Shown here: piece by piece, positions 1 through 29,331 of the stretch
How positions within the stretch are numbered: position 1 is the stretch's first letter
Layout of the letters: each line of letters starts with the position of its first letter
NCBI GenBank assembly: GCA_038042445.1
Contig: JBBTED010000159.1
Coordinates: 1 to 29,331, forward strand
Reading direction: 5' to 3'
Source: Candidatus Firestoneibacteriota bacterium
GTDB taxonomy: Bacteria; Oederibacteriota; D2-FULL-39-29; JBBTED01
DNA: 29,331 nt
The notes under the pieces: generated by a model
Database searches by the model: none
What the model was told of the DNA's origin: nothing
What the model saw: the letters and a program-made list of their open reading frames with translations, nothing else
Program-made: the position numbers and the translations under genes

Positions 1-234
1 TGCCATAGAAAGTTGTTTTCTGGAATCTGTACCATTAAATATTACATCTTCCATATTACTTCCACGCAATGATTTTGCGCTTTGTTCGCCAAGAACCCAT
101 CTTATAGCATCACTTATATTAGTTTTGCCACATCCATTTGGCCCAATTACTGCTGTAATCCCCGGCTCAAACAATAATTCAGTTTTATCAACAAAGGATT
201 TAAACCCATATACCTCTAATTTTTTAAAATGCAT
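1..234 (-). CDS. smc: Chromosome segregation protein SMC, N-terminal part (continues past the left edge)
   Basis: Manual translation: [68 protein letters not shown]. It has GFKSF, Walker [10 protein letters not shown] and [14 protein letters not shown], typical of SMC. AGGAG RBS at ~244-248. Confidence 0.96.
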
Positions 235-292
235 TTTTCTATTCTCCTATTTAATATAATTTTCGTATATAATGTGGTATTTATTTATAAAA

Positions 293-337
293 CTACTATA
301 TATGGTATATAATCACAAAAAAGTGTATTTTTGTCAA
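293..337 (-). promoter_or_regulatory. sigma70-like promoter of smc with an adjacent NrdR-box-like palindrome
   Basis: Minus strand TTGACA (337-332)-N17-GATTAT preceded by TGn. ctaCtAtATaTgGtat (293-308) resembles the NrdR consensus acaCwAtATaTwGtgt. Confidence 0.5.
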
Positions 338-365
338 GTATTTTTGCGGGAGAAAACTCTAAAAT

Positions 366-800
366 TTATTCTATTACAAAGCCAGTAATTTCTCTCATTT
401 TTTTATTTATTATTATATTACAGTATTCCACACCATTAAGATTAATATACGGTGCAAGAATTTCTTTATAAAAGGGATTTGCATAGTGAGGTGATCGATA
501 GGGTATATATATTAAGGCGTCTATAGGCATGTTTGATAATGTTGGTATTGTTTCAAATTGTATTTTTAGGAAACCGAATTCCTCACTGTCTTTTTCATTA
601 CTAGTTTTTAACCAATTTATAGGTGGAGTTTTGATATCCGGTGAATATATTACAAGCGGAGATTCTAAAAGCAAATTAATAGTTCCATTATAATATGCAT
701 CAATGTTTGGTATATATTTTTTTAAAAAAGGCTTTTGTAACGGGATCGTACACAATGATGCCTTACCTAAACCCTTTTGTATTTTCCCTTTAATTTTCAT
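366..800 (-). CDS. Cassette ORF, distant CTP-dependent (archaeal-type) riboflavin kinase / DUF120-like protein
   Basis: KGKIQKGLGKAS, YNGTINL, RSPH and EILAP resemble the RibK motifs GxVxSGxGEG, PYPGTLN, RTxH and EIIAP. Begins 10 nt after the GTTAGAA core. Confidence 0.55.
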   Translation of the reverse strand: MKIKGKIQKGLGKASLCTIPLQKPFLKKYIPNIDAYYNGTINLLLESPLVIYSPDIKTPPINWLKTSNEKDSEEFGFLKIQFETIPTLSNMPIDALIYIPYRSPHYANPFYKEILAPYINLNGVEYCNIIINKKMREITGFVIE

Positions 801-810
801 TATTTTTTAT

Positions 811-892
811 TTCTAACAGTATAAACTCATCAATTCTTAACAGCTACGGTTTTTCACCACTATTAAAAATCTGATGAAGCGACTTGTTAGGA
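811..892 (-). mobile_element. attC site (82 bp)
   Basis: Minus strand TCCTAAC-aagtcg-CTTCATCA...TGATGAG-tttatact-GTTAGAA. The L''/L' arms pair with one extrahelical base and the spacer is unpaired. Confidence 0.88.
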
Positions 893-901
893 TACATACT
901 T

Positions 902-1501
902 TCAATAACCAAATAGCATGGAAAGGAACCCTTTTTTTCTTTGGTTAGCTGCCAAATTAACTTGGTTTGCTATTTCCTCAATTCTTGCGACATCGCCAGC
1001 ACGAATGTTAAATTGCGGCACAATAACGTTCATATGTTCATCATTTATATCGAGGTTTTTCTGAATCCATTCCAAACCACAAAGCGTCGAGGTATTTGCA
1101 TCTGTTTCATATCCTATTTTTGCTATTTCTTTTATCCTTTTGTTATACACCAGTGCAAAATCTCTAAATTCTTTATCCAACTGTTGTGATGCTAAAAAAG
1201 CGACTCCTTCGTTTGATTTATCTTCAGCTAATTCATACGCTGTCCTAAGAACAATGCTCTTCATACTCTGCTCCATCAAATCTCTCCGTAAAGTGGTATT
1301 GCTAAGATTTGACCAGACGCCATTTGCATAAGCCCAGTTAAGAAAAGAAAATATCTTAAAAATGGTAACGATTTGCTTTTCTGATACTAGCTTATTGACA
1401 GTTTCTTTCACAATTTGCAGAAAGAGTTCTTTGTGTTGATGAGCGTATTTGGCTCCTGCGTCTGCAATAAGATTACATAATTCCACCAAAGCCAAGTTCA
1501 T
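902..1501 (-). CDS. Cassette-encoded hypothetical protein (~199 aa; alternative start 1534)
   Basis: ORF between GTTAGGA (1534-1540) and TCCTAAC (886-892). GGAGG RBS precedes ATG at 1501. No recognisable family. Confidence 0.8.
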   Translation of the reverse strand: MNLALVELCNLIADAGAKYAHQHKELFLQIVKETVNKLVSEKQIVTIFKIFSFLNWAYANGVWSNLSNTTLRRDLMEQSMKSIVLRTAYELAEDKSNEGVAFLASQQLDKEFRDFALVYNKRIKEIAKIGYETDANTSTLCGLEWIQKNLDINDEHMNVIVPQFNIRAGDVARIEEIANQVNLAANQRKKGFLSMLFGY

Positions 1502-1533
1502 TTGGCAATCCTCCGTTTTTATAATCAGTTTCA

Positions 1534-1640
1534 TCCTAACAATTAATATACAAAGTTCCTAGTTACCTGCCTGCCGTCAGGTAGCTCAAAAACTTCCTAT
1601 AAATTTATCAAATTTTATCTCTATATTTGCTGTAAGTCAA
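1534..1640 (-). promoter_or_regulatory. Pc-like promoter followed by an attI-like recombination core
   Basis: TTGACT (1640-1635)-N17-TAAAAT (1617-1612), then a GC hairpin (1561-1586), then AACTTTGTATATTAATT-GTTAGGA. The GTT core has no matching attC left arm. Confidence 0.6.
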
Positions 1641-1656
1641 TAAATACTACTTTAAC

Positions 1657-1676
1657 ACTCAAATGATTTGTTGGGC
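1657..1676 (-). mobile_element. Truncated attC (R'' and start of L'' only)
   Basis: GCCCAAC-aaatcatttgagt lies 6 nt after the ORF stop and is the exact complement of this cassette's start core GTTGGGC. No palindromic right arm follows. Confidence 0.65.
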
Positions 1677-1682
1677 TTTTTA

Positions 1683-2333
1683 TTATTTCATGATATATTC
1701 ATTATATATTTGGTAAAAAGTATTCAGTAGATTTACTCTTTTTCCTTTTGTTTCTTCCTTTTTCAATACCCTCGACAAAGGGACTCTATAAAAAACATCC
1801 GCATGTTGCACATTAGGACAATAGCTTTGCTGTTCACTCATTTCTTTGCGTACTCTTTCATACAACTCACGCTCAGCTTCTTCGTAATATTCTTCACCAA
1901 CTTTGAGAAACATATTTTTTTTGTTTTCAGAATATTCAGAAAATGGAGCATTTTCTTTGATCCATGACTTCATTGGCTCCGTTTCAAGCTGATATAAAGC
2001 AGCATTCATGCCAATAAACTGAATAGCATCTTCAGGCACCATATTATCAACATATTTGCATAAACCCTGCTGTTCATCATTTGGTTCTGCGTCAAGTGTA
2101 TATAAGTAGTCAGCAAGCCATTCAAGATATTCATGGTATTCATTATCAGAAGTACATACGCCAATAAAATTTCCGTATTTATCTTTAGGAACTTCACCAT
2201 AACGATTATCTTTCCCCCATCTCACACCTACATATATAAGGCCGATAGGAACTATTTGTTCGTCCGACCTGCCGGGAAATGCCTTGCGTAAGATGTCCAT
2301 CATAGGACTATTGTTATTTCCATTTTTTTTCAT
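1683..2333 (-). CDS. Cassette-encoded hypothetical acidic protein (~216 aa)
   Basis: ATG at 2333 lies 8 nt after GTTGGGC. The track's start at 2384 falls inside the attC. Confidence 0.8.
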   Translation of the reverse strand: MKKNGNNNSPMMDILRKAFPGRSDEQIVPIGLIYVGVRWGKDNRYGEVPKDKYGNFIGVCTSDNEYHEYLEWLADYLYTLDAEPNDEQQGLCKYVDNMVPEDAIQFIGMNAALYQLETEPMKSWIKENAPFSEYSENKKNMFLKVGEEYYEEAERELYERVRKEMSEQQSYCPNVQHADVFYRVPLSRVLKKEETKGKRVNLLNTFYQIYNEYIMK

Positions 2334-2341
2334 TTTTGTTA

Positions 2342-2403
2342 GCCCAACATTAAAAATTACCTGCCAAGCCAAAAACTTAGTCAAGTGGACTAAATTGTTA
2401 TGA
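2342..2403 (-). mobile_element. attC site (62 bp)
   Basis: TCATAAC-aattta-gtccacttgactaag ttt ttggcttggcaggtaat-ttttaat-GTTGGGC. The upstream ORF stop TAA lies in R''. Confidence 0.8.
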
Positions 2404-3045
2404 AATAATTAATTCATTAGCTAAATATTCCAATAATTTTGTCATCTCATTTTGGTCGCTCTGCAGATGCAATTGCTCTATAATTTCTTGATTATTTATT
2501 TGATCACCTACCATTTCAATAACATATTTGCTGTTTAATATTATAGTATCTCTGTGCTCTATATTATGTACTGGTTCAAAGAATTGTATTGCACCAACTA
2601 AAAGTCTCGCAAAATTAGTTTTAGATAATCTATTTTTTGCACGCAATATAAATACTTCGTGAGAATGCTTATCCATATTATCGTTAAAAAAATCGTCATA
2701 GGCAGTTTTAATATCTTTGATAAAAGTGTAAGGTTTTAGTAAATCTTCAAGAGAGGTAAGTAGTCTGTCAAGAATACCTATAGTAATTAATAGTTTGAAT
2801 TCTTGACTATAGTCCTCTTTATTCATAATACTTATAATATCAATGATCCCAATAGTCATTAACTCCTTAGTAATATAATTTTCTAATTCATATTTTGATG
2901 GAAATCTCTTTTTAATGAGTTTACCGGATTTTGGTCGTTTATTATAGCCAAACGACTGCCATGTAGCATCATTATCCACAATGCCACCTATTATCCCTGT
3001 TAGGATATCTACTAATTGGTTTATATCATTTGTTTTATTTTTCAT
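2398..3045 (-). CDS. Cassette-encoded hypothetical protein (215 aa)
   Basis: ATG lies inside core GTTATGA (3048-3042) and the stop lies inside the complementary TCATAAC. Confidence 0.82.
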   Translation of the reverse strand: MKNKTNDINQLVDILTGIIGGIVDNDATWQSFGYNKRPKSGKLIKKRFPSKYELENYITKELMTIGIIDIISIMNKEDYSQEFKLLITIGILDRLLTSLEDLLKPYTFIKDIKTAYDDFFNDNMDKHSHEVFILRAKNRLSKTNFARLLVGAIQFFEPVHNIEHRDTIILNSKYVIEMVGDQINNQEIIEQLHLQSDQNEMTKLLEYLANELIIS

Positions 3046-3063
3046 AACATCTTATTCCCATAT

Positions 3064-3333
3064 TTATTTTATATCACCCTTACGAAATAGAAATTCCGTA
3101 AAACCTCCGCCACGTGATAGTTCAAATACAGCAATAAACTTAGACTCGAACTTTAATAGCTTGATTGCAGTATCAATACATGGATCAGAAACATATTGGT
3201 CAAAAAAACCGGCTAACTCCTTGGGTATTACAGCGCCTGAAAATTTCTTAATTAGGATACTCTTTGCCATCTCAAAATTACAGTTTTCAAGTTGCTCTCT
3301 AAGTTTCTTTTCATTCAGAAATTCATTTGCCAT
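3064..3333 (-). CDS. Cassette-encoded small hypothetical protein (~89 aa)
   Basis: ATG at 3333 follows GTTAAGA-GGGA (RBS-like). The track's start at 3354 overlaps the attC. Confidence 0.7.
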   Translation of the reverse strand: MANEFLNEKKLREQLENCNFEMAKSILIKKFSGAVIPKELAGFFDQYVSDPCIDTAIKLLKFESKFIAVFELSRGGGFTEFLFRKGDIK

Positions 3334-3345
3334 TATATGGTTCCC

Positions 3346-3404
3346 TCTTAACATAAAAATCAGCCGCCGATCTTTTTGCAGTCAGCTGTATCGCCTCGTT
3401 AAGT
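3346..3404 (-). mobile_element. attC site (59 bp, classic 59-base-element size)
   Basis: ACTTAAC-gaggcga-tacagctgactgc aaaaa gatcggcggctga-tttttat-GTTAAGA. The upstream ORF stop lies in R''. Confidence 0.92.
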
Positions 3405-3884
3405 ACGTTTTTTTGATATGTTTCCTTTTTCAGATTCTTCTTTCACCTTTTCCCACTCTGCCTTCAGCATTACTTGTGTCTCTGAGATTAAATCTCTGAG
3501 AGCTTCTTTAAGCTCGTTATGTTTACTTTTATCTGTTAAACACGGTATCTTATCTACTAATTCAGTAATTTTTTTATCAGCTGTGTCATTTGAATTCAAC
3601 CTAAGTTTTATGATATGTCTTAAATGATCAATCTGTAACAAAACATTTTGTTCATCGGGCTTACCTTGCAAATTTGAAAAAGACCATGTATAGGTCAGCC
3701 CACAAAATTTTGATATATCTTGACGTATCTGCTCACTCCATTCAATGCGTTGCTTTGTAACTGTGTTAATGAAATTAGTTTTTTTCGTTTGTAAATAGTT
3801 GTTAATTAGATTCCAAATACCGAGGATAAATGTTAATCCTATTCCAACGGCATAAACAATATCTTTAGTTTCCATAAGTTTCAT
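3399..3884 (-). CDS. Cassette-encoded hypothetical protein with an N-terminal transmembrane helix
   Basis: Hydrophobic IVYAVGIGLTFILGIWNLI followed by a helical region with KQRIEWSEQIRQDISKF. Bounded by GTTGAGT and ACTTAAC. Confidence 0.82.
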   Translation of the reverse strand: MKLMETKDIVYAVGIGLTFILGIWNLINNYLQTKKTNFINTVTKQRIEWSEQIRQDISKFCGLTYTWSFSNLQGKPDEQNVLLQIDHLRHIIKLRLNSNDTADKKITELVDKIPCLTDKSKHNELKEALRDLISETQVMLKAEWEKVKEESEKGNISKKRT

Positions 3885-3899
3885 TCATTATTCTTTTGA

Positions 3900-3971
3900 A
3901 CTCAACGCCAAAACTCACTGGCGCTTTAGTGCGACAGCAATAAAGTGTCCAATGCAGCGATATTGTTAGAC
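3900..3971 (-). mobile_element. attC site (72 bp)
   Basis: GTCTAAC-aatatc-gctgcattggacactttattgc tgtc gcactaaagcgccagtgag-ttttggc-GTTGAGT, a long imperfect hairpin. Confidence 0.92.
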
Positions 3972-4240
3972 TTTTTATTTATATATTTGCTTTTGAGAGG
4001 GTATTTTTCAGGATGCTCAAGATTGTCTATTTCTAAATCAACATCTAAATCTGGCCAATAGAGATGAAAACCATGAAGTAATTTTACATTTTGGATTGAT
4101 TTTAAGGTTTGGTCTCTAAAATAAGGATATTCATCGAAAGTCAAAAAATACTCTCTTCCTTTTACGAATAACCATATCCCAAACGATGAAATATTTTCAA
4201 CTGATACTGAAATGTTTTTTCCATTCTTTAATGATTTCAT
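3926..4240 (-). CDS. DUF2442 family protein (putative antitoxin)
   Basis: VENISSFGIWLFVKGREYFLTFDEYPYF...LYWPDLDVDLEIDNLEHPEKYPL is typical of DUF2442. The ORF reads into the attC. Confidence 0.85.
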   Translation of the reverse strand: MKSLKNGKNISVSVENISSFGIWLFVKGREYFLTFDEYPYFRDQTLKSIQNVKLLHGFHLYWPDLDVDLEIDNLEHPEKYPLKSKYINKKSNNIAALDTLLLSH

Positions 4241-4291
4241 TTTTATGCTTTCCTGTTTGATGTTGACAATTTCCAATTTCTTTTTGTCAAA

Positions 4292-4558
4292 TTATAATTT
4301 ATCCCATACAGGGATATCTTCTTTTGAATACTTTTTATTCGACATAATATTGTCGTAATTACTTAATATTTCTTCGCGGGTTTTATTCTTCAATATTTTT
4401 TGGATATACTTATTATCTTCAATTTCAACTATTTCTTTTGTAAATGCGAATAATGCAAACTGATTTATTGATACTCCTTGTGTATCAGATATTTTTTCAA
4501 TTTCATTTTTCAACCTTTTTGGTATACGAATAGTTAAAACACTAGCTTTATTTTTCAT
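4292..4558 (-). CDS. Ribbon-helix-helix (CopG/HicB-like) antitoxin
   Basis: VLTIRIPKRLKNEIEKISDTQGVSINQF is an RHH pattern. Overlaps the PIN gene by 11 nt. Confidence 0.85.
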   Translation of the reverse strand: MKNKASVLTIRIPKRLKNEIEKISDTQGVSINQFALFAFTKEIVEIEDNKYIQKILKNKTREEILSNYDNIMSNKKYSKEDIPVWDKL

Positions 4559-4982
4559 TTTTTTTCCTCCAATATTTCAAAAAATTAGATGAGGTGTCAA
4601 TTTTGAGATCGTAAAATTTTAATTCGGCATTATTTTTAAAATCACTAATATTTTGTGTGATAACCCAATCGGCATTGCCGTTTAATGCCAATTCAACAAA
4701 TATATTATCATCTTCATCTTGTAAATTAGGCCGCCATAAGTAATGTGGAATAATCCGTTTACCAATATAAGCAAAATATACCAAAAGGTCATCAACATTT
4801 TCTTTGGTTAAATTTAGCTCTCGAAGATTTCGCTTTAGAACTTCTTCATATTCAGTAATTACTGCTGTTGAAATCAGTAATGTCAATTCCCCTGACCTTA
4901 TTAAGGACAATATCTTATGCGATGCGCCTTCTTCACTATAGATTGCTTGAAATAGCACATTTGTATCTAATACTATTTTCAT
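4548..4982 (-). CDS. PIN-domain toxin (PIN_3-type TA toxin)
   Basis: MKIVLDTNV, EYEEVL, WRPNLQDEDDNIFVELA and VITQNISDF are the acidic PIN motifs. Confidence 0.92.
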   Translation of the reverse strand: MKIVLDTNVLFQAIYSEEGASHKILSLIRSGELTLLISTAVITEYEEVLKRNLRELNLTKENVDDLLVYFAYIGKRIIPHYLWRPNLQDEDDNIFVELALNGNADWVITQNISDFKNNAELKFYDLKIDTSSNFLKYWRKKNEK

Positions 4983-4988
4983 ATTTAT

Positions 4989-5017
4989 ATGATAGTATAT
5001 TTGCTATCACACGTCAA
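4989..5017 (-). promoter_or_regulatory. TA promoter with palindromic operator; probably a leaderless transcript
   Basis: TTGACG (5017-5012)-N17-TATCAT (4994-4989), 6 nt before the ATG. TGATAG-N8-CTATCA (4990-5009) overlaps the -10 and spacer. Confidence 0.75.
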
Positions 5018-5084
5018 GTGGTTTTTGATTTTAATTTTCATGGAGTGTCCCTTTCCGACTAGACGGATAATACTTTAGCTTATA

Positions 5085-5119
5085 AATCTCCCCTAACCCC
5101 TCTTTTTCAAAGAGGGGGA
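5085..5119. repeat. REP-like palindrome family A (CCCCT...AAAGRGGGG)
   Basis: aatctcccctaacccctctttttcaaagaggggga, with similar copies at 8203-8240 and 20676-20708. Confidence 0.8.
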
Positions 5120-5153
5120 ATTCTATAAAAACTTAAAACTATTATTGAGACGT

Positions 5154-8018
5154 CTACTTAATAAGACGTTTGTAGTATTCGTTTAGTAGTTCTTGGTAGG
5201 CTTTGGGGAATTTTTCTTTGAGTGCTTCTATAATGTCTTCTCTGAAACTTTTGGGGGGTTGGTATTCATCACGTGATGGAACTTTTACATAACCTTCTGA
5301 AACTCCCATATCTCCACTCTCTGACATTCCTTTTTGTCCTGGTTTTAAAAATCTAACTTGTGGCTTGCCTGCTCCTGACATTCCTTCACTTTCAATGCCC
5401 TGCATTAATGAATTAAATGCTTCCTTGCTATTAGAAAGATGTTGCAAGGCTTCTGCTTCTTTTGAAAGCGCACTTCCTGTATCAGCGGATTTAAGATTCA
5501 AAGAGGCATTATCCATAGAATCGCCGGCAATCTTCAAATTACTTTTTATATCTTCTACATTTTTGCCAAGTTCTGGATTTGCCAAAGAAAGTTTTTTGCC
5601 AAAATCTTTTACCTTGTCCAACAATTTATCTGTTTTGGATTTAGTTTCTTTTTGATCTGCTGAAAGTTTATTCAATGCTGATTCTTCTTTAGTTCTATAT
5701 TTTTCTTTTAACTCAGTATCTGCTTTTTTAATCTCATTTAAAATATCTATTTCCCTTAATTTTAATTCTTCTGATTGGGCAGTTGCATATAAAAGTGATT
5801 CTATTTTTTTATCAATTTTGTTTTTCTGGGTACTTAAAATTTCTATTTGCTTCTGCACATTTACATCTTCAGATTTATTTTTTGCTAATTCAGTGATTTT
5901 TTTTGACAATTCATTTTGCACTGGCTTATCTCTTTCACCAACACTTTTAGTAATATTCTCCATATTCTCCAAAGAACGAATTGCATTATTAACATACGTC
6001 AATAAATTTCTAAGCTGGCCTATTTGCAGCTCTGCTAATGCAAATGACATATTATTCAAAGCATCATTTCCATTATTCATAAACTGCGGAAAGACTTCAG
6101 GATAATTAAGTTCTATTGGTGCTTTTGATACAAGATTTTTAGTGTCATTTAATATTTTCTGTTGTAAATCAGCAAGTTTTTTTAGCAATTTTTCCTGCTC
6201 TGAAATTAGAGATTCTGTACGGTCTTTATCTTTCTCACCTGTTTTTTCAAATAATGCTTGTTCTTCTTTAATTATGTCCTCAAGTTCTTTTGAGCTTGAA
6301 TTTGCCTCTAAAGACAAACCTCTGTCCTGAAAAAATTTAGCGCGATTCCCTGCTTTTGCCATCATTTCCATTAATGAAGAAAGTTTTTCAGACAAAGCTT
6401 TGGCTAAAGCCAATGCTTTATCGTAATCACCGGAATTCAGACTTTCTTCTAATTCACGTAAAAATTCATTCATCTTCCCAAAATCCATATTTTTTACACT
6501 TTTAGAATCAAAGTATTCCTGTGGAAAAGCCTTTGAAAGCTCAGCAATACTATTTTGCAAGTTCTCCATTAATTGTGCTATACGTTCAATATCGCCTCTG
6601 AGTTTTTTTGTTTTCTCTTCATCCCATTTGCCGGACATTTTCTCTAAATCACTTAAGAAATCCTGTGTTCTTTTGTAGAGACGTTCACTATTTTTTATCA
6701 TATCTTCCAATTTTTCATCGTCTATATCTTGAGTTAAAGCTTCTATCTCTTTATTTACATCATACACCTGTATTTTAATAACATTTGACACGCCTTTATT
6801 AGGTCCAGTAATAACATCATTATCTGTAGCCTCCAAATAAATTTCAATTGCATCTGAAAATTGCAATGCAAGATTAGATAAATCCCATTCTGTTTCAAGA
6901 ATTTCATTTTTAAAAGGATTATTCCTGTTGCATATATTTAATCTGCTTATTTCTTTAGATTTTTTACATACTAAATCAACAGATTTAACTCCAAAATCAT
7001 CACTTGCTTCATAAATTATTTTTATTTTTGATTTTGGCAAAACCACTAAATCCTGTTCAGGTGACAAAATTTTGATTTGTGGATTTTCATCCTTAAGTGC
7101 ATAAACATAATTCACAAATGAACTCTTTGTTGTAATTTTCTTATAATCTTCAGCTTCAATACAATACTCAGCATCTTTTCTAATTTTAAACCATCCTTCA
7201 AGAGTTTTCTCGTCATTTACATTCATTTCAACTGGAACATCTTTTATATGAGAAAGTTTTTCATTGGCATTAAACTTAAGCATTAGAAATGCTTTTTCAA
7301 TTGGTTTATTTGCTTTTGCAGTTATACAAACATTGCTTCCAATAAGAGCTTCTACATTTCCACCATCTTTTCCATTGTAAGGAGCTAATTTTGTATATTT
7401 AGGTGGAAAAATTTTAACAGACACATCTCCAATTTCAGGCATAATTACCTTTACTGCTAAATTTTGTTCAGAATAATTTTTCAAAGGATGTCTTAATTGC
7501 AAAATTGCTTTACTAAAATCTTGTGTGCATATAAAAGCAAAAACAATAATACCAAAAGCAAGCACAGCAGAATATAATAATTTTATCTTAACAGACTTTA
7601 TTGGAAATATTTCTTTTAAATTTATTAACTCGATTTTTTGGGATATATTTTGAATAAAACTATGCGCTAAATCTTCAGATACATTTTGGAATGTATTTTT
7701 ATTAATTTCTCTTTCTATTTGTAGTGCATTTATTAAATCGTCTTTTAGATACTTATTCTTAGCCTGAATTTCAAGTGCCAAATCATCATCTGAAAAACCT
7801 GACAATTCTAAATTAAAGTTGCCTGCAAAAGAAAACAGTAGAATAAAAATATTTATTATTATTGTCCATATTGCAGGTATCCCTATTTGCACACCAATTA
7901 CAAAAAATGAAAAGAATAAAAAAGAAAATAAACAAATATTAGCTAAAAAATCTAATAGTAGTACATAAATTTTTCTTGTTTTTGTATGCTTTATAAATTC
8001 TGCTATTTTGCTGTGCAT
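5154..8018 (-). CDS. DUF4175-like membrane-anchored coiled-coil protein (954 aa)
   Basis: N-terminal TM helices, PPKYT, DENPQIKI...YEASDDFGV...ATDND beta domain, a long coiled coil and C-terminal PKAYQELLNEYYKRL. Confidence 0.75.
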   Translation of the reverse strand: MHSKIAEFIKHTKTRKIYVLLLDFLANICLFSFLFFSFFVIGVQIGIPAIWTIIINIFILLFSFAGNFNLELSGFSDDDLALEIQAKNKYLKDDLINALQIEREINKNTFQNVSEDLAHSFIQNISQKIELINLKEIFPIKSVKIKLLYSAVLAFGIIVFAFICTQDFSKAILQLRHPLKNYSEQNLAVKVIMPEIGDVSVKIFPPKYTKLAPYNGKDGGNVEALIGSNVCITAKANKPIEKAFLMLKFNANEKLSHIKDVPVEMNVNDEKTLEGWFKIRKDAEYCIEAEDYKKITTKSSFVNYVYALKDENPQIKILSPEQDLVVLPKSKIKIIYEASDDFGVKSVDLVCKKSKEISRLNICNRNNPFKNEILETEWDLSNLALQFSDAIEIYLEATDNDVITGPNKGVSNVIKIQVYDVNKEIEALTQDIDDEKLEDMIKNSERLYKRTQDFLSDLEKMSGKWDEEKTKKLRGDIERIAQLMENLQNSIAELSKAFPQEYFDSKSVKNMDFGKMNEFLRELEESLNSGDYDKALALAKALSEKLSSLMEMMAKAGNRAKFFQDRGLSLEANSSSKELEDIIKEEQALFEKTGEKDKDRTESLISEQEKLLKKLADLQQKILNDTKNLVSKAPIELNYPEVFPQFMNNGNDALNNMSFALAELQIGQLRNLLTYVNNAIRSLENMENITKSVGERDKPVQNELSKKITELAKNKSEDVNVQKQIEILSTQKNKIDKKIESLLYATAQSEELKLREIDILNEIKKADTELKEKYRTKEESALNKLSADQKETKSKTDKLLDKVKDFGKKLSLANPELGKNVEDIKSNLKIAGDSMDNASLNLKSADTGSALSKEAEALQHLSNSKEAFNSLMQGIESEGMSGAGKPQVRFLKPGQKGMSESGDMGVSEGYVKVPSRDEYQPPKSFREDIIEALKEKFPKAYQELLNEYYKRLIK

Positions 8019-8050
8019 ATTTTTGCAATTCGTCTCGCCTAAGCAGGAAG

Positions 8051-8200
8051 AAACTCGTAAAAGCTCACTAAATACCGTTCCGTTTCGTTGTCATTCCCAA
8101 CTCGATTGGGAATCCAGTGTCTTACTTTTAAAACAACTCTGGATTCCCGATTACTACATTCGGGAATGACACGTGTTTCAGTAAGGATTTACGGAAACTC
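8051..8200. repeat. Composite REP/MITE-like element with two inverted GTCATTCCC-N-GGGAATCCAG units (family B)
   Basis: gtcattcccaactcgattgggaatccag (8090-8117) and ctggattcccgattactacattcgggaatgac (8139-8170), inside imperfect outer arms cgtaaaagctcact / agtaaggatttacg. Confidence 0.75.
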
Positions 8201-8202
8201 TA

Positions 8203-8240
8203 AACTCCCCTCTATCCCCTCTTTAGCAAAGAGGGGAGTT
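8203..8240. repeat. REP-like palindrome family A; may also terminate uvrC
   Basis: aactcccctctatcccctctttagcaaagaggggagtt. Confidence 0.75.
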
Positions 8241-8254
8241 ATTTTTCTTAAAAA

Positions 8255-9688
8255 TTATATTTTTGCAAGTACTTGGCTTGCTTTAGCCCTGTTTATTTTC
8301 AAAAGCTTAGCTATTTTATCCATATTTGTGTTGCGAATACCATCAATAGTTTTAAAATTTTTCAGAAGTATTTCTTTCCTCTTTTTGCCTATACCAGAAA
8401 TGTCGTCCAGCACAGATACTTTAAATGTCTTCCTTAATAGTTTTCTATGATAATTTATTGCAAATCTGTGCGACTCATCACGTATATGCTGTAAAAGGTG
8501 TAAACATACAGAATCATTTGGCAACTTAAAAGGTCTCTCCCTATCTTTTGTATAAATTTCTTCTTTTTGTTTTGCCAAACCTATAATAGGCAAGTTTTTT
8601 ATATTGAGTTCTTCTAATACTTTAAGTGCTGCATTTAATTGGCCTTTTCCACCATCAACTAAGATTAAATCCGGATAATCTTTTTGCTCCACCAAACGAA
8701 TATATCTTCGCTTTACCACTTCGCTAAGCATAGCACAATCATCCTGTCCAGAAACGTTTTTTATTTTGAAACGCCTATATTCAGCTTTTGAAGGTTCTCC
8801 ATTTTGAAATACAACTAAGGAACCAACTGCTTCTTTACCTGTAAAATTTGATATATCATACGCTTCTATTTTCTCTGGCAGTTTTTCCAGATTTAATATT
8901 TGTTTTAATTCCAGTAATGCTTTTCTTGAAAGTTGTTTTTTTCTCTCGTCTTTTGCAAAATTTGAAAGTTGCAATTTATGACTACTTTGTTCAATTAATA
9001 ATTTGACTAATTCTGCTTTATCTCTATATTCTGAAGCTTCTTCAAATTGCAAATTGTCGCTTGCTTTTTTCATTTTTATCTCTAAATTTTTAAGCAATTT
9101 TTGTTGTTTCCCATTTAAAAAATCCAAAGCATCTTGGACATATTTAAAATACTGCTCTTTAGTCACTTTCCCAACACAAGGAGCACAGCAAAGACTTAGT
9201 TGTTCTTTTAAACAAGGCCGTGATATTTTACAAGGAATTGCCAAAGAACAATCCCTTATAGGACTATGCCTTTGCACTAATTTTAACATCTTGCGAATTC
9301 CACCTGCTACATAAGGACCAAAATATCTGGCATTATCTGAAAATATTTGCCGTGTAACTAAAATTTTCGGAAATTCCTCATTTAATGTTATCTTAATAAA
9401 TGGATATGTCTTATCATCTTTCCACATCACATTATATTTTGGCTTATGTTTTTTAATAAGACTGCTTTCTAATAATAAAGCATCGAGTTCTGTTTTGGTA
9501 GTTATATAATCAATTTTAAAAACATTGGTAAGCATTGCAGAAGTTTTTGAAGATGTAACAGTTGTATGAAAATATGAACTAATTCTGTTTTTTAATGAAG
9601 TGGCTTTTCCCACATAAATAATATTGTCATCTTTATCTTTCATCAAATACACACCAGGAGAATCCGGAAAAACAGAAACATCTATCAT
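8255..9688 (-). CDS. uvrC: Excinuclease ABC subunit C
   Basis: GIY-YIG (PGVYLMKD...IIYVGKA), Cys cluster, UVR domain, EAYDISN, DLILVDGGKGQ, RDESHRFA and a C-terminal HhH. Confidence 0.97.
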   Translation of the reverse strand: MIDVSVFPDSPGVYLMKDKDDNIIYVGKATSLKNRISSYFHTTVTSSKTSAMLTNVFKIDYITTKTELDALLLESSLIKKHKPKYNVMWKDDKTYPFIKITLNEEFPKILVTRQIFSDNARYFGPYVAGGIRKMLKLVQRHSPIRDCSLAIPCKISRPCLKEQLSLCCAPCVGKVTKEQYFKYVQDALDFLNGKQQKLLKNLEIKMKKASDNLQFEEASEYRDKAELVKLLIEQSSHKLQLSNFAKDERKKQLSRKALLELKQILNLEKLPEKIEAYDISNFTGKEAVGSLVVFQNGEPSKAEYRRFKIKNVSGQDDCAMLSEVVKRRYIRLVEQKDYPDLILVDGGKGQLNAALKVLEELNIKNLPIIGLAKQKEEIYTKDRERPFKLPNDSVCLHLLQHIRDESHRFAINYHRKLLRKTFKVSVLDDISGIGKKRKEILLKNFKTIDGIRNTNMDKIAKLLKINRAKASQVLAKI

Positions 9689-9707
9689 TTTTATTCACTT
9701 CCAGAAA

Positions 9708-11273
9708 TTACACCTGATATACTTTTATAATACCTTTTATATTTGAAATTTTCTCAATTGCAGATACAGATAATTGATTATCTAAAGTTATAGCCATAAT
9801 TGCCTTACCACCTATTTTTTCCCTACCTACCTGCATTTCCCCAATATTTATTTTTTCTTCTGCCAAAATATCTGCAACATGGGCAACCATTCCCGGTTTA
9901 TCCTGATGGAATGTAAGTAAAATTGTTTTCGCAGGCTTAATATCAAGATGATAACCATCTATATTTACTATTCTTAAATCATTTTTGCCAAATACTGTAC
10001 CTGAGACTAAAATTTTGCCATTTTCTGTCATAACAGAAGTTGTTATTAAATTTGAATATAGCTGACAAACTTTATTTTTAGTTTCTAAAATATTAATCCC
10101 GCGTTCTCGTGCTAACAAAGGAGCATTCACAAGTGTTATTTCTTCATCAGAAGCATTCTCAAGCAATTCTTTTAAAAATCCTGCAGTAACTAATTCCACT
10201 TCACAAGAAGCAACTTCACCCAAATATGCAATTTCAACATTTTTTATGTATCCTACAAGTAAACGTGACTGCATTTTCCCAAGTTCTCCTGCAAGTGATA
10301 TGTAAGGCCTAATTTCAGGCATTGATTTGACATAAGGAAAATTTACAGCACTTGTAACAGCCTCACCTTTAAAAACTGATATTATTGCTGTCGCAATTTC
10401 CAAAGCAACATTCTTCTGCGCTTCTTTTGTAGACGCTCCTATATGACAAGTAGCAATAACATTTTCAAGTGTTAAAAGTGGAGAAGTAGAAGGTGGTTCT
10501 TTTTCAAAAACATCCAAAGCAGCACCTGCTAATCTACCCAATTTAAGTGCGGTATACAAAGCGGATTCATCTACTAAACCTCCCCTTGCACAATTTATAA
10601 GAAATGCATCTTTTTTCATACTCTCTATTTCATTTTTTCCTAATATATGATGATTGCTTTTAGTTAAGGTAGCATGAATTGTAATTATATCAGAATTTTT
10701 TACAACTTCCGAAAGAGACATTAATTGGACACCAAGTTTTTGGGCGTATTCTCTTGATACAAATGGATCTGAAGCTATCACATTCATATCAATTCTTTGG
10801 CAAATTCTTGCCACTTCAGAACCAATTCTACCAAGACCAATTACACCAACAGTTTTTCCCCTAATTTCCATCCCGATAAATTTATTTTTCTTCCACTCTC
10901 CATTTCTAACAGCACTATTTGCAAATGGAATTTTCCGTACAAGTGCCATCATCATAGCAATTGTATGCTCAGCAGTTGTTCCAACTGTAGAATTAGGCGC
11001 ATTTACCACTAACACACCTTTTCTTGTAGCAGCTGGGACATCAACATTATCTACTCCAATTCCAGCTCTGCCTATAACTTTTAGTTTTTTTCCAGCTTCT
11101 ATAATTTTTTTAGTTACTTTTGTCTGACTTCGTACTATCAATGCATCATAATCTGGTATTTTAGTTACCAATTCTTCTTCTGTTTGCTCAAGACAAATAT
11201 CCACAGTATGTGCATTTTTCTTTAATAAATCTATCCCCTCTTTTTCTATACTATCCGCTATTAAAATTTTCAT
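9708..11273 (-). CDS. serA: D-3-phosphoglycerate dehydrogenase (with ASB and ACT domains)
   Basis: GRAGIGVDNVD, GLGRIG, INCARGG, ALDVFEKEPP, HIGAST and ACT HQDKPGMV. Confidence 0.96.
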   Translation of the reverse strand: MKILIADSIEKEGIDLLKKNAHTVDICLEQTEEELVTKIPDYDALIVRSQTKVTKKIIEAGKKLKVIGRAGIGVDNVDVPAATRKGVLVVNAPNSTVGTTAEHTIAMMMALVRKIPFANSAVRNGEWKKNKFIGMEIRGKTVGVIGLGRIGSEVARICQRIDMNVIASDPFVSREYAQKLGVQLMSLSEVVKNSDIITIHATLTKSNHHILGKNEIESMKKDAFLINCARGGLVDESALYTALKLGRLAGAALDVFEKEPPSTSPLLTLENVIATCHIGASTKEAQKNVALEIATAIISVFKGEAVTSAVNFPYVKSMPEIRPYISLAGELGKMQSRLLVGYIKNVEIAYLGEVASCEVELVTAGFLKELLENASDEEITLVNAPLLARERGINILETKNKVCQLYSNLITTSVMTENGKILVSGTVFGKNDLRIVNIDGYHLDIKPAKTILLTFHQDKPGMVAHVADILAEEKINIGEMQVGREKIGGKAIMAITLDNQLSVSAIEKISNIKGIIKVYQV

Positions 11274-11300
11274 TTTTATTCTCCTGTCCTACCTCTTTTG

Positions 11301-11322
11301 ACAGGCGAGACGCCCGTCCTAC
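11301..11322 (-). repeat. GTAG-type REP (family C)
   Basis: Minus strand GTAGgacgggcgtctcgcctgt: GTAG followed by a short GC hairpin. Confidence 0.7.
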
Positions 11323-11705
11323 TATTGACCACCTGTTGTAAATGCTGTGTATTCATCTGAATTCAATAATAAACTAACTTCTGTTGGATTTTCCAATTTT
11401 GCTTTTACTAACCAACCTTTACCATAAGGATCTTTAGTTATAATTTCTGGAGATTTAACCACCTCTTCATTAATTTCTAAAACAGTTCCTGTAACTGGTG
11501 AAAAAAGTTCAAATACTGCCTTTGTTGATTCAAACTCACCAAAACTTTTATCAAATGTAATTTTATCTTCTTTTACAGGAAGTCTTATAAATATTATCTC
11601 TCCAACTTGAACTATTGCAAAATCTGTTAAACCTATAATTGCATTGCTTCCTTCTATTTTAATCCATTTATGAGATTTAGTATATTTTAATTCTTTAGGA
11701 CACAT
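11322..11705 (-). CDS. gcvH: Glycine cleavage H protein-like lipoyl carrier
   Basis: LKYTKSHKW, GLTDFA, FESTKA (lipoyl Lys), SPVTG and DPYGKGWL. Confidence 0.88.
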   Translation of the reverse strand: MCPKELKYTKSHKWIKIEGSNAIIGLTDFAIVQVGEIIFIRLPVKEDKITFDKSFGEFESTKAVFELFSPVTGTVLEINEEVVKSPEIITKDPYGKGWLVKAKLENPTEVSLLLNSDEYTAFTTGGQ

Positions 11706-11723
11706 AAACTTACCTTTTAAATT

Positions 11724-11758
11724 AAAACAGAGGGCACAAATTTTGCACCCTCTGTTTT
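11724..11758. terminator. Rho-independent terminator downstream of the cytochrome c gene
   Basis: aaaacagaggg-N13-ccctctgtttt hairpin with A/T tails. Confidence 0.7.
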
Positions 11759-11790
11759 CTTACATAAGAGTTTTACATCATATATTTATT

Positions 11791-12387
11791 TTATTTAACA
11801 ACATGTATTCCCTTTTTGCTATATTCTTCAAAGTTGAATTTTGGGCTTTGTTTTTCATTATGACAGGATCTACACAATTTTTCACCTGGTTTGCCATTTA
11901 TCATTTTCTTTTTATCGTCTTTTTTTGCAGACATATGTAAACTACCAGGACCATGACATCCTTCGCAAGTAACATTTTTTAAGTTATCAGCATTTTCAGG
12001 ATAACCACCAGTCAAATTATATCCTGTAACATGGCATACAATACACTCTGCATTTTTATCTGATTGTTTGTCTGCTAATGCCTTAAATGCTGATGCATGT
12101 TTTGTTTCAACCCATGATTTATATACTGGAGAATGACACATCATGCATTTTTTTACACCTAAATATTTTGCCTGCGCTGTGGCATCTACATCAGTTTGAG
12201 CTGATGCAAAAGATTTGTTTGTAGCATACTCTTTACCTGCATCAGAAAGTTCTACACTGCCAGCAGGAGAAATATGACATTTAGCACAGGAAAGTTTTTC
12301 TTTGCGGGTATAATCCGGAACTGCAAATACTATAGTTGTAGAAAAAATTATAATTAGTGTAAAGAAAAATATATTGATTTTTTTCAT
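11791..12387 (-). CDS. Exported pentaheme cytochrome c (c554-like domain plus an N-terminal monoheme module)
   Basis: Signal peptide and five CxxCH (CAKCH, CMMCH, CIVCH, CEGCH, CRSCH). YLGxxxCxxCH...WxxTKH...VTCEGCHGPGSLH is the c554 pattern. AGGAGGTG RBS. Confidence 0.9.
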   Translation of the reverse strand: MKKINIFFFTLIIIFSTTIVFAVPDYTRKEKLSCAKCHISPAGSVELSDAGKEYATNKSFASAQTDVDATAQAKYLGVKKCMMCHSPVYKSWVETKHASAFKALADKQSDKNAECIVCHVTGYNLTGGYPENADNLKNVTCEGCHGPGSLHMSAKKDDKKKMINGKPGEKLCRSCHNEKQSPKFNFEEYSKKGIHVVK

Positions 12388-12400
12388 CAATTCACCTCCT

Positions 12401-13327
12401 TTATTTATCCCTGATTATTGCATAATGCGCTAATTCTGTCAAACTATGTTTAGCCGAAGAATCTTTGAAGTTTTCTATCTCATTAACAGATTCCAATGCA
12501 TATCTTTGCGCAATTTTTAAAGAATAATTAAATGCCTTATATTTCTGAGCTATTTCTTTTATAATTTTTTCTCCGGGATTATTTCCATTAGATTCAAAAA
12601 ACTGTTCTATAATTTTTTTGTCTTTATAAGTTGCCACCTGCCATACATATATTAAAGGAAGTGTCATACCATCTGATGTAAAATCAAGTATGTCATCTCT
12701 TATCTGAAATGCCATACCTAAATTCATACCGTAATTTGACATTTTTTTAACTTCTAATTGAGAAGCTCCTGCTAATATTGCACCTATTTCACAACATGCA
12801 GAAAACAAAACTGCTGTTTTTTCTTTTATTATTTCCATATAAAATTCTTCGGATATATCAGATTTAAATCGAGTTGCTGATTCTTTTATCTCACCTACAC
12901 ACATTTTATAAATAGTATTTGCAAGTATTACGGATATTTTTTTATTGCCAAGCCTTGCAACTATCTCACTTGCTTTCGCATATATATAATCTCCAAAAAG
13001 AACTGCTATTTGATTTCCCCATAAATAGTTAATTGTCTTTTTGCCACGTCTGACTTTCTCTTTATCAATTATATCATCATGAACTAAAGCAGCATCATGC
13101 ACAAGCTCACAGGCAACAGCGAAATCAATACTTGACTTGCTTGTTTTTTCAAATATCGTAGAAGAAAGCAAAACAAGTGCAGGTCTCATCATTTTCCCTT
13201 TTCCGGAGCTAAGTGGAAAAGTTATCTTTTTTATTATCTGGTCTTTGGAAAAAAGAGTTTGTTGCAAAAGTTTTTCAACTTTTTCTAAATCATTCTTAAC
13301 TGGTTTATAAATATTTTCTAAACTCAT
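12401..13327 (-). CDS. Long-chain trans-polyprenyl diphosphate synthase (IspB/HepT-like)
   Basis: GKMMRP, FARM HDDIID...RRG, KTA and SARM FQIRDDILD, with small residues before the FARM. Alternative start at 13360. Confidence 0.9.
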   Translation of the reverse strand: MSLENIYKPVKNDLEKVEKLLQQTLFSKDQIIKKITFPLSSGKGKMMRPALVLLSSTIFEKTSKSSIDFAVACELVHDAALVHDDIIDKEKVRRGKKTINYLWGNQIAVLFGDYIYAKASEIVARLGNKKISVILANTIYKMCVGEIKESATRFKSDISEEFYMEIIKEKTAVLFSACCEIGAILAGASQLEVKKMSNYGMNLGMAFQIRDDILDFTSDGMTLPLIYVWQVATYKDKKIIEQFFESNGNNPGEKIIKEIAQKYKAFNYSLKIAQRYALESVNEIENFKDSSAKHSLTELAHYAIIRDK

Positions 13328-14648
13328 AATTTTTTCCCTTATGGTTGATATTTTTTCCACCAGACCATAAGCTTTTTAATGCCTTTTTGTTTGCTGTAAC
13401 TGTTTTTTCTATATCGTCCCATGTATGCGAAAATGTGAGAAAATTTGCTTCAAACTGAGATGGAGGCATATAAATTTTCTCGTTTAACATACTATGAAAA
13501 TATCTTCTATAAAATTTAGCATCTACCTTATTTGCACTTTCAAAATCAAAAATATCAAGATTTGTAAAAAATACAGTAAACATAGAACCTATTTGGTTTA
13601 TTGTAATATCAATGCCAGATTTGCGTGCATTTTCTTTTAATGCAGTACACAATATTTTTGTTTTATTATTAATTGATTTATATTCGTCTTTTTCCAATAG
13701 AATCTCTAAGGTTTTTAAACCCGCAGTTACAGCAATAGGATTACCTGATAAAGTTCCTGCCTGATATACAGAACCAATAGGACTCAAGTTTTGCATTATT
13801 TCTTTTCTTCCACCATAAGCAGCAAGAGGAAAACCACCGCCAATTATTTTTCCAAGACAGGTTATATCCGGCTTTATACCATACAACCCCTGAATACCAT
13901 TTTTTGCAATTCTAAACCCGGATATAATTTCATCAAATATTAAAATTATTTTGTATTGCTTACAAAGTTTTTCCACTTCTTTCAAGAATCCTTCTTTAGG
14001 TAAAACTACACCCATATTACCACAAACAGGTTCAATTATTAAACACGCTATTTCACTATGATATTTTTTTATTGTATCTTTTAAAATATCTATATTGTTA
14101 TAAGGCAACACAATTGTATGTTTTGTAAAATCAGCCAATACGCCTTCACTATTGGGCTTGCCAAAAGTCATAGCACCTGAACCTGCAGATACTAATAAAT
14201 AATCCACATGACCATGATAACACCCTGCAAATTTAATAACTTTACTTTTAGAAGTATATCCACGCGCCAATCTTATTGCACTCATTACAGCTTCTGTGCC
14301 AGAGCTAACAAGTCTAACCATTTCAATTGATGTAAACACTTTGCATATCAATTTAGCAAGCTTTGTCTCTAAAATGGTCGGTGCTCCAAAACTTGAGCCA
14401 TTTTTCAGGTTCTTTTTAACTTCAGAAACCACTTTAGGATATGCATGCCCCAAAATTATAGCGCCCCAGGAACATACATAATCTATATATTTATTACTAT
14501 CTACATCATATATTTTTGACCCAGATGCTTTAGCAATAAACTTAGGACTCCCGCCAACAGATTTAAAAGCACGAACAGGACTATTCACCCCCCCAACCAA
14601 ATATCTGCATGCTTCCTTATATAGATTTGCCGACTTAAGTTTTTTCAT
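13305..14648 (-). CDS. hemL: Glutamate-1-semialdehyde 2,1-aminomutase
   Basis: GGVNSPVRAF, SGTEAVMSAIRLARG, GCYHGH, GKIIGGG and YQAGTLSGNP. Confidence 0.97.
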   Translation of the reverse strand: MKKLKSANLYKEACRYLVGGVNSPVRAFKSVGGSPKFIAKASGSKIYDVDSNKYIDYVCSWGAIILGHAYPKVVSEVKKNLKNGSSFGAPTILETKLAKLICKVFTSIEMVRLVSSGTEAVMSAIRLARGYTSKSKVIKFAGCYHGHVDYLLVSAGSGAMTFGKPNSEGVLADFTKHTIVLPYNNIDILKDTIKKYHSEIACLIIEPVCGNMGVVLPKEGFLKEVEKLCKQYKIILIFDEIISGFRIAKNGIQGLYGIKPDITCLGKIIGGGFPLAAYGGRKEIMQNLSPIGSVYQAGTLSGNPIAVTAGLKTLEILLEKDEYKSINNKTKILCTALKENARKSGIDITINQIGSMFTVFFTNLDIFDFESANKVDAKFYRRYFHSMLNEKIYMPPSQFEANFLTFSHTWDDIEKTVTANKKALKSLWSGGKNINHKGKNYEFRKYL

Positions 14649-14838
14649 TTTAGTTTTATATCATTATAATTCAATAAATAAATTTTGCAACATAAATATG
14701 GATAGAAAGCAAACCAGAAAAAGGCAGCAAATTTATATTTACTATTTCAAACAACTACAAATGTTCTGATTGCCCAGAGAGCAGAATATTTTAATGATTT
14801 AGACCTAATATTTCTTGTAGTATCCCAAAAATTCTCTA

Positions 14839-15297
14839 TTAGAAAAAATATCTGCCACCAATTGCTCCCGACAAAAACAACCCGCTGCTCGGATTAAATC
14901 TTAATGTTGGAGATAGTTCAAAAAATATATCGAAATTATTATTTTTGAATATATAACACATTCCAATAGTTCCTCTGATACCAAAGTTCGTACTAACATT
15001 ATTGGCGGTATTTATAATTCCTCCAAAACCGTAATAAAGGGGCAATCTTCCTTCATCTACTTTAATTACATTGAAATTATGCCATAAATAATCAAGATGT
15101 ACTCTCGTGAAAGGTCCAAAACCTATCCCCATGCTAAGCGCGTTAATATCTGTTGTCCATATTTTTGCTGTTACTCCAGAATAATCTCCAAGCTCCAAAC
15201 CAAGACCAAAATTTCTGCCTCCCATCTGCTCTTGTCCAAACACATTCATTTGAAACACGCATACTAAAACCGTTGCAAACAATAATACTTTTTTCAT
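14839..15297 (-). CDS. Small outer-membrane beta-barrel-like protein (DUF3996-like)
   Basis: Signal peptide, FGLGLELG..SGVTAKIW, amphipathic strands and C-terminal GGRYFF. GGAGG RBS before ATG 15297. Confidence 0.7.
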   Translation of the reverse strand: MKKVLLFATVLVCVFQMNVFGQEQMGGRNFGLGLELGDYSGVTAKIWTTDINALSMGIGFGPFTRVHLDYLWHNFNVIKVDEGRLPLYYGFGGIINTANNVSTNFGIRGTIGMCYIFKNNNFDIFFELSPTLRFNPSSGLFLSGAIGGRYFF

Positions 15298-15327
15298 ATT
15301 ACCTCCTTGAAATTCAAATTTCAAATC

Positions 15328-15849
15328 TTATGGAATAATCCGTTCTTTTATGGAAAGATTTGTTTTAATGTCTTTGCCGAAAAGATCAATATAAAGGACT
15401 TTGGGGATACCTAAAAAACCGTCTTTGGATTTTATATAGACTTTTTCGAGAATACCATACTTGCCTCCAATAGAGATTATGGCTTTGTAAGAACCCTTGA
15501 TCTTTTTTACTATAATATCTCGTTTTTCCAAAGCAACTAGAACAATTTTAAATTTGTTCTTCTCTATTTTCTTCTGTGAATCAATACCGTATGCATATTT
15601 CTTCTGTATTCCACTTAGTTCTTCGTGTTTGCCATTTTCCAAAATCCAATATACTATCACAGGCTTTGGTTCGCGAAGGTCATTATTCTCCATCAATTGG
15701 ACATCATACTGGACAACGTTTTTATTCTTACTCCGTTCCATAAAGAACAAATTATTGGTTTTGTTTCCTGAAGTAGCCATAACAGACCAAACAGGAGCCA
15801 ACACAATTACTACTAAAGTTGCAATAATAATTTTCGCAATTTTTCTCAT
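15328..15849 (-). CDS. DUF4833 family exported protein
   Basis: LFFMERSKNKNVVQYD...PVIVYWI...LSGIQKKYAYGI...PKVLYIDLFG. Confidence 0.8.
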   Translation of the reverse strand: MRKIAKIIIATLVVIVLAPVWSVMATSGNKTNNLFFMERSKNKNVVQYDVQLMENNDLREPKPVIVYWILENGKHEELSGIQKKYAYGIDSQKKIEKNKFKIVLVALEKRDIIVKKIKGSYKAIISIGGKYGILEKVYIKSKDGFLGIPKVLYIDLFGKDIKTNLSIKERIIP

Positions 15850-15890
15850 TTATTTTAGACCTCCCTTTTTTTGAATTATGCAAAAAGATG

Positions 15891-16040
15891 CTATAATATT
15901 TTTCGCCCACGAATAACTCTTATCAAGACCACAATAACTGCAATTACAAATAAAATATGAATGAACCCATTAATTGTGTTCCCGGTAATAAAGCCAACCA
16001 ACCAGAGCGCAACAAGTATCACAGCAATCATATTTAACAT
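15891..16040 (-). CDS. Small lmo0937-family (DUF5670) membrane protein, 49 aa; not in the ORF track
   Basis: Manual translation: MLNMIAVILVALWLVGFITGNTINGFIHILFVIAVIVVLIRVIRGRKIL. AAGGAG RBS. Confidence 0.9.
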   Translation of the reverse strand: MLNMIAVILVALWLVGFITGNTINGFIHILFVIAVIVVLIRVIRGRKIL

Positions 16041-16059
16041 TTGAAACTCCTTACTCTAC

Positions 16060-16090
16060 AGACCCTATCCTTATTATAAGGATAGGGTCT
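16060..16090. terminator. Perfect 15-bp inverted repeat (terminator or processing hairpin)
   Basis: agaccctatccttat-t-ataaggatagggtct, 8 nt past the true end (16099) of the upstream gene. Confidence 0.7.
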
Positions 16091-16098
16091 TGATGAGA

Positions 16099-16775
16099 TT
16101 ACATATCCAAACCTATTCCTACATTCAAACTTATCTTTGTGTATAAAATAGCTAATTCAGTTGAAAGTGAATTAAGCGATACTTTGTAGGTTCCAGAATA
16201 CGAGGTAAACATTATATCTGCAAATATTGTATTAAGTAATTTAGCTCCAGCTCCGATACCCCATATTGTCCTCCTGTTAAAACCGTTTCAAAAGGCGCAG
16301 ACGCCTTATATTGGTCGTTTCCTGTGAAAGAAACATTATATCCTAAATCAGCTTTTGCATAAGGTGCAATACCTGCAATATTACCAAAAGGGAAAAGTGA
16401 TACAGTAGCATATATGGGTAAGAAACTAAATTCAGCATTTGTATTATGAAGCTTCCTATCTGTATTATATGTAGCTCCCAGTCCTATACCCAACATATCC
16501 GCAATCGGATACTGTAATTCCAATAAAAAGGAAGTTCCAAGATCAACATCTAACGATTTCACACCAACAACAGGAAATCTAGGCACAGAAAGTGTTGAAG
16601 GATAATCCTGCAAACCATTTGTATCCATCCCATATTTTATTATGAGCTTAACAGAATTTTTAGAAACAGTTGCAGGCTTCTCTTGAGAAGCAGCTACTGG
16701 CTGTTCTTGCGAAAAAACTATACTTGAAAAACTTACCATTGATACTAACGCAATAACTAAAATCTTTTTTCTCAT
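16099..16775 (-). pseudogene. Outer-membrane beta-barrel protein with a 1-bp frameshift near 16262
   Basis: Signal peptide plus FLPIYAT...PYAKADLGY. Restoring one base gives GGQYWGIGAG...YTKISLNVGIGLDM, stopping at 16099. Confidence 0.8.
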
Positions 16776-16784
16776 AGATTTCTC

Positions 16785-17228
16785 CTATTTTACTTCACTT
16801 TTTAGATCGTTTTCTTTGTTCGGACAGCTAAAGCTGTTCCTATTTTCTTTCATTTTTTTCATATAATATGTCTTATTGATCAAATCAATTAACTCTTGAT
16901 CATTAACTGGTTTTTGAAGAAATCCCACAGCCTCAAATTTTATAGCCTGCTCCCTCAGACCTCCATTTTTATCCGCTGAAATAATAATAACCGGACGTTT
17001 AAATCCAGATTTAGTAATCCGCTTTAATGCATCCCATCCACTCAAACCCTTCATATGAATATCCATAATCAAAGAGCCCTGAGCACTATCAGGCACAGCA
17101 CTGAAAAATTCCTCTGCAGAAAGAAAAGTGTTTACTTCAAACCCAAAAGTCATTAACAAACACTTAAGTGCACGACACACTGACTCATCATCATCCACAA
17201 TATAAATTTGTTTCTTGTCTGCTGACAT
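16785..17228 (-). CDS. Stand-alone receiver-domain response regulator (FixJ-like REC)
   Basis: IYIVDDDESV, LIMDIHMKGLSG, IIISA and FLQKP. The track's start at 17327 would lie upstream of the predicted promoter. Confidence 0.9.
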   Translation of the reverse strand: MSADKKQIYIVDDDESVCRALKCLLMTFGFEVNTFLSAEEFFSAVPDSAQGSLIMDIHMKGLSGWDALKRITKSGFKRPVIIISADKNGGLREQAIKFEAVGFLQKPVNDQELIDLINKTYYMKKMKENRNSFSCPNKENDLKSEVK

Positions 17229-17273
17229 TTCACCACACCCCTTAGAATATAATTTCTCCAGCTCCATATTCAT

Positions 17274-17325
17274 ATGTAAATTATAAAAAAATTTCAAAAA
17301 ACTATCAATTGTACCTTGGTATAAC
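17274..17325 (-). promoter_or_regulatory. Regulated promoter, copy 1
   Basis: Imperfect palindrome ttgtaccttggtataa (17309-17324) abuts TTGATA-N17-TATAAT. Confidence 0.75.
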
Positions 17326-17347
17326 AAACCTTCCCGGAATTTCGAAA

Positions 17348-17941
17348 TTATTTTATAGCTTCAATTTTAAAATCTTCATAAAATGTTGTGCAGGATTTTG
17401 GTTTTTTACCATAAATCCTCAATCCTACTTTTCCAGATTTATATATATTATCCTTGCTAGTTAACACAAGTTTACTATTAAGATAAACTTTCATATTTTC
17501 GCCTTTAAATATTGTTTTTACGTTCACCCATTGATTTATTTTGTATTTAGTAGCTATGCCAGCAAAATAAGTTTCTTTCCCATTCACTCTTTTTGCTAAA
17601 GCTATACCTGTACGTCCTTCATTTGCTCCTTCTGGTAAAAATATCAAAAGATAACAATTTTTTGTATCAAGTGCTCTAAGTATTAAACTTCCTTCTCTGT
17701 TTACAGGTTTTACCCTAACAGAACAACTGAAGTTTTTGAACTCTCCACCTTTATATAGTAATATTCCATCTTCTTCATCTGCGAAACCTTTCACATGCAA
17801 AGCAGAAAAACTCCATTTACCACTTAAAACCTGCCAATCTTTTTTTGAGATTTCGGCTTCAACACTATTAAATAAAAACAAACACAGCAAAACAAACCCT
17901 ATTAAAACTGACAGAAATTTATTACCAATACTTTTACCCAT
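17348..17941 (-). CDS. Exported DUF1080-like beta-sandwich protein
   Basis: Signal peptide, WQVLSGKW, FKNF, QWVNVKTIFKGENMKVYLN and SGKVGLR...EDFKI. GGAGG RBS before ATG 17941. Confidence 0.7.
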   Translation of the reverse strand: MGKSIGNKFLSVLIGFVLLCLFLFNSVEAEISKKDWQVLSGKWSFSALHVKGFADEEDGILLYKGGEFKNFSCSVRVKPVNREGSLILRALDTKNCYLLIFLPEGANEGRTGIALAKRVNGKETYFAGIATKYKINQWVNVKTIFKGENMKVYLNSKLVLTSKDNIYKSGKVGLRIYGKKPKSCTTFYEDFKIEAIK

Positions 17942-17983
17942 AAAAACCTCCTTCTTTTGTTTTAAATGTTTCAATTATTCACA

Positions 17984-18035
17984 ATGTAAATTATAATGAA
18001 AATTCAAAAATCGATCAATTGTACATAGGTATAAC
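17984..18035 (-). promoter_or_regulatory. Regulated promoter, copy 2
   Basis: ttgtacataggtataa (18019-18034) abuts TTGATC-N17-TATAAT; a near-duplicate of 17274-17325. Confidence 0.75.
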
Positions 18036-18083
18036 GTACCTTACGCCAAGACTTGTATCATAATTGCAATAATGATGTGATTT

Positions 18084-18110
18084 GTCATTCCTGTGGAAAC
18101 AGGAATCCAG
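18084..18110. repeat. REP-like palindrome family B
   Basis: gtcattcctgtggaaacaggaatccag. Confidence 0.75.
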
Positions 18111-18124
18111 AAAATAAAGGTTGG

Positions 18125-18751
18125 TTATTCTTTTGAGGAAGTAATACCTGCTTTTTGAGCGAACCGGATAAGTTCTGTTACGGTTTTAGCATGCATCTTC
18201 TGCATAACCCGACTTCTATGAACCTTGATCGTTTGAAGCGAAGTTTTTCTCTTAAAGGCAATTTGTTTACTCAACATCCCTTTGGCAACAAAACGAAAAA
18301 CTTGCATCTCTCTTGGAGACAAAGTTTTGATACATCGTTTTATTTTTGATATTTCTGCTAGTTTTTTAATTTGGATTGTACTTTTTAAAATGGCTTCTGT
18401 AATAGCACTAAGCAGTTTCTTCTCACTAAACGGTTTAGGCAAAAAATCAACAGCTCCTGCTTTCATACCTTTCACACTCATAGGAATATCTCCATGTCCA
18501 GTGATAAAAATAATAGGAACCGCAAGCTGTCGAGATAACATTGTATCCTGAAGAGCAAGCCCATTGATATCCGGCAGTTGAATATCAAGAACCAAACATG
18601 ACGGCACATTAGGATGCTTAAAAGCTAAAAAATCTGCTGCCCGGATAAATGTTTCAACTTTAAACCCGTGTGATTTTAACAATAAAGATAAAGCCCTGCA
18701 CACAGAAACATTGTCGTCAACAACATAGATTATAGGTTTACGGTTATTCAT
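18125..18751 (-). CDS. FixJ/NodW-family response regulator (REC plus LuxR HTH)
   Basis: CLVLDIQLP, IIFITGHGDIPMSVKGMKAGAVDFLPKPF, LSPRE and TIKVHRSRVMQKM. Confidence 0.93.
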   Translation of the reverse strand: MNNRKPIIYVVDDNVSVCRALSLLLKSHGFKVETFIRAADFLAFKHPNVPSCLVLDIQLPDINGLALQDTMLSRQLAVPIIFITGHGDIPMSVKGMKAGAVDFLPKPFSEKKLLSAITEAILKSTIQIKKLAEISKIKRCIKTLSPREMQVFRFVAKGMLSKQIAFKRKTSLQTIKVHRSRVMQKMHAKTVTELIRFAQKAGITSSKE

Positions 18752-20046
18752 TAAGCATTTTTTATATTAACAGGAATAGTAAAATAAAAGGTTACACCAC
18801 GATCAGGATTATTTTTTACATCCAATTTTCCACCATGCGCCTCAACAATAGAGCGACTAATAGATAACCCCATACCCAACCCATCTGGCTTACTTGTAAA
18901 AAATCGGGTAAAAAGCTTAGGTATATTGTAAGCAAGAATTCCGCATCCGGAATCTTTCACCTCAACGATAATTGTATCAGTATCTTTACGCAATGTACGA
19001 ACCAATATTTCATGGACACCTTGACTATTCTCCATAGCATCAAAACTATTGCTAATAAGATTCAAAAGAACCTGTTGCAGTTGTATCCGGTCACCGCAAA
19101 CAAGTGGAAGATTACTCTCAATATCGATTTTTAGAACAACGTTCCTTACAATAGCATCTGTAGCAATAATCGCAACAGTTTCACTAACAAGAACATTTAT
19201 ATCTAGAGGTTTCATTTCAGGTGTACTCTTCTTTAACAATGAACGTAATCTCTGTATAACCTCATTCGCCCGATGGTCATCATCAATGATATACGAAAGA
19301 ATTTTCGATAGTTCAGGCTCTCTGTCTGCAAGCATACGTTTAGCAGCCTGAGCGTAGGAAAGAATAGCAGTAAGAGGCTGGCTAATCTCATGAGCCAAAG
19401 ACGAAACAAATTCCGCAAGTTTTCCTACTCTAGTAACATGCAAAATAGACTCGCGCTGTTCATTAATCTCTAAATCCCTTTCTCTCATCAAAGTAATATC
19501 TGTCTGAGTCCCTACATAATGGGTAATGACATCATTAATATCACGCACTGGCGAAATATGCAGTAAATTCCAACACTTTTTCCCGTTTTCTTTAAAACTA
19601 AACATTTCTCCATGAAAAAACTTGCCTAGATGTATTGCTTGTTTTATTTTCTCAATAACACGCAAATCAGCATCAACTCCATACAGTAAAAAATAATTTT
19701 TACCCAAAATTTCCTTCTTCTTATACCCAGTCATCTTTTGAAATGATGAGTTTATATAAATAATAGGGAAATTTGGCTTTTGGATATCGATAATAAAAAT
19801 ACCATCAGCAGTAGATTCCATTGCCTCAATGCAAATGTGAATCTGCTCTTCGGATTTTATCTGCTTCTTTATTCCATTTTTTAATTGCCCATTTTTAAAC
19901 TTGATTTTCGCATCTTGTTGCAAAATTCTGTCCTTCATACAATCATAAGCCTGCTTTTTTGACCTTATTTGCTTCAAGTTTATTCCAGTCTTTTTCAGAA
20001 TCTTGATTTTTTTCTTATGCTTAGGATTTTTTTTCGTCATTTTCAT
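18751..20046 (-). CDS. Cytoplasmic PAS (LOV-like) sensor histidine kinase, FixL/NodV-like
   Basis: PAS domain, H-box LAHEISQPL, N-box QQVLLNLISNS, DSGCG, FFTSKPDGLGMGLSI and HGG. No TM segments. Alternative start at 20040. Confidence 0.93.
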   Translation of the reverse strand: MKMTKKNPKHKKKIKILKKTGINLKQIRSKKQAYDCMKDRILQQDAKIKFKNGQLKNGIKKQIKSEEQIHICIEAMESTADGIFIIDIQKPNFPIIYINSSFQKMTGYKKKEILGKNYFLLYGVDADLRVIEKIKQAIHLGKFFHGEMFSFKENGKKCWNLLHISPVRDINDVITHYVGTQTDITLMRERDLEINEQRESILHVTRVGKLAEFVSSLAHEISQPLTAILSYAQAAKRMLADREPELSKILSYIIDDDHRANEVIQRLRSLLKKSTPEMKPLDINVLVSETVAIIATDAIVRNVVLKIDIESNLPLVCGDRIQLQQVLLNLISNSFDAMENSQGVHEILVRTLRKDTDTIIVEVKDSGCGILAYNIPKLFTRFFTSKPDGLGMGLSISRSIVEAHGGKLDVKNNPDRGVTFYFTIPVNIKNA

Positions 20047-20101
20047 AAATTTTAACTATTTTACAATACACTTGTCAATAAATGAAGTTACGAATTATGA
20101 T

Positions 20102-20170
20102 GTCATTTTGAGCAAAGCGAAAAATCTCGTTTTTAAAAGAGAGATCCTTCGTCTGATGACTCAGGATGAC
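20102..20170. repeat. Paired GTCA...GATGAC REP-like palindrome (family B variant)
   Basis: gtcattttgagcaaagcgaaaaatctc...gagatccttcgtctgatgactcaggatgac. Confidence 0.7.
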
Positions 20171-20198
20171 AAAATTCCGTCAATGACTAACCCATTAC

Positions 20199-20732
20199 CT
20201 AGAAATACTCTATGCTGGTCTTTTTTAATTCACGAAGAGTATATAACAACTTGTAATCATGGATTTTGAGTTTTTTTACAATTTCATCTACATTTTTTTT
20301 ACATTCTTTTTTTGTTTTTCCATGAACCATTGCATATAAATTATATTGCCAGTTTTTATTTGTAAGTCTTTCATAGCAATGAGTGATTTGAGGGAATTTT
20401 GCTATTTCCATACCTATTTTAGATACATTTGCATCTGGTATTTTACATACAAACATTACATTAAACAAAAAACCGGCTTTATTATGCCTAATTGTAGCTC
20501 CAATTCTTCTTATTAAATTTGTTTTTTTCCATAATAATATTTTTTTAATTAAATAATCTTCTGGAACTTTAAATTTTTGCGCCAGAATTTTATATGGATT
20601 TATTGACTCAGGTAAATCAGAAGAAAGCGCATTGATTATCTTTTTATCTAATTTTGTCAGTTTCATATTTTTAAAAATCCCCCTTACTCCCCCTTTTTCA
20701 AAGGGGGAAAGAAAAAGGAATGATTGTTTCAT
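20199..20732 (-). CDS. ahbB: Siroheme decarboxylase beta subunit (Lrp/AsnC fold); conserved part starts at ATG 20666
   Basis: IRRIGATIRHNKAGF, ITHCYER and WQYNLYAMVHG, in the ahb operon. Confidence 0.88.
   Translation of the reverse strand: MKQSFLFLSPFEKGGVRGIFKNMKLTKLDKKIINALSSDLPESINPYKILAQKFKVPEDYLIKKILLWKKTNLIRRIGATIRHNKAGFLFNVMFVCKIPDANVSKIGMEIAKFPQITHCYERLTNKNWQYNLYAMVHGKTKKECKKNVDEIVKKLKIHDYKLLYTLRELKKTSIEYF
20676..20708. repeat. REP-like palindrome family A between or within ahbA and ahbB
   Basis: aatcccccttactccccctttttcaaaggggga. Confidence 0.8.
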
Positions 20733-21175
20733 ACTTTAAATATTGCGGATAATTTAAATGTTTTTTTTGCTGGCAAAAACAATGTCTCTTTAATTTTTCC
20801 TTTAGTTTGTATGGAATTTATTATTTTTTTAATATCATTTGTTGAAGAAGCAATACAGGTAAACCATATATTATATTCATCTTTTCTTAAATAATTATGT
20901 GTGATTTCTGGATAAGAATTTACTATTTTTGCCACTTTATGGACATTTTTATCTTCCACTTTCAACGCAATAAGCGCACTTGCATAATTTAATTTCTTTT
21001 TATCAAAAAAAGCGCCTATTCTACGTATCATTCCCTGCTTTTTTAGTTTAATTACAGTATTAAAAACTTTTTGTTCTGTTAAACCTAATTTTTGTCCTAT
21101 TGTTTTATAAGGAAATTTACTTACAGGAAATTCTTTTTGAATTTCATTTAAAATTTTCTTATCTGTTTGGTTCAT
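20729..21175 (-). CDS. ahbA: Siroheme decarboxylase alpha subunit
   Basis: IQKEFPV..PY, IRRIGAFFD, ITHNYLR and YNIWFT. Confidence 0.88.
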   Translation of the reverse strand: MNQTDKKILNEIQKEFPVSKFPYKTIGQKLGLTEQKVFNTVIKLKKQGMIRRIGAFFDKKKLNYASALIALKVEDKNVHKVAKIVNSYPEITHNYLRKDEYNIWFTCIASSTNDIKKIINSIQTKGKIKETLFLPAKKTFKLSAIFKV

Positions 21176-22200
21176 AATTCTTTAACTATGGTCTGTATTC
21201 TTTCACCAGATCCATATATGCAATATGGTTCCTCTTTTAAATAATTTCCAGTTTCAGCATATGCTCTGGCACGACAACCACCACACACTGTTTTAAATTC
21301 GCAAATTCCGCATTTGCCTGTTAATTTTTCATCATCGCGAAGCTCCAAAAAAAGTTTGGAGTTGTTCCAGATATCCTGTAATGATTCATTTCTAAGATTT
21401 CCAGCTGCAAGTTGAAAATACCCACAAGGATAAACCTCTCCTTTGTAAGAAGTAAAACATACAGCACTTCCTGCCAAGCATCCTTTACTTAATCTTGATT
21501 GAACATTATTTGATTGATGCAGAATTCTCGTATGATGCGGTGCGCAAGTGATTTTTAATTCAATTTTTGACTTGCCAAAAAATTTACAGAGCAATTCCAG
21601 TGCGTTTTCATGTTCAACAGGAGAAAGTGCATCCCCACTCATTTCTTTTCCTCTTCCTGTTGGTACTAAAAAAAATGGATGCAAAGCTACTGCACCTGAA
21701 TTTTGGGCAAATGCTATCATTTCCTCAAGAAAACAAACGTTTTTTTTGGTAACAGTAAAATTAAATTGAAATGGCAGTCCTGCTTTTTTTAGATTTTCTA
21801 TTCCTGAAAAAGTTAGCTTAAATGCTCCATTCTTGCCGATAAAAGTATCATGAACATTTTCATTAGGCCCATATACACTTATAGCGACCCTGCTAATTCC
21901 ACTGGTCTTCAATTTAATTGCTATTTCTTCTGTGATTAATGTAGCATTACTTGCTAATGCTATATTTAGACCTAATTTTTTACCGTAATTTATAATATCA
22001 AATATATCAGATCTGATTAGTGGCTCACCACCACTTAAAATTATAAGTGGTTTAGAAAAAGCAACTACAGAATCTAAAACCTTGAAACATTCATTAGTGG
22101 TTAATTCATCAGGCGTTCTGTGGTCAATTGCTGAAGCACGACAATGTGGACAAGCTAAATTACATGCTCTTGTTAATTCCCAAAATATTAATCGTAACAT
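21172..22200 (-). CDS. ahbD: Radical SAM/SPASM AdoMet-dependent heme synthase
   Basis: LRLIFWELTRACNLACPHCRA, LVPTGRG, TCAPH, KGCLAG and CGGCRARA. Confidence 0.88.
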   Translation of the reverse strand: MLRLIFWELTRACNLACPHCRASAIDHRTPDELTTNECFKVLDSVVAFSKPLIILSGGEPLIRSDIFDIINYGKKLGLNIALASNATLITEEIAIKLKTSGISRVAISVYGPNENVHDTFIGKNGAFKLTFSGIENLKKAGLPFQFNFTVTKKNVCFLEEMIAFAQNSGAVALHPFFLVPTGRGKEMSGDALSPVEHENALELLCKFFGKSKIELKITCAPHHTRILHQSNNVQSRLSKGCLAGSAVCFTSYKGEVYPCGYFQLAAGNLRNESLQDIWNNSKLFLELRDDEKLTGKCGICEFKTVCGGCRARAYAETGNYLKEEPYCIYGSGERIQTIVKEL

Positions 22201-22228
22201 TTTTTAATTGTTTGTCATTTTAAAGACA

Positions 22229-22255
22229 CTGGATTCCCACTTTCGTGGGAATGAC
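22229..22255. repeat. REP-like palindrome family B (dRS3-like ATTCCC-N8-GGGAAT)
   Basis: ctggattcccactttcgtgggaatgac. Confidence 0.78.
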
Positions 22256-22266
22256 GTATAAAACAA

Positions 22267-23259
22267 CTAACGTATTATGCTTAGTGATTTTGCAACTTCT
22301 TTAGCGTGATATGTAATAATGATATTTGCTCCAGCTCTTTTTATAGAAGTTAAAATTTCGATGATTGTTCTGTTTTCATCCAGCCAACCCATTTTAGATG
22401 CAGCTTTTACCATTGCAAATTCACCGCTCACATTATAAGCTGCAATTGGAATATTAAATTTATCTTTTGCTCTGCGAATTATATCAAGATAAGAAAGTGC
22501 AGGTTTAACCATAATTATATCTGCGCCTTCTTCAATATCAAACTGGATTTCTCTCATAGCTTCATCTGAATTTGCGATATTCATCTGGTATGTTTTTCTG
22601 TCTCCAAATTTCGGTTGTGATTCAGCAGCATCTCTGAATGGCCCATAAAAAGCAGATGCAAATTTGGCAGAATATGACATTATAGGAATATGTGAAAAAC
22701 TTAAACTATCCAATCCCATTCGTATTGATTTAACCATTCCATCCATCATTCCACTCGGAGCTATAATATCTGCGCCTGCTTTTGCCTGTGATACAGCAGT
22801 TTTTGCAATTAATTCTAAACTTGCATCATTATCTATCACAAAACTTTTCCCATGCTTTTTTACAACACCACAATGCCCGTGACTCGTATATTCACATAAG
22901 CAATCATCAGCAATTACAACCAATTTATCAAATTTATTTTTGATTTCAGAGATTGCACGTTGCACAATTCCATCTTTTGCATAAGCTCCTTTTCCTAAAG
23001 CATCTTTTTTATCAGGAATGCCAAACAATATAACAGCAAGTATGTCTAATTCAACAATTTCTTTAACTTCTTTTAATAAATTGTCTATTGAAAACTGAAA
23101 ATTTCCCGGCATAGACAAAATTGGATGTTTTATATTTTTGCCTTCCTTTACGAAAAGTGGCATAACTAGATTTTTCACTGAAATTTGTGTTTGGGTAAAC
23201 ATACTCCTTAGATTTTCAGTATTACGCAATCTTCTTAATCTGGTAATTGGAAAACCCAT
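22267..23259 (-). CDS. hemB: Porphobilinogen synthase (Zn-type)
   Basis: RLRRLR, DCLCEYTSHGHCG, YSAKFASAFYGPFRDA, MVKP and YNVSGE. Confidence 0.97.
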   Translation of the reverse strand: MGFPITRLRRLRNTENLRSMFTQTQISVKNLVMPLFVKEGKNIKHPILSMPGNFQFSIDNLLKEVKEIVELDILAVILFGIPDKKDALGKGAYAKDGIVQRAISEIKNKFDKLVVIADDCLCEYTSHGHCGVVKKHGKSFVIDNDASLELIAKTAVSQAKAGADIIAPSGMMDGMVKSIRMGLDSLSFSHIPIMSYSAKFASAFYGPFRDAAESQPKFGDRKTYQMNIANSDEAMREIQFDIEEGADIIMVKPALSYLDIIRRAKDKFNIPIAAYNVSGEFAMVKAASKMGWLDENRTIIEILTSIKRAGANIIITYHAKEVAKSLSIIR

Positions 23260-23284
23260 ATAATTTTATCTCCTTGGTAAAAAC

Positions 23285-23411
23285 GCCGATAAATCGGCAA
23301 CTACAATAAATTTTATAGCACAATGCACAACCCACTAAAGTGAGTACCCCGAAGCCTTGCCCTCCTTATTAAAATATCCGAGTTTTTTAGCTCAATAAAT
23401 TGAGCAACTAC
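23285..23411 (-). repeat. Two GTAG-type REPs (family C)
   Basis: Minus strand GTAGttgctcaatttattgagc (23390-23411) and GTAGttgccgatttatcggc (23285-23304). Confidence 0.8.
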
Positions 23412-23414
23412 GCA

Positions 23415-24539
23415 TTATATATAGCATGCGGGATCTTCTGCCCACACATCTTGGTAATATGCTTCTGCTCTGACTCTGAAGTTTCCATTGCATATACTTA
23501 GCCATTTACACTCTGCGCATTTACCCTTAAGAAGTTTTTTTCGATTTTTAAGACCTGCCATTAATGGGTCTGAAGTATCCATCCATATTTCGGAAAATTT
23601 ACGTTTATGAATATTTCCAAATGAATAATGCTGCCAGAATTGATCAGCATGAACTTCTCCAAGATTATCAATTTCCGCTATACCTATACCTGTACTATTC
23701 CCGCCATTTATTTCAAGAAGTTTTAAAGCGACTTTCGCTCTTTCTTCATCTTTGGATTTAAGTTTCATATAAAGATAAGGACCATCAGTATGATTATCTA
23801 CTGTTAAAATTTCACATTCAACCTTGTCTTTATGGAATTTTTCACATTTCTCTAATATCAAATCTAATGCCTCTTTTGTTTCTTTATGAGACACATCTTC
23901 TTCTATCATCTTAGTTCCCCTGCCTGCATATACAAGATGATAAAAACAAACTCTTGGAATCTTTTCTTTCTCTATTAAATCAAATATGCCTTTTAAATCA
24001 GAAAAATTATTTTTGTTGATTGTAAATCTTAAACCTACTTTTACACCTGCTTCTATACAATTATGAATTCCTTTTATTGCTTTATTAAACGCACCTTTTT
24101 CACCACGAAATTTATCGTTTGTATTTTCTAACCCATCTATACTTATTCCAACATAAGAAAAACCTGTATCTTTTATTTTTTTTGCAACTTCAGGAGTTAT
24201 TAATGTTCCATTTGTTGAAATAACAGTCCGTAATTTTTGTTGGACAGAATACGCTCCAAGCTCAAACATATCTTCACGAATTAATGGTTCACCACCAGAA
24301 AAAAGTAAAACAGGAGCTTGAAATTCTGCAAGATCATCAATTAATTTTTTTGCAGTTTCAGTTGTAAGTTCATTTGCATCAGGTTTTCCTTTTGCATTTA
24401 TATAGCAATGAACACAATGCAAATTGCACTGCTTTGTCATATTCCATACTACTATAGGTTTTTTGTGTTTATCTGGCCCATAGCGCATAGAATCAGATTC
24501 TGTAATTTTGCCACAATATAATTTACTACAAGCAATCAT
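23415..24539 (-). CDS. ahbC: Radical SAM Fe-coproporphyrin synthase (12,18-didecarboxysiroheme deacetylase)
   Basis: SKLYCG...MRYG, KPIVVWNMTKQCNLHCVHCY, CFYHLVYAGRG, LTVDNHTDG, HADQFW and CNGNFRVRA. Confidence 0.92.
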   Translation of the reverse strand: MIACSKLYCGKITESDSMRYGPDKHKKPIVVWNMTKQCNLHCVHCYINAKGKPDANELTTETAKKLIDDLAEFQAPVLLFSGGEPLIREDMFELGAYSVQQKLRTVISTNGTLITPEVAKKIKDTGFSYVGISIDGLENTNDKFRGEKGAFNKAIKGIHNCIEAGVKVGLRFTINKNNFSDLKGIFDLIEKEKIPRVCFYHLVYAGRGTKMIEEDVSHKETKEALDLILEKCEKFHKDKVECEILTVDNHTDGPYLYMKLKSKDEERAKVALKLLEINGGNSTGIGIAEIDNLGEVHADQFWQHYSFGNIHKRKFSEIWMDTSDPLMAGLKNRKKLLKGKCAECKWLSICNGNFRVRAEAYYQDVWAEDPACYI

Positions 24540-24611
24540 AGATTATAATAGTAACATTACTTCTGTAAAAAAACAATAAAATTCAGATAAAAATGTAACA
24601 AGTCAGTACTT

Positions 24612-24667
24612 GTTAGCCGCAAGCTTTAGCTTGCGAGAAAAAACCGCAGGCTAAAGCCTGCGACTAC
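24612..24667. repeat. Inverted pair of GTAG-type REPs (BIME-like)
   Basis: gttagccgcaagctttagcttgcg and cgcaggctaaagcctgcgactac. Confidence 0.78.
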
Positions 24668-24699
24668 CATTAATAACTGACCTATTACTAAAAAAATAT

Positions 24700-24728
24700 T
24701 TGTAAAAAAAAAAGGAATTTGATAGTAT
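24700..24728 (+). promoter_or_regulatory. Putative sigma70 promoter of the sugar operon
   Basis: TTGTAA-N17-TAGTAT with TGn; AAGGAG RBS downstream. Confidence 0.45.
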
Positions 24729-24748
24729 AAATTTAAAAGGAGACAAAT

Positions 24749-25831
24749 ATGGCATATATCTATGGTAAAAAATATACTAAAAGCGAACTTTTAAAACGAG
24801 TTGGAGATATTTCACAAATAGCGCAAATCAAACGTTATAAACTTACAGAAGGAAATGAATCACAGGTTGAAGCTATTGATATAAATACAGGCACTGGGTT
24901 TTCATTTACTGTGCTTCCAGGAAGAGGAATGGATATATCTTATGCCCAATATTGTGGAAAACCATTGTGCTGGAGATCTTCAACAGGAGATGTTAATCCG
25001 TCATTTTTTGATTCACATAAATATGAATGGTTGCGAAATTTTTTTGGCGGTCTTTTAACTACTTGCGGTTTGACATACGCAGGGCACCCTTGCACAGATG
25101 AAGGTGAAGAACTCGGGCTACACGGAAGGATAAATAATATCCCTGCAAAAAATGTATATTCTGATGGTGAATGGGATAAAGATGAATATACTCTATTTGC
25201 CCAGGGTAAAGTAAGAGAAACAAAAGTATTTGGCGAAGATTTATGCTTAACAAGAAAAATAACTGCAAAACTTGGTGAAACAACACTTCATATAAAAGAT
25301 ATAGTAGAAAATCTCGGGACAACTAAAACTCCACATATGATTTTATACCATATAAATGGTGGTTTCCCTGTAATAGATAAAGATTCCATTTTGATTTCAC
25401 CAACAAAAATTGCACACCCAAGAGATGATGAAGCTAAAAAAAATGCTCAGGAATACAACAAATTTATGGAACCAATATCAGGATATAAAGAAAAATGTTA
25501 TTATCATGAGATGATTCCGGATAAAAATGGATACGTGTATACTGCACTTGCAAATAAAAAACTTGGGTTTGGATTTTATATAAAATATTCAATTAGTGAA
25601 CTCCCAAATTTTATTGAATGGAAAATGACTGGTGAAGGTCTTTATGTAGTAGGCATAGAACCTGCCAACTGTTGCATTTCAACAAGAGCAAATTTGAGAA
25701 AAGAAGGAAAATTGCCGTTTTTAGCTGCTGGCGAGAAAAAAGAATATAACATAGAAATTGGAGTATTAAAATCAAATGATGAAATAAAAGAATTAGAAAA
25801 AAAAGTGAATAGAATAAAAGGTGAGAGATGA
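24749..25831 (+). CDS. DUF4432 / aldose 1-epimerase-like protein
   Basis: RGMDI, WLRNFFGGLLTTCGL, LHGRI, MILYHIN and YVVGIEP. Confidence 0.88.
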   Translation: MAYIYGKKYTKSELLKRVGDISQIAQIKRYKLTEGNESQVEAIDINTGTGFSFTVLPGRGMDISYAQYCGKPLCWRSSTGDVNPSFFDSHKYEWLRNFFGGLLTTCGLTYAGHPCTDEGEELGLHGRINNIPAKNVYSDGEWDKDEYTLFAQGKVRETKVFGEDLCLTRKITAKLGETTLHIKDIVENLGTTKTPHMILYHINGGFPVIDKDSILISPTKIAHPRDDEAKKNAQEYNKFMEPISGYKEKCYYHEMIPDKNGYVYTALANKKLGFGFYIKYSISELPNFIEWKMTGEGLYVVGIEPANCCISTRANLRKEGKLPFLAAGEKKEYNIEIGVLKSNDEIKELEKKVNRIKGER

Positions 25832-26571
25832 AAGCTACAGTTACTTTAACAGTTTCTGAATCAAAACGGCTGATTGCAAAAGGTATAGTTGATTTAGCCT
25901 GTGTCCAAAAAGCTTTTAAAAAAGGTTTGATTGTCATTGCAACAGGTAGCACTAACTCTTATATTGTTGAAGAACTTTTGGGTAAGAAAATTGATAAGCT
26001 TGCTTATATCACAGGATATACTGCTCCCAAAAACAAAAACGTTAATTTGCCTCAACAAAAACTTCCAGATGTAATATTTAAAAATGGAAATCTTGTCCGT
26101 AATTTAAATAGATTTGAAGCTGTGAAACAAATGAAAGAAGGAGATGTATTTATCAAAGGCGCAAATGCATTAAATTACGAAAAAAAAGTTGCAGGCATAC
26201 TTATGACTGATTTAAATGGCGGCACAATCGGAGGTTGTATTGGCCCTGTTACAGCACGCAAAGCAAATTTAATAATTCCTATAGGCCTTGAAAAATTAGT
26301 TGCAAATGACATAATAGAAACATCTAAATTATTCCCAAGTGATACTAAATTTGTTACAGGAAATATTTCATTATTCCCTGTCCCTTCAGGAACAATAATT
26401 ACTGAAATTGAAGCAATAGAAACATTGGTAAAAGTTAAAGCATTTCATATTGGCTCTGGCGGAATTTTTGGTGCCCAAGGAGCTACAAAATTGCTTTTAG
26501 AAGGAACATCGCAAAATTTAAAATCAGCGATTAATATAATAGAAACAATACAGGGAGAACCTGCATTATGA
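25828..26571 (+). CDS. Hypothetical protein (247 aa), coupled to both neighbours
   Basis: 4-nt ATGA overlaps on both sides. Gly-rich motifs ESKRLIAK, GSTN, FIKGANA, GGTIG, PIGLEK and GSGGIFGAQG. Function unknown. Confidence 0.85.
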   Translation: MKATVTLTVSESKRLIAKGIVDLACVQKAFKKGLIVIATGSTNSYIVEELLGKKIDKLAYITGYTAPKNKNVNLPQQKLPDVIFKNGNLVRNLNRFEAVKQMKEGDVFIKGANALNYEKKVAGILMTDLNGGTIGGCIGPVTARKANLIIPIGLEKLVANDIIETSKLFPSDTKFVTGNISLFPVPSGTIITEIEAIETLVKVKAFHIGSGGIFGAQGATKLLLEGTSQNLKSAINIIETIQGEPAL

Positions 26572-28055
26572 ATTATTTAATGGGCATAGATATAGGAACA
26601 TCAGGAACCAAAACTATAGTTATAAATGAAAATGGCCAGCTAAAAGCTTCTGCTTTTGTTGAACACAAACTTGATTGTCCTAAACCCGGATGGGCACAAC
26701 AAAATCCACAAGAATGGTGGAATGCAGCTGTAGAAAGTATAAAACAAGTATTAAAAAATGGTCATTTAAAAGGCAGTGATATAAAAGGTATAGGTCTTTC
26801 AGGACAAATGCATGGATTGGTTTTAATTGATGATAAATTCAATATATTAATGCCGGCTATATTATGGTGTGATCAAAGAACAGCAAAAGAATGTGAGGAA
26901 ATAAATGAAAAAATTGGTATAGATAAATTAAATGAATATACTTGTAACCCTGCACTTACTGGATTCACTGCACCAAAAATACTTTGGGTAAGAAAACATC
27001 TACCGAAAATTTACAAAAAAATTTACAAAATATTGCTTCCAAAAGATTATATCCGTTTCAAATTAACAGGTGTATTTGCAAGTGAAGTTTCTGATGCATC
27101 TGGAACATTATTGTTTGATGTTAAAAATCGCAAATGGTCAAAAGAAATGTTAAATGCACTTGATATTGATAAAAACAAACTTCCAAAAGTTTATGAATCA
27201 CCTGTTATTTCCGGATATATTACATCTGCTATTGCAAAAGAAACAGGTTTGCTTGAAAAAACTCCAGTAGTTGGTGGAGGCGGTGACCAGGCTGCAGGAG
27301 CCATAGGCAACGGCATAGTTAAACCTGGTATAATCTCTGTAACAATTGGAACATCAGGTGTTGTATTTGCTCATACTGATAAAATTAAAATGGACAAATT
27401 GCAAAGAGTTCATTCTTTTTGCCATGCAGTACCTGAAAAATGGCATATAATGGGTGTAATGCTTTCTGCAGGTGGCTCATTTCAGTGGTTTAAAAATAAT
27501 TTAGGGAATAATCTAAAGTATGATATTTTAACCAAAGAAGCCCAAAAAATCCCTGTTGGCTCAGAAGGTTTAATATTTTTACCGTATCTTATGGGTGAAA
27601 GAACACCACATAAAGACCCTTATGCAAAAGGAGTATTTTTTGGAATAACAATGCGCCATACAAAAGCTCATTTCACACGCTCTATTTTAGAAGGTGTTAC
27701 TTATGGTTTAAGAGATTCTTTGGAAATAATACGGGGTATGAATTTAAAAATAAAGCAAATCAGAGCATCTGGTGGTGGTGCAAAAAGTAAATTCTGGAGA
27801 CAAATTCAGGCAGATGTTTTTAATTCTGAAATCGTAACAATAAATATTTCTGAAGGACCTGCTTTTGGTGTAGCACTATTAGCAGGTGTTGGAGTAAAAA
27901 TTTACAAATCAGTAGAAGAAGCCTGTGAAAAAACTATACGAATTACTTCACACACATACCCAATTAAAAATAATGTGCAAAAATATGAAGAATATTATAA
28001 ACTTTACAACTCCCTATATCCCGCTTTAAAAGATAAATTTAGTAGCAGGTTATAG
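26568..28055 (+). CDS. xylB: Xylulokinase (FGGY family)
   Basis: GIDIGTSG, SGQMHG, ILWCDQR, GFTAPK, SDASGT, GGGDQAAGA, FCHAVP and LPYLMGERTP. Confidence 0.93.
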   Translation: MNYLMGIDIGTSGTKTIVINENGQLKASAFVEHKLDCPKPGWAQQNPQEWWNAAVESIKQVLKNGHLKGSDIKGIGLSGQMHGLVLIDDKFNILMPAILWCDQRTAKECEEINEKIGIDKLNEYTCNPALTGFTAPKILWVRKHLPKIYKKIYKILLPKDYIRFKLTGVFASEVSDASGTLLFDVKNRKWSKEMLNALDIDKNKLPKVYESPVISGYITSAIAKETGLLEKTPVVGGGGDQAAGAIGNGIVKPGIISVTIGTSGVVFAHTDKIKMDKLQRVHSFCHAVPEKWHIMGVMLSAGGSFQWFKNNLGNNLKYDILTKEAQKIPVGSEGLIFLPYLMGERTPHKDPYAKGVFFGITMRHTKAHFTRSILEGVTYGLRDSLEIIRGMNLKIKQIRASGGGAKSKFWRQIQADVFNSEIVTINISEGPAFGVALLAGVGVKIYKSVEEACEKTIRITSHTYPIKNNVQKYEEYYKLYNSLYPALKDKFSSRL

Positions 28056-28102
28056 GATATCCATAAAATCTCGTTCTATAGAATAGAATTTTCATATTAC
28101 TC

Positions 28103-29146
28103 TTATGGATTTATCATAACTTTTATTCTTCCGGAATTTTCCATTATCTCAAATGCTTTATTGATCTGGTTCAAAGGAAATTTATGTGTAACAATTTTAT
28201 TTGGATCAATTTTGCCTTTTTCCATAAGTTCAATGGATTTCACCATTACTCTCGGATTCACAGAAAATGAAGCATCAACTCTTGTCTCAAGAAAATGAAT
28301 GTCTGCAGGAGATACTGGAACTTCTCCAGGAATTATAACTCCAAACATATTAACTCGTGTCCCCCTGCGACAAAGTTTAAATGTCAATTCTGCTGCTTCT
28401 AAAACACCCGCTGCTTCAAATATTACATCAGGACCATTTGGTAATATCTTATATACTTCTTTTTTTAAATCTTTTCCTTTTAAATTTACTGCATAATTCG
28501 CACCAAGTTTTAACGCACTTTTAAGTCTACCAGAAGAAATATCTGCTACAATTATATTGCCTGCGCCAGATGCCACAGCAAGCATCATAACTAAAAGTCC
28601 CATTCCACCAGCTCCTATTATTACTATATCTTCACCAATTCTAAAATTTGTGTATTCAATAAGACCTTTATATGAACCAGCTAATGGTTCAGCTAAAGCC
28701 ACTGCCTCAAAAGTTACATTTTTTGGCTTTTTATATAAAACTTTTGTCGGAACAGATACATATTCTGCAAAGCCGCCAGGCAAAACTTCTTTTTGACCTT
28801 CACCACCAATTACTTTTCCATCAATACAATAGTGTTCTTTTCCCAAACGACAATTAAAACATTTGCCGCAATGAATAACAGGAGAAAGTGCAACTTCATC
28901 TTTGTTTTTCCAATCTTTAACATCTCTGCCAATTTTTTCAATTATCCCTGATATCTCATGCCCTGCTATCATAGGGGCTGTCCAATTAGTTCTTCTCCCG
29001 GTATAAGCAGAATAATCTGTCTGACAAATTCCACAAGCTTTAACTTTTACAAGAACTTCATCAGCTTTCACAGATGGAATTGGAACTTCTTTTAACACCA
29101 TTTTTTTAATTCCTTCAAATACCGCAGCCAACATTTTTTTCTTCAT
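28103..29146 (-). CDS. Zn-dependent medium-chain dehydrogenase (polyol/threonine dehydrogenase-like)
   Basis: CGICQTD, GHE, CGKCFNC...C, EP and GAGGMG. Confidence 0.9.
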   Translation of the reverse strand: MKKKMLAAVFEGIKKMVLKEVPIPSVKADEVLVKVKACGICQTDYSAYTGRRTNWTAPMIAGHEISGIIEKIGRDVKDWKNKDEVALSPVIHCGKCFNCRLGKEHYCIDGKVIGGEGQKEVLPGGFAEYVSVPTKVLYKKPKNVTFEAVALAEPLAGSYKGLIEYTNFRIGEDIVIIGAGGMGLLVMMLAVASGAGNIIVADISSGRLKSALKLGANYAVNLKGKDLKKEVYKILPNGPDVIFEAAGVLEAAELTFKLCRRGTRVNMFGVIIPGEVPVSPADIHFLETRVDASFSVNPRVMVKSIELMEKGKIDPNKIVTHKFPLNQINKAFEIMENSGRIKVMINP

Positions 29147-29193
29147 AGATTCTCCTATTTCCTTTCCTTTTAAAATTAAAAATTTATATTCAA

Positions 29194-29331
29194 CTATTCA
29201 CATAAATCTGATGGGTTTCCGCGTTTATAAAGTACTGGTCTTTCATTTGATGGAACAACAATTTTTTTATCACTCATTATTTCTATAATAGGGAAAAATG
29301 TCCTGTAATTAAGGAAACTTAACCCCATTGC
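29194..29331 (-). CDS. C-terminal end of an unidentified ORF entering from the right edge
   Basis: Open frame AMGLSFLNYRTFFPIIEIMSDKKIVVPSNERPVLYKRGNPSDLCE* ending 47 nt before the dehydrogenase start. Confidence 0.45.
   Translation of the reverse strand, partial: AMGLSFLNYRTFFPIIEIMSDKKIVVPSNERPVLYKRGNPSDLCE

What the first reader, a model, noticed from the sequence alone, without database searches (positions are those of the whole stretch)
366..4240. Integron cassette array with no adjacent integrase, loaded with unrecognisable genes, directly upstream of smc
Seen: four full attC-like hairpins (811-892, 2342-2403, 3346-3404, 3900-3971) of different lengths (82, 62, 59, 72 bp) and sequences separate co-oriented ORFs. 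No tyrosine recombinase ORF lies on either flank (smc; TA pair and DUF4175). Established: such clusters are CALINs and can be acted on in trans by IntI. Inference: an integron-derived gene-capture platform in what looks like a poorly studied low-GC lineage. The heterogeneous attCs suggest cassettes from several donors.
Basis: partly seen in the sequence, partly recalled or inferred. Interest (0 to 1): 0.85.

Follow-up and report, generated by a model that had tools for sequence, protein, structure and literature searches.

The report
Integrase-less cassette array with orphan attI
This is a real but ordinary leftover of a bacterial gene-capture system (an integron cassette array with no integrase gene found), with one oddity: the integron's own promoter and docking site survive in the middle of the array.

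Summary
Confirmed as a CALIN (attC cluster without integrase). No intI was found in this 90%-complete genome, and only 1 of 99 genomes of its phylum has one. That module is homologous to the Pc-attI beside intI in integrons of Ca. Scalindua relatives, and a second intI-less copy lies on contig C47. Both end cassettes are incomplete, and contigs from three studies show no cassette shuffling. The best reading is a frozen remnant: two arrays fused where intI was deleted. Most cargo genes belong to unnamed families; one has a CTP-dependent riboflavin-kinase-like fold and one is DUF2442. Small CALINs with unknown genes in intI-less genomes are the common case in print. This scan has already noted orphan Pc-attI modules in at least five other genomes. 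Interest is modest.

The parts
1..234 (-). 5' end of smc (flank, cut by the contig end; continues at the end of contig C2)
   Evidence: SMC_N hit; overlap with C2 end
309..337 (-). sigma70-like promoter in front of smc (smc probably does not depend on the array)
   Evidence: consensus match 10/12; function not tested
366..800 (-). last cassette-like ORF, 144 aa, CTP-dependent riboflavin-kinase-like fold; no attC downstream
   Evidence: Atlas structure rows TM 0.65-0.70 to PF01982 clusters, one row over the naming bar; no Pfam hit; no matching R'' downstream
811..892 (-). attC A (82 nt), best preserved
   Evidence: 27.0 bits; rough fold probability 0.10
902..1501 (-). 199-aa all-helical cassette gene, first cassette behind attI; unnamed family
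   Evidence: 78 hits including itself, others at 49-83% identity, start fixed by homologues; own R'/R'' match 7/7; homologues directly behind attC in 2 of 7 loci; pLDDT 88.8, no clear fold match
1534..1559 (-). attI core, crossover between 1540 and 1539
   Evidence: 22-nt motif exact in G173 and G143 (intI divergent beside it) and G174, 1 mismatch in G149 (truncated intI)
1568..1587 (-). about 20-nt hairpin-forming insertion between Pc and attI, absent from the homologous modules
   Evidence: gap in alignments; hairpin
1612..1640 (-). Pc promoter (-35 at 1640-1635, 17-nt spacer, -10 at 1617-1612)
   Evidence: upstream-only homology to G173 and G143 modules z 6.7-6.8, 0 of 500 shuffles; activity not tested
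1650..1676 (-). attC stub of the 216-aa cassette: R'' + 13 nt + GTT heptamer; the hairpin body is missing
   Evidence: 8.6 bits, 52 model positions deleted; R'' matches the cassette's own 5' R' 7/7
1683..2333 (-). 216-aa cassette gene, unnamed family
   Evidence: 24 hits at 47-95%; closest fetched locus L052 is followed by an attC-like site with the same R'' (read by eye); no Atlas match
2342..2403 (-). attC B (62 nt), decayed
   Evidence: 12.4 bits, E 0.42; rough fold probability 3e-8
2398..3045 (-). 215-aa all-helical gene, second ORF of a two-ORF cassette; unnamed family
   Evidence: 59 representatives; no shared Pfam among 38 members; pLDDT 89.9, best Z 7.3 to a Cbp3 homologue, inconclusive
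3064..3333 (-). 89-aa ORF, first ORF of the two-ORF cassette
   Evidence: no family hit; homologues not searched
3346..3404 (-). attC C (59 nt)
   Evidence: 28.4 bits; rough fold probability 0.03
3399..3875 (-). 158-aa cassette gene with a hydrophobic N-terminal stretch; unnamed family
   Evidence: 41 hits including 2 identical to the query, others 44-84%; R'/R'' 6/7
3900..3971 (-). attC D (72 nt); the DUF2442 ORF reads 46 nt into it
   Evidence: 27.2 bits
3926..4240 (-). DUF2442 gene, remnant of a DUF4160-DUF2442 cassette whose 5' part is lost
   Evidence: PF10387 1e-13; no matching R' upstream
4197..4255 (-). C-terminal remnant (about 18 codons) resembling DUF4160, overlapping the DUF2442 start
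   Evidence: compared by eye with the intact pair on C59; other organisms' contigs diverge at 4249
4292..5017 (-). PIN-domain toxin (4548-4982) and 88-aa probable antitoxin (4292-4558) with own promoter (4989-5017); no cassette boundary found
   Evidence: PIN_3 and TIGR00305 over cut-off; antitoxin only weak hits; promoter

Best explanation
A frozen integron remnant made of two fused cassette arrays. Shown: six ORFs between 902 and 4240 sit in integron cassettes bounded by attC sites, and 1534-1640 is homologous to the Pc promoter and attI of a long-N-terminus IntI family. Inferred history: an integron of that family entered this lineage and its IntI loaded cassettes at attI (199-aa gene first, then the 144-aa gene). 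Further cassettes lay on the far side of intI. A deletion then removed intI together with the body of the neighbouring attC, fusing the attC left arm to a point about 16 nt upstream of the Pc -35 box. Both outer cassettes later lost their ends. Inferred present function: Pc transcribes the two downstream genes, the PIN toxin-antitoxin promoter may read into the upstream genes, and the toxin-antitoxin pair may help retain the region. Nothing moves unless an IntI arrives in trans; then attI and attC A and C could still be used. I hold the identity as CALIN plus Pc-attI at about 0.95; the confidence given is for the whole history.
For: Covariance hits with correct strand. Each cassette's 5' R' matches its own R'' at 14 of 16 variable positions, the best of 24 pairings. 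A profile built only from the G173, G149 and G143 modules finds site E (E 0.0074) and C47 (E 0.014) as the two best hits in the 2.8-Mb genome; the next is E 5.9. Two of the four 0-1-mismatch motif loci have IntI directly beside them and a third has a truncated one; all four are followed by attC hits. No IntI in G000 by TIGR02249 or by tblastn with 8 IntI proteins. The junction at 1534-1676 is spanned without differences by contigs of two studies (X2 record 2, X4 record 10), so it is not a misassembly. intI loss is a listed origin of CALINs (PMC4889954).
Against: No intI remnant lies at the junction, so its former presence here is inferred only from the homologous loci. The junction falls at a GTT heptamer, as an integrase crossover would. 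Cassettes on both sides of intI in one orientation are not the textbook layout. A second intI-less module on C47 needs a second, independent loss. The genome is only 90% complete. The permutation test has only 24 outcomes (p = 1/24). No relative shares the DUF4175-smc interval, so no earlier state can be read.
Confidence: 0.58

Rival explanations
1. The integrase itself detached Pc-attI from intI. The GTT heptamer at 1650-1656 is a secondary (attG-type) crossover: either cassettes were inserted just upstream of Pc, or a circle carrying Pc-attI plus its first cassettes was excised and inserted into another array. The attC at the junction then lost its hairpin by slippage. Pc-attI would be a portable promoter and docking module.
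For: The stub reads as R'' + 13 nt + GTT and is aligned end to end by the attC model. A collapsed 32-nt attC with both R boxes exists in the class relative G005. A GTT lies 16-18 nt before the -35 box in G143 and G173 too. There are two intI-less copies in one genome. IntI insertion at genomic attG sites and excision outside the insertion point are published (10.1101/2022.09.11.507474, passages). Unchecked scan notes describe many orphan modules per genome elsewhere.
Against: The 13 nt after R'' fit a spacer plus L'' box equally well, which points to plain deletion. The C47 copy has no GTT in that register and is explained by an IS 11-12 nt upstream of its -35 box. GTT triplets are frequent (93,624 in the genome). 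G149 lacks the GTT at that place.
Confidence: 0.22
2. intI exists in this organism but is missing from the assembly, and the array is a live satellite served in trans.
For: The assembly is 90% complete in 181 contigs and is broken at many IS ends. Further attC sites lie on short contigs (C51, C24) and on C95. Half of published CALINs are in genomes with intI (PMC4889954 section 20).
Against: No joint at any att site in 4 runs of 3 studies, and long pieces carry 0-1 differences (contigs drop rare variants). attC B is decayed and both end cassettes are broken. intI was found in 0 of 12 same-class genomes and 1 of 98 other genomes of the phylum.
Confidence: 0.15
3. The sites are chance palindromes or terminators between ordinary accessory genes, not attC.
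For: Weak free-folding scores at two of four sites; no Rfam match (I recall that Rfam has no attC family).
Against: Model scores and strand. Three of the six top genome-wide hits of a separate PWM scan lie in this 2.6-kb stretch, all above the best null score of 23.3. R'/R'' matching and attI homology.
Confidence: 0.02

Closest known systems
[quoted passage not shown] 2016, PMC4889954 (passages and section 20 read)
   Same: At least two attC, no intI nearby, small size (83% of CALINs have fewer than six attC; mean 5), mostly unknown cargo, genome without intI (half of CALINs), no intI pseudogene nearby (95%).
   Different: Here a Pc-attI can be identified, and it lies inside the array, fused to an attC stub. 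That paper states that attI is unknown for most integrons and searches only for class 1-3 sequences, so it could not see this.
Integron platform of long-N-terminus IntI integrons in relatives of a Ca. Scalindua genome (G173, G143, G149, G174)
   Same: Homologous -35 and -10 boxes, spacer and attI core; followed by attC cassettes.
   Different: No intI, a 20-nt insertion between Pc and attI, cassettes upstream of Pc, and apparently a different phylum (inferred: intI in 30 of 61 genomes there, 1 of 99 in the window's phylum).
Class 1 fused cassettes in which attC is replaced by part of attI1 (blaGES-1/aacA4), PMC4670013 (passages)
   Same: A truncated attC joined to attI sequence in mid-array; the truncated site was not an integrase substrate there.
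   Different: There only about 6 bp of attC remain, only part of attI1 is described and intI1 is present. Here the whole Pc-attI is kept and intI is not found.
attG insertion and SALIN/small CALIN formation, Loot et al., 10.1101/2022.09.11.507474 (passages)
   Same: Explains cassettes scattered in chromosomes away from intI, like the single sites on C95 and C24.
   Different: Does not, in the passages read, describe Pc-attI moving with cassettes.
Gene-less cassettes with promoter activity, 10.1101/2023.11.21.568050 (search listing and start of abstract only)
   Same: An internal promoter within an array.
   Different: Site E is platform sequence (Pc-attI), not a cassette closed by its own attC.

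Membership tests
CALIN | [quoted passage not shown] | tested here: met
   three at 27-28 bits, one at 12.4 bits, within 3.2 kb; own model, not IntegronFinder's
CALIN | No intI within 4-10 kb | tested here: met
   none on contig C159; on the smc side the contig ends at 1 and smc continues on C2
CALIN | attC sites co-oriented with short promoterless ORFs, with R''-L''-L'-R' layout on the bottom strand | tested here: met
   site B only weakly
CALIN | Call by IntegronFinder's own covariance model | not testable with these tools
   program and model not available
Complete integron | intI (tyrosine recombinase with the IntI insertion) next to attI | tested here: not met
   5 tyrosine recombinases in G000, none over the TIGR02249 cut-off (best 90 bits against 265) and none on C159
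Complete integron | attI site | tested here: met
   by homology to intI-adjacent sites; recombination not tested
Complete integron | Pc promoter upstream of attI | tested here: met
   by consensus and homology; activity not tested
Complete integron | Active excision or shuffling of cassettes | tested here: inconclusive
   no joints at att sites in contigs of 4 runs; contigs drop rare variants
CTP-dependent riboflavin kinase (PF01982), for ORF 366-800 | Fold | tested here: met
   TM 0.65-0.70 between predicted models
CTP-dependent riboflavin kinase (PF01982), for ORF 366-800 | Pfam profile match and kinase activity | tested here: inconclusive
   no Pfam hit at E 0.01, no PDB sequence match; activity not testable; works-like claim only

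The most novel reading that the evidence does not exclude
Pc-attI platform modules are themselves mobile. IntI cuts at a secondary GTT just upstream of Pc and moves the promoter and docking site, with its first cassettes, into other arrays and other phyla. This would seed intI-less genomes with several expressed, reloadable docking sites, and many 'CALINs' would be satellite platforms and not dead remnants.
Probability: 0.2. Interest if true: 0.65.

Novelty: new member of a known kind. Interest (0 to 1): 0.3.

Why it matters
As a CALIN it adds one more example, in a lineage where intI is nearly absent from the genomes searched. The useful by-product is a defined attI/Pc family: a 22-nt motif tied to intI in other genomes, found twice without intI here. 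attI sites are unknown for most integrons (PMC4889954), so such a motif makes it possible to test how often CALINs keep a promoter and docking site, and whether those sites were left by deletion or moved by the integrase. The four unnamed cargo families are ordinary candidates for cassette function screens.

Tried and rejected
Rfam: 0 matches in 1-6000. Site E as one long attC: rejected, no L-box partner; my first coordinates were off and were corrected. A first attI family (7 loci, L093-L103) resembled site E only loosely: MAFFT did not align it, and a PWM chain ranked it 7th among 93,624 GTT sites with chance-like neighbours. The 38-nt insert guessed from that family was wrong; the closer family gives about 20 nt. 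Six 2-mismatch motif hits and three were dropped as chance (control pattern: 6 and 3 hits). A HEPN-like reading of the 215-aa protein was rejected, as the motif is not conserved in 38 aligned members. The 89-aa and 215-aa ORFs as one split gene: unlikely, since homologues start at the 215-aa start. Fold searches for the 215-aa and 199-aa models gave no Foldseek match at E 0.001 and best Z of 7.3 and 6.3, both to 6rwt, which is inconclusive for helical proteins; their profiles do not align. PADLOC and NCBIfam: nothing over cut-off for the six unnamed cargo ORFs. The 144-aa protein was not found with this query in 401 genomes, so its cassette status is untested. The attI motif gave 0 hits in viral contigs. 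DUF4175-smc synteny: in 11 of 11 same-class regions fetched, smc does not follow DUF4175; 9 have a purF-like gene there (label recalled from N-terminal sequence). Of 9 loci of 216-aa homologues only L052 shows an attC-like site right behind the gene, and the model with default filters did not report that site (7 of the 9 loci were scanned). No RNA holder was listed. Run X8 has no cover at 1405-2340, but no contig joins across the gap. The single joint 4102-4682 in X2 has a 22-nt side and is not at an att site. The intI in G042 lies among phage-like genes and shows no link to this locus. The genome-wide model search scored only 150 of 574 candidates and missed site C, so genome attC counts are lower bounds. 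Literature searches for a described mid-array Pc-attI in a CALIN. 'multiple attI' gave 0 papers. Of the 20 listed of 37 hits I read only PMC3518468 (passages). Supplements were not consulted, so absence from print is not established.
Full report
Setting. The window is the whole contig C159 of a 2.81-Mb assembly in 181 contigs, 90% complete, GC 31.9%. Its nearest listed relatives are only of the same class. The stretch is held by 11 listed runs of 4 studies; those with a habitat label are groundwater metagenomes. All genes from 8018 to 1 are on the minus strand. In order: DUF4175, a PIN toxin-antitoxin pair, DUF2442, six ORFs without family, and the start of smc.

Observation. Free folding was unconvincing: only one strand of 811-892 reached z -2.5. 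I therefore built a covariance model from 14 attC sites of other genomes, 12 from arrays beside a TIGR02249-positive intI and 2 from loci of cargo homologues. The fifth hit is a 27-nt stub at 1650-1676 (8.6 bits), and the best hit outside the array is 8.2 bits. A separate PWM scan of the genome put three of the sites among its six top hits, above the best score of 23.3 from the reversed genome; it did not list site D. The 5' core site of each cassette matches its own R'' at 14 of 16 variable positions, the best of 24 possible pairings. A rough constrained-fold probability gives 0.10 (A), 0.03 (C), 0.005 (D, register uncertain) and 3e-8 (B), against quartiles of 0.03, 0.14 and 0.36 for 56 reference sites.

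Integrase. G000 has five tyrosine recombinases, none on this contig and none over the IntI cut-off. tblastn with 8 IntI proteins finds only those five loci. In the phylum, 1 of 99 genomes has intI, and 0 of the 12 other same-class genomes. An unassembled intI is not excluded.

The fifth junction. A first attI family matched only loosely, but that scan revealed a second copy of the module at the start of contig C47. A motif search of all held loci then showed nearly the same 3' end in L079, an intI locus. A 22-nt consensus from these three was sought in 132 genomes of the class of G143. It was exact in G173, G174 and G143 and had one mismatch in G149; six 2-mismatch hits equalled the control count and were dropped. 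G173 and G143 have IntI divergent from the site, G149 has a 211-aa truncated IntI, and G174 is 37 nt from a contig end. All four are followed by attC hits. G143 is not independent, as it went into the motif. Leaving the motif out, the upstream part of site E still aligns with G173 and G143 (z 6.7 and 6.8, 0 of 500 shuffles) and more weakly with G149 (z 3.0, 7 of 500). A profile from those three genomes alone finds site E and C47 as the two best hits in G000 (E 0.0074 and 0.014; next 5.9). Site E differs by a 20-nt insertion. Homology begins about 10-16 nt upstream of the -35 box; directly before that lies the attC stub of the 216-aa cassette. Among the 99 genomes of the window's phylum, exact matches occur only in G000. 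At C47 an IS end lies 11-12 nt upstream of the -35 box. A 9-nt target duplication joins it to the end of C72, where a folP-like gene (label recalled) and no intI lie.

Dynamics. Four of the 11 holder runs were laid, from 3 studies; X2 shares a study with the possible source run, which was left out. There is no joint at any att site. Long pieces over 94-3287, 1437-2509, 2482-4046 and 3667-5111 carry 0-1 differences. 77 rows of differences were not shown, and contigs hide rare variants. The DUF2442 cassette has lost its 5' boundary and all but about 18 codons of a DUF4160-like partner. The 144-aa gene has no attC behind it. No relative shares the DUF4175-smc interval (11 of 11 regions). Other attC sites occur on C51 (two), C95 and, weakly, C24, and the class relative G005 has its own attC cluster with no intI in the loci fetched.

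Cargo. The 199-aa, 216-aa and 158-aa proteins have 78, 24 and 41 hits (self included where listed) on mostly short contigs, with top non-self identities of 83%, 71% (one 95% fragment aside) and 84%. Homologues of the 199-aa gene lie right behind attC sites in a Nitrospirales and a Ca. Scalindua genome, 2 of 7 loci. The 215-aa family has 59 representatives and no shared Pfam. The 215-aa and 199-aa proteins fold confidently as all-helical, without a clear structural match. The 144-aa protein has a CTP-dependent riboflavin-kinase-like fold. No defence or resistance family reached a cut-off.

Mechanism. Shown: cassettes, attC sites, a Pc-attI by homology, and no intI in the assembly. Established: IntI recombines folded attC bottom strands with attI or attC at G/TT and can use secondary sites (PMC3518468 and PMC10127599, passages). 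CALINs can be mobilised in trans (10.1101/2025.06.18.660453, passages). Inferred: a deletion removed intI and the body of one attC and fused two arrays (0.58); or the integrase itself detached Pc-attI at the GTT heptamer (0.22); or intI is merely unassembled (0.15). Expression from Pc and from the toxin-antitoxin promoter is inferred, not measured.

Comparison and verdict. By the definition in PMC4889954 (passages and section 20) this is a typical CALIN: 83% have fewer than six attC, half lie in genomes without intI, 95% have no intI pseudogene nearby, and most cargo is unknown. It fails the complete-integron test on intI. An attC stub joined to attI sequence has a class 1 precedent (PMC4670013, passages). 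My searches showed no description of a whole Pc-attI inside a CALIN, but they were narrow and supplements were not seen. Unchecked notes of this scan report orphan Pc-attI modules in at least five other genomes; these are leads, not support. Verdict: real, a new member of a known kind, with one testable oddity. Interest 0.3.

Noticed in passing
window 5089-5117: REP-like hairpin repeat between DUF4175 and the PIN pair; 14 copies in the genome at up to 4 mismatches and very high contig depth in metagenomes, so widespread in other organisms.
   Followed up: partly
L132:67-950 (G000:C47): Second intI-less Pc-attI with a two-ORF cassette and a decayed attC, preceded by an IS end and followed by a partial copy of that end and a RelBE-like pair (label recalled).
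   Followed up: yes
G000 contig ends C14, C21, C37, C47, C72, C89, C108, C109, C139, C170: A multicopy IS with terminal inverted repeats and 8-9-nt target duplications breaks the assembly; the duplications allow contigs to be paired, e.g. C47-C72.
   Followed up: partly
L113 (G000:C51), L116 (G000:C95), L133 (G000:C24): Further attC sites: two on the 1-kb contig C51, one on C95, one weak on C24.
   Followed up: partly
L150 (G005:C82:2777-2808) and neighbours: attC cluster in a same-class genome, with near-identical attC copies, ORF-less stretches and a collapsed 32-nt attC.
   Followed up: partly
window 902-935: The 199-aa family ends in a conserved basic-aromatic tail that resembles a MinD-type membrane-targeting helix (resemblance recalled, not tested).
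   Followed up: no
window 366-800: The riboflavin-kinase-like fold also occurs fused to glycosyltransferase family 9 proteins in an Atlas cluster of 275 members.
   Followed up: no
window 55: All four laid runs read C where the window has A, inside smc; possibly a consensus error near the contig end.
   Followed up: no
window 11791-12390 and 20199-24539: Multiheme cytochrome c gene and a siroheme-decarboxylase / radical-SAM / ALAD heme-synthesis cluster.
   Followed up: no
L079 / L126 (G143): About 200 nt of repeat-containing DNA separates intI from Pc-attI in G143 compared with G173, so the intI-Pc gap takes insertions in this family.
   Followed up: no
L044 (G042:C4): The only intI found in the phylum lies among phage-like genes (labels recalled) with no cassette array evident.
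   Followed up: no

Follow-up and report, generated by a model that had tools for sequence, protein, structure and literature searches.

The locus raises the question of whether the short core sequences at the ends of its genes are the footprint of recombination between G and TT, as in the integron gene cassettes on which Hall, Collis and Stokes reportedly wrote the original papers, and what kind of array would have left them. Within the window (the whole 29,331-nt stretch of DNA that was analysed), the array genes are all co-oriented and begin 3-42 nt behind a core. We consider it highly probable that they form a decayed cassette array of the CALIN type, for which no integrase was found, and that their matching ends are most likely the scar of integrase-mediated insertion of circular cassettes between G and TT. 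The features are as follows.

3926..4283 (-), first unit, 5'-truncated: DUF2442 gene (PF10387), ATG at 4240, frame entering attC A
3900..3971 (-), attC A: complete, 72 nt; R'' GTCTAAC 3965-3971, R' GTTGAGT 3900-3906; crossover between G3906 and T3905
3352..3905 (-), cassette 1: 161-aa gene 3399-3884 (start at 3884 or 3875) and attC B
3346..3404 (-), attC B: complete, 59 nt; R'' ACTTAAC, R' GTTAAGA (3346-3352); crossover between G3352 and T3351
3064..3333 (-), 89-aa gene: full length, opened by core GTTAAGA
3042..3056 (-), junction J: core of G3048 followed by TTATGA, overlapping the start codon at 3045; preceded by AATAAGAT, not by an attC
2348..3047 (-), cassette 2: 215-aa gene 2398-3045 and attC C
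2342..2403 (-), attC C: complete, decayed, 62 nt; R'' TCATAAC, R' GTTGGGC; crossover between G2348 and T2347
1657..2347 (-), cassette 3: 216-aa gene 1683-2333 and an attC left arm only (R'' GCCCAAC 1670-1676, L''-like 1657-1664)
1534..1656 (-), module D: AT-rich 116-nt stretch replacing an attC right arm; core of G1540 followed by TTAGGA
817..1539 (-), cassette 4: 198-aa gene 902-1498 (open frame from 1534) and attC E
811..892 (-), attC E: complete, 82 nt; R'' TCCTAAC, R' GTTAGAA 811-817; crossover between G817 and T816
366..800 (-), last unit: 144-aa gene with a predicted CTP-dependent riboflavin-kinase-like fold, opened by core GTTAGAA, no closing attC

By eye, the open frame at 1-234, after the last unit, looks like the start of smc.

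Core complementarity across each gene

In a circular cassette the two 7-8-nt R arms would pair, and opening the circle between G and TT would carry TTRRRY to the front of the gene and leave its complement behind the gene; each linear attC would thus be a hybrid of two neighbours. The first-pass annotation had placed eight 7-mer cores on the minus strand, and every one of them lies exactly where it was put. It had also claimed that the core before each gene is complementary to the core after the same gene, which proved correct: GTTAGGA (1534-1540) pairs with TCCTAAC (886-892), GTTGGGC (2342-2348) with GCCCAAC (1670-1676) and GTTATGA (3042-3048) with TCATAAC (2397-2403) perfectly, while GTTGAGT (3900-3906) and ACTTAAC (3398-3404) have one mismatch, giving 3, 4, 4 and 4 matches at the four variable positions from the mismatched pair onwards. 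The eighth base agrees as well in all three perfect pairs. Within the linear sites, the variable-position matches number 0 in A, 3 in B, 1 in C, 2 in D and 3 in E.

The region 780-4320 holds dozens of GTT and of AAC triplets and the pairs were chosen after the fact, so that chance picking deserves consideration as an explanation. The observed match total was reached in 1 of 24 and 2 of 360 permutations; across the genome, a 7/7 match over the gene is found for only 9 of 2289 ORFs, three of which are consecutive in this array, and the three five-gene windows (of 1329) with at least three matches are all this array. An attC model that is independent of these pairs places the site ends on the same cores; together with the gene-level counts, this refutes chance for sites A, B, C and E and leaves it a negligible probability; the cross-gene match exceeds chance.

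Circularising each cassette in silico and folding the reconstituted site increased the Watson-Crick pairs of the R boxes from 4 to 7, 5 to 7 and 6 to 7, with bottom-strand energies going from -3.5 to -5.1, -11.3 to -16.2 and -4.8 to -7.1 kcal/mol in the same three, whereas site B was unchanged in pairs (6 and 6) and went from -2.9 to -2.7 kcal/mol. The statement that cores match less well inside the linear attC therefore holds for three of the four pairs and fails for the pair with site B. In control integrons the match is perfect across the gene in 18 of 21 cassettes and within the linear site in none of the 21, a set that is not fully independent (one cassette type is present twice) and that omits the first of the Vibrio sites, the truncated site of locus L045 together with the cassette after it, the second site of genome G050, and L041, where no site was found. 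The pattern is what insertion of circular cassettes between G and TT predicts, the control integrons sharing it, and it marks historical 5' ends. A view of it as surprising is not borne out by the published definition of cassettes, which is given in these very terms (PMC2674596). The cross-gene match is an ordinary scar that belongs to the general anatomy of integron cassettes: the 5' TTRRRY is complementary to the unit's own R'' in four of the seven units, the other three lacking one end.

The cores had further been said to fix cassette boundaries and start codons. Historical 5' ends are marked and the starts bounded, since the cores exclude an upstream TTG at 2384 and agree with homologs on starts at 3045 and 2333, but start codons are not fixed. 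The 3399-3884 gene keeps two candidate ATGs (3884 and 3875), and the frame 902-1534 most likely starts at 1498, behind GGAGG, judging from the sequence and from homologs, which start there and not at 1534.

Complete attC sites, cargo and the integrase

The attC model, built solely from eight outside sites, returned A, B, E and C with exact ends as the top four of its seven window matches: A with 25.0 bits (E 0.00027), where arm alignment agrees; B with 24.6 bits (E 0.00034); E with 20.3 bits (E 0.0045); and C fourth with 10.6 bits (E 1.3). All four have pairing L boxes, extrahelical bases and 5-7-nt spacers, and the distances from R'' (AAC) to R' (GTT) of 72, 59, 62 and 82 nt in A, B, C and E lie within the 57-141 nt taken as the criterion. 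An alternative end of site E at GTTAAGA (835-841) was discarded, as the L boxes pair solely with 811-817. Other searches were blunter: an initial attC heuristic was noisy (182 matches, recovering only A and E of the window sites), the genome-wide search with the attC model was insensitive (C95 was found and the window's own sites were missed), and Rfam gave no family in the window at E up to 1.

The stems show decay from which the R arms are almost free, a point that speaks against a worn array, as does the weak score of C. Folding favours the bottom strand for A and the top strand for B and E, with C a tie, although several Vibrio controls favour the top strand too. Top-strand G·T mismatches number 8 of 59 in the stems here versus 0 of 395 in controls, as counted with our own arm aligner, which stopped early on site B; three belong to attC C, which also has mismatches inside the L box. 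Functional attC sites favour G:T on the bottom strand (PMC5027507). Because the stems carry these top-strand mismatches, the scar is a record of past insertion, and present mobility does not follow from it.

None of the five central cargo genes, nor the 144-aa gene, had a match above cut-off in Pfam, NCBIfam or PADLOC. The three cargo genes tested were not found in 98 relatives, and the 198-aa gene has homologs labelled with several phyla. The four genes listed earlier were an incomplete set: a fifth, at 3064-3333, follows core GTTAAGA (3346-3352). In the first unit, positions 4206-4283 are the C-terminal remnant of a small gene (46% over 26 aa) that in relative G001 stands just ahead of DUF2442 and that we take to be DUF4160, and no matching 5' core (GTTAGAC with at most one mismatch) lies in 4200-5200. 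Protein homologs of the cassettes exist, and the array DNA of these homologs was not found in metagenome, genome and viral contigs, plasmids or 301 further genomes, so that reshuffling of these cassettes lacks support; in the homolog loci to which the attC model was applied, it placed no site beside the 89-aa homolog (L032) or the 161-aa homologs (L049, L050).

Four complete attC sites lie within 3.2 kb with no intI nearby, which is a CALIN by both criteria (at least two sites within 4 kb), and the arrangement of a complete integron, with intI beside attI and an array, was not found. No protein in this genome, the present contig included, exceeds the TIGR02249 cut-off for IntI, and tblastn with three IntI proteins retrieved solely Xer-like or phage-like recombinases at no more than 47% identity over partial lengths. 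An intI may nevertheless sit in the unassembled part of the genome, because the assembly is 90% complete (in 181 contigs) and two of the other attC sites, which are scattered on four other contigs, lie on contigs of less than 2 kb. We regard it as unlikely, though, that the array is the far end of a working integron, with units that still move and with an intI that either sits on a contig missing from the assembly or is brought in by mobile DNA. That reading would accommodate the fragmented assembly, the nearly perfect R boxes, the 20-25 bits of A, B and E, a 1045-nt contig (C51) holding a GC-rich attC with good pairing and another clean 8/8 cassette, and the suggestion that mobilisation in trans may be open to CALIN cassettes (PMC4889954). 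It fits poorly with the folding of B and E, which favours the top strand, with the tie in C and with the phylum, where IntI is present in 1 of 99 genomes; nor was any cassette-skipping joint seen in 4 of the 13 listed read runs, whose coverage was low and patchy and which did not include the best-covering runs. The notion that four units remain excisable is not supported, since only 3352-3905 stands between two complete attC sites.

Junctions 3048 and 1540

Every junction had been taken for an attC, yet the perfect 5' cores at 3048 and 1540 have no complete attC ahead of them, and the attC model gives no match at junction 3048 or at site D. Junction 3048 has neither an attC left arm nor an R''; site D (1534-1676) spans 143 nt, with no matching L boxes and an arm alignment score of 2.0. 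These attI-like junctions are the sole unusual part of the array, and two of its four junctions are likely leftovers of an insertion site rather than full hairpin sites. The eight bases left of G3048, AATAAGAT, match the published minimal attI2 remnant at 7 of 8, a level reached by 0.3-0.4% of GTT sites in a comparison made post hoc; junction 1540 matches at 5 of 8, and no parent attI is known for either. A further stretch common to junction 3048 and the G050 attI, GATATAAA, was dismissed as coding sequence of the 89-aa gene. Module D holds a promoter-like pair at 1640-1612 (10/12), about 70 nt before G1540, and a short palindrome at 1566-1581.

The 89-aa gene, which has no closing attC and no closing core within one mismatch, was considered as truncated and found otherwise, its homologs being 88-91 aa and ending at the same place. 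It could in principle share one two-gene cassette with the 215-aa gene, from GTTAAGA (3352) to TCATAAC (2403), a 6/7 match, the core at 3048 being then a start-codon coincidence. GTTAAGA fits that closing core at three of the four variable bases, equal to the accepted pair A-B; 23 of 2034 ORFs have GTTATGA at their start codon; and homologs P0097 and P0098 read ..GN-M in frame, and therefore have no GTT codon before their ATG. The 3048 match is nevertheless 8/8, as at just 14-15 of 2034 ORF starts, the attI2 resemblance beside it would be left to coincidence, and an inspection of the ORF list of L032 showed no 215-aa relative after the 89-aa homolog; we judge the two-gene cassette very unlikely.

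A different account would have the array built in place, with cassettes inserted by a trans-acting integrase at plain chromosomal G/TT sites (attG), the 89-aa and 144-aa genes being residents and module D a promoter native to the 144-aa gene that cassette 4 interrupted. Neither gene has a closing attC, the L032 homolog of the 89-aa gene lies outside any cassette array, the promoter-like pair lies ahead of G1540, attC sites are scattered elsewhere in the genome, and IntI inserts cassettes at GWT, where they can be expressed from nearby promoters (bioRxiv 10.1101/2022.09.11.507474). Against this, the cores before the two genes are GTTRRR, as are only 5.8% of the genome's GWT sites, and are followed 17-19 nt later by the start codon, a spacing that cassettes share; promoter-like sites are no commoner than in shuffles (21 observed versus 25.8); D and the 5' end still require deletions; and no empty insertion site is present among 40 relatives, the nearest of which share only the class. 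We find this account distinctly improbable.

Our preferred history, a decayed integron array, would run as follows. An integron would have taken up cassettes of other lineages and later lost its integrase end by deletion, leaving the first unit 5'-truncated. The 89-aa gene likely lost its attC, and site D its right arm, or else attI-like DNA took their place; either event would have fused units 3351-2348 and 2347-817. C-to-T-type drift may since have weakened bottom-strand folding, so that the array is probably frozen unless an integrase is supplied in trans. More tentatively, and with well under even confidence, this chromosomal, non-clinical array could hold natural delta-attI remnants or attG insertion points at 3048 and 1540, cassettes having entered at two internal non-attC sites, one carrying its own promoter to re-express the array tail; the core match would then serve as a forensic test for such events in integrase-less genomes.

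Relation to known integron structures

CALINs are clusters of attC sites without an integron integrase, most with fewer than six sites (Cury et al. 2016, PMC4889954). The present array likewise has clustered attC sites, genes that share one orientation and have no known function, neither an intI nor a pseudogene of it in the vicinity, and a small size (four complete sites), and it shows no difference in kind from CALINs as characterised there, apart from visible decay and two junctions that are not complete attC sites. In the ACID definition, a cassette begins with the first T of one core and ends with the G of the following one, its own attC being that of the circular form (PMC2674596); crossover takes place between G and TT (PMC8876359, PMC12901181). 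The four pairs show no difference from the definition as worded there, and the core match, which restates it, is in itself of small importance. Its value is one of method: even where an upstream attC has disappeared and attC models are blind, the 5' ends of cassettes can be recovered from the cross-gene match. Fused and truncated cassettes are also already known (PMC8876359, PMC12901181), and the control L045 holds one.

Cassettes whose attC is truncated, or replaced by a partial attI (the delta-attI type), are described from class 1 and 2 mobile integrons (PMC12901181). Here too an ORF is followed by an R'' remnant or nothing and then by AT-rich DNA ending in G/TT; beyond the 7/8 resemblance at 3048, module D with its promoter-like pair recalls the long 244-nt form in layout. 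The array differs in that there is no parent attI to compare, the two junctions are unlike each other, and 3048 is without an R'' remnant. Insertion at attG sites, and the SALINs described by Loot et al. (bioRxiv 10.1101/2022.09.11.507474), are alike in placing cassettes behind a non-att G/TT, in a genome without intI and in one case near a promoter-like site, whereas the displaced flanks here look like the beginnings of cassettes (GTTRRR), and there is no known empty site. If both non-attC junctions are indeed attI remnants or attG sites, they would provide natural chromosomal examples that bear on how CALINs may arise.

Core matches across the cassette genes

The match between the cores on either side of a cassette gene is real, and reading of the sequence confirmed, on the minus strand, all eight cores (7-nt R boxes) located by the first-pass annotation. 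Across the genes, 3, 4, 4 and 4 of the four variable bases match, and in all three perfect core pairs the eighth base is also paired. A covariance model was built from eight attC sites outside the window; the top four of its seven window matches end on cores, and it gave no match at 1534-1676 or 3048. These sites, with the variable-base matches (of 4) within each linear site, are as follows.

Site A, 3900-3971, minus strand: attC, 25.0 bits; 0 matches
Site B, 3346-3404, minus strand: attC, 24.6 bits; 3 matches
Site E, 811-892, minus strand: attC, 20.3 bits; 3 matches
Site C, 2342-2403, minus strand: attC, 10.6 bits; 1 match
Site D, 1534-1676, minus strand: R'' and an L''-like box only, then 116 AT-rich bases; 2 matches
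Junction 3048, minus strand: non-attC, its core overlapping the start codon of the 215-aa gene

The observed match total is reached by 1/24 and 2/360 re-pairings. Throughout the source genome (G000), a perfect cross-gene pair occurs in 9 of 2289 ORFs, and the five-gene windows with at least three such matches (3/1329 genome-wide) all lie in this array. The proposal that cores pair less well within linear attC sites holds for three of the four pairs and fails for B; likewise, circularisation raises R-box pairs from 4, 5 and 6 to 7, while B stays at 6.

The cores were also said to fix the start codons; they bound the start without fixing it, as the 902-1534 frame most likely begins at 1498, where a methionine preceded by GGAGG is the start of most of its 78 homologs (~198 aa). 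The core at 2348 rules out TTG at 2384, consistent with 216-aa homologs, and the ATG within the 3048 core is consistent with P0096, a homolog of the 215-aa product. The 161-aa protein in the Atlas begins at residue 4.

Array layout and non-attC junctions

The first unit is 5'-truncated, its 5' core gone and the partner gene that precedes DUF2442 in a relative (G001) reduced to its last 26 codons. The 89-aa gene, full length and omitted from the first-pass annotation, stops 15 nt before junction 3048 and has no closing core within one mismatch, and the last gene is without a closing attC; the match is therefore seen in four of seven units. Only 3352-3905 is flanked by two complete attC sites. 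At 3926-3971, the DUF2442 frame has no stop in R'' and reads ~45 nt into attC A.

The unusual part of the array is that two perfect 5' cores, at 3048 and 1540, stand behind non-attC DNA. Cassettes with a truncated attC or an attI remnant are described for class 1 and 2 integrons in PMC12901181, and one such truncated attC occurs in the control integron L045; a partial literature search found no chromosomal CALIN (an attC cluster lacking an integron integrase) for which junctions of this type are described. Tentatively, both positions might be attI-remnant or attG insertion points. A two-gene cassette with a coincidental 3048 core would accord with GTTATGA on 23 of 2034 ORF starts and with two homologs lacking an in-frame GTT ahead of the ATG, but is highly improbable given the 8/8 core match and a left flank 7/8 identical to an attI2 remnant, a post hoc likeness shared by 0.3-0.4% of GTT sites. 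The AT-rich stretch of D carries a promoter-like pair (10/12) and a short palindrome; pairs of this kind are no more frequent than in shuffled sequence.

Among the cargo, the 144-aa gene (366-800) has no Pfam match, and its predicted fold lies near the CTP-dependent riboflavin kinase PF01982 (TM 0.68-0.77 in the sole row meeting the naming threshold). The genes at 902-1498 and 1683-2333 represent two conserved families (78 and 21 matches, mostly on short contigs) with no above-cut-off match in Pfam, NCBIfam or PADLOC. Immediately upstream of the array, a gene for a PIN-domain toxin lies with that of a small putative antitoxin (4292-4982), and no cassette core joins them to it. A 37-nt GC-stem repeat lies at 5080-5116, 8199-8235 and 20671-20707 (no fewer than 14 close copies genome-wide), and a second repeat, at 8057-8192, recurs elsewhere in G000 and in relatives.

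Integrase, decay and origin

The matches, the sites and the lack of IntI in the assembly are all direct observations: in G000 (2.81 Mb in 181 contigs, 90% complete) nothing passes the IntI cut-off, and tblastn with three IntI proteins returned other tyrosine recombinases only. IntI is present in 1 of 99 genomes of the phylum, and the three cargo genes tested were not detected in the 98 relatives. A live array with intI unassembled, which would not exclude other readings, is unlikely; no cassette-skipping joints were seen in four read runs, whose cover of the region is patchy. Assembly in place at attG sites (bioRxiv 10.1101/2022.09.11.507474) is decidedly unlikely, being weakened by displaced flanks that lie 17-19 nt ahead of a start codon and are GTTRRR, a form taken by only 5.8% of GWT sites.

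Very probably, an integron integrase inserted the cassettes at G|TT and the array is now a stranded, decaying CALIN, a class treated in PMC4889954, with two fused units; deletions would have occurred, and the array would now be immobile. C>T-type drift may also weaken the recombining strand, as suggested by top-strand G·T in 8 of 59 aligned stem pairs of A, B, C and E (the count for B being limited by an aligner that stopped early) whereas none of 395 pairs across 22 control sites is of this type. For working attC sites the mean G:T number is 1.24 on the bottom strand versus 0.39 on the top one (PMC5027507). Against drift, a better top-strand fold is also seen in several Vibrio controls, and the R arms of the array sites are nearly intact.

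Other attC-like sites and comparison with known integrons

Further sites were found in G000 and, in one case, in a relative (G050).

G000 contig C51 (1045 nt), 186-804, minus strand: well-paired 60-nt attC, then a clean cassette whose ends match 8/8, GTTATAGG / CCTATAAC
G000 contig C95, 26400-28600 (L047, L048): second small decayed array, attC at 27872-27931 (21 bits)
G000 contigs C125, 1674-1740, and C24, 500-558: further attC-like sites
G050 contig C4, 19588-25638 (L030, L033, L034): sole true integron detected in this phylum, inside a phage-like element

The C51 cassette's own attC reaches the L' box and breaks off into other sequence. The C95 array lies behind a nucleotidyltransferase-like gene (labelled by eye); besides its attC, it contains a decayed site at about 27304-27424, and its last left arm is joined to a short repeat. 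The C125 left arm is similarly fused, followed by what may be the start of a REP-associated transposase. Four sites (D, C51, C95 and C125) keep the left arm and have lost the right beside repeat-like DNA.

The cross-gene core match is a general rule for integron cassettes, and the pattern is already known. ACID (PMC2674596) delimits a cassette by the first T of one core and the G of the following one, its attC being the circular form, and crossover is placed between G and TT in PMC8876359 and PMC12901181. The control set, which excluded the first Vibrio site, the truncated L045 site with the cassette after it, the second G050 site and L041 (no site found), comprised a chromosomal integron of Vibrio, four class 1 integrons and the G050 integron, whose first cassette is an 8/8 match to its attI core. 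Scored like the array, it gave perfect matches across 18 of 21 genes, at least three of four bases in 21/21, and perfect matches within 0 of 21 linear sites.

Follow-up and report, generated by a model that had tools for sequence, protein, structure and literature searches.

The integron is usually described as one integrase gene, one attI site and one Pc promoter, heading one array of cassettes. The attI site carries the integrase-binding boxes DR1, DR2 and L. Clusters of two or more attCs with no integron integrase nearby are called CALINs and are usually treated as silent, headless leftovers. In the passages of Cury et al. (2016, PMC4889954) considered here, they are described as lying beyond the reach of Pc, with gene expression unknown. 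The gene-less promoter cassettes of Vibrio superintegrons, as described in the considered part of Blanco et al. (2024, PMC11014356), are short non-coding units bounded by attCs, with a sense-strand promoter directed toward the downstream cassettes. The attG sites, in the sections considered of Loot et al. (bioRxiv 10.1101/2022.09.11.507474), accept insertions outside the classical integron, beside ordinary genes, and have only GWT as their common motif.

We analysed a window of 29,331 nucleotides, which is the complete contig of a 2.8-Mb, 32% GC, 90%-complete groundwater-metagenome MAG. A run of genes lies on its minus strand from ~5000 to 366, flanked by a DUF4175 gene and smc. We suggest that the stretch 1676-1534 in this run is probably a composite junction in an integrase-less cassette array, consisting of an attC remnant, a 116-nt Pc/attI-type head and the next cassette (Table 1). 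All the elements named in the original prediction (promoter, hairpin, boxes and GTTAGGA) were found on the minus strand. The junction is not an assembly artefact, as independent assemblies span it: contigs of two other studies in the Logan collection bridge it with 0 differences (X4, 1437-2509; X5, 1471-1796), and the probable source run X1 also bridges it.

The head appears to share with attI/Pc platforms (for instance, attI1 with Pc of the class 1 integrons) a double-stranded-type site at the array 5' edge with the crossover at G/TTRRRY (the slash marks the crossover), and a constant left and a cassette-specific right side of this crossover; a promoter reading into the cassettes is predicted upstream of it. 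In contrast to these platforms, an intI gene is adjacent in 0 of the 14 copies that we compared (one copy has a 54-codon remnant), the site is located inside an array and is present in two copies in the genome, and counterparts of the DR1, DR2 and L boxes were not identified in the platform. The window agrees with the CALIN description in the considered passages of Cury et al. (PMC4889954), because a 29-kb contig without an integrase has four model-supported attCs (E<1) on one strand, the minus strand; unlike the CALINs of these passages, the array has a conserved attI-type head with a predicted promoter.

The short non-coding unit with a sense-strand promoter toward downstream cassettes is shared with the Vibrio promoter cassettes, as far as the considered part of Blanco et al. 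(PMC11014356) describes them, but those are bounded by attCs, whereas the unit here is closed by an attI-type core. Our covariance model detected no attC within 1655-1540, and no R'' box complementary to TTAAAG was found there. A location outside the classical integron, beside ordinary genes, is shared with the attG insertions in the considered sections of Loot et al. (10.1101/2022.09.11.507474). In contrast to GWT, the heads share 22 identical bases and a similarity of 24-165 nt to the left. An attG-type insertion could explain the entry of the upstream cassettes at GTT 1656, by analogy with the sites in these sections. The 22-nt core sequence was not found in the literature searched, and no description of conserved integrase-less attI heads was found in this literature.

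Table 1. Features of the cassette array around the junction and ends of the insertion sequence that interrupts the assembly. Strands and positions refer to the window unless a contig is named. R1, covariance model of attCs.
Feature	Position	Strand	Remarks
attC after the PIN/antitoxin/DUF2442 genes	3900..3971	-	GTCTAAC...GTTGAGT; R1 51.1 bits; itself an R1 training sequence
attC, weak	3346..3404	-	ACTTAAC...GTTAAGA; R1 12.4 bits, E 0.87; boundary logic one base off
attC of the preceding two-gene cassette	2342..2403	-	TCATAAC...GTTGGGC; R1 20.9 bits, E 0.007
Upstream cassette	1656..2347	-	starts TTGGGC (2347-2342, after G2348 of the preceding attC); suggested end G1656
R'' box GCCCAAC	1676-1670	-	followed by aaatcatttgagt
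Putative collapsed attC	1650..1676	-	R'' GCCCAAC 1676-1670, 13-nt spacer AAATCATTTGAGT, R'-like GTTAAAG 1656-1650; without the central L''/loop/L' hairpin
Head unit, 116 nt	1540..1655	-	non-coding; predicted promoter, hairpin and core; G/TT at both sides
Predicted Pc-like promoter	1612..1640	-	TTGACT-17 nt-TAAAAT; sigma-70-type, scores 10 of 12; aimed at the next cassette
GC-rich hairpin	1561..1586	-	AGCTACCTG-ACGGCAGG-CAGGTAACT; within the 39-nt segment missing from the C47 copy
attI-type core, 22 nt	1536..1557	-	AACTTTGTATATTAATTG/TTAG = AACTTTGTATATTAATTGTTAG; crossover G1540/T1539
Module end	last base 1534	-	AACTTTGTATATTAATT/GTTAGGA; sequence reading
Downstream cassette	817..1539	-	starts TTAGGA; 210-aa ORF; ends with the attC 892-811
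attC closing the downstream cassette	892-811	-	R'' TCCTAAC; R' GTTAGAA 817-811; R1 17.4 bits, E 0.05
IS ends	L010:1-54 (= C47:1-54); ends of C21, C89, C170, C108, C14, C37, C72, C109, C139		multi-copy IS

The attCs were detected with the covariance model R1, which was trained on seven metagenome attCs and one attC of the window. The start of the upstream cassette, TTGGGC, is exactly complementary to the R'' box GCCCAAC of the same cassette (6/6 bases), and the R'' box TCCTAAC of the cassette beginning TTAGGA is complementary to the R' box of the head (7/7). The upstream cassette encodes an ORF of 216 codons (ATG 2333 to the stop 1685-1683, as read from the sequence; 233 aa with a TTG start at 2384), for which no Pfam family was found. 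The ORF of the downstream cassette starts at ATG 1534 or, more likely, at ATG 1501 behind GGAGG, and it had no Pfam family above the cut-off. The first cassette-like unit of the run (3926-5094) encodes a PIN-domain toxin, a small antitoxin-like protein and DUF2442; it has its own promoter-like site at 5017-4989, and its start, GTTAGGG, adjoins a GC hairpin that follows the DUF4175 gene. We considered the head of this upstream array (~5094) as a diverged copy of the module and rejected it, as the alignment scores were within the shuffled range, and this dissimilarity counts against the composite reading. Likewise rejected was the idea that the gene at 366-800, after the last attC, is native and stands behind an empty attI like the gene in C47 (proteins unrelated, E 12).

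The attC of the upstream cassette starts normally with GCCCAAC, as the original prediction had stated. It had also been described as breaking off there, with a promoter/attI module in place of the attC right arm, and this part is unsupported as worded: the attC is not simply broken off because an R'-like GTTAAAG, which had been overlooked, sits 13 nt past R'' and points to a hairpin-less attC remnant. In the string GCCCAAC-AAATC-A-TTTGAGT-GTTAAAG the spacers resemble those beside the R boxes of the four model-supported attCs, and the sequence suggests an attC remnant complete in R boxes and both unpaired spacers, whose central hairpin would have been lost. With GTTAAAG as the R' box, the upstream cassette would end at G1656, suggesting a boundary at G1656/T1655, and the head unit would be 1655-1540. 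A GTTRRR beginning 8-20 nt after RYYYAAC is present at 101 of 4343 sites (2.3%) in this genome, and the GTTAAAG boundary could be a matter of chance (~2%, a post hoc estimate), which weighs against the composite reading.

The whole stretch 1676-1534 did not fold as one long attC, the outcome that the original prediction had named as speaking against it. On such a reading, the attC of the upstream cassette would be 143 nt long, and the promoter would lie by chance in its branched variable loop. The R'' box complements the first bases of the cassette and the stretch finishes in GTTAGGA; the ends pair once the R' box is circularised, with three small hairpins forming inside; and lengthy attCs are known from related arrays (132 nt in the contig L028). 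The fold energy is -0.113 kcal/mol per nt, close to that of the short neighbouring attCs (-0.058 to -0.172), and the arm-pairing test (inner-arm duplex energy compared with shuffles) found the stretch indistinguishable from the short attCs of the window; energy per base and arm pairing do not discriminate, because these short attCs themselves fold weakly. On the other side, the L''/L' pairing is absent, and both strands of 1676-1534 fold branched, closed by the R boxes only, with z-scores of only -2.06 and -1.51. R1 had no hit at E<=10 on the minus strand of 1676-1534, while the four window attCs were found, and it detects the 132-nt attC with an AT-rich centre in L028 (37.8 bits). The supposed right arm is, in addition, the 22-mer that heads arrays directly behind housekeeping genes, with no cassette or R'' partner before it. 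The long-attC reading is thus already disfavoured, and we regard it as very unlikely. Finding attCs by ungapped complementarity or by a strict energy threshold was tried and rejected, as known sites were missed.

According to the genome search, the module has one other copy in this genome, at C47:67-132, with the 22-nt core exact at C47:111-132. Both promoter hexamers (C47:67-95) and the core are the same, one C/T difference apart, and the promoter spacer differs at 6 of 17 positions. The C47 copy is without the 39 nt that contain the hairpin, and the hairpin at 1586-1561 occurs once in this genome. The start of C47 is the end of a multi-copy IS, and the native neighbour of the C47 head is folP, ~370 nt away, since a 9-bp target duplication (CAAAACGAT) joins the start of C47 to the end of C72; no integrase was found at this C47/folP head. 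The IS has a 21-nt terminal inverted repeat and breaks many contigs of the MAG. Of the five contigs that have one of the end types, four show a TTGAC (-35-like) motif 10-14 nt past the IS end, as if insertion occurs just upstream of promoters.

The exact-match search of metagenome contigs detected the 22-mer in 12 contigs, and all 12 are array-head-like. The apparent perfection of the core is partly an ascertainment effect, because these copies were picked by exact match, which inflates the apparent conservation; degenerate heads exist (the first heads of L030 and L021, and site A of L028). Between loci, similarity is limited to the 24-165 nt that lead up to the crossover, and the GC content varies from 33 to 48%. 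The similarity stops at GTTAG in 14/14 copies, all downstream sequences differ, and the base after GTTAG is a purine in 13 of them; the left half is constant whichever cassette follows. In eight of nine testable arrays, both variable bases behind GTTAG agree with the R'' box of whichever attC comes first downstream. A constant left side and a varying right side, together with the R'' match, therefore indicate an integron insertion junction. As far as sequence comparison goes, the copies show the core to be a site-specific junction where differing cassettes were joined in many genomes, and the junction base and the R''-box covariation to be those of integron-integrase recombination.

R1 detected 10 distinct attCs at E<=1 over 13 loci (7 of the 10 being its own training sequences), all downstream of the core and on its strand; none was found upstream of the core at this threshold in the 13 loci. 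The attCs follow the core in seven loci and in the window. The site thus lies where an attI would, bordering a cassette array on the 5' side and with G/TTRRRY as its crossover. The ORFs upstream of the head are housekeeping genes in 6 of 12 loci (E1 dehydrogenase, dihydroorotate dehydrogenase, methylpurine glycosylase, hydroxyacyl-CoA dehydrogenase, sigma-54 regulator and ABC ATPase), have no Pfam family in five, and in one there is too little DNA.

The position of the 22-mer between the promoter and the first gene also brings to mind a regulatory leader or operator common to unrelated operons, rather than a recombination site. A short palindrome is present within it in several loci, and a second palindromic copy is located ~130 nt upstream in L022 and L026. 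Against an operator stand a similarity that halts exactly at GTTAG, two following bases that covary with an R'' box several hundred bases downstream in 8/9 arrays, and attCs coming after the site in so many loci. No Rfam family matched (1-5300, E<=1). We consider the operator explanation extremely improbable.

The promoter match taken alone is not beyond chance: the AT-rich 5-kb region has 20 promoter-like sites compared with 25.9 +/- 4.8 in shuffles, with no enrichment. The module is non-random because promoter and core are conserved, in the second genomic copy and, for the core, in the 12 metagenome contigs. We surveyed the 13 heads with enough upstream sequence (L023, with 41 nt only, was dropped). 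Two-hexamer sites scoring >=10 of 12 are present in 3/13 heads versus 2.1% of background windows, and extended -10 sites in five further heads versus 2.7% of background. Either promoter type is present in 8 of the 13, and the five heads with neither by strict criteria speak against the composite reading. We read the site at 1612..1640 as a predicted Pc-like promoter reading into the next cassette.

No integron integrase was found in this MAG, which is 90% complete and broken by IS copies, the best score being 90.4 bits versus a cut-off of 265; the adjacency to intI that is typical of attI is therefore missing in both the window and the MAG, and the lack of an enzyme for the site here counts against the composite reading. 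An atypical Xer-like integrase serving the arrays was considered and rejected, as the scores mark the two candidates as an ordinary XerD and an ordinary XerC. The original prediction had asked whether related sequence is found next to intI genes or repeated at other cassette clusters. The second part is confirmed by the 13 other contexts in which the core heads arrays; as to the first, no intact recombinase is adjacent to the 13 other copies in the flanking DNA examined, and an integrase remnant lies beside one of them, L032. This is a 54-aa fragment (L032:1561-1725, minus strand), which precedes the core by ~120 nt and matches the integron integrase family TIGR02249 best (E 1.4e-11), at profile positions 272-315 of 315, the last 44. 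The remnant ends in an SPLD-type tail and is cut off at a short motif that is similar to the core's left part. The heads are linked to IntI only by the junction logic and this one fragment, because one of 13 heads has a remnant and none is beside an intact intI. The proposal of a Pc-attI platform without intI is thus backed by the comparison: 13 other contexts, conservation ending at G/TTAG, 8/9 R''-box covariation, attCs solely downstream of the heads, and an integrase remnant at one head with none in the MAG.

Two origins had been offered for this platform, a deletion of intI that fused two arrays, or a portable unit. They are not the sole options, and neither is demonstrated by our data. 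If two arrays were fused, an intI-Pc-attI platform would have stood behind another array, and intI together with the right half of the last attC would have been lost in a deletion that began within this attC and stopped shortly before the promoter. The locus L032 shows that deletions reach the platform: an integron integrase is reduced there to its final 54 codons, which precede the core by ~120 nt. In addition, intI pseudogenes are reported near 15/279 CALINs in the considered passages of Cury et al. (2016, PMC4889954). A random deletion, however, is not expected to leave GTTAAAG 13 nt after R'' with attC-like spacers, the window has no integrase fragment, and a fusion presupposes an array that leads into intI from its 3' end, which was seen in no locus here. 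We judge such a fusion unlikely.

The boundaries upstream of the heads bear on the portable unit. A GTT precedes the core at 97 nt in L021, 112 nt in L030, 132 nt in L028 and 133 nt in L032, compared with the 116-nt unit of the window; the GTT of L028 is part of a second core-like site, in which a related GC hairpin is found as well. A GTTAA is present 95-135 nt upstream of the core in 4/14 heads versus ~0.08 expected per head, which is a post hoc count. Taken together, the boundary observations are post hoc and modestly above chance only. In run X4 (record 7), we observed a 153-nt contig in which the promoter segment differs from window 1590-1644 at 5 of 55 nt and both flanks are different; the left flank, although another sequence than in the window, also ends in GTTAATG. 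The contig is probably a third head copy, in a related organism.

These units could have been mobile themselves: the 116-nt unit (TTAAAG...promoter...core-G) would have been excised as a small circle with an attI-type site and re-inserted by the integrase at the upstream attC, spreading promoter and docking-site units into arrays and beside chromosomal genes. The G/TT on both sides of the unit agrees with this, as do the similar-sized GTT-bounded units before the cores of the four loci above, with their post hoc GTTAA count, the X4 contig having the promoter part behind another flank, and the two unit copies in this genome. The L021 unit follows a 38-nt attC-like site (10.9 bits), and the L028 unit follows the second core-like site. 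Several observations point the other way: GTTAA is missing from the left edge of the C47 copy, whose similarity to the window begins only ~5 nt ahead of the -35; R1 does not support the apparent attC in front of the L030 unit at E<=1; GTT is common and the boundary statistics are post hoc; and neither a circular form nor an empty site was seen. We regard a portable head as a tentative, rather unlikely alternative.

The favoured origin is a resident platform with a second entry point, which fits at least as well as the two origins offered before. An IntI-type integrase, acting in trans or since lost, would bind the double-stranded core and insert folded attC cassettes at G/TT. The promoter would transcribe the inserted cassettes as Pc does, restarting expression for the last cassettes before smc. 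The least certain steps concern the history of the locus: the platform may have been resident here, like its sister copy beside folP, and the four upstream cassettes may have entered at the second GTT, 116 nt upstream of the core and just before the promoter. The head would look mid-array now because of this proposed entry of the upstream cassettes.

A conserved docking site with a predicted promoter heads integrase-less arrays at many chromosomal places, two of them in this genome and one of these two inside an array, suggesting that docking sites of this kind are able to persist and work apart from the recombinase gene. If the sites are active, several arrays could be served in trans by one integrase, the cassettes of CALINs could be expressed, and an array could acquire a second point of entry and of expression. 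As a search pattern or PCR anchor, the 22-nt core could lead to the first-position cassettes of this lineage in metagenomes and to the cognate integrase. Tentatively, and with rather low probability, the promoter-attI head could be a mobile circle of ~100-130 nt bounded by crossover points, having a docking site instead of an attC and served by an integrase in trans. If this is true, new expressed arrays would be seeded beside chromosomal genes and inside existing arrays, and integron platforms would multiply and move without their own integrase gene, the integrase coming from elsewhere or from another element.

Other collections were also searched for the module. Among 60 related genomes there was no credible match, and 99 genomes of the phylum contained a single core with 2 mismatches, in G092 (L035:1430-1525). 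The core-like 22-mer of G092 lies ~50 nt downstream of an extended -10 motif, TGTTATAAT, as in the heads of L027, L030 and L031, and no attC was found within 1.5 kb of it; it may be a decayed or empty head. The promoter pattern had two matches in genome contigs, both in Clostridia MAGs (L033, L034) and taken as chance. Viral contigs had 0 matches. In plasmids, the L026 head was unmatched and the window module had two AT-rich 37-nt matches only.

Additional repeated elements were observed near the heads. In L028 a small GC-rich palindrome is present three times (original coordinates ~2969-2990 and 4150-4175, and weaker near 5310-5330), one of them inside the second core-like site, which precedes the head by 132 nt. 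The window hairpin at 1586-1561 resembles these palindromes, a likeness that may point to a common ancestry of the heads or to their transfer. In L022 (520-545) and in L026, the second, palindromic copy is of the left part of the core and is located upstream of the promoter, which is thus flanked by two related sites; the palindrome presumably resembles an arm of the phage P1 lox site. Finally, a segment of ~40 nt (CCTTGCATCTGGAC...TTTTTGA...) was detected upstream of three heads in unlike contexts: L024:458-499, L021:1-42 and L031 (oriented ~3190-3230).
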